A DNA stretch of 63,931 bases, counting the filler, from Atractiella rhizophila (taxonomy: Eukaryota): assembly GCA_021432655.1 (NCBI GenBank). It is 8 parts of 8 records of this genome, joined end to end, with 100 filler letters (N's around TTAATTAATTAA, not from the genome) between each part and the next. Parts side by side here need not be neighbours in the genome. Positions count along the whole stretch, not along the records: positions 1 to 8,869 come from MU272134.1; 7 more parts are not named here. One strand, given 5' to 3'. The notes under the pieces were generated by a model that was given only the letters and a program-made list of their open reading frames with translations, had not been told where the DNA came from and made no database searches. The position numbers and the translations under genes are program-made. Shown in pieces: positions 1-63,931 of the stretch (the first letter of the stretch is position 1; every line of letters starts with the position of its first letter).

Positions 1-640
1 TGTAATTTCAGACTTGTTCCCAGTCTCAACCTCGCATTCCGCACTCTCGCATTTCTAACCTTAACCTTTCCGTATACGCCGTATTCACATCATTCTGCTT
101 GCTCGATGTCTGCCAGGTTCACAAGGCTGAAATCTGCCTTGTTCCACAGGGCTGAATGTTTGCCTTGGACATTCCGGCCTGTCATCAGCAACCTCTCATC
201 GGCTCAAGCTTCGGGTTCGGTCTTCTGTTCATGAAAGTTGCCTCGCAATGTGACACTTTGCAGACAGAAAAAGAGTGTCATCCATAGGACCCATCCCATT
301 TCCTATTGCATGAGATGTTTAGCAAGCGGCACGGCCATGTCTAATTCTATCCTTGTCCCCGCTTGAAGCGCCAGGCATGATGAACCGACGGGGACTTTCC
401 GAGGTGAGACTTCCGCCTTGTTGAATGAATGACGGGATAAGACTTCCGAGTTAGATGACTGAAGAATCGGTGCTGACCGATGCTTCACCCACTCAGAATT
501 GCTACTTATCGCCCGTAGAATGATCTAACGAGATTCCCTCGGGAGGTAGAGGAAGTGGAGCCACAAAGTATATGAAAGAGGACTCCACTTTCATCTTATT
601 AGGAACCTAGGGCAATTTATCATTCCTAAAAATCAACAAC

Positions 641-1853
641 ATGGTGTTCGGTCTCCCAACATTCGCGACGCGATTTGGATTCCCTCAGTTCGATAGCTTT
701 AGGATCCCCAAGCCTACGTTCAAAGTAGAAGATCTCCCAGACCAAACAGGAAGGGTATTCATCATCACTGGGTGTTTATCTTACTTGGGGTTCGTGAGAA
801 TTAGAGGTCTAAATTTGGTTTTACAGCGGTTATGGTGGCATCGGAGAAGAAATTGTCCGCGTCCTCCTCCTGAAGCACGCAACAGCAAGTCTGCTTTGCT
901 AATCTCTGCAGTCGATCCTCACAATCATCACTTTTTTCCCGCAGATATACATTGCTGGTCGCTCTCGCTCCAAATTTGATGCGGCACTCTCCCGTTTGAA
1001 TGCGACTGAAGAACAGCTCAATTTTCTGGAACTTGACCTCGGAAGCGTGAAAAGTGCCAGATTTGCTGCAGCCAAATTTCTTACGTACATTCTCTCGAAT
1101 GCTTTCTACAGAAGATATGCAAACTTATCTTTTCTCAGGTTGGAAAGCAGACTCGATGTCCTCATCAATAATGCTGGTGTGTTGGGCTGTCCTGATGGCT
1201 CACGTATGCTGCCACGCCTCGATTTGCGTTCTTTATCTCACAGAAATATAGGAACTGCTGATGGTTACGAGGAAATGTGGGGTGTGAATGTGTTGGGTCA
1301 CTACGTCTTCACGCTTCCCCTACTGCCACTCATGGAATCTACTATCACGATGGCCCCTAATGCTGGATTCCCCGGAAGAGTTCGGATTGTAAACCTATCG
1401 AGCGCGGGGCATCAGTTGGCTCCAAAGGAAGGTATCGAATGGAAAGATAACAAGGAGAGAGGGACCGACAATGGACCTTGGTACGGTGGACCTTGGACAA
1501 AGCTAAAAGATTATGGGCAATCAAAACTGGTCCACCTTCTCTTTTCCTTTGAGAACTTACGATCTCATCCAATCGAACTAGGGAAACATTCTTTTCACGA
1601 ACTGTCTTGCAAGAAAGCATCCCAACATCCTTTCTCTGTCTGGACACCCTGGTTTGTGCTTTGCATCCAATGAATTTTCTGATCCCTGGTATGTAGGAAA
1701 CATCAGCACTGATCTGTATCGCAGTATGAGCATCGGCGATTTTGCAAAACGCTTCTTCCTCTATCCCACTGATTTGGGCGCATTGACTTCACTATACCAA
1801 GCTTTGAGCTGGGACTTGGATCTCAGCCACAAAACGCTTGGTACGGGCGTCCT
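641..1853 (+). CDS. Short-chain dehydrogenase/reductase (retinol dehydrogenase/WWOX-like), multi-exon, 3' end lost in N gap
   Basis: Spliced TG-GYGGIG cofactor motif after DQTGRVFII; LDVLINNAG, RIVNLSS and YGQSKL (YxxxK) motifs; several ~55-nt GT-AG introns. Confidence 0.9.
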
Positions 1854-2757
1854 NNNNNNNNNNNNNNNNNNNNNNNNNNNNNNNNNNNNNNNNNNNNNNN
1901 NNNNNNNNNNNNNNNNNNNNNNNNNNNNNNNNNNNNNNNNNNNNNNNNNNNNNNNNNNNNNNNNNNNNNNNNNNNNNNNNNNNNNNNNNNNNNNNNNNNN
2001 NNNNNNNNNNNNNNNNNNNNNNNNNNNNNNNNNNNNNNNNNNNNNNNNNNNNNNNNNNNNNNNNNNNNNNNNNNNNNNNNNNNNNNNNNNNNNNNNNNNN
2101 NNNNNNNNNNNNNNNNNNNNNNNNNNNNNNNNNNNNNNNNNNNNNNNNNNNNNNNNNNNNNNNNNNNNNNNNNNNNNNNNNNNNNNNNNNNNNNNNNNNN
2201 NNNNNNNNNNNNNNNNNNNNNNNNNNNNNNNNNNNNNNNNNNNNNNNNNNNNNNNNNNNNNNNNNNNNNNNNNNNNNNNNNNNNNNNNNNNNNNNNNNNN
2301 NNNNNNNNNNNNNNNNNNNNNNNNNNNNNNNNNNNNNNNNNNNNNNNNNNNNNNNNNNNNNNNNNNNNNNNNNNNNNNNNNNNNNNNNNNNNNNNNNNNN
2401 NNNNNNNNNNNNNNNNNNNNNNNNNNNNNNNNNNNNNNNNNNNNNNNNNNNNNNNNNNNNNNNNNNNNNNNNNNNNNNNNNNNNNNNNNNNNNNNNNNNN
2501 NNNNNNNNNNNNNNNNNNNNNNNNNNNNNNNNNNNNNNNNNNNNNNNNNNNNNNNNNNNNNNNNNNNNNNNNNNNNNNNNNNNNNNNNNNNNNNNNNNNN
2601 NNNNNNNNNNNNNNNNNNNNNNNNNNNNNNNNNNNNNNNNNNNNNNNNNNNNNNNNNNNNNNNNNNNNNNNNNNNNNNNNNNNNNNNNNNNNNNNNNNNN
2701 NNNNNNNNNNNNNNNNNNNNNNNNNNNNNNNNNNNNNNNNNNNNNNNNNNNNNNNNN

Positions 2758-3570
2758 GGTTGCTTACCTGCTACCGAGCAGACTCAGTTCGTTCGACCTG
2801 CTAGATAACCTTAAGCTCTAACCGTATCTGCGGAGAGAGCTTCCCCTTTCTGTCGCCACGTTGCTAGGGAACCTCCTTCTATGCTGTCTCCATACCTTTC
2901 GCTATCTCGGCGTATTACTACTTCTCTACAGAAAGCAAACTCTAAGTGCGCGAAGAAAAGCGTAATATGTAAGCTAGTTGGTTATCTCAGACGTCGCAAA
3001 GTATGTGCGTCTTGGGATGACAACTTTCAGGTATTTTGCAGGTTAACATAGCGTTACCCAACGGCTTGTCGTTTACTTACTCGTTTCCATGCTAGTGAGC
3101 CCAGATTTAGCGTCAGTTACCATACGCAATACGACACATTCCTCGTCGACTTGGAAGTAGTAGGAGCGCTCTTGCTGGAGTTAGCTCGAGACTCGCAAGA
3201 CGAGGTTTTGCAGTCACGGAAGGCGCTCAATCCCTCTTTACTAGTATGCTCGCTGTATAAGTAGTTTTCGGTAGGGGGTTAACACGGTTTGTTTCGTTAC
3301 GGACGCAAAAGTGGGGTCTTGGGTCGTATAGGCTTCTTTGCGAAACGCAGCAGGAGGTTTTTAGCGCGCTAGAGTAGTGACCTCCTTTCAACCATCTGCA
3401 AATTTTCTTCGGCTTCTTGGTCAACTTCCGACGTTTCAGGGTGCCCCCACTTACTGTGTTTTCTTCGTTCTTCTATGCGATGCCACTTCCTGTCCTACCT
3501 TAAGCGTAACCAAACGACGGCCTATCTTCCTCCTTCCATTCCCTCTGCTTCGACCTTGTGAAAACGATCA
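2758..3570. other. Mirror-image segment: natural-looking fungal gene sequence only when reversed without complementing (right boundary approximate, 3545-3575)
   Basis: Read backwards, 3566->3249 is a 106-codon hydrophobic ORF followed by a 50-nt GTATGA..CACTGAC..CAG intron. The complement read forwards gives a 59-codon acidic ORF at 2765-2941. Confidence 0.8.
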
Positions 3571-5538
3571 TGAAGATCCCTCAGCTTCTTGAATACATAA
3601 TCCTCCACGCCATTGACATTTTCTTTCGTGGAGAAAATTTGAATTTCGGCCTTTCGTCTCGTGTGGAGCATTTTCTCCAGCTCCTGCCTGTAAATGACCT
3701 CAGATGGACTGTTATGGTGGAACAAATTGTGTGGTACGAACCTCCATTCCTCTTCTAAGTCCGCCCGCTTCAAAAGAGCTCGTGCCTTCTTGTCATCCGC
3801 TTCAGAAATCGGAAGCATTCGCGTCTTCATGTCCAGTGTTAACCTGTCTCATTTTGAATGAGTGAAACGAGCAGGATGGGCCAGCGCACTCGTTAGATTT
3901 GACACCGAACCATCGTGTGCGTTCAACCTTCGTTCCTTCTGCTTCGTGCCTCAAGGAATCACTTCCGTTCTTGTATACCGAAAGAATATCAATACCGTGC
4001 GGATCGCAGTCGACGAGGCAAAGGATTGGAGTTTCAACATGGACTTGGGAAAGGTGATAAATGAAAGAACGTGTTTGAAGATCGGGGTAACCTTTGCCCT
4101 TTCACCACATTTTAACTAATCGTTTAGATTATTGGCTAAAGGGAGTTCTAACAGTTATGAAGAGAATTCTCAGATCAGTTTGAATGTGGACTAGGGTTTT
4201 GAAGACTGCCTGAAGAAGAATAGCATTAAGGCGGCTCAGGCTGACATGTAGCTTACCTCTTTTTCGATGACGATGACAAAGTCCAGATTTCCGAAAACGC
4301 CCTGAATCTCCTTTGAGTGAGGTATTGATGTCTGTTGCCATGTGAGATGGAGCAAGAGTATGAAAGAAATGAGATTGACGTTATACGTCGCGTTCCCAAC
4401 AAGCGTTTCCCCATTCTTCAAATCAATATTTATGGGTCCGTGAAGCAGTCCTTTCGGAGACGCAGCCTACAAAGGTTATAAGCTACGGGTAAATGAAAAG
4501 GCAAAAGTAGGACACGCACAACGTTCAAGTCGGCACGAGTGACAGCAAGAGTTGCCGCCAGATCGTCAATCCACTACAGAAACATAGAACGGAGGAAGCA
4601 GGCGGCTGTTGTGGTAAGAGCTTCTTACGGTATCCACTGTCTTTTGAGAGCCAAAGAGCGCAGGATCGTGGTAATAAATGTCCCTGGTCCCTCACAATGA
4701 CTTCTTCATCCTAAGGCGATCATTTCGCGTACCGTTTCGTAACCACTTTTCCACTCTCCAAAGCTCGTTTGATCTGCACCATGACCACTAACATGGCGGC
4801 TACACTTCCAAGGTTATGACTGAAGGATCCATAAAACAAAGAGAAAATGAACCAAGTTCAGCCGATCCACACTCTTTCCCTCTCTTCTTGGGAAAGGTAA
4901 AAGTCTTGATCAAGTTTGCAGATGTTTTATCCTTCCCCCGCCTCCTTCTCTCAACAAGATTAAGGATAACAGGCTCCATCTTTTTCACATGTGTCCACCC
5001 AACCACTTTCCACATTTTTGGTCGTTTTCGTCGAGCACAAGTCGGCACATCATCGTCGTCGTCTGCTTCCTCCTCATCCATTGTATTAATTGGATTCACG
5101 ATCATCGCTTCATTCTTGATGTGCATGAAGACTCGAAAGGCAATCTTCTCGAGAATTGTGATAATTTCGTTAGGGCTTTGTGGTGGCAAGTTGAAAGTAG
5201 GAGCAGACTGTGAAGCAGCTTCGGAGTCATCCATTTGTTCCCCATCGGAAAACATCTCAACGTCCAATTCCTCATTGGGCCCCGTCGGTTTGAGCGTGTT
5301 TTCACACTCCTCTGGAAGTGCGGTAGTAACAATGTCGCCTTCAGACTCAGGGCCAGAGAAACAAAGGCTTTCGTCATCCTCCTCTGCATTTTCACGGCGC
5401 TCTTCCACATCCTCGATGGATATCACAACAGATTCATTTTCGGATGCAGAATCGCAAAGGATGAAACTTCCAGCAGAGGAGGACGCGTCGAAAATTTCCC
5501 TTGAGTGCATTGTTTGAAGGGACTCTGGAGGAAACATC
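3522..5538 (-). CDS. SPO11: Meiotic recombination protein Spo11/Rec12 (topoisomerase VI A family), multi-exon; true C-terminus uncertain
   Basis: RDIYYHDPALFGSQ with catalytic Tyr (~4640-4685), DDLAATL, AASPKGL, VIVIEKE-AVF, GKGYPD, LVDCDPHG Toprim motif, KAEIQ; acidic N-terminal extension. Confidence 0.95.
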
Positions 5539-6459
5539 AGGGACTCCAAGGACTTCGCAGGAAAACATGCCTCAATGGATCTGATTGAGATGCGGATCCA
5601 CTCATGAACGATGAGCGAGGCCGATGCCGAAGGATGAAGGCGTTGCGATTGCTCAATTTCAGCTGGAGCGCGTTTCTGTGGTCACGTTTTCCACTTCTGC
5701 AGACTTTCCAAATCAACCACCACTTTGTGACTGGCTACATGCATCTTTGACACTCGACTTGTCAATAGAGCTTGCTACCTGTGGTTTTTTATTGTGCTAC
5801 ATTTTGAGGTGGCTTGCTCGTGGCGCTGCAAATGCTCTGACATATCCTGTCGCAAAGTCAAAAGTCATGAAAGACTTTGACTGCTATACCCCCTTCATAT
5901 CACAATTTCAAAATTTGCTGGGGATGAATGTATGTTTGCGAATGCAGTTTTCAACAGGACATAATAACCTATTTCATGGAACATGCTACGTTTCGGAGTT
6001 GTTGAAGGACTCACCCTGTCGCCCCTTTCTGGTCATGACCCATCAATAGCATTTCCCCTTCATTCCTAGACATTTTAGCTGTATTGTGCTCACGAAATAC
6101 TAAAAGGAGCAATAATCAGGCACGCGGGCGGGTTTTTATATGTAGTTGGTAGGAAACATCGACGGACGCCGCACACCGAATCTCAGATCCAAAAGGCGAG
6201 GCACAAATAGACAAAAAAATGCTTTCGTTGATCGGTTGGTCCGAACAACGCTGATCTCATTCTGACCTTGTCATTCCCTGTACCAAACTTTGAACAGCAC
6301 TCTTACTTGCGCACGGATGCTGCTGTATACAGACGACGGATTGACTAGAAGATATTCCGCACGAGCTGCCCCTAGTTAAATGATGCTTTTCCTTGTTCGA
6401 TCCGTGTCCCTCGTGTCCCTCGCTTCAAATGTGTTTGGGAGATGACACCGTAAAGACAG

Positions 6460-8006
6460 ATGGAGACTCCAACGTGTTGTCCTATTCCCGGTGCCTGTTT
6501 TACCTCACCTACGCATTATGAATCCCTGTGTACTAAGTGCCTCGCGGATGCTATGTATGGACAAGGGTGATCTTGAAGTGAACCGCTGTACTTCGGCCGT
6601 AAGGAGTGCAACAAACCTGCTTCGAGCAACTTCAAGGTCAGTGAGTAAGAGGTTGTTGGATTTGGTATTTTCTTGCGACATCTCGTCCAGAATCCTGACA
6701 GGAAGCGATGCCGAGTATGTGGAATGAACCGCTCAGGTGGTACGCATGCATTGTCACCCTCGGCAATTTCTTTCACTTCAACGACATTGGTCATTCTACA
6801 ATGTTTAGTGATCAGGTCAACGCCATTTGAATTCAACAGCACCTACCGGTCTCCTTATCCGTATATAATTGATCTGGGCCGCTGTAGATTTAGATTTGTC
6901 GCCCGCCTTCCTGTTGGCGACGATATCAAGCCTCTTCCCACCGAACTCCATGCTTGCGAACTCTCTAACGCGATCCTGTCAGGCTAACAGAAGAAGAGAG
7001 ACATCAATACTAGGATCAATTCAAAACCGTCGGTTCGTGTGTGAATGTGAGCAGTTGTTTCTCCTGGCGTTGATCTCACATAGGGTATCCAAAGTTAAAT
7101 AACGATTCTTAAAAGGCGAGCTGGTACTCTGTACCAGCAGACTGATGAAGAGACTCTTCTCCTTCTTCATCCCTGCCTCTTTAAGGCATACAAACGGAAG
7201 AAAAATGTCGTCTAGTGTCGAAGCAAGTGACAGATTGAGGTTCAGATTTTTCTCTCCAATTCTCGGTTTTTCATGTCTCTTTTCTGCCAGGAACTGTTAC
7301 ATTGCAATTTCGACTCCTCAAACCACACACGTACCAGATAATCCGTCCTTCCCTACCTGTTTCACCAAGCTGGAAGTCCAATTCGTGCCTGTAGAGCAAA
7401 TCAAGTTTCGGAGTGCGGCACTGTCCATTAAACTTGTGGCTAGAGAGGAGGATAATAACTCACCACGGGTGGTTGAGATGCGTCCTTATGGATCAAGCGC
7501 TGAGGTCACAATGGCTGAGAACATGTAAGCCATCTCCTTTGCATCAAGTTGAGGGAGGAAACCTGAGAGAAAGCCTGGGCGGCAGACGGAGATCTTGGGG
7601 ACTCCCGCCTCACTCTTCCCAACATCGCTACTTTCCCACTCAGCTAAACCCTCAATCACCTCATTTCCCAGACCATACTCATATTCGCGCTTCAGGATCT
7701 GGGTAACACTTTCTTTCTGCATCGTTCTAGCGTTCAATGTCTGACTGCTCGTATATCTCTGCAGAGTCGGGTCAAGCAAAGCAACCTGGATCCTGCAAGA
7801 CACCTCCACAGAGGTTCTAGGTATCCCTTCCGGTCTGTCATTGGGACTGACAGTCGCCCACGACGACAAAGCTTTCGACGCGTTCATCGAGGCAGAATTT
7901 GCTTTGCTTGATCAAAATGATTCAACGGGTGGAAGCCTGAGGGCTGCAGTGACAAAGCAAGGAGTTGATTGGAAGATCGCTTTTGATCACAGTCCAAGGA
8001 ACTGAC
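6460..8006 (+). CDS. Hypothetical multi-exon protein, possibly frameshifted
   Basis: Coding-like stretches KLEVQFVPVEQIKFRSAALSIKL (7360-7520) and ATWILQDTSTEVLGIPSGLSLGLTVAHDDKAFDAFIEAEF..PRN* (to TGA ~8006) with GT..AG introns; start uncertain. Confidence 0.45.
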
Positions 8007-8869
8007 ATTTTGAATAGCTTACCGTTTATGTTCGCCCACTTGGCGACGTTGTTTCCTTCCCAATTCGTCCACTCAAGTTACATTCTTGCTTCCACGGGGT
8101 TCAGGTAGTTAAAAGTGTCTGTTGAATATCAATGGATAGAGTACTTTCTAGACGCCAATCCCACAACAAGCCAAAGCATAAAGGTACAACAATACCGATC
8201 AACGCCCTATTTCACGCGTTCACGCGTTCACTCGAAATATATATTGTGGTCCGTAGCCTTTCCTTCGTTTGGCAGACCACCATCACCCTCAGATGCACAT
8301 CATTCTGCTGAGGTCTCCTTCATCTTCACATCTTTTTCCGGATCGACGGCTGCAGGCATACTCGGCAATTTTAAGGCATCATTGGGTATTAACAGCAGTT
8401 CTCCTTCCTTGATCTCCTGTTCGACGTCCTTATCTGGTGTATCCCAATCCTCAAACCGCAGCTTCTTGAAATCCTGCATGTCCGAACGCTCGAGTTTGAT
8501 AGACCGTTTGTATATGGAGGAAAAAGAGGATCCCAGAGAAGAATCAAGAGGAGTGTAGGTTACGTGGAGGATGAAGCGGAAGGCAAAATTAGCCGTGTGT
8601 TTACCTAGACAATGTTCAACACGCGTGGGATTAGCTTTAAGAACACTTACAACGAAAATAAATGGGTATTGATGGAGGCTATTCCCGATGCTTGAGTCCC
8701 GTTCAACTTTGGAAAGATGTAATGGAAGCATACGACTTGGTCAGTCGAATCCCGATGCGGATTCGGCCTTGTCTGCAACCTCCATGCATTCGCAGATTTC
8801 TTGACATTGACTTCATACGGAAAGTCAATCGTCGTCTTCCGGCGAACGGGTATCGGCGGTCGTCCTCCT

Positions 8870-8969
8870 NNNNNNNNNNNNNNNNNNNNNNNNNNNNNNN
8901 NNNNNNNNNNNNNTTAATTAATTAANNNNNNNNNNNNNNNNNNNNNNNNNNNNNNNNNNNNNNNNNNNN
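8870..8969. other. Artificial scaffold-joining spacer N44-TTAATTAATTAA-N44; identical spacers at 17831-17930, 26789-26888, 35735-35834, 44613-44712, 53426-53525, 62211-62310
   Basis: Exactly 100 bp each, stop codons in all six frames; genes are truncated at the spacers; intervening pieces are 8861, 8858, 8846, 8778, 8713 and 8685 bp, in descending order. Confidence 0.98.
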
Positions 8970-9665
8970 TTAGTTCCATTCTCGCTGTTGTCGGATCAGC
9001 CATGGTCTATACGTGGGGAGTCGGGACTGGTAAGTATCCATTATGTATAGGCTAGGAGTAAACTGACTTTCAGATCGGTAGGTTCTGACAAGTGGATTGG
9101 ATATCAAGTGCTGGCGGGACTTGGTGTCGGGTTGGCGTTCATGGTGCCAGTGAACATTGTCCAGGCTGCTTACACGGGTTCTCTTCATACTTTCGAAGTG
9201 TGGCGAAACTGACGGCCTGTATTGTAAGGCACGAGAGATGTTGAGATTGTAACGGCCATTACAATCTTCTTCCAAACACTCGGGGGTTGCTTTTTCGTTT
9301 CAATCAGTGAGGGCTTTCAAATATGAAGGGCAATCGCTAACACCTCTCAGGTCAATCCATCTACCAGAACTTTCTCTTGAACAACTTGATTGCCTCCGTC
9401 CCTCCAGATCAAGTAGGCCCGATCATCGCCAACGGGCTATCAGCCTTCAGGAAGTTTGTTCCACCCGAGCTATTGCCAGTAGTTGTTGAGGCAGCAATGT
9501 ACGCTTTCAACGAGCTTCATGATAACAGCCATTGATTTTCTTTGTAGGGATGCCCTCAAGAAAGCCTTCATCCCTCCCATAGCCCTATCCGCATGTCTTG
9601 CACTTGTTGCTCCACTTCTTCCTTGGAACAGCGTGAAGGGGCAACAGGTGTCGGTGACTGCTTGA
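8970..9665 (+). CDS. MFS drug:H+ antiporter (DHA14-like), 3' part only
   Basis: [75 protein letters not shown]; four short introns. Confidence 0.88.
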
Positions 9666-9938
9666 TCTGGTTTGGCTTGATGTGCAAGGTGGTGCAAGAT
9701 GAGGTCCTAACGTTACGATGTAAATGGTGCGATAGATGACCAAATGTTTACGATGTATGTATTACGGTGCTCATAAAGCGATGTATTTTTTTTCTCAGAC
9801 TGGCACTCCCTCGCACTCCCTCAATTTCAGAGAAACAACAGAACCTCACGTTTGACCACAGAGCTATACAACAATCCAAACATCTCAGGCTTAGGCTGAA
9901 TCTATCTCTTCTAAGAAGCTGACATGGAATCAATACCT

Positions 9939-11543
<1,605 letters not shown>

Positions 11544-11674
11544 GNNNNNNNNNNNNNNNNNNNNNNNNNNNNNNNNNNNNNNNNNNNNNNNNNNNNNNNN
11601 NNNNNNNNNNNNNNNNNNNNNNNNNNNNNNNNNNNNNNNNNNNNNNNNNNNNNNNNNNNNNNNNNNNNNNNNNN

Positions 11675-12946
11675 GACTCGGATTTCGATGACAGCGATAC
11701 AGATGGGAGTAAAGGAGGCTGGGACGCTTCTATAAAAGAAATAGACAAGTTCGTCCTTCCTTTATCTTGCCATCTGGATTGAACATGATGCCCTTCAGTC
11801 TCTGTGAATCGTCCATCGCTTCTCCCTCCGTCCCACTTCTCGCGATCATTCCGTGGGCACCACTTCCACACGGTCCGGAAGCTGTCCAGTCCTATATTTC
11901 GAAGCTGCTCCAGCTCCCGTCCCTTCTCTCGCTGGCACTCCAACACCCCTCTGCCACCTCTTCCGACGCGTCCGCTCAACACTCGACACCTTCTCCAGTC
12001 CGCGGGTTTCGCTACCTTCTCGACAATCCTACTGCTACCGCACATATGTTGGACGATGGGTTCATCACCGCTTTACAACTGCTTGGGTCCAAAGGTTACG
12101 TGTTCGAGGTCAACGTCAATGTCCAGGAACAAGGACTCGCCATCCTTGATCAGGTGTCAGAGATGGTGAAGAGGACAAATGAGAGTCAACCGGAGAACGA
12201 GCGCACGAAGTTTATCATCGACCACTTTGGAAAGCCCTCCCTCAAAGGCACACCGACCAACACACCACAGTTCTCATCTACCAATCCCCTTTCCGGTTAC
12301 CTCAACAGTCTCTTTGAACTCGCCCTGCAATCCACAGTCTATCTCAAGCTCTCCGGACTGATTANNNNNNNNNNNNNNNNNNNNNNNNNNNNNNNNNNNN
12401 NNNNNNNNNNNNNNNNNNNNNNNNNNNNNNNNNNNNNNNNNNNNNNNNNNNNNNNNNNNNNNNNNNNNNNNNNNNNNNNNNNNNNNNNNNNNNNNNNNNN
12501 NNNNNNNNNNNNNNNNNNNNNNNNNNNNNNNNNNNNNNNNNNNNNNNNNNNNNNNNNNNNNNNNNNNNNNNNNNNNNNNNNNNNNNNNNNNNNNNNNNNN
12601 NNNNNNNNNNNNNNNNNNNNNNNNNNNNNNNNNNNNNNNNNNNNNNNNNNNNNNNNNNNNNNNNNNNNNNNNNNNNNNNNNNNNNNNNNNNNNNNNNNNN
12701 NNNNNNNNNNNNNNNNNNNNNNNNNNNNNNNNNNNNNNNNNNNNNNNNNNNNNNNNNNNNNNNNNNNNNNNNNNNNNNNNNNNNNNNNNNNNNNNNNNNG
12801 AACCCAATCAAGAGTTGCGTCTTGAGGAACTTGCATATGAATTTGAGCTGGCGTTGTACCGCGAGACCCTGGTCGAGATTGGGCTGGAAGGTGAAGCGTT
12901 GGATAGGATTTTCTTCCTTAATGCGAAAGAGTTCTATTCATTCTGA
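11675..12946 (+). CDS. Amidohydrolase_2 family protein (L-rhamnono-lactonase-like), interrupted by N gaps
   Basis: AIIPWAP, VRGFRYLL, GYVFEV, FIIDHFGKP, VYLKLSG motifs; C-terminal DRIFFLNAKEFYSF*. Confidence 0.82.
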
Positions 12947-13229
12947 GGGTTAAGTGACTGTGCATTGGGTTGGGTTTTGTGTAGCATCAAAAGGGAGAGA
13001 AAGAAAAACAGACTTGTTATAAATCAGCTTGAATACAAATGAAATGTGCTTCTATCAAATTGTCTGGGACTACCTGCAATTTGAGCTCTCCCTCAGTTGA
13101 ATTGAATTCATTGTGCATTCCATTCCAGCAATATTCTACAGTGCTTCGTGTCCCAAATTACCATCATTTATGCTCACGTCCGAACATACCTGTCCCGTCA
13201 TTAGTTTTGCTATGGATACCACAACTATC

Positions 13230-14706
13230 TCAACAGAACACATACGTTGCATCGATCTGCTTCACCTGGGGAAGCATCAACATCACCTTCCTCCGATACG
13301 CCGAGCCTTCCTCCCTCTGCAGTGGGTTTCCCTCAAGGTAGATGGTCGATAAGTTGGGGTTATGTTCCTGGGAGAGAGGGAGGGAATCGAGAGAAGATAA
13401 TTTGTTATCGTTTGCCTGCCCGATCGCATACGATAGGTCAGTGAAGGAAGTTGCGGCACTGCGAAGAAGAGGGACAGACCCAAAAGTCTTCCAATTCTGT
13501 GAGATGGGAGAGAGGGGCGATGGTAGCGATTTTATTCGCGGCACAGTCTAAAATCGTGAGTTTTTTCTACGTCCCTTTCAGTCTCCACCAAGATGAACCA
13601 ATAGGTCGCACTCACGTTCTCCTCTAGTCCCTCAAGGACTGTCAACCCATTATGACTCAAATACAGCTCCTCTAACTTCGTCAGCGTCCTCAGTGTCTCT
13701 CCTATCTCCGTGAGGCGATTACTTTGCACGGAAAGTGTCTTGAGATTGACCAATTCCTCCAATCCGGCTAAAGAAGTAATCTTGTTTTTCCCTAGCCAAA
13801 GCATGGTCAGCGTTGGAGCCAATGGGGATAGGTTTTCAATTTTCCGTAAGCGGTTGCCGCCTAATTCGAGGTATGTGAGGGAGGAGAAGGAGGAGAGATT
13901 CTCGACGCGGGAGATCTTGTTTTGGACAAAGTAGAGGTGGGTGAGTGTTTGCCGGAGGGATGATTGGGAGAGATGGCCATTTATCTTTTTGATCAGATTA
14001 AAGGAGAGGTCGAGACTCCTGTTCTCACCACTCATTAGCAAAATTCGAAATCTGAAAATCAGCAAGGGAGACCAACGTAAGTTTTGGGAGGTCATCCAGT
14101 CCTCCGATTTCCTTTATTTTGTTGTCATATAGATCGATTTCCTCCAACTCCGGCAGATTGGATAGAGGCTCCAGGGGTTTGTCATCTTCTCCTTCCGAAA
14201 GGACGAGTGTAGGAATCTCATTTTGGCGTAAACAGATCCTCTATGGCTGGACTGAGGATAGCAATCAAATAGAAGGGAGCATTACGTACTTTCAGCTTGG
14301 TGAAGGGACGGAAATCTAAACCCTTGAGAGTCTTGATTCGTGCATGGGTGAGCTCAAGGTCTTCACTGTCTAGAGGAACTCCAGCAAGTACGTGATCTGA
14401 TGTCTCTGCCGATCCGCATACAAATCACCACACCTGTGTTGTCTAATCGAAAACCCACTCACCAACATCCCCATTTTCGACCTCGGAAACGCGTTTCTGA
14501 TCCTCAAACGCCCTCTCGTCCAACAATTTTTCCTTCCCTTCGCCCTCAGCCCCAGAATCTTCGCTGTCTTCCTCATCCTTGTTCCGCCCTGTCGCAGGTC
14601 GTTCAGAAGTGGTAACATTCCCTTGAACTGTTACCGCGCCGAGTCTAATTGCTCCACTTGCGCTGGATTCTGCAATTGGTTCGTTTACACCGTTTACGCT
14701 AGACAT
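13230..14706 (-). CDS. SDS22: Protein phosphatase 1 regulatory subunit Sds22 (LRR protein); last exon approximate
   Basis: Tandem LRRs (LDLSFNLIKKI, LYFVQNKISRVE, LELGGNRLRKIE, LWLGKNKIT, LSVQSNRLT) and cap TIYLEGNPLQ..YRRKVMLMLPQVKQIDAT. Confidence 0.94.
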
Positions 14707-16087
14707 AACTGACAAGGCGCGTTATAGATCTGTCTAGGCAGGGTCTATGCAAGTGCGTTTCTGCTGGTTTCTGGTTTCCGAAATGAATGAGGAGTAAGAT
14801 CCTTGTTGAGTCAGGATGAGATCAGATCATTTTCCGTCCGCTTTACTGCGTAAGAACAACAAAACAACATCCACACCCGCGATATTTTTTGAGAGACTCT
14901 CAATGACATCCCTTCCACGCTTTCAGCCGTTTATCGATGCCTGACTATCCTGATGCAGATGTTCCATCAGTACAGGCACGCAACCTCCTGCAATGTTGTT
15001 AGCAGAAGGAATAATGTGGCAAGTTTGAACTGATGGGATTTAGGAACAAAGGAATGGTCAATGTCACCGTTGTTGCTGTCGAGGTGAGCTATGTTTGGTC
15101 AGGTCGGGAGAATGGTTGTAATGTCTGCCTTTTCCTTTTCGAGTCCTGTAAAATTTTTACATTCTAAAGCCATTACCGCACTTCAGACTTCACTTGTTTA
15201 TCGATTGAGGAAATGCTCTCCAACACTCTGGTTCAGGGACTTTTACTCTATCCCTGTTCCTCATTTTATGAGTAGCTAGATGAAAGAGCGCCTTATAGAC
15301 ACTGTCAAATCTGCCGCTTTCGGCCAGGTGGTTTTCATGGTCATTTAAGGTGTACATCGTCCTTTTGCGTCTGTAAGCTCCATGTGTAGAATGTTGGGTC
15401 ACATAAAATGGATACTACAATGAACTGAACTTGTATCTCGTGGATGTTGGGACCTAATGTGGTGAATTACATCTCTGCGATTCTCTCCCCCGTCCTCCCC
15501 TCCTTTACTTGTAAGGACCTGGCGAGAGCTTTCATTCCACGTACTTTCGCCCCCGTCGCACCTCAAGGCCAATGCTCTCAATCCGTTTATTTCAAGTCGC
15601 AGAAAAAAGTACAATTTTTACTGCTAGGATTCAACTTAGTTAGGTTAGATATAGGAGAAGCTACGAGTCCACTGAGTTTACCAGGCAGCGATCCTCTGGC
15701 TTTCTACGCCCCATCGGAGGAGAATAGATCGAATCCAGCTATGAGCCAGATGATATGGAAAATTGACTCCAGCAATCCATTTCTGCGTTCTTTCTCGTAG
15801 CTAGACGTTATCTAACTGTTCTGCGTAGAGTCAATATCATACCAATTATGGTTATCGATATCGAAGTGCAGGTATATCTTATTTTACTATTGTGTAATTC
15901 AAGCTCAGGCTATATAAAGTCTAGGGTCCGTCAACCTGCGTGAATGTGGTTAAGATCTGCGAAAAAAAAAAACTTTAGTCCATAGAGTGCAAAATGAGGC
16001 GATTAATGCAAGAAGAGAGCTATATGGAACAAAAACAATGACAACGTAAAGCAACGAAGACGAAGAAAGGCTCGAACAGTCCAGTGT

Positions 16088-17185
16088 CTAGAATGGCCAC
16101 AGATTTTTAAAGAAATTGACCGTCAGTCCTGCAGCACGGCCCAAATTGTAAGCGAACTCGTCCATGAAATTTGAAACCCCAGCCTCTTCCAAATCCTCCC
16201 TATGACGGAAACCAAATTTGCCTCCAGCCATTAAGGCGTCTTGGTATCCATGCGTCGAGTCGCGTTTCGGACGAACGTTACCTGCAGCGTTTGGATCGGC
16301 AGGGTTCTTCTCATTCAGTGGTTTGCCTGATTCGGAACCCGTCTTCTGGTGCTTTCGCTTCTTCTTCTTGTGCCGTCGTCGACGGCGCCTCATTCTTTCC
16401 GAACTACAAAACTCGAATCAGTTATGTGGCTTGCAAAGAAAAAAGACACGAACCAAGCACAGAAGATGATGAAGAGAAGGAGAAGGAGACCTCCTATCCC
16501 TCCTACGACTCCTCCAACAATAGCCCCAGTCGAAGGGCCATTGTCTTCTGAGATACTCCCATTTCCTGCGCCACCTGATGTTCCGCCTCCACCGCCCCCT
16601 CCTCCATCTCCATTTCCTCCTGAGCCGCCCCCTGAACTTCCTCCACCAGCTCCACCTCCAGTTTCGGAAGGGGATGCCGTGCCACTACCTGATATTGTCG
16701 TCGTTGGAACGGTCATGGAGTTCGTGATGGTATTGAAAGTCGCAGAATCGGTTGGAAAACCAGTTCTGCAAGATAGTTCCCTCAACCGCTACTCATAAAA
16801 AAATATGGCCACTTACCCAAAGCTACTACTCCCATTGCCTCCGCCGCCAGCCCCTCCAGTTACAGTCGTGCCACCGTTATCATCTCCAGTTTGAGTTCCA
16901 CCACCACCTCCTCCAACACCTGTGACAGTACCCCCGCCAACGCCTCCATTTGTGCTCCCTGAACCACCAGAACCTCCGTTCGTGCTCCCTGAACTTCCAG
17001 CGCTACCACCTCCGTCCCCATCTCCACCACCACTTCCTGAACCACTTCCAGCTGTTTGAGAAGGATCATAAGTTGCTACAAGTAAAAGGTCAGCGTTCTT
17101 CTCTTAAAGAGAAGAGAGACGTGCTCGACGTTGTCGTGTGCCACCAATGTTCATTCGGCTCGTGTGCTATTGCAGCGGGTGGCAT
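16088..17185 (-). CDS. Gly/Ser-rich single-pass membrane protein (Mid2/Wsc-like architecture)
   Basis: Long Gly/Ser/Thr tracts, STGAIVGGVVGGIGGLLLLLFIIFCAW TM helix, then basic RRRRRHKKKKRK juxtamembrane segment; start approximate. Confidence 0.6.
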
Positions 17186-17500
17186 TTCTCGTTATTCTCG
17201 TTGGTACAGACGTAAGGGTATCGTGTAAAGGGAATCTAGCGGCCGTAACGCCTTGTGTGGCTTTGTCGTTGATGATTCTTGTTACTTTGGGAGTAGACAA
17301 TCAATCAACATGGATAAACGTCATTTTGGCGTCCCTGAGATTAGGTTACATTTTCAAGATTGTTGTCCTTGTTTGGTATTTTCAAATAGAATTTCATAAA
17401 GTAACAGCAATCAACAACTATCCAGTTGTGCTACTAGCAGGCATTATTTTCCTGACCAACATATTCACAGCTAACCTGCCCGTCATAAAGGATCACCAAA

Positions 17501-17830
17501 ATGGCTACTGTGTTCCCAGAATTTACTCTCAACGACGGTCGCAAGATTCCGAGCATCGCTTTTGGTTCGTTTTTCCGTTTCCAGATCCAGCAAATACTGA
17601 CCAGCGCGATATTTAAAGGAACCTGGACGTCAGGTGACAGAGCTGCTGGAGAAGTCCTGACAGCAGTGGACAAGTTTGACTTCTATCACATCGACACTGC
17701 TCAGGTAAGCATGTAAATCATGGCATGCTCCATTTGCAATGCTCAATGCACTATAGGTCTATAGGAACGAGGTCTGCAGCTTTTTATTGATGAGGAGCAA
17801 TGCTGAGATTATGGAGTAGAATGGTGTAGG
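17501..17830 (+). CDS. Aldo-keto reductase, 5' part only
   Basis: FTLNDGRKIPSIAFG-TW, HIDTAQ-VYRNE with micro-exons; truncated by spacer. Confidence 0.9.
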
Positions 17831-17930
17831 NNNNNNNNNNNNNNNNNNNNNNNNNNNNNNNNNNNNNNNNNNNNTTAATTAATTAANNNNNNNNNNNNNN
17901 NNNNNNNNNNNNNNNNNNNNNNNNNNNNNN

Positions 17931-18195
17931 TCACAGCATTGGGGAGATTGATTTTCGATGTGGGCGGAATGAGGATGCTCTGAAGGCTTTTGAAGAGGCA
18001 AAGGTGCTCTACATGGAAGTGGGATATCGACAAGGTCAAGCCAACTGCATCCATTCTGTCGGGAGGATCAATTTTAGATGTGGTCAAAACCAGGAAGCCC
18101 TGAACACATTTCAAGAGGCAAAGGTGCTTTACATGGAAATAGGTGATGTATATGGGGAAGCACTTTGCTGCCGTTCAATAGCTGATGTTCTATAA
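17931..18195 (+). CDS. TPR repeat C-terminus (fungal NLR-type sensor repeats), partial
   Basis: Two ~40-aa repeats GxIxFRCGxNxxALxxFxEAKVLYMExGxxxGxAxCxxS ending in TAA. Confidence 0.75.
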
Positions 18196-19526
18196 CATAC
18201 AATTCACAGAAGGTCGCCGCTAGCAAGTGATGCCACAGGTGTGTGGCGCAGAGATCATTCAAACAAAGTATTGACTGTGTGGGGCATAGGGTAAAAACAT
18301 ATTTCATCATCAATTATAATGAATTATTTTCCCTACTACAATTCCTTCGCGACGGAACTGTTCCGTCAGTCAAAGTTGGCTGGGGAACGGAGTTAGGGTC
18401 AGGGCCAGGGTGAGGCCCGTCAGCCTAGTTGTGAGGCTCTGGCTGACAGAACTAACCTGACGGGACGGAACACACCCTTAGGGTTAGGGATGAAGGTGGG
18501 ACCAACATCAACAGCAGGGGCAGAACCATCAGAGTCCAACAAAGTGGGACTCCAAAGCGAACCAAAGACGAAACACTCACAGTGTAGCTTCTTCCTTCTT
18601 GATATGTTCCTCTCAGACACTTCCAACAGTAAATAACTAGGAGCAAGAGGGGGAGGAGCGATAGTGGGGTGTGAGATGAGGGGTTTCACCAGAAGACAAG
18701 ACTGGCTAGATCCTGTTTTGCTAAGGCTTCTTCAGTTCTGGTGATGGTGAGGGCTCCTTGGGAGGTGCTCTAAGTGGTTTATAAGTGAAGGAATTGATGG
18801 GGATTGCCCATCACATGCAGAATTGTCATCCTATGCTCCATGTGCTAAATGGGGATGCTCTGCACAATCATGGCAGCCATGAAGGGTCCCGAGGCTATTC
18901 ATTCTGGTCCTTTTCGTTGGCACGTGCTGTGGGATCACTATTATTTTGCATCACATCAGTAGCTGTCCTGGTTTTAAGTGGATGATCCTGTGATATATTT
19001 GACCGTTAGGCCAATGGGTGGAGCTCCTGCTGACTATAGAGTCTATAGATTTAGGACACACTTTGCATGATTTTTCACATCAGTATTGCATGAAGAGGGT
19101 TGGACAGCAGATTGACTGTGAAAGAAATATACCTAGATGGAATAACAGTATAGGAAAAAGTGGCACAGACAGTGAATTTTCGGTCAAAATGCTTTTGGTC
19201 GACACAACAAGAAAGTGTCACGGCGCAATTTCAAACAAAATGCCTCATGTCGATAGCTTGTCCGTGCCAGTTTGGAAGGAGAATTCTCGAAGATGTTGTT
19301 GAGACAATGATCATAGGCAGAGCTGTTGAGGTTCGAGTCGCAAGCCTGGTGGCAATCAATGGTCGCTGACCAGCTGAGCCGAGTTGTGCGGACAAGGGAA
19401 GAGTTTGCAGGAGCCCAGTTTAAAACCCCTGTTGGTTATGCTTCTGTCCACTGTGTGATCACACGGTTTGCGGAAGGCTGAACACATTGGTTCTGCTGTT
19501 CTGTCTGGACGAGATTACAATATGAA

Positions 19527-21773
19527 CTAGCGAGCACTGGAACTCCTGAACCTCTTGTGCCCATCTGCAACCATGGCTAATCCTTTCCTCTTGTTACTTG
19601 AACCATGATCCCTAGAAACAGCGTTGTCCTTTTGACTTTTCCATATTCCCTCTTCATCCTTCAGAGCGTCCAATAACACTTGCGACATAAACTTGTGAGT
19701 AGTCATTCGTTTAATCCTCCTGTCCGCCTTCTTATTAGCCCTCTTCCTCATCTTCTGCCTCATCTCCTCCGTCCTCTCCTCTATTGTCCGCTCCGTCCTC
19801 TCCTCTGTCGACTCGTCTGTCTCTCCCTCCGATTGGAGATCATCCAAAATTCTTTCCACTATATCCGCACGAGGGACCAAACGGTCAGAAAGGCTTCGGA
19901 AGATTTTCCCGAGTACATCCCGAAGCTGGTTGGAAGAGAGTTTGAGGTCGTCGACACCACCTGTAATAATCGCCTTTCGACCTGTGGCTGTTGTCCTGGC
20001 GTTGTTCTGCATTCTATCGAACGGACGGAGTAAATCGAGGCACGTTTCATCCGGCAACTCGCTTTGAGCGTGCGAAAGAACGGTCCAAGCCAAAACGTAA
20101 ACGAAGGACTCAATATCGTCTTTGGGCTCGTGGCGAATGCACTGGGTTGAGCCGATATCTTCCAAGAGTCGACGAGACATGAACTCGTAAGTGCCCTGTT
20201 CCACCATTCACCACTGCACAAGATTATTTAAAAAGCACGGACCGTTCGCTCCCGGGAATTGTCAGGGTCGATTTCCTTCTTTGCGAATTCCCAATCAATC
20301 AGAAACCCATTCGGGCCTTCTTCAATTGGGCCGAGAAGGATGTTCCCAAAAGAGATATCACGGTGCAACATTTTGAGTCTGCTCCAAGCAGCAAAGTGAG
20401 CTGAGCGGCCAACCCTCGCAAATCAGATTCATTTAAGTGAAGACACATCCGCACACCTTCAAAAGCATCCGAAAATCCTTTCACGAGCTCGTAACTGGAT
20501 GTAAATTTGTCGAGTGGCCGTCCGACTTTAGCCAGAACAATTCGGTAGTGTACCATCTCACTTTCGTCTTCCTTGTCTGTCGATAGCTTGATGTGTTGGA
20601 GGTTGCCCCTTACATCACCTTCGGCAATAACCTGGAGGATATTTGGGACTTTGGATTCGTGCAATTCGGCATAGACTTCACCTTCCCGACGATATTGTGT
20701 GTTTCGCCACGTGTCCTTGAGGAGGACAAGGTATTTCTGTTGGGGATCGTAAGCTTTGAAGCATCTTGTTCCTCGGCCGATGGGTTGGTTGTGACGAAAG
20801 AGGAAGGGTTCGGAAAGGTAGAACACCTTGTTTTCCACCTCCACCTTCAAGAGTGGCTCGCTAGCTGTAACGTTAAGTTTCGCTTTAGCCGCTTCGGAAT
20901 GATCATCGTCCTCAAGGAGTTTCTGCATCGTCTCGTCATGCCCCCTTTCAGCATTGGATGCATGCGTATAGCGCCAGAAGAATTCGCGGAGGTAGGGTGT
21001 CGTCACGTAGTTGAACGAAGGGGTCACAAGGAAACCTGCACGAGAATGGCAGAGGAGACGAGCGAGGTGTTCCCGAACATAGAACGAGAAAACTCTCGTT
21101 CTTTGTTGGGAAGAAAGAATGACGCTACTGTAAATGGTGATTTGACCGCGAGTTAATTTTGAAGTTTGTGAGTCGCCCTCGACCACCTTGCCTCCTTTCT
21201 CATCGCGAAAAGGTTCATCCTTGCGGGCCTTCTTAAACTCGCCAAACGACTCGGCGCTCTTCATGATCGTAGTGGTCGCCCCATGAAAACTATAGAGGAC
21301 CAGGTCAGGTTTGACACCGCCTACCCCGAGCACTGGGATAAAATCTCTGTCGATGCTGTCGCTAGTGTTGACGAGCTGCCACGGTTGATTGACGAAAGGC
21401 ATCATGTACCTTATCTAGAGTGATATATTTGAAAAGATTTCAGAAAGAACAATGCACTTACGAACTCGTCGTAATGGGTGGGTTCGAGCCCTGACACATC
21501 AGGTGTTGGCGGCGAGTCTGGAAGTTCTCCATAATCTGGCAGCATTTTGAGAAAGTCTTCAGCAGATACCGTGACATATTTTCCTTTCATATCGCCGCAG
21601 ACGAAGTCGTAGGCACCTTCGTTCTCTGTAGCAGGAATAAATTGACCGTGATGGTTAGAGCCGCTGGCTAGTCGCTTCGGGGTCGGTTTTGTTAGAGAAA
21701 GATTATCAGAGGTGCTGGCGGGAGGGGTAGAAGCACGGATACCGACAGAGTGAGGTGGAAGAGTTGTGGCCAT
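19527..21773 (-). CDS. FunK1 (fungal-specific) protein kinase
   Basis: PIGRGTRCF, VLLKDTWR, HYRIVL..GRPL, LHRDISFGNILL, GFLIDWEFAK, GTYEFMS, HEPKDDIESFVYVL; three introns. Confidence 0.93.
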
Positions 21774-22079
21774 CGATGGATAGTAGATGAAACGAAATTG
21801 TGATGAGGCTTGTAGTTGTGTGGAATAGACAGGTTACAGTGCGTCAGTGACTCAGGCAGAGGCATTGATAAAAGCCGCCACGAAGGAAACTCCGTTTCTG
21901 AATTCACAGCTGGGCGGCCCCTCGTCCCTCGGGGGACCACATTAACTTTTTGTTGTTTCTTGTTCGACAAGGGATCAAAGCTCCGTTGGCAATACCAAGC
22001 TATACTGTTAGCAACATGCCAAGAGATAATCAGTGATTGAGTACTTATAACATTGCCTTGTAAACTACATTATCGGTTT

Positions 22080-22735
22080 ACTTGTTTTCTCGACTGCCGC
22101 TGCACGTCCCTTCTTCCCTCCCATCAACATGGATTCCACCGAGGACGTTTCGCTGTTTCGCGACAATCCTACCGCAATAGCTGTCGAAGAGACAAGGCGC
22201 ATTTGGGGAGACAGATGTGAGATTGCCTGCCTTGTGTCTCTCGGCTCTGGAATCGAACCTGCAGTCAATTTGGACAATGTCGAGCGAGCTTTAAAGGCGA
22301 TGGCTGCGGACTGCTCAAGGGTTGCGAACGACATGAAGATGAAGGTGCAGCGACGTCAGATGGGCCAGTGCTACCATCGTTTCTCGGTTGATACGTTCGG
22401 AGATTTCAGGTGGGAAGAATGGGAACGAAAGAATGAAGCTGTGGGACGCACGAAGGCTTACATGCATGCGATGTGTTATGAAGTGCTCCCTACCTCTCAA
22501 TTGCTAGCGGAAGGCAAGCCCCTCCTGGTTGTAAATTGCATGCGCATGCTCCCTTTCTACGTGTCAGCTTGCAGCGATCGGATTGCAGTGTACAAGAAGA
22601 CCCACTACTTCCTCCCGGCGCTTGTTACAAAAGAGAGGAAGTTCGGAAAGCGATCGACTTCATCGTCACCGATCAGGGGCACCTTGCAATTATCGGCGGC
22701 GCTGGTAACGGCAAATCTAAGGTCGCACTTTTATC
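22080..22735 (+). pseudogene. Truncated patatin-like phospholipase + P-loop NTPase (NLR-like) remnant
   Basis: STAAARPFFPP..DNPTAIAVEE..CLVSLGSG..YHRFSV patatin C-half with degenerate DGG, then frameshift into LAIIGGAGNGKSKVAL (Walker A); both ends missing. Confidence 0.72.
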
Positions 22736-23622
22736 ACCTCATCCAGCGCCATATCCGCCTCACTCTGCGACTTCATCTCTGCTTCCTCATCCACCTCCAT
22801 CTCTACTTCCTTCCTAGGTTCGTCTTCATGTCCATCCATCGTGCTCCCATGCCTCGGATAAGTTGTCATCATACTCAGAACCTTCAACTTCTGGCTCCTG
22901 AGAAGATTCCGATTCATACTCAGAACATGAACCGCGTGGCTCTCCGTCGTCATGAGGCCAAAAGTTAAGGTGGACAGGACTAAAAAATTATCAATGGCCG
23001 GAAAGGGAGCAAAATACAACAGGATTGTGATGCGTGAATATCTCGTGATTCGATATGCCTCAACGCCGTGCATTCTTCTAACCCAGTGAACCAATCTTGA
23101 AGGACGGGGTTGGTCATACCGGAACTCGTTCGCACCCAGAGATGACTGATGTTCGATGGCAATCGAAGACGAGCTTCAGGAGGGGGACATTCTCTGGGAC
23201 CCTCCATTGCCCACAACACGATGTCCATCGTTTGAAGTTGGCCACCCACAGTCTCCAGAACTTTGCGGAGAGCACCCCACAAGGCCGCCCAGGTTTGCTT
23301 TCTGGTCGAGTTGTTGTGATTGTCCAGGAAAGTTAACAGACAGATGCTTTATGTGAGAATGGCGCGTTTTTGACTGGTGGATGAACGAAACAATCACGTC
23401 CGTATTCGTCACAGAAAGCATGAGTAGCCAATCAACATACGGAAGCGAGAGTTTGCTCCATTATTTGTAAACCAGTGAGCAAGGTTTGATTTGAGCGTTG
23501 GAGCAGATGGCTCGCACATCGCCATCCCGCATATAATCTCCTCGTTCGTCGATCCAATGATCAGCAAGGATGTCCAAAATTTGGAGCAGCAGTTCAGAAG
23601 AGAGGGATTGAATGGTGGCCAT
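22717..23622 (-). pseudogene. F-box-like protein, disrupted
   Basis: MATIQSLSSELLLQILDIL F-box-like start, LRR-like segments; in-frame TAA at 23461 and a frameshift near 23280. Confidence 0.55.
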
Positions 23623-25562
23623 CAGAACCAACGCAACGCATCTACATCTACTTAGTGCACGTCTCATCAATTCTACTCGATGGAAAGTGCAAGCAAACAA
23701 ATACTGTACGTATTTTCAGGCGGTTCAAAGCTCCGCAGTGACGAGTTCCTTTTGTGAACGTCTCTCAGGCGAGAGAGTTTTCAAGGGCTGAAGCCGACGA
23801 CGCGCTGACCATCAAGCTTCGATGTGAATATCAGTGGATCAGTTGATGGCGGTGCGCCGACCGATTGCCCTGTTGGAAACGCCTCCCTGGGGATATTGCG
23901 ATGATGCACAAATTACGCAGCCAATCTGTTGCGAAATTGTGAAGTCGCTTCATAATTGTGGACCTTACTTTTGTGCGAAAGGTTATTTTCTCGTACGAAA
24001 TCTTATACCCTGCACAAAAAATTGACGTTTTCTAGTACGAAAGGTTATTTTCTCGTACGAAAGGTTAGGTCGCTCGCACGGAGGGTTATGCCCTCTCATT
24101 CGGCTTCTAGTGCGAAAAGGGATGGTTGTGAATGAAACAGTCATCTCACGCAACGATCATATTCAATAACTCAGGAGATTACCCCTGCACAGTACGCCTC
24201 ACTGACTCAGCAATAATGACTGCAGGAGACGTTTCAGAGATCAGCATATCCAGCCGCTCACAACATTCGATTTAGCGCAGTAGAATTGTTTGGTTGCTCA
24301 ACGGCGGGGTCATCCCTTTCACAAAAACTAAGTGATAGAATGCGTTGGTCTCAACAGCAGTTGGGGATTTTAAATCGATTCCGCTTCTGCACCCTTTCCC
24401 GTACAAATCCAATGAAATACTGACAGTTCAGACTGAATAACTAACCCGTCCCAAAGCTGGCTGCAGTCGAAAGTCGACCCGCTTGGCGTAACCCTAATCT
24501 CCTGGCTCCAAAGCCTTTTAAACTGGCTGGCGGCCACCAGTTTGCTGGAGCGCCGCAGCTTGACCTCCTTTTTCAACTCGAAACTGGTCCGCGGTCGTTC
24601 CTCCATTGTTCAAGGGGTTGAGTGCGAGAGCTGAACAAAAATTGTGGCCTGATGAGCGTGGCCAAGTTGAAAATGAGGGTAAATGAGGTTTAAAAGCACC
24701 TTGCCATCCCCAAACACTCTGTAAGACCTGTCGGATCCAGCAAGGTGAAGAAACAAAACATGGAGCGCCTGAACCATCCCCAAACAGTCTGGAAGGATCC
24801 AACAGCGAGTGGGCGAAAACTGGGTTTTGGAAGAAAAAAGCCAATGCAGCCCCTCTGGGGTTCGGGGTTGAGAATCCAGGTGGAGGGTTCAGAGTTGGTG
24901 TCGATGAAAACTGATGTGAACTTGAAGTGCACTGGCGGCCATTGGGTCAAAATTGAAAGCGCAAACGATCTTTTGCTTGCGTGGGGGCGATCATTTTGCC
25001 CAATAAGCCCTCTCTGAACTTCTTTCATTCGAGGAAGTCCCTCTCGTCGTTCCAGTTGTCGGGGATGGACCAAACCTTCAGTCGTAAAGGTCGCCATTGT
25101 GAGAGGAACAAAAAAAACGCTTATCAGAAGAAACAAACTATTCACTACCAAAGACAAGAGAAAAGGGTTTAACACGACTGTGGGAAGTGAAGATTGGTGC
25201 AACCCTGAACGATGGCGCGTTCACACCTGCAGCCTACAACTCCCACCTTCTTTGACTTTCCCTTAGACCTATAGTTACAGTTCAACGTTCAACCTTCCAT
25301 CTCGCTTGAGTGGTAATTGTTCTCGAACTATCTTTGTGTTGTCGTTCATTGTTTCTCCTGATTGTTCACTCGCTCCTTGTTCTTGCGTTTCGTTTTGTTA
25401 CCACTTTACTCTTTCAAATCCTTCACGAGTATATAAAGTGTGTAAATATCAGAGAAATATTATTCACATCCTGCAAGGCAACCAGAGTACGAAACATACT
25501 AGGCATCAACAAACCAGTCTCCTACTAGTGGCTATCACAAGGGACAGGAGATAGAGATAGAG

Positions 25563-26150
25563 ATGGGGAACGGCAGTAAGAAGAGTGCACAGTGGAAGGC
25601 GATTGTGGTTCTGACGTTGTCCATCTCTTTGCTGCTTTCGACCTTCTTTCGTTCCAAGCCTTCCCTCGAACCTATAGCGTTTTCTGCGCTTCTGGATCAG
25701 GTGGACTCGGCCCATTTTCTCCTCGCTACAGTATTCGATATCTCCTCTCCGTCCTCTCCTTCTTCAGGTGGAGTGGAAGCGATCAACATGTCCGAGATCT
25801 ACCTCCTCAGCACAACTCCGCAAATGGTCCCCAAATACAACGTCGGACTGGCTTCCAAGTTCGAAGAGTACGGTGATGCTGTCAGGAACTGGGAATGATG
25901 GAGATTCGTGCTGAGGCCTTGCAAGCAGTGAAAGATGTTCGGCGAGCGGTTAGTGATTTTGGCAAAGCACAGCAGGGATGACCTGACAGGCTAATGTCTC
26001 AGCTGGAGGTCAAGGATTGGAAGTACACGACGGACAAACTGGCTTTGCACATACCTGGACTCCAACAAAGGTTACAAGATCTGGTGAAGAACAGCGGATT
26101 GGCTGCGAACTGGGGCTTCGAGGCGTTGGTTGGATTAGGCCATTCAAAGG
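25563..26150 (+). CDS. Hypothetical protein with N-terminal TM/signal anchor, one apparent frameshift (~25890)
   Basis: KAIVVLTLSISLLLSTFF hydrophobic segment; coding-like sequence resumes in another frame (MMEIRAEALQAVKDVRRA), then intron and LEVKDWKY exon. Confidence 0.45.
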
Positions 26151-26747
26151 TGCGTGTACAAGACAGCGCCGCGAATAAACGCTTCGGACCATATAAGCTT
26201 TGTGACACTTAATCAGCCACAGTCAATATGTGAGGTTCATCTCTCGAAATGAGTGACTCACGAGTCAACCACGTCGACAACGAGGAGAGCTGAGAGCTCT
26301 AGAGCAAGTATCTTCCTTGACTGTTCCGAATCATTTTGGTACAATTTGATTCTTCAGTACAAAACAGGGTAGCGTACCAACTGGAGCATACTAAAACAGT
26401 GATGAAACTGACATGCTCGTAAGAAAGCTGTGCGGTTCCATAGAAGGGGACAGACCTGAGAGAGTCCGATCCCCCACAGACAGAAGGAGAGGACGACAGA
26501 GACGAGGACGGGACGGACAACTTCGCCATATGATGATGGTGCCATCTCGATCTCACAACCGATTGTTGTTTGAGTACGAAGCGTCTCCCTTTTATGCTCA
26601 GGGTATGTTGTGACGACATATAAAATTGTGCAAGGCCCATGTGCTCCAAATTATGAAGTCAGTCCATAATACTTGTCTATAGTATAATGCTCTTTCGTAC
26701 TTTTGGTTACGTCTTCTCATACATTGTGTTCATTGAACGTAACGTAA

Positions 26748-26788
26748 GGTTAGGGTTAGGGTTAGGGTTAGGGTTAGGGTTAGGGTTA
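26748..26788 (+). repeat. Telomere repeat (TTAGGG)n at scaffold end
   Basis: About six perfect TTAGGG units with the G-rich strand running 5'->3' to the scaffold end. Confidence 0.93.
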
Positions 26789-26888
26789 NNNNNNNNNNNN
26801 NNNNNNNNNNNNNNNNNNNNNNNNNNNNNNNNTTAATTAATTAANNNNNNNNNNNNNNNNNNNNNNNNNNNNNNNNNNNNNNNNNNNN

Positions 26889-27698
26889 GAAGAACCATAT
26901 GCGATAATGAATACACCGATTGACGCGAGAATGACAGAGTAAAGCTCTGTCCGAGACTTTTTGATGGTGGTTGCTGCTGCTCCGCCAGCGTTGCCGGAAC
27001 GGAGGAAAATGAGGCGAGAGAACAGAAAGGCGAATATGCAATTGGAGTTGTAGATCGCAGAGATGTCTGTTGCGGTGGTGAGGTGAACCTATCGATATCA
27101 CATGCCACTCGTTGACATTTGAAAGGAGAAACAGGGGCAGAACTGACAGCATAGTACCAAGTACCTCCTGGAATAGCAACTAAAATAGCGAGTAAACCAG
27201 AAATGAGTCCAAGTCTCCAGAAAGGGAATCCGCTCCAGTCCCATTCATCCTGCTGTGAAGCTGAAGAAATGGAACGGCGAGAAGAGGAATTAAACGAAGA
27301 ACTGTCTTGGATAGGCTGGTATCCTTGTGAAGAGTCGAATGACGAGAACTGAATGTGCAGAGTCCGTTTGAGGGAGAGGAGAGTGGATTCGGAGGGACGA
27401 AGAAAGAGCAGGTGGAGGGGGAAGATGAGTGTGTAAGCTGAATGCGTCAAATAGCTGTTCCACAGGCAAATACATCAATCAGTAAACTCCTATGTCACTA
27501 CTACCGAAGAGAAAGCACACAAGAGGAGGTAGGATTCTGTATAAGTGCGCTGGATATTCTGAGCTAGTTCAGTTTGGACAGTGTATGCTGCACCAAGTTC
27601 GGCCCGTCAAAAAACAGTCCAGCAGCAAATGCAAGTAAACACTCGCCTATTAGTACAACTGCAAAGGCGACATATGAGAATGCCGAGAAATACGACAT
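26889..27698 (-). CDS. Drug/metabolite (EamA-like) transporter, 5' part only
   Basis: MSYFSAFSYVAFAVVLI-AYTVQTELAQNIQ..YLLL-YLTHSAYTLIFPLHLL, GTWYYAV, DISAIYNSNCIFAFLFS; multiple TM segments. Confidence 0.75.
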
Positions 27699-27797
27699 TC
27701 GTCTGATTTGATGGGTAGTGATGGACGTTTCACCATCACGTGAAACTCAGAGCGGGTAGTGTGTGCAGACTACTATCTAGTTGTGTTGTGTTGTATT

Positions 27798-28065
27798 TGA
27801 TAAAAATTACGAGCGCGGTCGAGGGCTGCAAGGTGCGAGACAAGGTAAAGCATAAAGCTTGTGTTAACATTGAGTCTATATGAAGGTAGAGAAATACATT
27901 ACCTGCAAGGTGCGAGACAAGGTAAAGCATAAAGCTTGTGGTCTCGCACTTGCAGGAGATCTTGTTTTATAGCAGAAGATGAATAATAAGGAAAGAGACT
28001 AAGGAGAACCAACAGCGCGCCAGCATGCGAAAGGAGGGTGTGTAAATGGTACCGTGGCCCCATCA
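27798..28065 (-). repeat. 3' LTR of copia element
   Basis: Near-identical to 32186-32453; TATAAAA at 27971-27965; preceded on the sense strand by PPT GCGAGGGGGAG (28068-28078). Confidence 0.96.
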
Positions 28066-28081
28066 AACTCCCCCTCGCATC

Positions 28082-31000
28082 CTACTTTCCATCCATTCCA
28101 ATTTCCTCCATTGCATTATCCATCTTCATCCTTGAAACACCCTTCGTAAGCATATCCGCCGGCAGATCTTTCGTATCCATGTAGAGGAGTCTGATCTTTT
28201 CATTGAGGACGCATTCGCGGGTGTAGTGGAAAGGTATGTCGATGTGCTTCGTTCGTTGTCGAAAGACAGGGTTGTTGGCAAGCTGATGGGAGCCTAGGTT
28301 GTCGCCAAAGATCGTTATTGGAGAGTCGAGCGGGAAACCAAGGTCGTCAAGAAGGTTGCGGAGCCACGTCGCCTCGCGAGCTGCGACAGATAGAGCGACG
28401 TACTCGGCTTCTGTGCTCGAAAGAGTAACAACTGATTGCTTCTTGCTCTTCCAAACGACGGCGCCGCCAGCGTTCGTGAACAGCGTCCCTGAGATGGATT
28501 TGAGGTCGTACGAGGCGGCGAAGTCTGAGTCGGAATAACCTGTGAGTCCTTCTCCATCGCTTCGATATGTGATTTTGAAGTGTGAGGTGCCTTGTAGATA
28601 TCTGAAGATTCGTTTGACCGCTTTCCAGTGAAGCGATGAGGGGTTTTCGGCGAATTGAGCGACTTGTGTGAGGGCAAAGGCGAGGTCTGGTCTTGTCGCG
28701 ATCGTCAGGTACAACAGTGACCCAATGGCCTCTCGGTAACGGCCAATCCACGATTCGGGAATCCCACCTTCCTCCTCATCTTCCTCCGTCGCCGGCTCCA
28801 ACTTCCCTCCAATCTCGAACGGCGTTGCAACTGCCTTGCAGTTCTGCATTCCGAATTTCTCCAACAACCGTTCGACGAAGGCTTCTTGATCGATGGAGAT
28901 TCCATTGTCGGATTGGGTGATCCGGATTCCTAGAAAGTGCGTAGCTCTCCCTTCGTCCTTCAACTTGTAGTGTTTCTCAAGTTCTTTCTTGACGGGTTCA
29001 GCATCTTCGTCACTTTCGGCCATAATCGCGAAGTCGTCGACGTAGACTCCGACCAGTACGTGTTTTCCTGTCTTCTCGTCTTTCTTCGTGTAGATTGTTG
29101 ATTCTGACTTGCTTTGCTTAAAGCCCATACTCTTCAGCTTTTGATCCGCATCCCCGTTCCAGACTCGACCGCTCTGATGGAGGCCGTACACGCCCTTCGT
29201 CACTTTGATGACCCAATCAGGATGCTCGGGGTCTTCCCAGCCAGGAGGTGGACGAATATAGACAGGTTTGTCGAGTCTCCCGTAGAGATACGCTGCTGAA
29301 ACGTCGACCATGTGGACTGGCCACCGGTTCTTCCCTCCAATGGACAGGATCAAGCGAAACGACGGCATGGAGAGGACCGGAGAAAACGTTTCGTCATAGT
29401 CGACCCCTTCGCGTTGCGTGAAGCCTTGGGCGACGACTCTCGCACGAAATCGGACGGTTTCTCCCCCTGGGCCCAGCTTCTCCCTCAACACCCATTTTGA
29501 ACCGATTATGTTCTCCCCCTCAGGCAACGGCACCATTTCTCCGACTTCCCTCTCTCTCCACGAGCTCTTCTCCTCGTCAAATGCGTCCCGCCATTTGGAG
29601 GCGTCAGGACCGTTGACTGCTTCTTCGTACGATGGAGTGAGATTACGAGAGGGGCTAGCGATGATAATGCGAGCGACGGCATCGGAAAGAGGTGAGTCTC
29701 CGAAGTACTTTGCTCTGTTTTCTTTCTGAGCTTCTGCAGGAGAACGACGAGCTCGCTGAGAGCGTTCGCGGGGCGGAGGTGGGTCAGGTTTCACCTTCGA
29801 CGGCGCCTCAGTGGGTCTCTCCCCCTCTTTCTGTTCCTCTCCCTTTTCTACCATGTCTGATGTCTCTTCGGGAGCAGGGGGATCCAGCACTTCGTTAGTT
29901 TGGACTTCGAGAGATTGAAGGAGGGTCGGAGGGTGAGTTTCGTCGAATTGGACATGGAGATGTTTGGTAACTGACCCGTCTTTGGGGTTGTAGATCCGAT
30001 AAGTCTTGCTCTCCCAATCATAACCGACCAGTCTCCCTTCCCACGAACGCGCATCCAGCTTCTGCCTGTTTGGCTCAGGAGGAACTAGGCTGTAAGTTCG
30101 ACATCCCAGCACTCGCAAGTGCTCCACTGACGGCTTCTTTCCAGTCCAAACCTCGAAAGGCGTCTTGCCTTTGAGCGCGACGGTTGGGCGGCGATTTAGG
30201 AGGTGAATTGCGGCGACAGCGAGTTCTCCCCACAGCTTCTTGGGGAGATCGGAAGTGTAGAGGGTAGAACGGATGAGGGAAGCGATGGAGAGGTTGAGAC
30301 GCTCCGCGACGCCGTTCTGTTGCGGAGTGTAGGAGGCAGTGTGCTCGTGCTTGATGCCATGAGACTTCAGGTACGTCTTGAACTCGTTGCTGGTGTACTC
30401 TCCTCCGTTGTCTGACCTTATCCCTTTGATTTTCAGGCCAGTCTCAAGCTCAACCCTCGCTTTGAACTCCTTGAAGGTGGAGAAGACGTCGGACTTTCGT
30501 TTGAGAAGGTAAATCCACTTTCTCCGAGTCGCATCGTCTGTGAAACTGACCCAGTATTCAGCTCCACCGATCGACTTCACGGGCGCAGGACCCCACACGT
30601 CGGTGTGAACGAGTTCGAGTTTCTCGTTGGCGCGTTTCGAAGGTCCAGAGGGCAGAGGTAGCTTGGATTGACGGCCAAGGAGACATCCAGCGCATGGTGC
30701 GTGATGATCATCCTCTCCCACTTCCATACCTCTAACCATTTCTTTCTTCTGCAGCTCCTTAAGTCCATCCATACCCAGGTGACCGAGCCGGCAGTGCCAA
30801 ACGTGAGCGGAGGGCGTTTTCGCGGCAGTGGTGAGTTTCACTTTCGCTTCACTCGCTTCCAGGAACAGCACTGACGCATCGAGTTTGCGCAGGCCGCCTT
30901 CCGCACTGATCTCCGCCACGACAGTCCCGTCACGTTTCACGATCCGGCCTCGTCTGTCTGCGGAGAACAGGACGTCGAAACCGCGAGTATTGAGTTTGTC

Positions 31001-32126
31001 TGTGGAGAGGAGTGCGCAATCAATTTCGGGGTTGAAAAGAACATCGGTGAGTTCGATTTTTCTTTCCACTCCATTTACTTTTGTCAAGACTTTGACTGTT
31101 CCGATGCCAGTGGCTTTCGTGATGACTCCGTGGGACGAGCGGATGCGACGAGCGTGCGGAGAAAGCGACGAGAACCAGGAACGGAATGGGACGATGTGGT
31201 CTGTTGCCGCAGAATCGACGTAGATCCCCTCGCGGTGAGTTCCATCTCCAGCGACCGTGTGGAAAGCCTCTGAAATCTTTGCTTCCCCAGGTTTCTCTCC
31301 TTCCTCCCGCTTTTTCTTTCGGCAATCCCTCTCCCCAATGACCTTCGATACCACAAAAGTGGCATTTGCCCTTTTTCTTCTCGCTTTTTCAACCTCCCTC
31401 CACTGCTACTTCCACCACCCGACTTGGTAAAGTTCCTTCCTACTCCCCCAGACCTCGTAACTAACGTTTCGCTAGGTTTTGAGTCTGGATTCCTTCGATC
31501 GGCTTCGAGCAGGAGACGGGAAGCGACGTAGGAGGACGTAAAATCGGAGGAGGAGACGGCGTTGAACGAGGAGACGACTTCGATCCAGGATGGCGGCAGC
31601 GATATCAGGAGAAGCATCGCGACGTCCTCGTCATCGGTCTTGTCACCCATCGCCTTCAACTCTTGCCCCATCGTGCGGACTCGATTGACGTGATCTCGCA
31701 TCGATTCGCCTTCGACGTAACGCGCAGTGTAGAGTTTCTGGCGGAGAAGAACCCGGGCTTGACGGTCTTGAGTTTGGTAGAGCTCCTTCAGCCTATCCCA
31801 AACCTCCTTTGGCTTCTCGACGTCGATATCCCGGATATCGGTGAGTACGTGGTCTTTGCAGGTTTCGATAATGATCGAATAGGCTAGGTTCGCCCGTCTT
31901 GTCCAGTCCTTCTGCGCGACGTCTCGACCTTCGCGACTTCCTCCAGCTTCCCAGCCTCTCCACCAACGGCAACGGGTTTGACATCCGTCCCAGCAACGAT
32001 CCCCCAGCAATTCTTGCCGAGCAGCTTCGCCTGGACACGGAAGTACCAGATGTGGTAGTTCTCCCGTCCCTCGAGTTTCGGGATAGTCGAAGAAGTAAGT
32101 ACGGTGGTGTCATGACTTTCAGACAT
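28082..32126 (-). CDS. Copia gag-pol polyprotein (three apparent frameshifts in gag)
   Basis: Gag PKLEGRENYHIW, CHFCGIEGHW-ERDC zinc knuckle, protease VDSAATDH, integrase WHCRLGH/HTDVWGP/RSDNGGEY/QQNGVAER, RT YVDD, RNase H YSDSDFA/TEAEY/ADMLTK. Confidence 0.95.
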
Positions 32127-32171
32127 TTGAGGCTGACGAGGTGGCAGGGGATTCGGCTAGATGAGAACGAG

Positions 32172-32183
32172 CTCTCGCTACCA
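32172..32183 (-). promoter_or_regulatory. Primer-binding site TGGTAGCGAGAG (probably initiator tRNA-Met)
   Basis: Two nt inside the 5' LTR boundary; starts TGG (complement of CCA); implies a tRNA with an A1:U72 pair. Confidence 0.75.
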
Positions 32184-32185
32184 AT

Positions 32186-32453
32186 TGATAAAAATTACGA
32201 GCGCGGTCGAGGGCTGCAAGGTGCGAGACAAGGTAAAGCATAAAGCTTGTGTTAACATTGAGTCTATATGAAGGTAGAGAAATACATTACCTGCAAGGTG
32301 CGAGACAAGGTAAAGCATAAAGCTTGTGGTCTCGCACTTGCAGGAGATCTTGTTTTATAGCAGAAGATGAATAATAAGGAAAGAGACTAAGGAGAACCAA
32401 CAGCGCGCCAGCATGCGAAAGGAGGGTGCGTAAATGGTACCGTGGCCCCATCA
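32186..32453 (-). repeat. 5' LTR of copia element
   Basis: Matches 27798-28065 except GGTGCGT vs GGTGTGT. Confidence 0.96.
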
Positions 32454-33081
32454 GTATTTTCGCTTTATTATCCTTCCATTGCAATTGCATGCCCTGTACA
32501 CAACATGGCGTGTACACTATTTAGTGGCCGATCGTGGCCCTCTGAAGCGGTTTCTCAACTCAAGAGATTTCAGAGTCCAACATTCCCCGGTTACTTATCG
32601 AGTCCATGAAACAGAATGACGCCTGCCCTGACGAGCCAGAACTCAAACGTTTGACGTTACAGTTGAAGGCGCAACGAGTTTCCGAGCAGAGAGCGGTGTA
32701 CTTTCTTTTGTGTTCAGGAAGTGACCAGCTCCTTTTCTCCTCTCCGCCCTGTTAACTCTTATCCTCTCTGTTCACAGTGTTCCATCTCGTCTGTGTCGTC
32801 ACGTACCAATCCGCAACATGGGGCCAATCCACCTTGCTTCTGAGAACTGAATAGCAGGTCTTCGTTGGCACGCGCTCTATAGGGCCCACGGACGGAGACC
32901 TTCACCGTGAGACTGCCAGTTGACATCTCCGCCGCCTCCAGGTCATCCTCTGCACCGACGAGCATACAGCCGATTCGCTGACCGCTGTCGGAGCTGAGGG
33001 CTAGTTTCTACATAATATAAGGATGGTCCTGTCGACTCAGTTTGCTTTCGCAATCGAATTTTGTTCATCTGCCTGTCGAAC

Positions 33082-35734
33082 ATGCTGCTTCGAAACATCT
33101 TCTTGAAGTTTTTAACAGCTTCTAGTCTCTTCTCTTTATCATTTTCGCTGTCTATACCAGAGCAAAACCAGCATGAAAAAGGACCTTTGGTAGAGAGACA
33201 AACTGGAGCCAGGGCAGTTTTTGCTCATTTTATGGCACGTAACTTTCATTATTCCAAACTTCATCTGCTTGATGTGACGGGACAATCAGGTTGGGATTGT
33301 TGCCGCATATGACCAATCAGTGTGTGATTTAGCTTAAAGAAAACAGAGTACTCAGAGTCATGGCAGCACTGGGAAGCAGATTGTCGAGCTGCAAAAGCGA
33401 TTGGTATAGATGCGTACGTATTTTGAGTTGAGATTGAAATGTGGCTCTAGTGGCTAATGATCACAAATAGCTTCGCTTTGAACATTGGTTTGTACCCCTG
33501 TACCTAAGACAGGGAACTGCTCAACACTCTATGCACTCAGGCAAAGATGACTACAATGGTGAGCTCCGTCTTATTTGTCAACATCAGACACTCATTCGTC
33601 ACCCCTCACTAGACAAACAACTGGGATTCGCATATGCTGCCGGAGAAGTAACAGGCTTCAAAATGTTTATCAGCTTCGACTTCGTCTACTGGAACTCGGG
33701 CGGTATCTTTTTATTAAGCCATCTCGACGGACGAACTGACGTCGGTGCAGATTCTGCAACAATTGCTTCTTATCTGAGAACTTACGGGAACAAAGCAGCT
33801 GCCTACAAATACAACAACGCTGTATTTGTTAGCACCTTTATTGGCGATAATGTAGCACTTCCTTCGTCTGATGTCACAAGCAACACTCAAGGAGAAAGCA
33901 GGCTGTGGATTGGAACTCGATTGGTTCCCAAGCCGGACTAACCCTCTATGCTTGTCCGAACTGGCAACCTGGCTCTTTGTGAGATCCATAACTACTTGTT
34001 GTGGAACTTACTCACACTCATGGCAGAGGCAACGTCCAGTGTGGTTTTAGGTTCGTCCTCCCTTCCATTTTGACTATTAATTTGGCCCTGAAAAGATTGT
34101 ATAATCTAGTTGGGACGCAGTAAGTGATTATTTGCCACGGTACCTCAAACTGAATTTGTTCGTAGTGGCCAAGCTCCAACAACCAGCCTATTAACTCGAA
34201 CAAGACCACTGCTACTGATGTTGCGTACAAGAACACCGGCAAGCCATATATGGTACGTCCGACCTTTCCTCTGTTGCTACAGAGATTGTTTGCAACTGCT
34301 GGATCTCTAGATGCCTGTATCACCCTGGTTTTACACCCATTATGGCGCAGGTTCGTCTCATAATTTTCATTGTCGAGTGGTCAGCGTTGAAAAGACATAG
34401 ACACATACAACAAGAATTGGATCTTCTACTCCGATTGGCTGTGGAACACGAGATGGGACCAAGTTCTCTCTGTTGGGCCGCAATTTGTCGAGGTGAGTGG
34501 ATAGATGGTTACGTGTGGATCATTTACTGAACATTCCAAAAGATTATTACTTGGAACGACTTTGGGGAATCCCATTACATCGTTTGTTTTTTCTCGGTTT
34601 CATTTCGACGTTTCTCAGTGCGTTATCAGGGACCACTCCATCCAGACCTTCCCCAGGTTTATGCGCCAAACGGTCAAGACAATGGAGCAAAGAAATGGGT
34701 TCGTTTGCTCACTCAATGCCAAATTTGAGCTTTACGCGCCATATTTAGGTTACCGAGTGTGCTTTTCTTTGTTACTTATGTGGGATCCTACTCAAGCCTT
34801 CGTGAAGTATGCCGCACGATGGATGGCAGGACGTCGCCAAACCGTACATTACGGCTTTCAAGAGTGAATGCCGCTGTCGTTACTTTCTCTTACTTTGCTG
34901 AGCCCGTTTCTAGACGGAGCATCCGCCCCCACAGTATCTGTAAGTAATCCCTTTCTTCTTATTGTCCTTATTCTCTAATCATGTTATTCTCTCAGACAGA
35001 AGAAATAGTCTACTATTATAGAACGTCGCCTAAGAGTGCTGCATGCAACGACGCTGTTGGTAGACCCACTGGAGCTGATTTTGATGCTGACGAAGTTTTT
35101 GCTACTGTCCTGGTACGTGTTCTGCCTTCGAATCATACCAGTGAGCCACAGCTTAGTTATTGATAGGTCACTGCTACCTCCAACATCGTCATCACATCCG
35201 GTTCGAACACAGTCACTAGAACCGTCAGCGCTGGAATTCACACGGTTTCTGGTCCAATGGGAGTTGGCACACAATCTTGTAAGCCTTGCACCGGAAGTAT
35301 TCACCACTATACCTAACGTATGGCTTAGTCCAGGTTCAGCGCAATGGGGTCAACGTGCTCAGTGGAACATCGCCGAAACAGATTACTTCCACTTGCCAGA
35401 ACAGCGCTCAGGTATGTCGTTGGGCTTTTCTCTCAGCAAATATTGATGTTAAAATAGCCTTATAATGCCTATGTGTTAGCATTGCGTTTATTACCTCGCT
35501 TTCTAACTGACGCTCTTTCAGCGGGACCATTAAAAGCAATGGCGGTACAACTCCACCTACAGGAGGCACGGCTACCATTATATTCAATGTCGTAGCTACG
35601 ACGGTTTTTGGAGGTCCGTTCAAATCATTGATTGTATTAGTAACTGATTACCTGTTGGTAGAAAATATATTTCTCACTGGCTCGATTGCTGAACTGTCGT
35701 CGTGGGATCCATGGACCGCAGTTGGGCCACTAAC
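33082..35734 (+). CDS. Secreted GH71 alpha-1,3-glucanase (mutanase) with C-terminal CBM20, truncated by spacer; very intron-rich
   Basis: Signal peptide, AVFAHFM-VG, AKAIGIDA-FALNIG, FKMFISFDF, FVSTFIG, PYM-MPVSPWFYTHY, KNWIFYSDWL, ITWNDFGESHYI, YYYRTSPKS; Gly/Thr/Pro linker, then IIFNVVATTVFG-ENIFLTGSIAELSSWDP. Confidence 0.92.
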
Positions 35735-35834
35735 NNNNNNNNNNNNNNNNNNNNNNNNNNNNNNNNNNNNNNNNNNNNTTAATTAATTAANNNNNNNNNN
35801 NNNNNNNNNNNNNNNNNNNNNNNNNNNNNNNNNN

Positions 35835-36611
35835 AGGATGCGAGGAATGATGGCTGTTCAATGCAAAGATCAACTGCCAACCCCCGTGGATCCGACAACG
35901 GCTCTAACTATCACCCCTTACGTCCAAGGAATGAACGTCATCTCCGCTCCCTTCCTCTATGTGATGCCCTCTGAAGTTGAGGCTTTCAACTGCTTTCGTG
36001 CCTTTGTAGAACGCGAGTGTCCACGGTTCGTTTCCACCATCCGCACCATCTTGCAGCTCTAACTACACTGCAGATACGTTTGCGAGGGTTTAGAAGGCGT
36101 GCACGAGGGTTTGAAACTGCTAGACAAATGTCTAGCCATCCTCGATCCTCCTCTCTTTCAGCATCTGCGGAGCAAAAGTCTAAGCGCCGAATTGTACGCC
36201 TTCCCATCCGTCCTGACGTTCTCAGCCTGCACACCGCCGCTAGAGGAGGTATTACACCTCTGGGACTTTCTCCTCGCCTTCGGACCGCACCTCAACATCC
36301 TCATCGTCATCGCCCAAATGTATCTCATGCGCGATGACCTTCTCAACCACTCCTCTCCCATGCGATTGCTCCGCATCTTCCCTCCTCTCCCAAGCACGAG
36401 ACAACTCATTCCTCTCTGTTGTCACTTCGTGGAGGAACTGCCGGAGGAGCTCTATGAGAGATTGGCGAGACATTGTTGGGAGGCGACGGAGAAGGAAGAG
36501 GGAACGGGAAGGGCGAGGAGGAGTAATGCTGGAAGCGATAGAGGGAGCGTGAAGAGTGCGGGTACGGCGACTAGTGCTGCTAAGAGGAGGGTGCCTTCGA
36601 GGGCCCGCTGA
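35835..36611 (+). CDS. BUB2: Bub2/Cdc16 TBC-domain GAP (mitotic exit/septation checkpoint), 3' part
   Basis: YVQGMNVISAPFLYVMPSEVEAF, GVHEGLKLLDKCL, LSAELYAFPSVLT, LWDFLLAFGPHLNIL, SPMRLLR. Confidence 0.93.
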
Positions 36612-37040
36612 GTGCGTAGGTTCGCTTTTTTTCGAGTTGTTCGTCCGCTTGTTGTTATTGGGTCTTTTGGTGCTCGTCGAGGTTGACATGGTGCGTTGTT
36701 GTATGATTGTTTGTCGACGCAAAGAAAGAAAGATGTTTCTGTAGCAATTCTCTTCTGTCATCATTAGATTGTTTGCTTGTCATCCATGCTTCATGCGTTG
36801 TATGGCATGCTATGCTCTATGATTGCTCAAGAGAGTTGCTCAACAGCTTCTTTGTTTCACGAATTTTCCTGCTCTCACCCAATTCCGAGGAAGGATTGCC
36901 CGTAGAAGTTCGGATTTCTTATGTTAATATGCTTATTATGCTATGCTCTTATGCAATTTATTCGTATCTATGCTCTTTCAGCCAGCAACGAGACCGAGAC
37001 CTAGATTTCATGCAAGTGGCGGCAGTCCTTGCCTTGGTTT

Positions 37041-37180
37041 GTTCTGGAAAGTGACGTCATCTTCTTTGTGAGTCATGGTCATGTTCTCGCAAATTCCAGC
37101 AGCTTCCCTTGCTTCGCAAGCAAATTCTGGATTCCTCGGTCAGCTTCGAGACTCGTAAGCACCACTATGAGGTATATAAA
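37041..37180 (+). promoter_or_regulatory. Candidate stress promoter: HSE-like TTCnnGAA, CRE TGACGTCA and TATA box
   Basis: TTCTGGAA 37042-37049, TGACGTCA 37052-37059, further TTC units to ~37135, TATATAAA 37173-37180, upstream of a BAG co-chaperone ATG at 37268. Confidence 0.45.
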
Positions 37181-37267
37181 GTGGCCCAAGCCGCCATCCT
37201 ACCCCTCATTCAAACAACTCAGCAATCAATCAGACAACCAGGTCAGGCAACAATCAATCTCATAGCC

Positions 37268-39058
37268 ATGTTTCGATTCCCGTCGACATATTTCTCGCAA
37301 CCTGAGCCTTCGCCACTAGATTTTGGATACTCTCGCCCTTCGAGCAGACAGTATTCTTATCAGGACTTCGACTCTTTCCGAAGATCACAAGAAATTGAGC
37401 GATTGATACGCGAACAGCAAGTGCGTTAACAACGCGAACAAGAGGAATTGAGGCGTCAGCGAGAGTTGGAGGCGGAGGAGGAGATGAAGCGCCTATGGAT
37501 ATCAGAGATGAGGCGTAGGGAACAGGAAGAGGCGAAGAGGAAGTGGATTGCGGAGATGCAACGACGAGAAATAGAGGCGGCGAGGGAGGCAAGGAGGCGA
37601 TATATTGAGCAAGAAGAAAGGCGAAAGCGGGCAAGATTTGAGGATGAGGCTTTGAGGTTATTGGCTCAAGAGAAAAGAAGAGTCGAGGGGGAGGAAGAAG
37701 CCGAAGCTCGCAGAAACGAGAGGGAAGAAGGTGTCGAGGGAATCTTCAGGCTTCTCGGTTTCGGTCCTTCTTTTGACGCTCCAACACCAGCGACACCACG
37801 ACAATCGAAGCCTGCTCCACCATCAAAGAAGACGAAGCCCCAACCGGCAGCGGTTTTTGTCGAAAAGCACGCAGAGAAGGCACCTGCACAAGCGTCCGAA
37901 GTGCCTTCCCCACCACACTCTCCAATCCCAGACCTCATACCGACTGCGACTTCTGTACGCTTGGCCAAGATTGCGAGCAAGTTGACAACTCTGGCGTCTA
38001 CTGTTTTGCCTTCTTCCGTCAACACTGCACCTTACTTCCCCTATCCTTGGATTCCACCAATCCAACATCGCTTATCTGACACAGAAGGAACAGCTGGAGA
38101 AGCTCTTGCTGGAGTTGGACGGCATCGATAGCGAAGGGAAGGAGGAAGTAAGGAAGGAGAGGAAGAGGTTGGTGCTAGAGCGGAAGAAGCATACAGGAGT
38201 TGGAAGGGAAAGTCAAGGCAGAATGGGAACACAGGAACAGGCTAATAATGATGGTATGTCTACTTCGATTCCAGAAACACGGTTTACTGATGTGGTTGCT
38301 CAGAACAAGTTCCCGCTCCTGTCGATGTTGAAGCCCCAGTGACTGAGGAGAAGATGCAAGTGGACTCTCTTCTGTCGAAGCTGAAGGCAACCAAAGTGAC
38401 TGAGGAGAAGATGCAAGTGGACTCTCTTCCTGTCGAAGCTGAAGTCACAGCAACTGAGGAGAAAGTCGAAGTCGATTCGAAAGCAGTGGAGAAGGAGTTA
38501 GAGGATAATGTCGCTATTGCTCCAACTTTAGAAGGTAAGCTATAGCGTTTATTTAAGCGTTGCATATACTGATATGTACGAACAGAAGTCCAGACAGAAT
38601 CGACGCAGAATAAGACGGTTGTGGTGCCTATCGAATTCGTTGAAGAGACTTCCTCTGTTCTCGATGCCAGTTCAAAGGCGAATGAAGAAGTCGAGTCTAC
38701 AGCTCTGCCCACATCCTCGAATGCGGAGGTGGAAGGATACGAGATCCCAGTTACATCAAATTCCATCCCTGCAGACGTGGCCGTCGAACAATGCGCAGAC
38801 GTCGAGATGACCAATGCCGACTCGAAGGAAAATGAAGAACAGCGAGATTTAGACGACTATGCCGATTCATCTGTCTCACACGGTGACGATATTGCGACGG
38901 ACGACAGGATGAGTGCTGGTGTCGTGATCGAGCCTGAATCGGTCGGAAGCGAATCACAAGAGCGGGAGAAGGAAGACGATGATGAGGTGCTGAGTGATTT
39001 GAGTAGTGAGGACGAAGCGAGCGGAAAGGAAGATGGAGAATACTACGTTGTCGCTTGA
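37268..39058 (+). CDS. BAG-domain Hsp70 co-chaperone with coiled coil and acidic tail (several apparent frameshifts)
   Basis: SNIAYLTQKEQLEKLLLELDGIDSEGKEEVRKERKRLV BAG signature (~38050-38180); E/R-rich coiled coil; ~57-bp internal repeats at 38339-38460. Confidence 0.82.
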
Positions 39059-40217
39059 TTTTTGTTTGTAACTTATCACCTGTACTTTGTTCGCTTGGAG
39101 TTGTAATGCAGTCATCGTAATCACAAATACGAAATAGAGTGAAAGACAAGCAAAGCAAGAAATGGGATGGAGCAACGCTAAACGTTTTGTGAGAACGAGT
39201 AATATCAAGTAGGGGAATGTTCATTCTTTTCAGCACCTAAGTCCTTAGAGCGGGAGCATGCATTTGGTGTCATGGTTTTCATGGCTTTTTCCAGCCTGAG
39301 CTACATGTCACCATGTCTTGAATAACGATCCAGGAATCGAAAGGAAGATTTGCGTGCTCATGCGCTTTACAGCAACAACACGCAGTCAATACAGTCGAGA
39401 TCCATCCACGAAGATCTGACAAAATTGATTGAAGAAAGGACGGCACACATTCAGAAATTTAAATTCTAACTTTCACCGTGTAAAACAATACAGGTACAGG
39501 AGCGGGACACAGCTGTTTATAAATACTGATCAGCTGCAGCAGCCTTCATGCGCTCCTTCTCCTTCCTGTCAGCCGCTGGATGCTCGATGTCAGCACAGAC
39601 TGTTAATCTCCAAGAAGTGAACGTGGCTCACGATTATACTTGAGCAGTTTCTCTATCAGGTCCACATGGGTCAGCACCATTCGTCGACAACAGTATCGTT
39701 TGAGTCCAAGCTCATCGAGCGCTTCTCTAAATCATCATTGAGACGTGGAATGTTAGCAAAATTATGAAAAAGCGGAAAGAATTGACGAACCCTTCTGTCT
39801 TGCCGTCTTCGAGGTGTTGCAAGTATCTAGAAGACTTTTTAGCTGGATATCCGAAGAATTTGTTGGAAAGGAATGGCGCACGTATTCCATTTGTCCCCTG
39901 TTACTTTGCCACATGTAAAGCAGCGAACCGGGATGATCTGTGCTTTCCTCAGCATTTTTGTGGAAAGGAAAACAAGGACATTACCATTTTACTGAGAGAG
40001 CTTGGTGGCAAACCTGAAGGAAAAACGAGAACTAGGCAGATATCAGAGCTTAGACTAAGCTTCGAATGGTTGTTACTGGGGCTGACCAATCACAATCGAC
40101 CATTCCACCTCTCCCCTCACAGTTGCAAGAAGGAGCTGATAGTCGTTTGCAGCTCTCAGCAACTGTGCGATAACACTTTCTCGCAATCTAAGTACAAAAT
40201 ATCTCAAAACAGACACC

Positions 40218-41397
40218 ATGTCAACGACCAGCTTGGGCTCATCCTGTGCCACTAATGCTCACGACCCCTCCACTGACCTCTTCAAGCACTTCCCTGGTCC
40301 TGTGAAAGGAATATCACAGCTGCTAGGAGGACTTTCAGCTGCTCCACACTCATCCGCATCTGCTTTGAGTGGCCACATTCATGCGGACGTTCAAATTGGA
40401 GGCCTCCCGCAACAGGGCAGCGATGTAGGAATACTCGGATGCAGAGGTGTGTCTCCCTTTTCAGATAATTCAGAAGAAGGAATGAGTGTGACGAATGGAG
40501 ATACCTACGTTCCCTCGGGTGAGTTAGACTACTCCCCGCCAAATTATCCCGGTCAGGCATTTTACGAACCTCTCCCGCCAACGCCAGCATATGATGGGTC
40601 TTTCTCCAACTGTACAGACACCGATGTCGTGCTTCCAAGCTCGAGACCACTGAAGAGAGGCAGGGAGGAGATGGAGAAGGATTACTATTCACCTCAGGAT
40701 GGAAACAACCTGGAAGCCCGGTATGAGGAGTGGCAGGCTCAGACAGAGGTGGCGTTCACGCCTTCCGCTCTCTTTTCCAACGCGGAGCACATGGCAGCGT
40801 CCGTGTAAGCCTTGTTTCCGTGCCAAAACCCATATTGCCCTCAAAACTTAAGTCCATCTGATCAGGCTCGCAAAAGGCACTGATGACCTCTCTGTCCTCG
40901 ATCCCTCCCTTCAACCTTACTCCTCTCCTACATCCCATCATCTCAGCCCTTCCATGTCCGTCAAACCCGACATATCGACATCGAACTCTGGTTCTCCAGC
41001 TCCACCTCCAGCTCCAGCAAGCGTAATCGAAGAAGAGGTGACTATGACGGCGGTGACAACAACGGGGGAGGAGGAAGCGATAGAAGATGAAGTGCTCCAA
41101 GTGAACGCAAAGCAGTACCATCGGATCCTCAAGCGGCGAGCGACATTGGCGAGATTGCGAGAGCTTGGAAAATTGAAAGAGCAGAGAAAGGTGCGTTTTT
41201 ACTGCACTATCCAATTCTCTTGGTTCACGGATATGTTTTTCTGTTGCCGTTTGCAATAGCCCTACCTGCATGAGAGTAGGCATAAGCACGCCATGTCTCG
41301 ACCTAGAGGTCCCGGAGGGAGGTTTTTGACGGCGGAGGAACTGAAGGCGTTGAAGGAGAAGACAGGACCTGCAGCCAGCGCCAAAGATTCTTCGTGA
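40218..41397 (+). CDS. HAP2: CCAAT-binding factor subunit Hap2/HapB/NF-YA
   Basis: [39 protein letters not shown]; two introns (~40806-40865, ~41191-41259). Confidence 0.93.
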
Positions 41398-41759
41398 TCA
41401 ATGGATTTGTTTTCATTCTCTAGTATTGACTTTCGTTGAAGTTCCTTCGTTTTTGTAATATATGAAGCAAGGTGGAACCATGTTTCATTACTGTACAGTA
41501 CATCATAATGAAGTAGCGAACAATTGTATGCAACGTGTAACTTGAGCAGTCAATCAACAGGCTCCTTCATAAATACCATGTTTCCGACAGTTTGACTGCC
41601 TGAATAACTTGAAATGCCGTCATTCACCTTCATTAGGTTTGGAGACTAAACCTGAGTAATAAAGTCTGCCGCCTTGTTATACTTCCTCTTCTCACTGTCC
41701 TTCGTCTTCGGGCTTTGGTCGAAAATATGAACTTCATTCGGAATGCTCATCCAATCCAC
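41391..41759. repeat. ~370-bp diverged direct repeat, copy 1 (copy 2 at 44009-44383)
   Basis: Alignable throughout (e.g. TCGTTGAAGTTCCTTCGTTTTTGTAAT, CTAAACCTGAGTAATAAAGTCTGCCGCCTTGTTATAC); contains a duplicated 3' end of the alpha/beta hydrolase. Confidence 0.92.
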
Positions 41760-41778
41760 CGCGTTCAGATGCCAGCGG

Positions 41779-43686
41779 TCATTTACAGTAATCCTCCTCG
41801 TCCATATCGTCCAAGAACCAATTCGCCCGAGTCTTGTCTCGGAGTTCTCCTTTCGGAATCCGCATCAACACCTCCAGCTTCACCAGCTCGGCGAGGGACT
41901 TGGCCTTCCTGTAGTCGTCGCTGGGGACCCACGTCTCCGTCTCAAAACCGATCATGCCTCGTATGCTCTGGACGTTCTCGTCGGCCAGCTGCAGCCTCTT
42001 ACTGAACGCCTTCGTCTTGCTCACATCGTCAGGCTCGAACTCGATGGGGCATGGAACGCCTGCCCCCGCAAGCTTCCCCCACTCCTCAGTCGCCTCGACC
42101 AGCAGAGCCTTGAGGTCGTGGGTCTCAGCCTCCCAGGGAGTACCAGCTTGGTAGAAGAGGCGACGGATGAACATAGACGTCGAGTCCGATAGGGCGTCAT
42201 GGCGGAGCTTGTTGAGCTCCTCCGTGGTCTTGGCGTAGTGGAAGTGGACGACACGGGCATGGTGGAGTCCAACGGCTTCCATCAGCTCGGATTCTTCCAT
42301 CTTGTCCGCATCCGATGGAAATGACGGTGGGATGAGGTTCCGCGAGTCCGGGTCATCGTAGTTCTGAAGTCGATCTGGTATACCGGCGAGGAGGAAGCGG
42401 GGCAGGATGGGAGCATGTTGCCAGTCGAGCAGGCCTACAATCTCCAGCTGGCCAGATTCTAGCGAGGTTGACACCATGATGTTGCTCGGCTGGAGATCAG
42501 GATGACGGATACAGAAGTCTCGGAGGGATCGGTTGTTGGGAATGAGCGAAGAGGCTATGAGAAGGTAGAGTTGGAGATTCGTGATGTGGTCCAGAGGCGA
42601 CTGCTTCTCGTACTCGTACGCCTCCCTTCTCCCACGCTGGAACGGGAGCAGAGGTTGACCAAAACGTTCCAGGTACGCTATCTCCTTGCGTGCTGCTGCT
42701 GCGAGTGCTGCCTCTGCGTTTTCGTCTATATAACAATGTCGATCAGTTCCGGAAAGTTCAATGACACGACAACACACACACACACACAGAGAGAGAGTGA
42801 GAGAGACGTACATGGTCCTCGGTTCACATCGAGCTGCGATCTCCTCCCATACCACATATGCAACCTGACATCTGGACCGATACAGAAGTGCTCGCCCTTG
42901 AGCGACATCGGGATGCCCGTCTTCTCCCATGCTAACTTTTCCAAATCGTCGACGTAATAAAGACTTCCACCAGCTGGGAAGGGGATCGACATGATGTGGG
43001 ACTCGAGCTTAACAAGCTGAAGCAAGACGGAGGCGAGATCCGCTTCCTTTAACTGCATCCACAGGTCGGTGAGCTTGGTACCCTTCACAAACTCCATGAA
43101 GATGTACTCGGTCTTTGCAGCGTTGTCCGACGTAGGAGAGTAGCCGTACACCTTGGGAACGGGCAGGTCATGGGCACGGAGGAAGGCCATCGTGGCAACC
43201 TCACTGGCAACGGCGTAGAACTTGGGTTGCGTGACGGGGTAGGGGATGCGAGCGATCATCTGGAACCCGTCGTGCATGGTGATGAGGAAGATGCGGTTAA
43301 AGCCTCCCTCCTCAAGCTTCTCCATGGTGTCGACGTCGTGAAGCGTCCGACCAACGGACTGTGCCGCAAGTCGACGGAGCTCAGCGTCGTCGAACTCATG
43401 CTTGCGCTCTGCGAGACGAAGATCGTTGTTGACGCTGAAAATTGTGTGGCATTAGAGACATGTAATGTAGGCTAGGAGAGCAACATGTATATACAACTCA
43501 CAGCCATGATCCTGACGTGTATTCGAAGAGATTGTGGCGAGAACCTGACATCCTTTGACGACGTGGCAGATGCAGAGATGTTTGAGTGGAGGTGGGGATT
43601 GACGAGGAAAAGGATAGACGTGCTAGACGCAAAGAGGAGAGAGTACTGCTGTGGAGGAGTCTCGTACGCGTTACGGAATACAGCAT
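41779..43686 (-). CDS. APH/AIM9-like phosphotransferase with predicted mitochondrial presequence
   Basis: R/S/L-rich N-terminus, LFEYTSGSWL-VN, EGGFNRIFL, ARIPYP, VASEVATM, EYIFMEFVKG, RHPDLQPSNI, LLDWQH; two introns, one with (AC)n(AG)n microsatellite. Confidence 0.9.
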
Positions 43687-44008
43687 ATAAAGTTGTGCGT
43701 ATACGTGAAGAGAGGGGTTTGGAAGGGATCAAGAGTGAGAAGATGTCCATCAGTAAAATGTCACATTTCATCCATCGCAGTCCCGGGTCTCGCGAGGCCT
43801 GGAGGGAAACCCCCCTATAGGAGGGCCAAGACCTGTGAACGGAGGCACAGAAACTTCATGTCCTCCTCTGCCTCCCTGCCTCCGCGCTGCTCCTTGAGTT
43901 TCATGCTTTTGTCCAGATGATTATCACCATATAAGCATCCTCGGTCCAATAATTGCACCATTCGCTTCTATCCTTTGCCCAAAGCCCTGCTACCAAGTAA
44001 GATAAATA

Positions 44009-44383
44009 TTCGTGATCATTGGATTTGTTTCATCTTTCCCCCCAGTTTTGAGTCTCGTTGAAGTTCCTTCGTTTTTGTAATGTATGAATCAAGGTGGAAC
44101 CATGTTTCATTACTGTACGATACATCATAATGAAGTAGTGAGCAATTGTATGCGACACGTACATTGAGCAGTCGCTACTTTTCGTAAATACCATGTTTCC
44201 ACCAGTTTGACTTTCTGAATAACTTGAAATGCCGCCAGTCACACTCATTAGGTTTGGAGGCTAAACCTGAGTAATAAAGTCTGCCGCCTTGTTATACATC
44301 TCCCACTTCCTTTTCTGACTGTCCTTTGTCTTCGGGCTTTGGTCGAAAATATGAGCTTCATTCGGAATGCTCATCCAGTCCAC
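44009..44383. repeat. ~370-bp diverged direct repeat, copy 2
   Basis: Matches 41391-41759; this copy carries the intact hydrolase C-terminus. Confidence 0.92.
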
Positions 44384-44612
44384 ACTTCTACCTCCGTTTC
44401 TAAGTTTCTCAACAAGCAATCTGTTCGCTTCCCAAAGATTGTCTACAGTCACTTTTTTCAGTGTGATCGTAACAGTGAAATACCAACACACCAGCTTCAC
44501 CGCAGATAATCATGGTTCTCTTGGGCCACCTTTCCGCGTCTGCATAAAACGGAGAAATCTTTGTGTCTCTCTTATTAACAGTAGAATCTTGAAGCAGACA
44601 ATCGTAATAGAA
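44261..44612 (-). CDS. Alpha/beta hydrolase (HSL/abhydrolase_3-like), 3' part only
   Basis: RFLRFMQT, TVDNLWEAN..LVEKL..IPNEAHIFDQSP..MYNKAADFITQV*, with catalytic Asp/His-type spacing. Confidence 0.68.
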
Positions 44613-44890
44613 NNNNNNNNNNNNNNNNNNNNNNNNNNNNNNNNNNNNNNNNNNNNTTAATTAATTAANNNNNNNNNNNNNNNNNNNNNNNNNNNNNNNN
44701 NNNNNNNNNNNNACAGAGAGATCCCTGTGGCAAAAGATTGGCCACAGTTCCAGAAAGTGCTCGAAGGAAACGAAACGCGCAAGTGCGCAAGTGGCGAAAG
44801 GAGGAGGCGCACGATTCTGTCAATAACTTCACCTGCAAATACGAGTCACAAAAGCGGTGGGACTCGCACTGCAGGGGTCTTGCATATTTG

Positions 44891-45200
44891 TGAGAAAATA
44901 TCACCGTAGCCCGTCACCGTTCCTTGAGCCAATTATCAAGCAATAGAAGAAAAGGGAAAGGGAAAAATTCACAAGAGCAAAATGACGTAGAATGTGAGAA
45001 ATGGGAATGCGCAAATGTCCATCAAACCCCTCCTCGCATTCATATTTCATGCATCTTTCACTCATTTGTCATCCCAATTTTACTCATTGCTCCTTCCAAC
45101 TTCATCTTGCTTACTCCCTTTGTAAGGATATCTGCTGGAAGTTCCTTCGTATCCATGTGTTGAAGTTCGATTTTTCGATTAGAGACACATCACGTGTATA
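44891..45200 (-). mobile_element. 3' end of decayed copia: RNase H tail, PPT and start of 3' LTR
   Basis: YTR..HMDTKELPADILTKGVSKMKLEGAMSKIGMTNE*, then GCGAGGAGGGGTT and TGATGG LTR start at 45024; far LTR end (44891) is a guess. Confidence 0.85.
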
Positions 45201-45712
45201 CCGTACCGTTTCGAATGGATTGGAGGGTCATGCGTCATGATGGACCTTTCCGCTCCAAAAATTGCCCTGTAGTCACGCGTAACGCAGGCAAGTTTCCATT
45301 AAAACAGTGTCACGCGCTGCGGCAAGATCAAGCGGAACCGACGCGCGAAACCGATAGAGCGGAGCCGGCAAGGTGAACGGGAAGAACGCCTTGCCTGTCA
45401 AGGCAGCTGCAGTTTGTCCACCCATCAACATCCTTAGCATTTAAAGCGACCACCTACCAGCTAGCACCATGGCACCAGCTGCCACCCCCCAAGCCAACCT
45501 TCCTACACTTTGAGAATGTTTTGATTCCTCATGAATAATATTGATGTGCTAGGAGCAACGGACGTCTCAACAAACGAGTGTGTCTGTGTCATTTGATGAT
45601 TGGTGTGGGCCACTTTTGTTTCGTATCTATGGAGTGGCCGTAGATACTGTTCCTGCCACATGGTTAGTACTGAAATTCATGAAGATTGCACACACCACTT
45701 TCCATCCTTGCT

Positions 45713-47993
45713 TTATACAACCTTCTTCTGCTTCTTGTTCAGTGTAGTGTGTATGACAAGGTGATCTGCAAAGACCCGCCTCTTCTTTGATCTTTTTCCC
45801 TTTCCCATTGTGTCACCGTTAAGGATGTTGAATGCCGGTAGGGCCGTCGATGATGATTTCCAGAGTTCCCTTGCATTTTCTGTTGTACCATTGATTCTTT
45901 CGTGAGATTCCTCTTCCCAGATGTCACCTTGATCATCAATGAATGAATATGGGACTGGGTTGTCTTCTTTCCACTTGCCATCATGGAGCCTAAAGCACGG
46001 TCCATCTTCTTCCACAGTGGTCCCTTCAGCCATTAATTCCATCTCGCATTTCATGACAGCCCCAATAGGTACATCAATGTCATAGTCCCTCTCTGCGGCT
46101 TCATCTTCATTTGCCGCTTCTTCCCCTGCTTGCTCCTCGACATCCCCCTTTCCTCCTCCTCCTCTTTGTCTAATCCCCACTTGCCTCCCTGCTTGCTGCC
46201 TCCAGGATTAAGCCAGACTCGATTATGGAGGTTAGGATTGAGGGAGCGGAGGGCCTTAAGTGCCTTATCTGCTTCCAAGCTTTCTAGGCATTCATAGGAG
46301 AGATTGAGCTTGAGGAAAGGATAGTCGATGTCACAACGCGTCCAGGCAGACTTGACAAAGGCTTCTTCATGCGATAGAGCTTTGTATGCATCTGCAAGCC
46401 ACCCCATTGAGCTGTCTCGCAGGAACGGCAATTTCGTATTAAGCTTGATGAGTTCTGCGCCTAGATTCTGCAACTTGCGCAGCACTTCTTCGGTCCTGTG
46501 ACGTTGTCCTGCTTGACTCCAAGCATGCTTTAGAGCTCTATTGAGACCGACATCTGCTGGCTGATAGAGGGAAGTACAGTTGCCCGGAACAAACATAATG
46601 ATGACGTGAGGGTGAGTTTCCATCATCCATGTTAAAAATTCTTGACTTCGATGAACAGAATAAACGTTGATGTACAGGATGACACATTGACAAGTGGGGA
46701 GACCATGTTCTGCCTTCTGAGACTCAATGAAGGGGTCAAATATCCTAGTGACACACTCCTTAAATGTCCAAATGGTGGTAGAATAACTTGTTCCTCCACT
46801 GAATGAATGCACAAAGCCAAGGCCAAGTGACCTTTGGACTGCTGAGTGTGAAGCTTTCGATGTAGATGCGCTTGTTGTTCCAGACCAGACTGTCTGGAAA
46901 GGGAAAAGCTTTCCTGATAAAGAACAGCCAATAAGCATGGTAAATGCTCGCTTCTCCTCTTTTCCTATCAATGGAACAGTCTTGCTCCCCTTCTCCTCCC
47001 ACGTTGTTTTAGGTCCTGGTTGCAGAATCATGTTGGCTTCATCAACATTGACAATGACAGAGTCCGGAATGTGATGATACTGTTTAGCAGCGGTTAACCG
47101 ACAAAATACCTCCAATCCCAATTCAGAGGCATTGTCAGGAATCTTCTGCGCAGCCTTTGTTCCTGCTCTTATTGTCCAGTTGAGAGATTGGAGAAGGAAT
47201 TTCCACGTCCAGGATTCAGAGACGCTAAACTGATCGCCAGTTGGATTGATAGGGATATTGAAAATGTCTGGTGCATGCTGTTGGATAAAGGCTGTGGTCA
47301 GGGCTTTAGCAGTCAACGTTTTGATCGCCTCTCCTGTCTTGTGGATGGCTCGTAGCTGAGATTTGATGTCGTCGTGCAGTTTTCCATGTTTGTTGAGCAC
47401 TGCCGGCTGTCCTGAAGACCCTCTCACTACCCAAGCATCCTCCACGAGCCTCATGTTCCTTTCGCTCCATCTCCATCTCCCGGTCACATCTTTCTCCACC
47501 CAACTGTAGAGAGTTGATTGTGCTAGGAGGTGATATGTTGGAAGAAGGGTAAAGTGGGTCAGCATGCTTTGTAAGTTAAACTGAGTGCGGTTCGTGTAAT
47601 CCTCAATTGTCGGCGAAATAGTTGGGGCATGCCAGTTTATCCTCTTAGCAGATTGATGTGCTTTGTCTTTTTTCTCCCTGCAGCACTCTTCTTTGGTCGA
47701 ATGTCGAATCAAGTCCAAAGTATGTTTTGGTCATGAAGCACTTGGTGAAATATTGGCAGAAGACATGCGAGGTGGAAGAAGTGGGAGCGGCTTGCAAATG
47801 AGTTTGAGGGTTTCTGGATCTCTTCTTCCAGCAAGAGCTTCGTCCTCATAGATCTTCTTTCGATGCCTTTGCTGTCAGCTTGGGATTGCTGCCTCTTCAT
47901 TTTCTTTTCGTCCTCTTCCTTTGCTAGGCTTACTAGCTTGTGCTCTTGTAGCCATATCTCCGTAAGGTCTCTCTCTGCGAAACTCCTTTGCAA
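45713..47993 (-). pseudogene. DDE_1 (pogo/CENP-B-like) transposase, frameshifted, second catalytic Asp changed to Asn
   Basis: WTIRAGTKAAQKIP, VNVDEAN, EEKRAFT, PFQTVWSG, YINVYSVH, FVPGNCTSLYQPADVGLNRALKH. Confidence 0.88.
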
Positions 47994-48593
47994 CTCTTGC
48001 TCCTCCAGTTCCCCAGTCCGATATTCATCACATAACCAGCGAATTGATCAATGTAGGCTTAGCAAGCACAACTTGTTTCAAGCTCGGAGGTGTAGGTGGC
48101 CGTAGAAGGGTTTCAGAGATTGGATGCATGCATGTTCTGTTGGGAGGAGGAAGAGGGACTGCTTCAGAAATACTGATAGATGTCGTCATCTGGACACAAG
48201 TATATGTTCTATTCCCCTTCAATGGCTACAGAACTCATTTAACAAGATTCTGTGGAAGAAATTACCATACATTTTTCAATTCCTGTCGTGTTGGCCAATT
48301 CGGCAGATTTTCTAGTGCGTACTGGAATGCTGCACCCTCTGACTCTGAACATCTGATGCGGAAACTCAAGCCCAGAGGGATGATCTTGAGCATATTGGGT
48401 TCTGTGAGCAGTTGGAGTCTGCAAGAGAAATAGTGGTTTGGAGCGTCCGGTATGGATTCAATAGTATCAAGACCTGAAGGTTCGCACTACACACTTGGTA
48501 AATTTCTATATTTCCGTAACTATTGAAAGACTAACCGGTGTCGTGCTATATCGCTCCATCATGTCAAGTATTTGGATGCGGACTTTGTTCATC

Positions 48594-49525
48594 TCATTTA
48601 AGCTTGCTAATTGGATAGTCATTGGACAAAAACAAGTGCGAAAGAGAATTCAAAACTAGAGGTCCGCACGAAGATGAATCTTCTTGTTTACAGATTTTTA
48701 AGCTAGAAAAGTCAACTGTCCAATAAGAATTGGGAAGGAAATGCATGATCCAAGCCATTGAAGCATCAATATCTTTGTTTGGAAGAGAAGGTTGATGGCA
48801 AGTAAGAGAATTTGCAAAGAAAACATGCCGCTGAGATACTGAAAAGCAGCCATGTATCCAATGTTGATTTTTCAGGCTCTCATTCATCGGAAGTACTAGA
48901 AAGTCACATTTTTTGTCTAGAAGTAAATGTCCGTAGAACTTAGGAATTCCTTCAAAAGTATTATCAAAACCCGAATAAGAATTAACTGTGTACCAGATTG
49001 TAGTCCAAAGCATGGTCGGAGCAATTTGACAGAGACCATAATGAGGATTCTGAAGTAAGGCAGCAGGGTTAAGAACTTCAAAAAAAGCACCAATAACACA
49101 ATCATTGATCCATTCATTGCTTGCCAATAATGAAGCATCATGGAGTCGAAAATCTGTGAAACCCGAAACCCAGGAATAATACCAAGAGACGGAAAAGAAT
49201 TCAACACACGAGATAAATCCTCCTGGCAAGGAGCAGACACACTAGTTTGAAGTGAATCTCTCCATTTTAGACTCCTTTTTATTACCTTTGCCATTGTATA
49301 AGGGCCATGCCCATATCTGGCCCCTGATCCTCCCTGAAGTTTCCACCAAATTGCTGGTAACCAAAGAGGATATCGCTCCAGGCAATCTCCAACCAGAACG
49401 AACTTCTTCCCCTCAAAAAAAGCTGTTGCAACTTCATTGTGAAGATGTTCCCAATCTGCTGAATCTTGTAAGTGACGGACTGGAAAGGTTGACAGGTTTT
49501 GTGGAGCTGATGGAATGCATGTCAA
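48594..49525 (-). pseudogene. Ulp1/peptidase C48-like domain within the transposon, frameshifted
   Basis: LASNEWINDCVI, LVLPMN..QHW, FANSL, KQEDSSSCG catalytic motifs. Confidence 0.82.
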
Positions 49526-49915
49526 GGGATAGTTTGAGAACTGAAGTGTTGTTGATTCATATGGGAGTAGATTCGGAGAGGATTGAGGACAGCAATGGTA
49601 AAAGAGGTTGGAGGAAAGAGAGCTGTTTCAATTGTGGGAGGTATGAGAAAGGTTGCTTGAGTCGAAGAGTTAGTGAGTGACATAGTGGAAGCCTCCAAGT
49701 GGACGGAGCAGTGAAAAAAACAAATTAGGAACTTGGAACCTGTACCTATTCTATTTATCTGGGATTAACTGATTAAAATATGGAACTTTACCGTGTTCCT
49801 GAACCTTGACAGGCTGTCACACCATCCACTTAGCAATTGCAATTAAGAAGAAATTCCAATTGTATTGTTTTCTATCACGCTGTGAAGGCATTCTAGTTCA
49901 TTCGAAATAGTACAG

Positions 49916-52628
49916 TATTGGAATAGGACATCAATATGGTTGGTTTGTTGTCTGAAGATGAGGTTGTTGGCAAGTTGATGAGAACCAAGGTTGTTGCCGT
50001 AGATAGTGATGGGAGAAGCGAGAGGGATTTGGAGATCCTTGAAGAGATCCCCGATCCACGATGCTTCTCTTGTGGCTGACGACAATGCAACGTATTTGGC
50101 CTCCGTTGATGACAACGTAACTAGAGATTGTTTCTTGCTCTTCCAAATTACCGCTCCTCCAGCACGGAGGAAGAGCGTTCCCGAAATGGACCTTCGATCA
50201 TGGCTGGCAGTGAAATCGGAATCGGAATAGCCAACAAGGTCTTTCACCCCCATTTGGTATTGAGTTTTGCATCGCTAGCTCCCTGAAGGTAACAAAATAG
50301 CCTTTACACAGCTTGCCAATGGTGCAGAAGAGGAGTTTCACTAAATTGTGCAACTTGAGTAACAGCGTATCCGATATCAGGATGGGTTGCAATCATGATG
50401 TACATCAAGCATCCTATTGCTTCTCGATATCGACCTTCCCAAGCCTTCGGTACGACGCTTGCGCGATCCCCGCTTTCTTCCTCACCCTCCGGTATAAGTT
50501 TCCCATCAGCCTCAAAATGAATCACGACTGGCTTGCAATTTTCCATTCCAAACCTCTGCAAAAGACGCTCAATGCAGGCTTTTTGATTGACGGAGATGGT
50601 GGAAGGGGTTTGGGTAATGCGAATGCCCAAGAATTGGTGAGCCGGGTTCAGATCTCGCAGCTTGTAGTACTTTCTGGGTCCTTCCTTCACAGCTTCCACC
50701 TCGTTTTTGCTTTCTGCAAAAATCAGCATGTCGTCTACGTATATTGCAACTATTGAGTATTCTCCTGTCTTTTCATTCTTTCGCATGTAAATCGTGGCAG
50801 AAACCCAGGCCCCCAAATCTTCGTTTGCTCCTTCGTTCCAAAAGCGACCACTTTGGTGCAGACCGTACACTGCTTTCGTAACCTCAAGCACCCAATCTGG
50901 ATGATCAGGATCTTCCCATCCTTTCGGTGGCCTTAGGTATACTGGTTCATCCAGCATTCCATAGAGGTAAGCTGTTGATATGTCAACCATGTGTACAAGC
51001 CATTGATCTGATGCTGCAAGGGATGGGAGGGGTTGGAACGATGGCATTGAGAGGACGGGCGAGAAAGTCATGCCATAATCGATTCCTTCTCATTGGGTGA
51101 AACCTGGAGCCAGACGTACGCACGGAAATGAACGGTTTCACCATTCTGACCCACCTTCTCCTTCAAAACCCACTTTGAATGAATGATGGTTGTATTTGGA
51201 GGCGGTGGAACCATTTTCATGACCCCTCTCTCTCTCCAGGACTCTTTTTCCTCATCACATGCTCTCTGCCACTCTGCAGCATTCACCCCTGCCATTGCTT
51301 CTTCATATGTTGGTTCAAGATTGCATTCAACAACGGTAACATGAGCGACAGTTTTGGAGACGGGGTTTCTGCTGAAGTATTTCGTCCTCATTTCTTGTTG
51401 GGCTTCTGCAAGAGTGCACCGAGTGCGTTAGGGTGATCATGAGGTGGAGCCTGTTCTTACTTTGACTTGTATGTGCTTCCACAGGCTCCGCTTTCTCCCC
51501 CTCTTTCCCTGATTCTCCCCCTTGAACTACAGCTTCCAGTTCACTTTCTTCTGGTGGAGGAAGCTCATCAGTCTCGTTAGGAGCCATCATGGGTATCCGA
51601 AGAAGGGTAGGTGGGTATGTCTCATCGAATTGACCGTGGAGAGGCTTTGTTACTGACCCATTCTTTGGGTTATAGACTCGTAAGGTCTTGCTCTCTTAAT
51701 CATATCCAACCGATCTCCCTTCCGTCGACCTTTCGTCGAGTTTCTGTCGAATTGGTTCTGGAGGGACTAAACTATACGTTCTACAGCCTAATACACGAAG
51801 GTGTTCAACTGACGGCTTCTTTCCGGTCCAGGCTTCAGAAGGTGTCTTTTCCTCGAGTGTGGAAGTAGGGCACCTGTTGATGATACTGACTGCGGAGACA
51901 GCAAGCTCTCCCCACATCTTCTTCGGAAGGTCAGAGGTGTGGAGGGTCGAACGGATGATGTTTGCTATGGCGAGATTCAATCGTTCGGCAACTCCATTTT
52001 GCTGAAGAGTATACAAAGCAGTGAATTCATGTTTGATACCATGAGATTAAGGTATGTTTGGAATTCATTCTCGTATACTCTCCACCATTATCTGACCTGA
52101 TTGCTTTGATCTTCCTACCAATCTCCACCTCCACTCTCGCCTTAAACTCCTTGAACACCGCAAACGCCTCCGACTTCTGCTTCAGTAAGTACACCCATCT
52201 TCGCCTCATCGTATCATCGGTGAAGCTAACCCATTATTCAGCTCCACTGCTTGATTTCACAGGCCTAGGACCCCACATGTCGGAATGAACGAGTTCCAGG
52301 CGTTCCGCCACTCATTTTGCGGGTCCAGAAGGAAATGGAAGCGTCCTCTGGCTTCCAAGAAGACAACCAGCGCAGGGTGAGTGATGATCGTCCTTTCCAA
52401 TATCGAGGGCATTGACCATCTTCTTCTCATGCAGCATTCTGAGGTTCTGCATCCCAAGATGACCAAGGCGACAATGCCAGATGTATGAAGAGGCAGGTTT
52501 TGTGACCATAGTGAGGTTCGTACTCATTTCCTTCCTGTCTGGTTTAACTACTGATGCTTTCAATTTTCGCAAATCCCCTTCAGGCTCAATCTCCACCACA
52601 ACACTTCCATCAGCTTTCACAATCATTC
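49916..52628 (-). mobile_element. Decayed Ty1/copia pol (INT-RT-RH), 5'-truncated
   Basis: WHCRLGH, RSDNGGEY, QQNGVAER, KAVYGLHQSGR, YVDD, YSDSDF; multiple stops and frameshifts; clearly homologous to the element at 27798-32453. Confidence 0.95.
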
Positions 52629-53129
52629 TGTAAGGATCTAAGGCTGGTGGTCAATAATGAGACATTAGAGAAGATAGAGAGACATACCTAGGAGTAGTTT
52701 ATGGTCAATAATGAGCACCAATACTCCTAGGCAGAACTAACCCATAAGAGTCATAAGAGGCAGATGACCAACACAACACACTACAACAGGCTCTCATACT
52801 CGAAAATACCCATTTATAGGTTATTCCTTTGCAGCAAAAGGACGGGAGTTCTGGGATCTTGTTGGAAAGAAGGTCTACATTCGAGATGTTGCCAGATTTG
52901 ATGAGAGAGAGATGCTCCGCAAGGTCAGGAAGGAGAAGATTATGTGGGAAGAGCCACAAGGACAGCTTGATCAGTGGAAGAAGGATCAGGATCAGGTTGG
53001 AGATGGACAGAATAATGCTCCAGCCGCTCCTCCCACCAGGGTTTCCCTAGACGATGATGATGAAGAAGAAGAAGGATGGATTCGACAGCCAGGAGCACTG
53101 GAATGAAGGGTGCCGAGATGCTGAATCGA

Positions 53130-53425
53130 GCAGGTGGGTACAAAGAATGGAACCTGTGCTGCGCTTGACACTCATATTCTGTTCCATCCGAGTAGTATAA
53201 GATTACATGAAAACGATACTTGGCAATGAATTCAAAAAGTTTGGTTTGAAAACTTGTAAGAGCGGTGGAAGTGGTTTTCGATGAGATTGGCAGAAACACA
53301 AGAAAGATGGGTGGGATATCCGGAAGGGGCATATTAAGCGGGTAGAGATGAGTCTATAGTAGTGAACCATCAGAACTACTTGGAGAGGGATCCAGTAAAG
53401 ACCTTGGTTGCCAACCCTCCATCAT
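53130..53425 (-). pseudogene. Possible transposase-like remnant
   Basis: LATKV..PLPDIPPIFLVFLPI..VILYYSDGTEYECQAQ resembles repeat-associated fungal proteins; family not established. Confidence 0.3.
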
Positions 53426-55229
53426 NNNNNNNNNNNNNNNNNNNNNNNNNNNNNNNNNNNNNNNNNNNNTTAATTAATTAANNNNNNNNNNNNNNNNNNN
53501 NNNNNNNNNNNNNNNNNNNNNNNNNAGAGGGCGTCCAAAGGGGCAATGGGGAGGACATGGTGTGTGGAAGATGTGTTGGCGTGAATTCGAAGGAGAGACG
53601 GCAGCCCGTGTGTGGAACACGTGACCAGACCGCGGTCACTTGGGTTCTGTTTCACGACAACAGTCATGATAAGTATTAATGATGTCGAATACAGTCTGAA
53701 TCCTCTCTTGAGATCCGTCATTCCATTGGAGCGAGCCACCTGAGAATCAAGCATCCTCGAAGATGCATCGAAGGAGGCAGTCATCCTCTCCCACACTCTG
53801 CTGATATGCAAGGCTCTGTTCGATCTGAACCAGAGACAAATGTTCGAATTGGAAAACCATCAATGCCTCAAAATTTAGGAGGACAACTGTAAGAGCATCG
53901 ATATTGCCGTTTTGGATCCTTACACTTATCGTCCTCATCCCTCTTCTCTACACTTTGGATGGTGATGCTGACGACGTAGCGCGCAAGGTGGACCATTGCC
54001 TCACTGCCTCTTTCAGGATGCCAAACTCGTTTCTCTACAAGCTTCTCTCTCTTCATTCTCTGCATGCGACGATTGATGGATGGCATATACCCTCTAGACA
54101 GAAGCCAAACGACCTCGCCTGCCTGAGGACCTCTGCAATCCAACTACGCAGGTCTGAGTTGATACCATTACCTCTATGCTCTCGCACACGAGAGTTGGGC
54201 TTTTCTTCGCCACCACATCCATCTTCTTGCCTCCCTTTCAAAGTGACCTAGCGCTCTCAGTCTGAAGGTGTGAAGATATGTTCCTGCTCTTCCAACCGTA
54301 CGAACCCTCCTCACTCTAGACTTTGACAGTCACTGCCCTTAGGCCATTGAAACGAATCACTATATTGAGATTGCCATGTCGACGAGAACCTTGCGCGCGA
54401 ATAAATTGAATGGAAAGTCAGCAATGGAGGCAATGGCGGAGGTTTAAGAGGGATTAGATCGGACAGTCGGTTGAGATCTCCCCACAGGCAGACAGAGTGG
54501 CATTCGAAGTTGTGGGTTGTGTTGCTGGTTGGAAAGAGAGGGAGTGAATGGGGAGGAGATAAAATGTAGTGACGATGAAAAACTTGAATTCAGTGACAGT
54601 GATCTGCTTATTCTAGACCTTCTGTGGAATCGACCTAGCATTTATCGATATTCATCCGCAATCGGGTCCGTTATTGGACAAGTCTAGTCACATTCAATGG
54701 TCTCCTGCACAATCATATAGATTGAGATGTGATTACCGTGAGAGATCTGGTGGGGGATTGCAAACTCTCGCTCGCAATGCAATGCGATGTAAAGCTGAGA
54801 TATTCCAGGATACAAGGAAGATTGGATTGCGAATGTGATGGGGGTTGCACACAAGTATACTGATGGTGGGATGCTGGGATGAGGTAGAGAGGAGGCGCAA
54901 CGGGGCATGATGCACGAAATTTGGCAAAGAGGAATGCGCAAGAGGAACCGCGTAAATAGGCGCAAACGCAGGTGCGTTTGCGTATGTCTCCACACCACAC
55001 TGATGATAAAAGAGCGCACACTCGTTCTTCTACGCTACCATTTTCGAAACTTGATAGGCCAACTTCACACGCTCTTTATTTCATTCCTTTTGGCGTCTCT
55101 CTTACTTCCACCATCACCATCATTGGCAAAACATCAGGCCAGAATGGATGGAGAATCGACGAATGATTGTTTCCTCACCAGACTCGCAACTCCAACTCGC
55201 TCGTTTTCAGTTCATACACCTCATTGTGA

Positions 55230-56300
55230 GATGTCTGAAAGAACCCAGCTAGCTCTGATAGGTCGCAAGGGTTCGGTGGGCTACAACTCACCGAACACTT
55301 CCGATATATCTCTGGGAGCTGCGTTCTTTCAACTCTTCACTAGCCACATCGCAATACGCCAGAACTCGTACATAACTCCAAAATGGAAACCTTTCCGCAT
55401 CCCTCTTGGGATAATATTGTCATCGAATTCAACCAGCTCCGCATTACCAGTGAGTGTCCTCTTCTTCTATTTCAAGCAGATCCAAACGCAGATCCAGACC
55501 CGGAGCGATACAACAAGATACTGAATCAATTAGGATCCACCTGTCCATTGACATCTGGTGAATAATGTTTGTTATCCATTTATAAAATGACTGAATATTT
55601 TACAGAAGAGTGGTGTTCCGCTTGTCAACTGCCATCCGACTCGTTCACCTCATCTAGCGCCAACTCAACGGCTATGATGCCCGCTGCTCCAAGCCAAGTT
55701 CTCACCCTTGACAGCAACAGTGAGGCATGCGTTGCTTCCACTCCTAATGAAGAGCGGCAAGATTCTGTCTCTGCTTCACAATGCCGCAATGCTCATCTCC
55801 AGCCGTTTCCGTTTGCACCGCTTATACCCCGACAAAGATTCTCTCAAAAAATACGAGCCTTTAAACGAGAGCCAGGCTACATCTACCTCCAAGAAGGAAC
55901 AGACACCTTCATTCGAATTGTCGGCACTCGGGTAGAAGAGATAGCCAAGAATCAATTCGAAAGCCGCAATCCGACACAAATCCACCTACCTGCCTATATC
56001 TACCCCACCGTCCTCTTTCGGGGAGCAAAAGTCTTCTCATGGTCGAGAGGATACGCACGCAGTGCGTGGGTAAATGGTGTCGCCTTCGCTTATGCTGGAT
56101 ACTGTCAATGCAGAAGGTTCACATGGTTCCGGGATGAGGAGATGAAATGTCTGGAAGACAAAGAGAACGATGAGCCCCTTGATTTGGCGCCATTCCCGAA
56201 AAGTCCTGCAGAACTAAGGGAGCATACGAAAAGGTGTAGATTGAAAGAGTTGCTGCCCGAATTTCTGCAAATCTTGGAAGTAACAAGCCGTCACCTTTGA
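55230..56300 (+). CDS. Hypothetical multi-exon protein
   Basis: 243-codon terminal ORF preceded by two GT..AG introns; Cys motifs (WCSAC, YCQC); no recognised family. Confidence 0.5.
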
Positions 56301-57713
56301 GGTGGATTTCTGCTACTTGCCTTCTCTCTATTACGACTGTACTCTGTTTGTTTCGCTCCTCTAACTTCTTGGATTATGTATTACTAGCCAATTGAGAGCT
56401 CCTGAATGTTATGTCTTCACATCTCTTGCTGTTGACCCAAATCTGAGAGCATTTGGCTGAATGAACCGAGCGCTTTGAGGCAAAACTAACGCTTCAGAAC
56501 GTCTAAGGAACATTCAGAATTTATTCCCCTAATTATGTTAAAGTTTATGAAACAATGGAGCAGGAAACTGATTGCCCACGCATTCGGCCCCATTCCCGCT
56601 ATACGTAACCATCCTTCTAAGGTGAAAAAGGGAATCAAGCTAAGCCTGAGAAATGTGTTATCTGACAATTCGTTGTAACGACGCCAGCTAATTCAGTCTG
56701 CAATACCGCGTTCCGTTTGCGTTGCAAAATAGTGGATCGTCTGTTTGAGTGAAAAAAGAGATGTATACATATCCAAAAGTTTGCAAGTTCCCCCATTCAT
56801 GTTTGTTCGGTATGGTACCAACGGTACTCACACAATCACCTCCTAACCCTGTCAGCATTCGCTAAGCTGAAGAAGGATGAGAGTGATAACTGATTTGCTC
56901 AAAGGATACGCGCGAAGCAGTAGAATGAAAGTGATCAGCTTCATCAGAAGAACTTAAGCTACGCAATACAAGTTGGAGCTGCTTAACTTTGTCTCCAACA
57001 CTGCTTAACGACGGCCATCAGTCCACGAAAGTCTGATTTGAACAGACAGTGGTCGAGGTACAACTCTACGACAAGCGCACAAATACACAAATACACAGAT
57101 ACATGAGGGAACACGTACTTCATCTGCTCATCCAATTCTCCTTGTCACCAGTCACTGTTTCAAAATTCAAATGTTCAAGACATCGCTCCAAGCCGCCACA
57201 TTCAACCGTTTCAAACAAGGTCCCAAAGCATTGAAAGTAATCGCAACTGGTCGTCGTAATTGTGTGACCTCGGTGGTCACGTGATTATGAGGAAGTCAAC
57301 CTCGCAACTTCCAAGTCACACATGCTTTACAGCTGCCTTTCATATAGATTTAGACATTTCTACTGCGTGTCGGAGCTCTTTCTTATCCAATGTACGCGTA
57401 ATTATCCCGCATTTAACTACACCATTTACAAGATGCCATTGCAGTCAGGACAGAACTTGAACGGACTCTCAGCTTTAGGACGATACCACAGTCGATCGAG
57501 TATTGCAACTGGTGAATCATAGTTGGGACATGGGGCAGGAAAGCTCCATAGACATTCAGCAAATAAGTCCCGCGTCCGTTCTTCCTCACTCCCTCTGACT
57601 GCTGCTGCTTCTTTGTTCGATGAATAACGAGTAGATGCTGACTCCCGCCTGCGTTTAGCTGAACGAAAATTCTATCAACTGAGCAACCTTCGAACCAACA
57701 GAGTTCCACAAGC

Positions 57714-60700
57714 ATGAGTAACCCCACTGAATCGACGAGCTCGTCGCATGTACGATCCAATCTCTCTCGACAGGGGACCATATCTAGAACCGGGGGAGCC
57801 GATGTCTCCTATCAGTCTGGGTCAACATCTTCTTTGAATGAGCCAGCGCAAGCCGCGACACCCACAAATCCCTCGAGAGGAGCCCCGAGATCTGGCAGTA
57901 CTCGTCCTCCTGTTTCCTCCAAGAGTACGAGCCCAGCAAGTTCTACTTTACATACACTATCAAATACGACGACGACTTCTGCTATCAAGTGGCACCATCC
58001 CGTGCACCCTCAGATACGTCCGACTCTCTTCCACTCAGTTTCCTCTCGAGCTTCTTCATCACAAAATCCTCGAAATCCATCTTCCTTCTCGGAAACTTTG
58101 ACTTCCACTTCGCTTCCTCAGTCTTCCACACTCTTGGAATTCCTTGCGCATCATGCTCACACTTCTCTCAATGTGGACGACGAGGACGTAGACGAACTCG
58201 CTATTGTTCCTGGACCCAAGAAGATCTCTATGGACGCTCTTGATGGCTATCCTAGTGGTGGTGGAGCGAGCCACAAGCATTCGGCTTCGACTTCTACTGA
58301 AAGTCGCCGAAAGGGGAAAGGACGGGGACTTTCCGAGAACGAGGATTGGGAGGGCAATCAGAGAACGAGGTCTATGGTTGAAGATCAACCGTCGTTAAAT
58401 CTGTTTGACACGCAGGAGAGGACATCGACAGATGATGTTAGCACCCCGGAGGCGAAGCTTAAACTTCCGGAACTCAGTCTACAAGCCGTTGAAACTGAGA
58501 GCGAGACGCTGTGTAATCAAACGGAGATGGCGAGGATGATAAAGTTGGCGGCTGAGCATAGTGCGATGGAGGCAGAAATGACACTCGCGAAGGCACAGGC
58601 ACGTTTCGATAGATTCTTACTCTCGCGGGGGAAGAAGAAAGAAGTCGCTGCTGAAGGAAAAAGTGGCGTGGCGACGATAGATGTGAGCGCTGCAGACCAA
58701 ATGAGAGATGGTACGCCTGCAGCAAGCGCATCGGAAAATTCATTGGAAGGTTTTCGAGCGAAGCGGGAGAGGGAAAGGAAGGAGAGGCAGCTTCCTGCGG
58801 TGTGTAGACGCCTATTCGTATTTCCAAGAGAGCAATACTGAGAGACATGAATCATGAATAGGGTGTTCCCTCCATGAGAAGAACATCAATGGTATCATTT
58901 AAGGCTCCCAACTCTTCTTTGCAGCGAACCCCGCGCGTCGTCTTCCAGAGAATCTCCCACCTCTTCTTCACTCCCCCAAAAGCACCGATGACTCTGCCAA
59001 CCGTCCAGACGTACCCTCCGACGAACCTGCCACTGTCAGTGATTCAATTCGTCAGCCACCAGTCCCACCTGGCGCTGCAGGTGAGCGCCCCCAAATGCTG
59101 CTCTCGGGGGGATCGAAGCCCAGCCGGAGCGCTCGACAGCTTCTAGGACTCTCTACAACCATGTCGCAGCGTCTTCCTACGAACATGGATGTGGACCCTC
59201 AACGTACTGACCCTTCCCCGTCACGTCAAGAACCGAATGAAAGGACCGTCACATATCAAATACAACCAAAAGCGAACGTGTTGGCGACAGGAAAAGTTTC
59301 GTCATCATCCAATTCGCACGATGAGTCCCATCCGCAGGAAGCTACGACTTCGATTGTAAGTGAGGGAGGGGGACAAAGAGAAATTCAGAAGCAAAAATTA
59401 GCTTCCAGAGTGGATAACATCTCGATATCTACCCTGGCGGCAAAATCTGCAGGTGCAATGTCCTGGCTCCGGGACTCCACCAACTTGTCACACCAAAGTG
59501 CCCCAGTTCCCCGTGCTCTTGTTATTGACCCATCAACCGTCCCGCGCCATAGGAAATTGGCTTCTACATGCCGAAAATCGACCGGAGGACAATCTAACGC
59601 ACGCCTCAACTCTTTCAGCCAGCTCTCAGGTGCTGGAGCTGCAGCAGCAAACCAGGATGATAATCCTTCCGCACCGCCACGTTCATCGAAGCCTGGCCTC
59701 CCCGATGCGAGCGCTTNNNNNNNNNNNNNNNNNNNNNNNNNNNNNNNNNNNNNNNNNNNNNNNNNNNNNNNNNNNNNNNNNNNNNNNNNNNNNNNNNNNN
59801 NNNNNNNNNNNNNNNNNNNNNNNNNNNNNNNNNNNNNNNNNNNNNNNNNNNNNNNNNNNNNNNNNNNNNNNNNNNNNNNNNNNNNNNNNNNNNNNNNNNN
59901 NNNNNNNNNNNNNNNNNNNNNNNNNNNNNNNNNNNNNNNNNNNNNNNNNNNNNNNNNNNNNNNNNNNNNNNNNNNNNNNNNNNNNNNNNNNNNNNNNNNN
60001 NNNNNNNNNNNNNNNNNNNNNNNNNNNNNNNNNNNNNNNNNNNNNNNNNNNNNNNNNNNNNNNNNNNNNNNNNNNNNNNNNNNGATGGGACGGACCACAT
60101 GTGGCCAACAGATACGACCGAAAGGCGAGATAGGAACGGGTTGATTGATTGGCATAGACCGCTCGAAGGTTTGAAAAGGGAGACAACTTGGAAAAACAAG
60201 TTAGGTAACGAGCTCGCCCGCTTGTTGAAGCTTGGTGAGCCTTCTCATGCTCCCATCCATAGTCATCAATGGGGCTGTAGACGAGAATCGGCAATGGACG
60301 GTAGAGTGGCCACCTGGATACAAACTCTTTGAACATGTCAAAGAGATGGGGAGCAGTACGCAGAAAGATCGTCGTGATGTTTACCTCTTCGGTGAGTCCC
60401 TTACCCTACTCCTTTCTGGCGTTCAATTATTTTGTTACAGGTCCAAAAAAGATTCCAAAGTTCCGTTCAGCAAACGAGTTTGCTCCACATCTTTATTGGC
60501 TTGCTACGCATCGACCACCAGGTACCATCAAGATTTGTGAATGCAAGTATTGCGCGGGCAAGAAGCTTCAGCGCGAAGTCAATCGCCAACTTGGTCTGGA
60601 GGAAAGCCCTCGAACTGTAGCACTGGGTTCGGTTCTCAGCAACAATGTTCCAGCACGGCGCAAGAGGAAACGTGTCCAAGTCGAAGAAAGTTTCGCTGTC

Positions 60701-61975
60701 TACGTGCCACCAAAGGAGGAGTTCGACCTTTACCCTGGCCCTTTTGTCTCGCTGGAACGAATTAAGGATTTAGACTGGCGTAGAGAAGGTTTCAGCCCGA
60801 CTTTTCGACCCTTCGAGCTTGTGTGGTTACGGTTGCAGATTCCTTTTCGAGAAGGAGACCTTGAGATCAGTTATTGGCCAGCAATTGTGAAGGAGAGAAA
60901 GTGGAAAGCCATAGCGCACCTTGAACCGTCAACAGTCGATGGTAGTTCGCAGGAGATCAAAGTGAAAGGAGAATACGTTTTCACGGTAATGCTCCTGGTT
61001 GGGACCGACACCGTAGAATCGGTCCACGGCTCGTTACTTCTACCATGGCTTGCGCAACCTTACCAACGCCTGCTGGCGGAGAAAAATGTCGATCATGGGC
61101 CCTCGCATGCTGTACCGTGGATCGCCGACCCTAGCGCGAAGCATCAACGACCTGTGATACGACAATTGCAGAGCCTGAAGGATGCCCATCTCCCTTATCT
61201 TCTCGCCCTTTCCATCGGCACAAATACCAGTCGCCTCTTCCACCTCTTTGATCCTTACGACGCAGTAAACAAAGGACAGCCCCTTGCATCTGTTCAGAGT
61301 GTGCCGTCAGATCCGGTGAAAGAAACCATCCCATCGAAGTTTTTCCAAGGCATGTGGTACGGGGCAGAGAAGATATGGGTTGGCGAGCTCGTTCGCTTGA
61401 AGTTCCGGCCGCGATGGGACCTATCTTCAACCACAGCTTTTGAATTCAAACCACACTTGCATTCTAATGGCCTCATTCTGAAGCTTGATGCCATCTTCTT
61501 AGACCCAGAAGCAAAGCAGATTAAAGTATCTGGGACGGTTTACGACATTCGACCGACGCAAGATTGCCATCTTCCTCCTCCACAAGATCTCTTCCCTCCT
61601 CCTCCACCCGAGCATACTTTCTTTCCTCTCACACCCGCTGGGAAGCAGCACACTCTCCCTATAACGTCTATAGCAGGAAGATTTTATCCTTCACCTTCCA
61701 TAGCAGTCGACGAGAACGATCAAATCCTAGCTCTGACAGGGAGGAAAGCAAAGTCGCAACCCTTCATGCCCGTAAAGACCTGGTGTGAGACCAGGATGAA
61801 TATGTTTATTCAGGCGGAGAGAGTGGCAGAAAAGAGTCTCGCAGACGAGTGGAAAAACTCTGCCAGAGACGATGGTCTCCTAGTCAAAGGCGAAGAAGAG
61901 GCACTCATTGACATTGACGGCAACGGACGAACAAAACCCGCTTTTATCGACTTAACGCAACTTGATGACGATTAA
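57714..61975 (+). CDS. CLR2: Clr2-like transcriptional silencing protein with long disordered N-terminus (N gap 59717-60083)
   Basis: DGTDHMWP, PPGYKLFEH..RRDVYLFG-..KFRSANEFAPHLYWL..CECKYC (Clr2 N-terminal domain) and FFQGMWYGAEKIWVGELVRL (Clr2 C-terminal domain). Confidence 0.85.
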
Positions 61976-62310
61976 TTATGGCGGTCAACTGTATCCAGTC
62001 CATGCTGTTGTACCATAAGGGTATCCATTATTACCAATGCAATGCTAACAGACACAAAAATGCAAAGTAAGTCTAGCCTTGTGATCCAATATAAAACAGT
62101 CCAGAAAACCCCGAAGCTACAACGATTCCGTATTATTATAACACTGCAGATGCCGTCTAAATTATTTTTTCTCCCTTTTCCAAAACACCAACAGCCATAG
62201 TCAAGAGACCNNNNNNNNNNNNNNNNNNNNNNNNNNNNNNNNNNNNNNNNNNNNTTAATTAATTAANNNNNNNNNNNNNNNNNNNNNNNNNNNNNNNNNN
62301 NNNNNNNNNN

Positions 62311-63931
62311 GGGGACGACTCACGTCCTCAGCAAAGTCAACCTCCTGTATCCTCTCCTTCAGAGCGCTCACTACCGTCTCCAGTTTACATCTCCCTTCTT
62401 CGTCCGATACACACCCCTTGATATCCACAAGAGGGAGGACGGCATCGTTCAAAATAAACCTAACCACGTCCTCCTTTTCTCCCCCATCCCTTTCCTCGTC
62501 TGCATCGTCCTCACAAGCCATGACCTGAATTTGGAGATTGGCTGCAAAGGGAGCTACCCTCGTGGTCACATACGACCTCTTCTCTGGAGGGGGTATGTGG
62601 GTAGAAGGAAGAGGACCTCCGCGAGAGAAAAGGGTAAAATTGAGTGCGGTCAGTATGGGAGGGAAGACAGAATCGTGGGTCGCATCGACATAGATTGGTT
62701 GGTTGAGAGGGAAAAGTTGAGGCGTGTGGTAGGTCGCGTTGGTGGAGGAGTTGTGCGTCTGGATCGGTTCTTTCGTCTTTAACACGCGGTTAGAAGGTTG
62801 CTAACGACAAGGAGAGTGAGGGAGGACGAACCAGTCGGGAGACGAGCTCTTGGACCCATCCTATTCCGACAGCAGCCGAGGTGGGAGCACCATGACCGGT
62901 AGCATACCAGAAATAAATGTCCCAGGCGTAATCGAAACCTGGTCATGAATGTGAGCTCAAGAAAAGCGAGATGAGAGAAGAGACCGAACCTCTCCATTCT
63001 TCCTCCGTGAAGATGGAGCAGAAAGAACTCGCACCTAAGGCTACCACCTACTCAGCACCAGTCATCAGCTTTTCCTGATCACACAACGAGGATGTCAAGG
63101 AACGGTGCACATACTTCGTAAGGACACACGGTCTGAGCATCAAACACATCCTGCGTCGTCCACTCCATTCCTTCTGTCATGCTCTGCAAGCGGTCGCGAG
63201 CGTCTTTGAGGTAAATGCCAATCCATTCCTGCAGCGGCCGCTCATACAGCTTGCTTACCCTGTCCGTGGCATGTCCACACGTTTTATATGGTGCAAGGGT
63301 GCAATTGAACCCCGGCGCCTCAATCATTGCCAACTGGTCGTACTGTTCCTCGAAAGGGATACCCCAGAACCCAGCGGCGAAATTGAGGGCGGATTTGAGC
63401 ATCCTATCCTGCGAGGTGGTGCGGAAGACAAGCTTGTTCCCTTTTCGTTCCTCTTTTGAGCCCTGAGAGAGCATGTAGCCGTATTTCTGCCTCATACCCA
63501 CCCCAAGCTGGAAGAGTTGATTTCGTCCGAACGGTGTGAGAATCTCTGCTCCAAGTGTGTAGCGCCAACTCCGGAGGAAAGAGAGGTCTCCACTGGTTTT
63601 GAGGCTGGGAAGGTGTCGTGCCAGCTTTAGAGCAAAGTTCTCGGGTCCTGAATACGAGGTGGGATATCGCGCTCCATGTCGGTGGAGGATGTGGACCTGA
63701 GCCATCACATGCTTTTAGTGAATGCCTGGAGAGCAGAAGGATTGGAAAGAGCTCAGACCTGTTTCAGTTTGCAAGCGTGAGGGATGGATGGACTAGCATT
63801 CTCCACGCTTTCAGATCCAGGAAATGATTGAGGGACGGAGTAGAAAGGTGAGAGGTTTCCCCAGTGTTTGGCGATGTCGAAAGTGGATGACTGTTTGACT
63901 GTGACTTTGTGGGAAGGAGACGGAGACGATA
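62311..63931 (-). CDS. Histidine acid phosphatase / phytase, internal part
   Basis: LHRHGARYPT active-site motif, LTPFGRNQLF, FRTTSQDRM, DATHD, APFAANL, VRFILNDAVLPL. Confidence 0.94.

Follow-up and report, generated by a model that had tools for sequence, protein, structure and literature searches.

The locus considered here lies beside the meiosis gene SPO11 of Atractiella rhizophila and raises an unusual question: is a stretch of DNA that can be read only with its letters reversed, and not complemented, a property of the genome or of the record? A preliminary description of the window (the whole stretch of DNA that was analysed, 63,931 nucleotides long) had claimed such a stretch at 2758–3570 and had read from it the ends of two convergent fungal genes. 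The finding sits inside the first scaffold piece (1–8869), and the features that define it are the following:

1854–2757, no strand: scaffold gap of 904 N, separating the two contigs of the first small scaffold (1–8869).
2758–3567, no strand: reversed-only block, 810 nt of true sequence with the letter order reversed in place without complementing.
3568–5510, minus strand: SPO11 body, correctly written, with its ATG at 5510–5508 and the Pfam family TOP6A-Spo11_Toprim (4.2e-20) on 3802–4101 of the minus strand.
3687–3740, 3842–3887, 4098–4151 and 4209–4255, minus strand: SPO11 introns of 54, 46, 54 and 47 nt, respectively, delimited by a spliced contig from a public run.

The first base of the block (2758) is also the first base 3' of the 904-N gap. 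The window itself is a composite, in which seven N44-TTAATTAATTAA-N44 linkers (8870–8969, 17831–17930, 26789–26888, 35735–35834, 44613–44712, 53426–53525, and 62211–62310) delimit scaffold pieces of ~8.8–9.0 kb, whose length declines slowly from about 8.96 to 8.79 kb. We take this pattern to reflect the chaining of size-sorted unplaced scaffolds with a six-frame stop spacer; anything that apparently crosses a linker is non-contiguous in the genome.

A homologue was sought for the gene that flanks the block on its right. With the last exon of SPO11, in its correctly written part (window 3571–3848, minus strand), as the query, one protein was found, P0001, of 542 aa (E = 4.3e-17), which its source names as an Atractiella rhizophila 'DNA topoisomerase IV, alpha subunit'. 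This protein holds a TP6A_N domain (PF04406, 2.9e-22), the winged-helix domain that in this family bears the catalytic Tyr, and a Spo11 Toprim domain (PF21180, 2.1e-33), and PF21180 is also the family found in the window on 3802–4101 of the minus strand (4.2e-20). Judged by its domain content, with TP6A_N recognised through P0001 and Toprim through both P0001 and the window, the flanking gene is a Spo11/topoisomerase VI subunit A.

The oligonucleotide statistics of the block were compared with those of its mirrored string by means of strand-symmetric Markov models of orders 1–5, trained on the rest of the window, in which the log-likelihood ratio (LLR) is that of the given string minus that of the letter-reversed one. 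The block yielded LLR values of -22.2, -24.9, -25.0, -25.8, and -33.9 at orders 1–5, against means of +16.5 to +39.8 and a minimum single value of -0.9 for 134 other chunks of 813 nt (these control chunks belonged to the training set, so that their LLR is somewhat inflated at high order). This corresponds to z = -5.1 to -7.4 over the five orders. The mirrored string, and not the given one, is thus the one that fits the rest of the window, and the mirrored k-mer statistics of the block are the host's own. The cumulative LLR drops from 2758 and turns up at about 3510–3540.

Only a simple repeat elsewhere in the window behaves in this way. A sliding 300-nt scan of the 64 kb revealed the block as the sole extended negative stretch besides a (TTAGGG)n telomere repeat at ~26500–26788, with which the third scaffold piece ends and whose negative value is expected of a simple repeat. 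None of the six 200-nt flanks of the other three scaffold gaps had a negative LLR, and among the 14 flanks of 200 nt at the seven linkers, the telomere flank was the only negative one. On the real strands as given, the six longest ORFs of the block all failed to reach the Pfam cut-off (0/6), and the six real frames give no gene; the frames that can be read require reversal or complementation alone. Copies of the block elsewhere in the window, either given or restored, were not found by blastn, where the best matches were of 15 nt (E = 0.11).

The position of the mirrored sequence relative to SPO11 is revealed by the C-terminus of the homologue. As given, the SPO11 frame follows P0001 as far as ..LHD, beyond which it runs through 13 unrelated codons to a stop. 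Past ..KKLRDLHD, the C-terminus of P0001 is an acidic stretch, and this stretch lies in the leftmost part of the block, away from the SPO11 body:

2759–2941, no strand: last 60 codons of SPO11 and its stop (2939–2941), readable only in the complement read from left to right, with a methionine at 2765.

Aligned locally to the final 120 aa of P0001, the sequence scores 260 as given and 559 when 2758–3567 is reversed in place. The minus-strand frame of SPO11 then extends by 60 codons, 58 of which (58/60) are identical to the P0001 tail, and ends at the same residue. This match fixes the geometry of the block, which is reversed in place, so that in the true order, base 2758 adjoins base 3568 and the SPO11 tail follows on the minus strand directly after 3568. 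The true sequence is, in other words, the block reversed in place, in which SPO11 has 60 more codons before a normal stop. An alternative in which the block is complemented in place, with SPO11 running into a same-frame AKVFQ... reading, is ruled out by the P0001 tail together with the contig overhang described below.

This geometry modifies several of the initial claims. The acidic C-terminus at 2765–2941, which had been read as the end of a separate gene, is present as a reading, and it is the tail of SPO11 itself. The block had also been thought to replace the true 3' end of SPO11; on the contrary, it contains that end, moved to the far side by the reversal. As for its extent, a mirrored block does begin at 2758, and it closes at exactly 3567 instead of 3570.

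Further evidence comes from contigs assembled from public runs, three of which carry the stretch. X1 and X2, whose word shares are 0.73 and 0.72, derive from the same sample, and X3 (0.28) from another sample with another organism label, so that the three represent at most two independent sources, which may include the sample from which the window was assembled. Being assembled contigs, these data show presence and not absence; a depth of 0 over 2758–3567 (15 bins, three runs), next to 15 covered bins from 3568, was for this reason not counted as evidence. When the contigs were aligned to 2758–4377, the fit began exactly at 3568 in the three runs (3/3) and proceeded rightwards, and each run's contig extended to the left by 106 letters at odds with the record. 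The 30-letter consensus of this overhang, identical in all three runs, equals the reverse of 2758–2787 (30/30) and differs from the given 3538–3567. Of the 106 overhang letters, these 30 were the ones compared; for the remainder of the block, support comes from the match to the protein (180 nt) and from the statistics. The X3 contig skips 54, 46, 54, and 47 nt with CT..AC ends, equivalent to GT..AG on the minus strand. This splicing indicates that X3 derives from SPO11 RNA, and X3 also reads into the restored tail. The claim that this stretch makes sense only with its letters reversed and not complemented is upheld by three independent lines: the LLR of -22 to -34, the P0001 tail, and the contig overhang.

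Several other observations concern the same contigs. Between the X1 and X2 contigs and the window there are 3–4 differences over 3568–4245, and two alleles are present in these contigs over 4216–4347, one with 0 and the other with 4 differences; the window has the look of a single haplotype from a heterozygous or dikaryotic genome, or else of a closely related strain. Besides, the gene model of P0001 departs in places from the splices of X3, since 12 residues encoded by the window after ..LTLD are missing from it.

We therefore regard it as very nearly certain that 2758–3567 is a data-handling artefact, introduced during assembly or processing, in which true fungal sequence was reversed without complementing at the gap-side edge of a contig. 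This reading follows from the mirrored statistics, the match to the P0001 tail, the contig overhangs, the start of the block at the gap edge, and the lack of a Pfam-recognised ORF in the sequence as given. An assembly or processing artefact was also the origin favoured in the preliminary description, which the statistics, the contig overhangs, and the homologue tail agree in supporting. No DNA molecule with the given sequence need exist.

Regarding the way in which such a block could have arisen, the given letters would be the complement, with order unchanged, of a minus-strand extension that starts at 3568. As the simplest origin, a piece in need of reverse-complementing may have been complemented only, either when the contig was extended leftwards into the gap or when a small contig was flipped. 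An extension step would suit the join that is exact to the base, the lack of Ns at 3567/3568, and the location of the block at the gap edge. A specific route of this kind, be it gap extension or contig flip, is proposed from the geometry, and we hold it to be about as likely as not. With the remaining three gaps clean, there is no demonstration of a systematic bug in the software.

Once the block is restored, its remaining part offers a second putative gene, hereafter X, for which the following features are proposed:

3249–3566, read backwards: putative penultimate exon of gene X, with 106 codons and no stop before the edge of the block, on the true plus strand coming out of the gap.
3199–3248, read backwards: putative intron of gene X, 50 nt, with GTATGA at 3248, a CACTGAC branch motif, and a CAG ending at 3199.
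3115–3198, read backwards from 3198 to 3115: putative last exon of gene X, 27 codons plus TGA, presumably coding.
2942–3114, no strand: stretch of 173 nt between the two convergent stops, presumably holding their 3' UTRs.

The two exons and the intron had been proposed before, and they are indeed present: the backward frame 3566->3249, originally described as membrane-protein-like, a putative character, is open over 106 codons, and the 50-nt intron, with its splice and branch motifs, is followed by a short last exon. The size of this putative intron fits those of the four SPO11 introns (54, 46, 54, and 47 nt). Hydrophobic 19-residue windows in X start at residues 21–42 and 88, spanning stretches of ~21–60 and 88–106. 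The length of the frame is at chance level, given that 2000 sequences of 810 nt simulated under a Markov-1 model had a longest six-frame run of 109.6 +/- 26.3 codons on average, with P(>=107) = 0.495 for a 107-codon frame, and its codon-usage score of 11.7 does not discriminate it from two meaningless frames, which scored 12.3 and 11.6. Among the proteins gathered in this analysis, the restored frames reached a best local score of 48, which is chance level, and a search of metagenome contigs with P0001 yielded one locus (L001), at 27% identity, of no use for the neighbour gene.

The reading of X as a coding gene is based on a frame that stays open as far as the block extends and on splice signals of canonical form, according to which X probably represents the 3' end of a neighbouring gene that comes out of the gap and converges on SPO11. 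With respect to the two convergent gene ends originally proposed, that of SPO11 is firmly established by the 58/60 match, and that of X holds as probable only. We infer that the restored locus is an ordinary convergent pair, with SPO11 on the minus strand and X on the plus strand, whose stops lie 173 nt apart.

On the other side of the gap, a single gene approaches it from the left:

641–1853, plus strand: short-chain dehydrogenase (SDR) gene with an adh_short domain, running into the gap and lying outside the artefact.

Its orthologue P0002 (333 aa) is 100% identical over window 1245–1529, carries adh_short, and extends 41 residues beyond ..LSH. These residues differ from those encoded by X, which discards X as the C-terminus of the SDR. 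The 904-N gap thus conceals the ~34 final codons of the SDR as well as the 5' part of the putative neighbour gene X. The SDR frame is lost ~20 nt before the contig end (1828–1837), at CAC AAAA CGC, where P0002 (..LSHNAWYGRP..) needs two fewer A, and NAWYGRP can be read in another frame; a low-quality contig end or an allele is probably responsible for this loss. For both P0001 and P0002, named as Atractiella rhizophila, the longest contig is given as 60,466 nt. The locus seems to be present and correctly assembled in another public record, which would include gene X.

Among the rival explanations, the one that survives best is that the reversal was made after the original assembly, either on purpose or by processing (as a decoy, in masking, or in reformatting), and that the primary assembly is correct. 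Reversed strings are, as a matter of general knowledge, commonly used as composition-matched decoys, the window has evidently been processed already, as its scaffolds are chained by linkers, and a mirrored flank occurs at only one of the four gaps. However, a start at the gap edge and a join that is exact to the base are to be expected of an assembly step more than of a decoy placed at random, and we consider such a downstream origin improbable. Under either origin, the block is not a real feature.

Genuine mirror-image DNA, carried here by the source strain or haplotype, would take the record at face value, and the few differences between the window and the run contigs mentioned above do indicate a somewhat different allele or strain. 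Such a molecule would, however, destroy the 3' end of SPO11, which is intact in the homologue and in the three run contigs (3/3) that cross 3568 un-mirrored. In addition, the edge of the block is the edge of a contig at a gap, and there is no known enzyme route to such a product; to our knowledge, no polymerase or recombinase yields a reverse, non-complemented copy. The probability of this explanation is accordingly negligible.

An inserted construct or foreign DNA, which had been named as another possible origin, is equally negligible. It would account for the absence of a recognisable gene on the real strands, where 0/6 ORFs reach the Pfam cut-off, but the restored reading is that of the organism's own gene: the reversed block continues the host SPO11, with 58/60 residues identical to those of a close relative, and it continues the public run contigs base for base, with mirrored k-mer statistics that are those of the host. 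Least probable of all is ordinary intergenic DNA with coincidental mirrored readings, a notion compatible with the chance-level length (P = 0.495) and the non-discriminating codon score of the 107-codon frame, but contradicted by the homologue-tail match (58/60) and the contig-edge match (30/30), which cannot both be chance, and by the LLR z of -5 to -7, which agrees against chance.

If the block is an artefact of data handling, as we conclude, it has no biological meaning and its relevance is one of quality control. In the record, SPO11 looks truncated, its acidic tail of 60 residues having given way to a false end of 13, the neighbour gene cannot be read at its 3' end, and gene models or alignments over 2758–3567 are wrong. 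Ordinary alignment of the given block string finds nothing. The LLR of the given against the mirrored string under a strand-symmetric Markov model separated the block from the 134 control chunks, and could be used as a cheap quality-control screen. It is conceivable, albeit doubtful, that reverse-only or complement-only blocks at gap edges form a recurrent and unnoticed class of draft-assembly error derived from a strand-handling fault. Were this the case, such blocks would escape alignment-based quality control, as neither strand matches anything, and a mirrored-versus-given Markov scan would detect them. Phrase searches of the literature on reversed, not complemented, sequence returned no work that deals with assembly artefacts as judged by its title and the beginning of its abstract.

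Among the closest known systems are the misoriented contigs and false inversions found at the gaps of draft assemblies, with which the block shares its location at a contig edge beside an N gap, its occurrence in a small unplaced scaffold, and a broken gene model. A false inversion, however, is a reverse complement and reads normally on the other strand, whereas the block is reversed only, so that neither strand of the record is natural. A true biological inversion is discarded for a similar reason, as the real frames give no gene and 0/6 ORFs reach the Pfam cut-off. Mirror repeats, the H-DNA or triplex-forming elements, resemble the block in that a sequence is set against its own letters in reverse. 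Nevertheless, they have both halves on one strand and are usually homopurine/homopyrimidine, whereas the block has a mixed composition (A173 C208 G183 T246) and its un-mirrored copy is absent from the window, where the lack of a second copy (best match 15 nt, E = 0.11) led us to reject this candidate. Finally, like the reversed decoys employed as negative controls, the block retains its base composition and has lost the biological signal on both strands; but decoys are labelled and kept apart, while the block sits inside a genome record and joins its flanking gene base for base.
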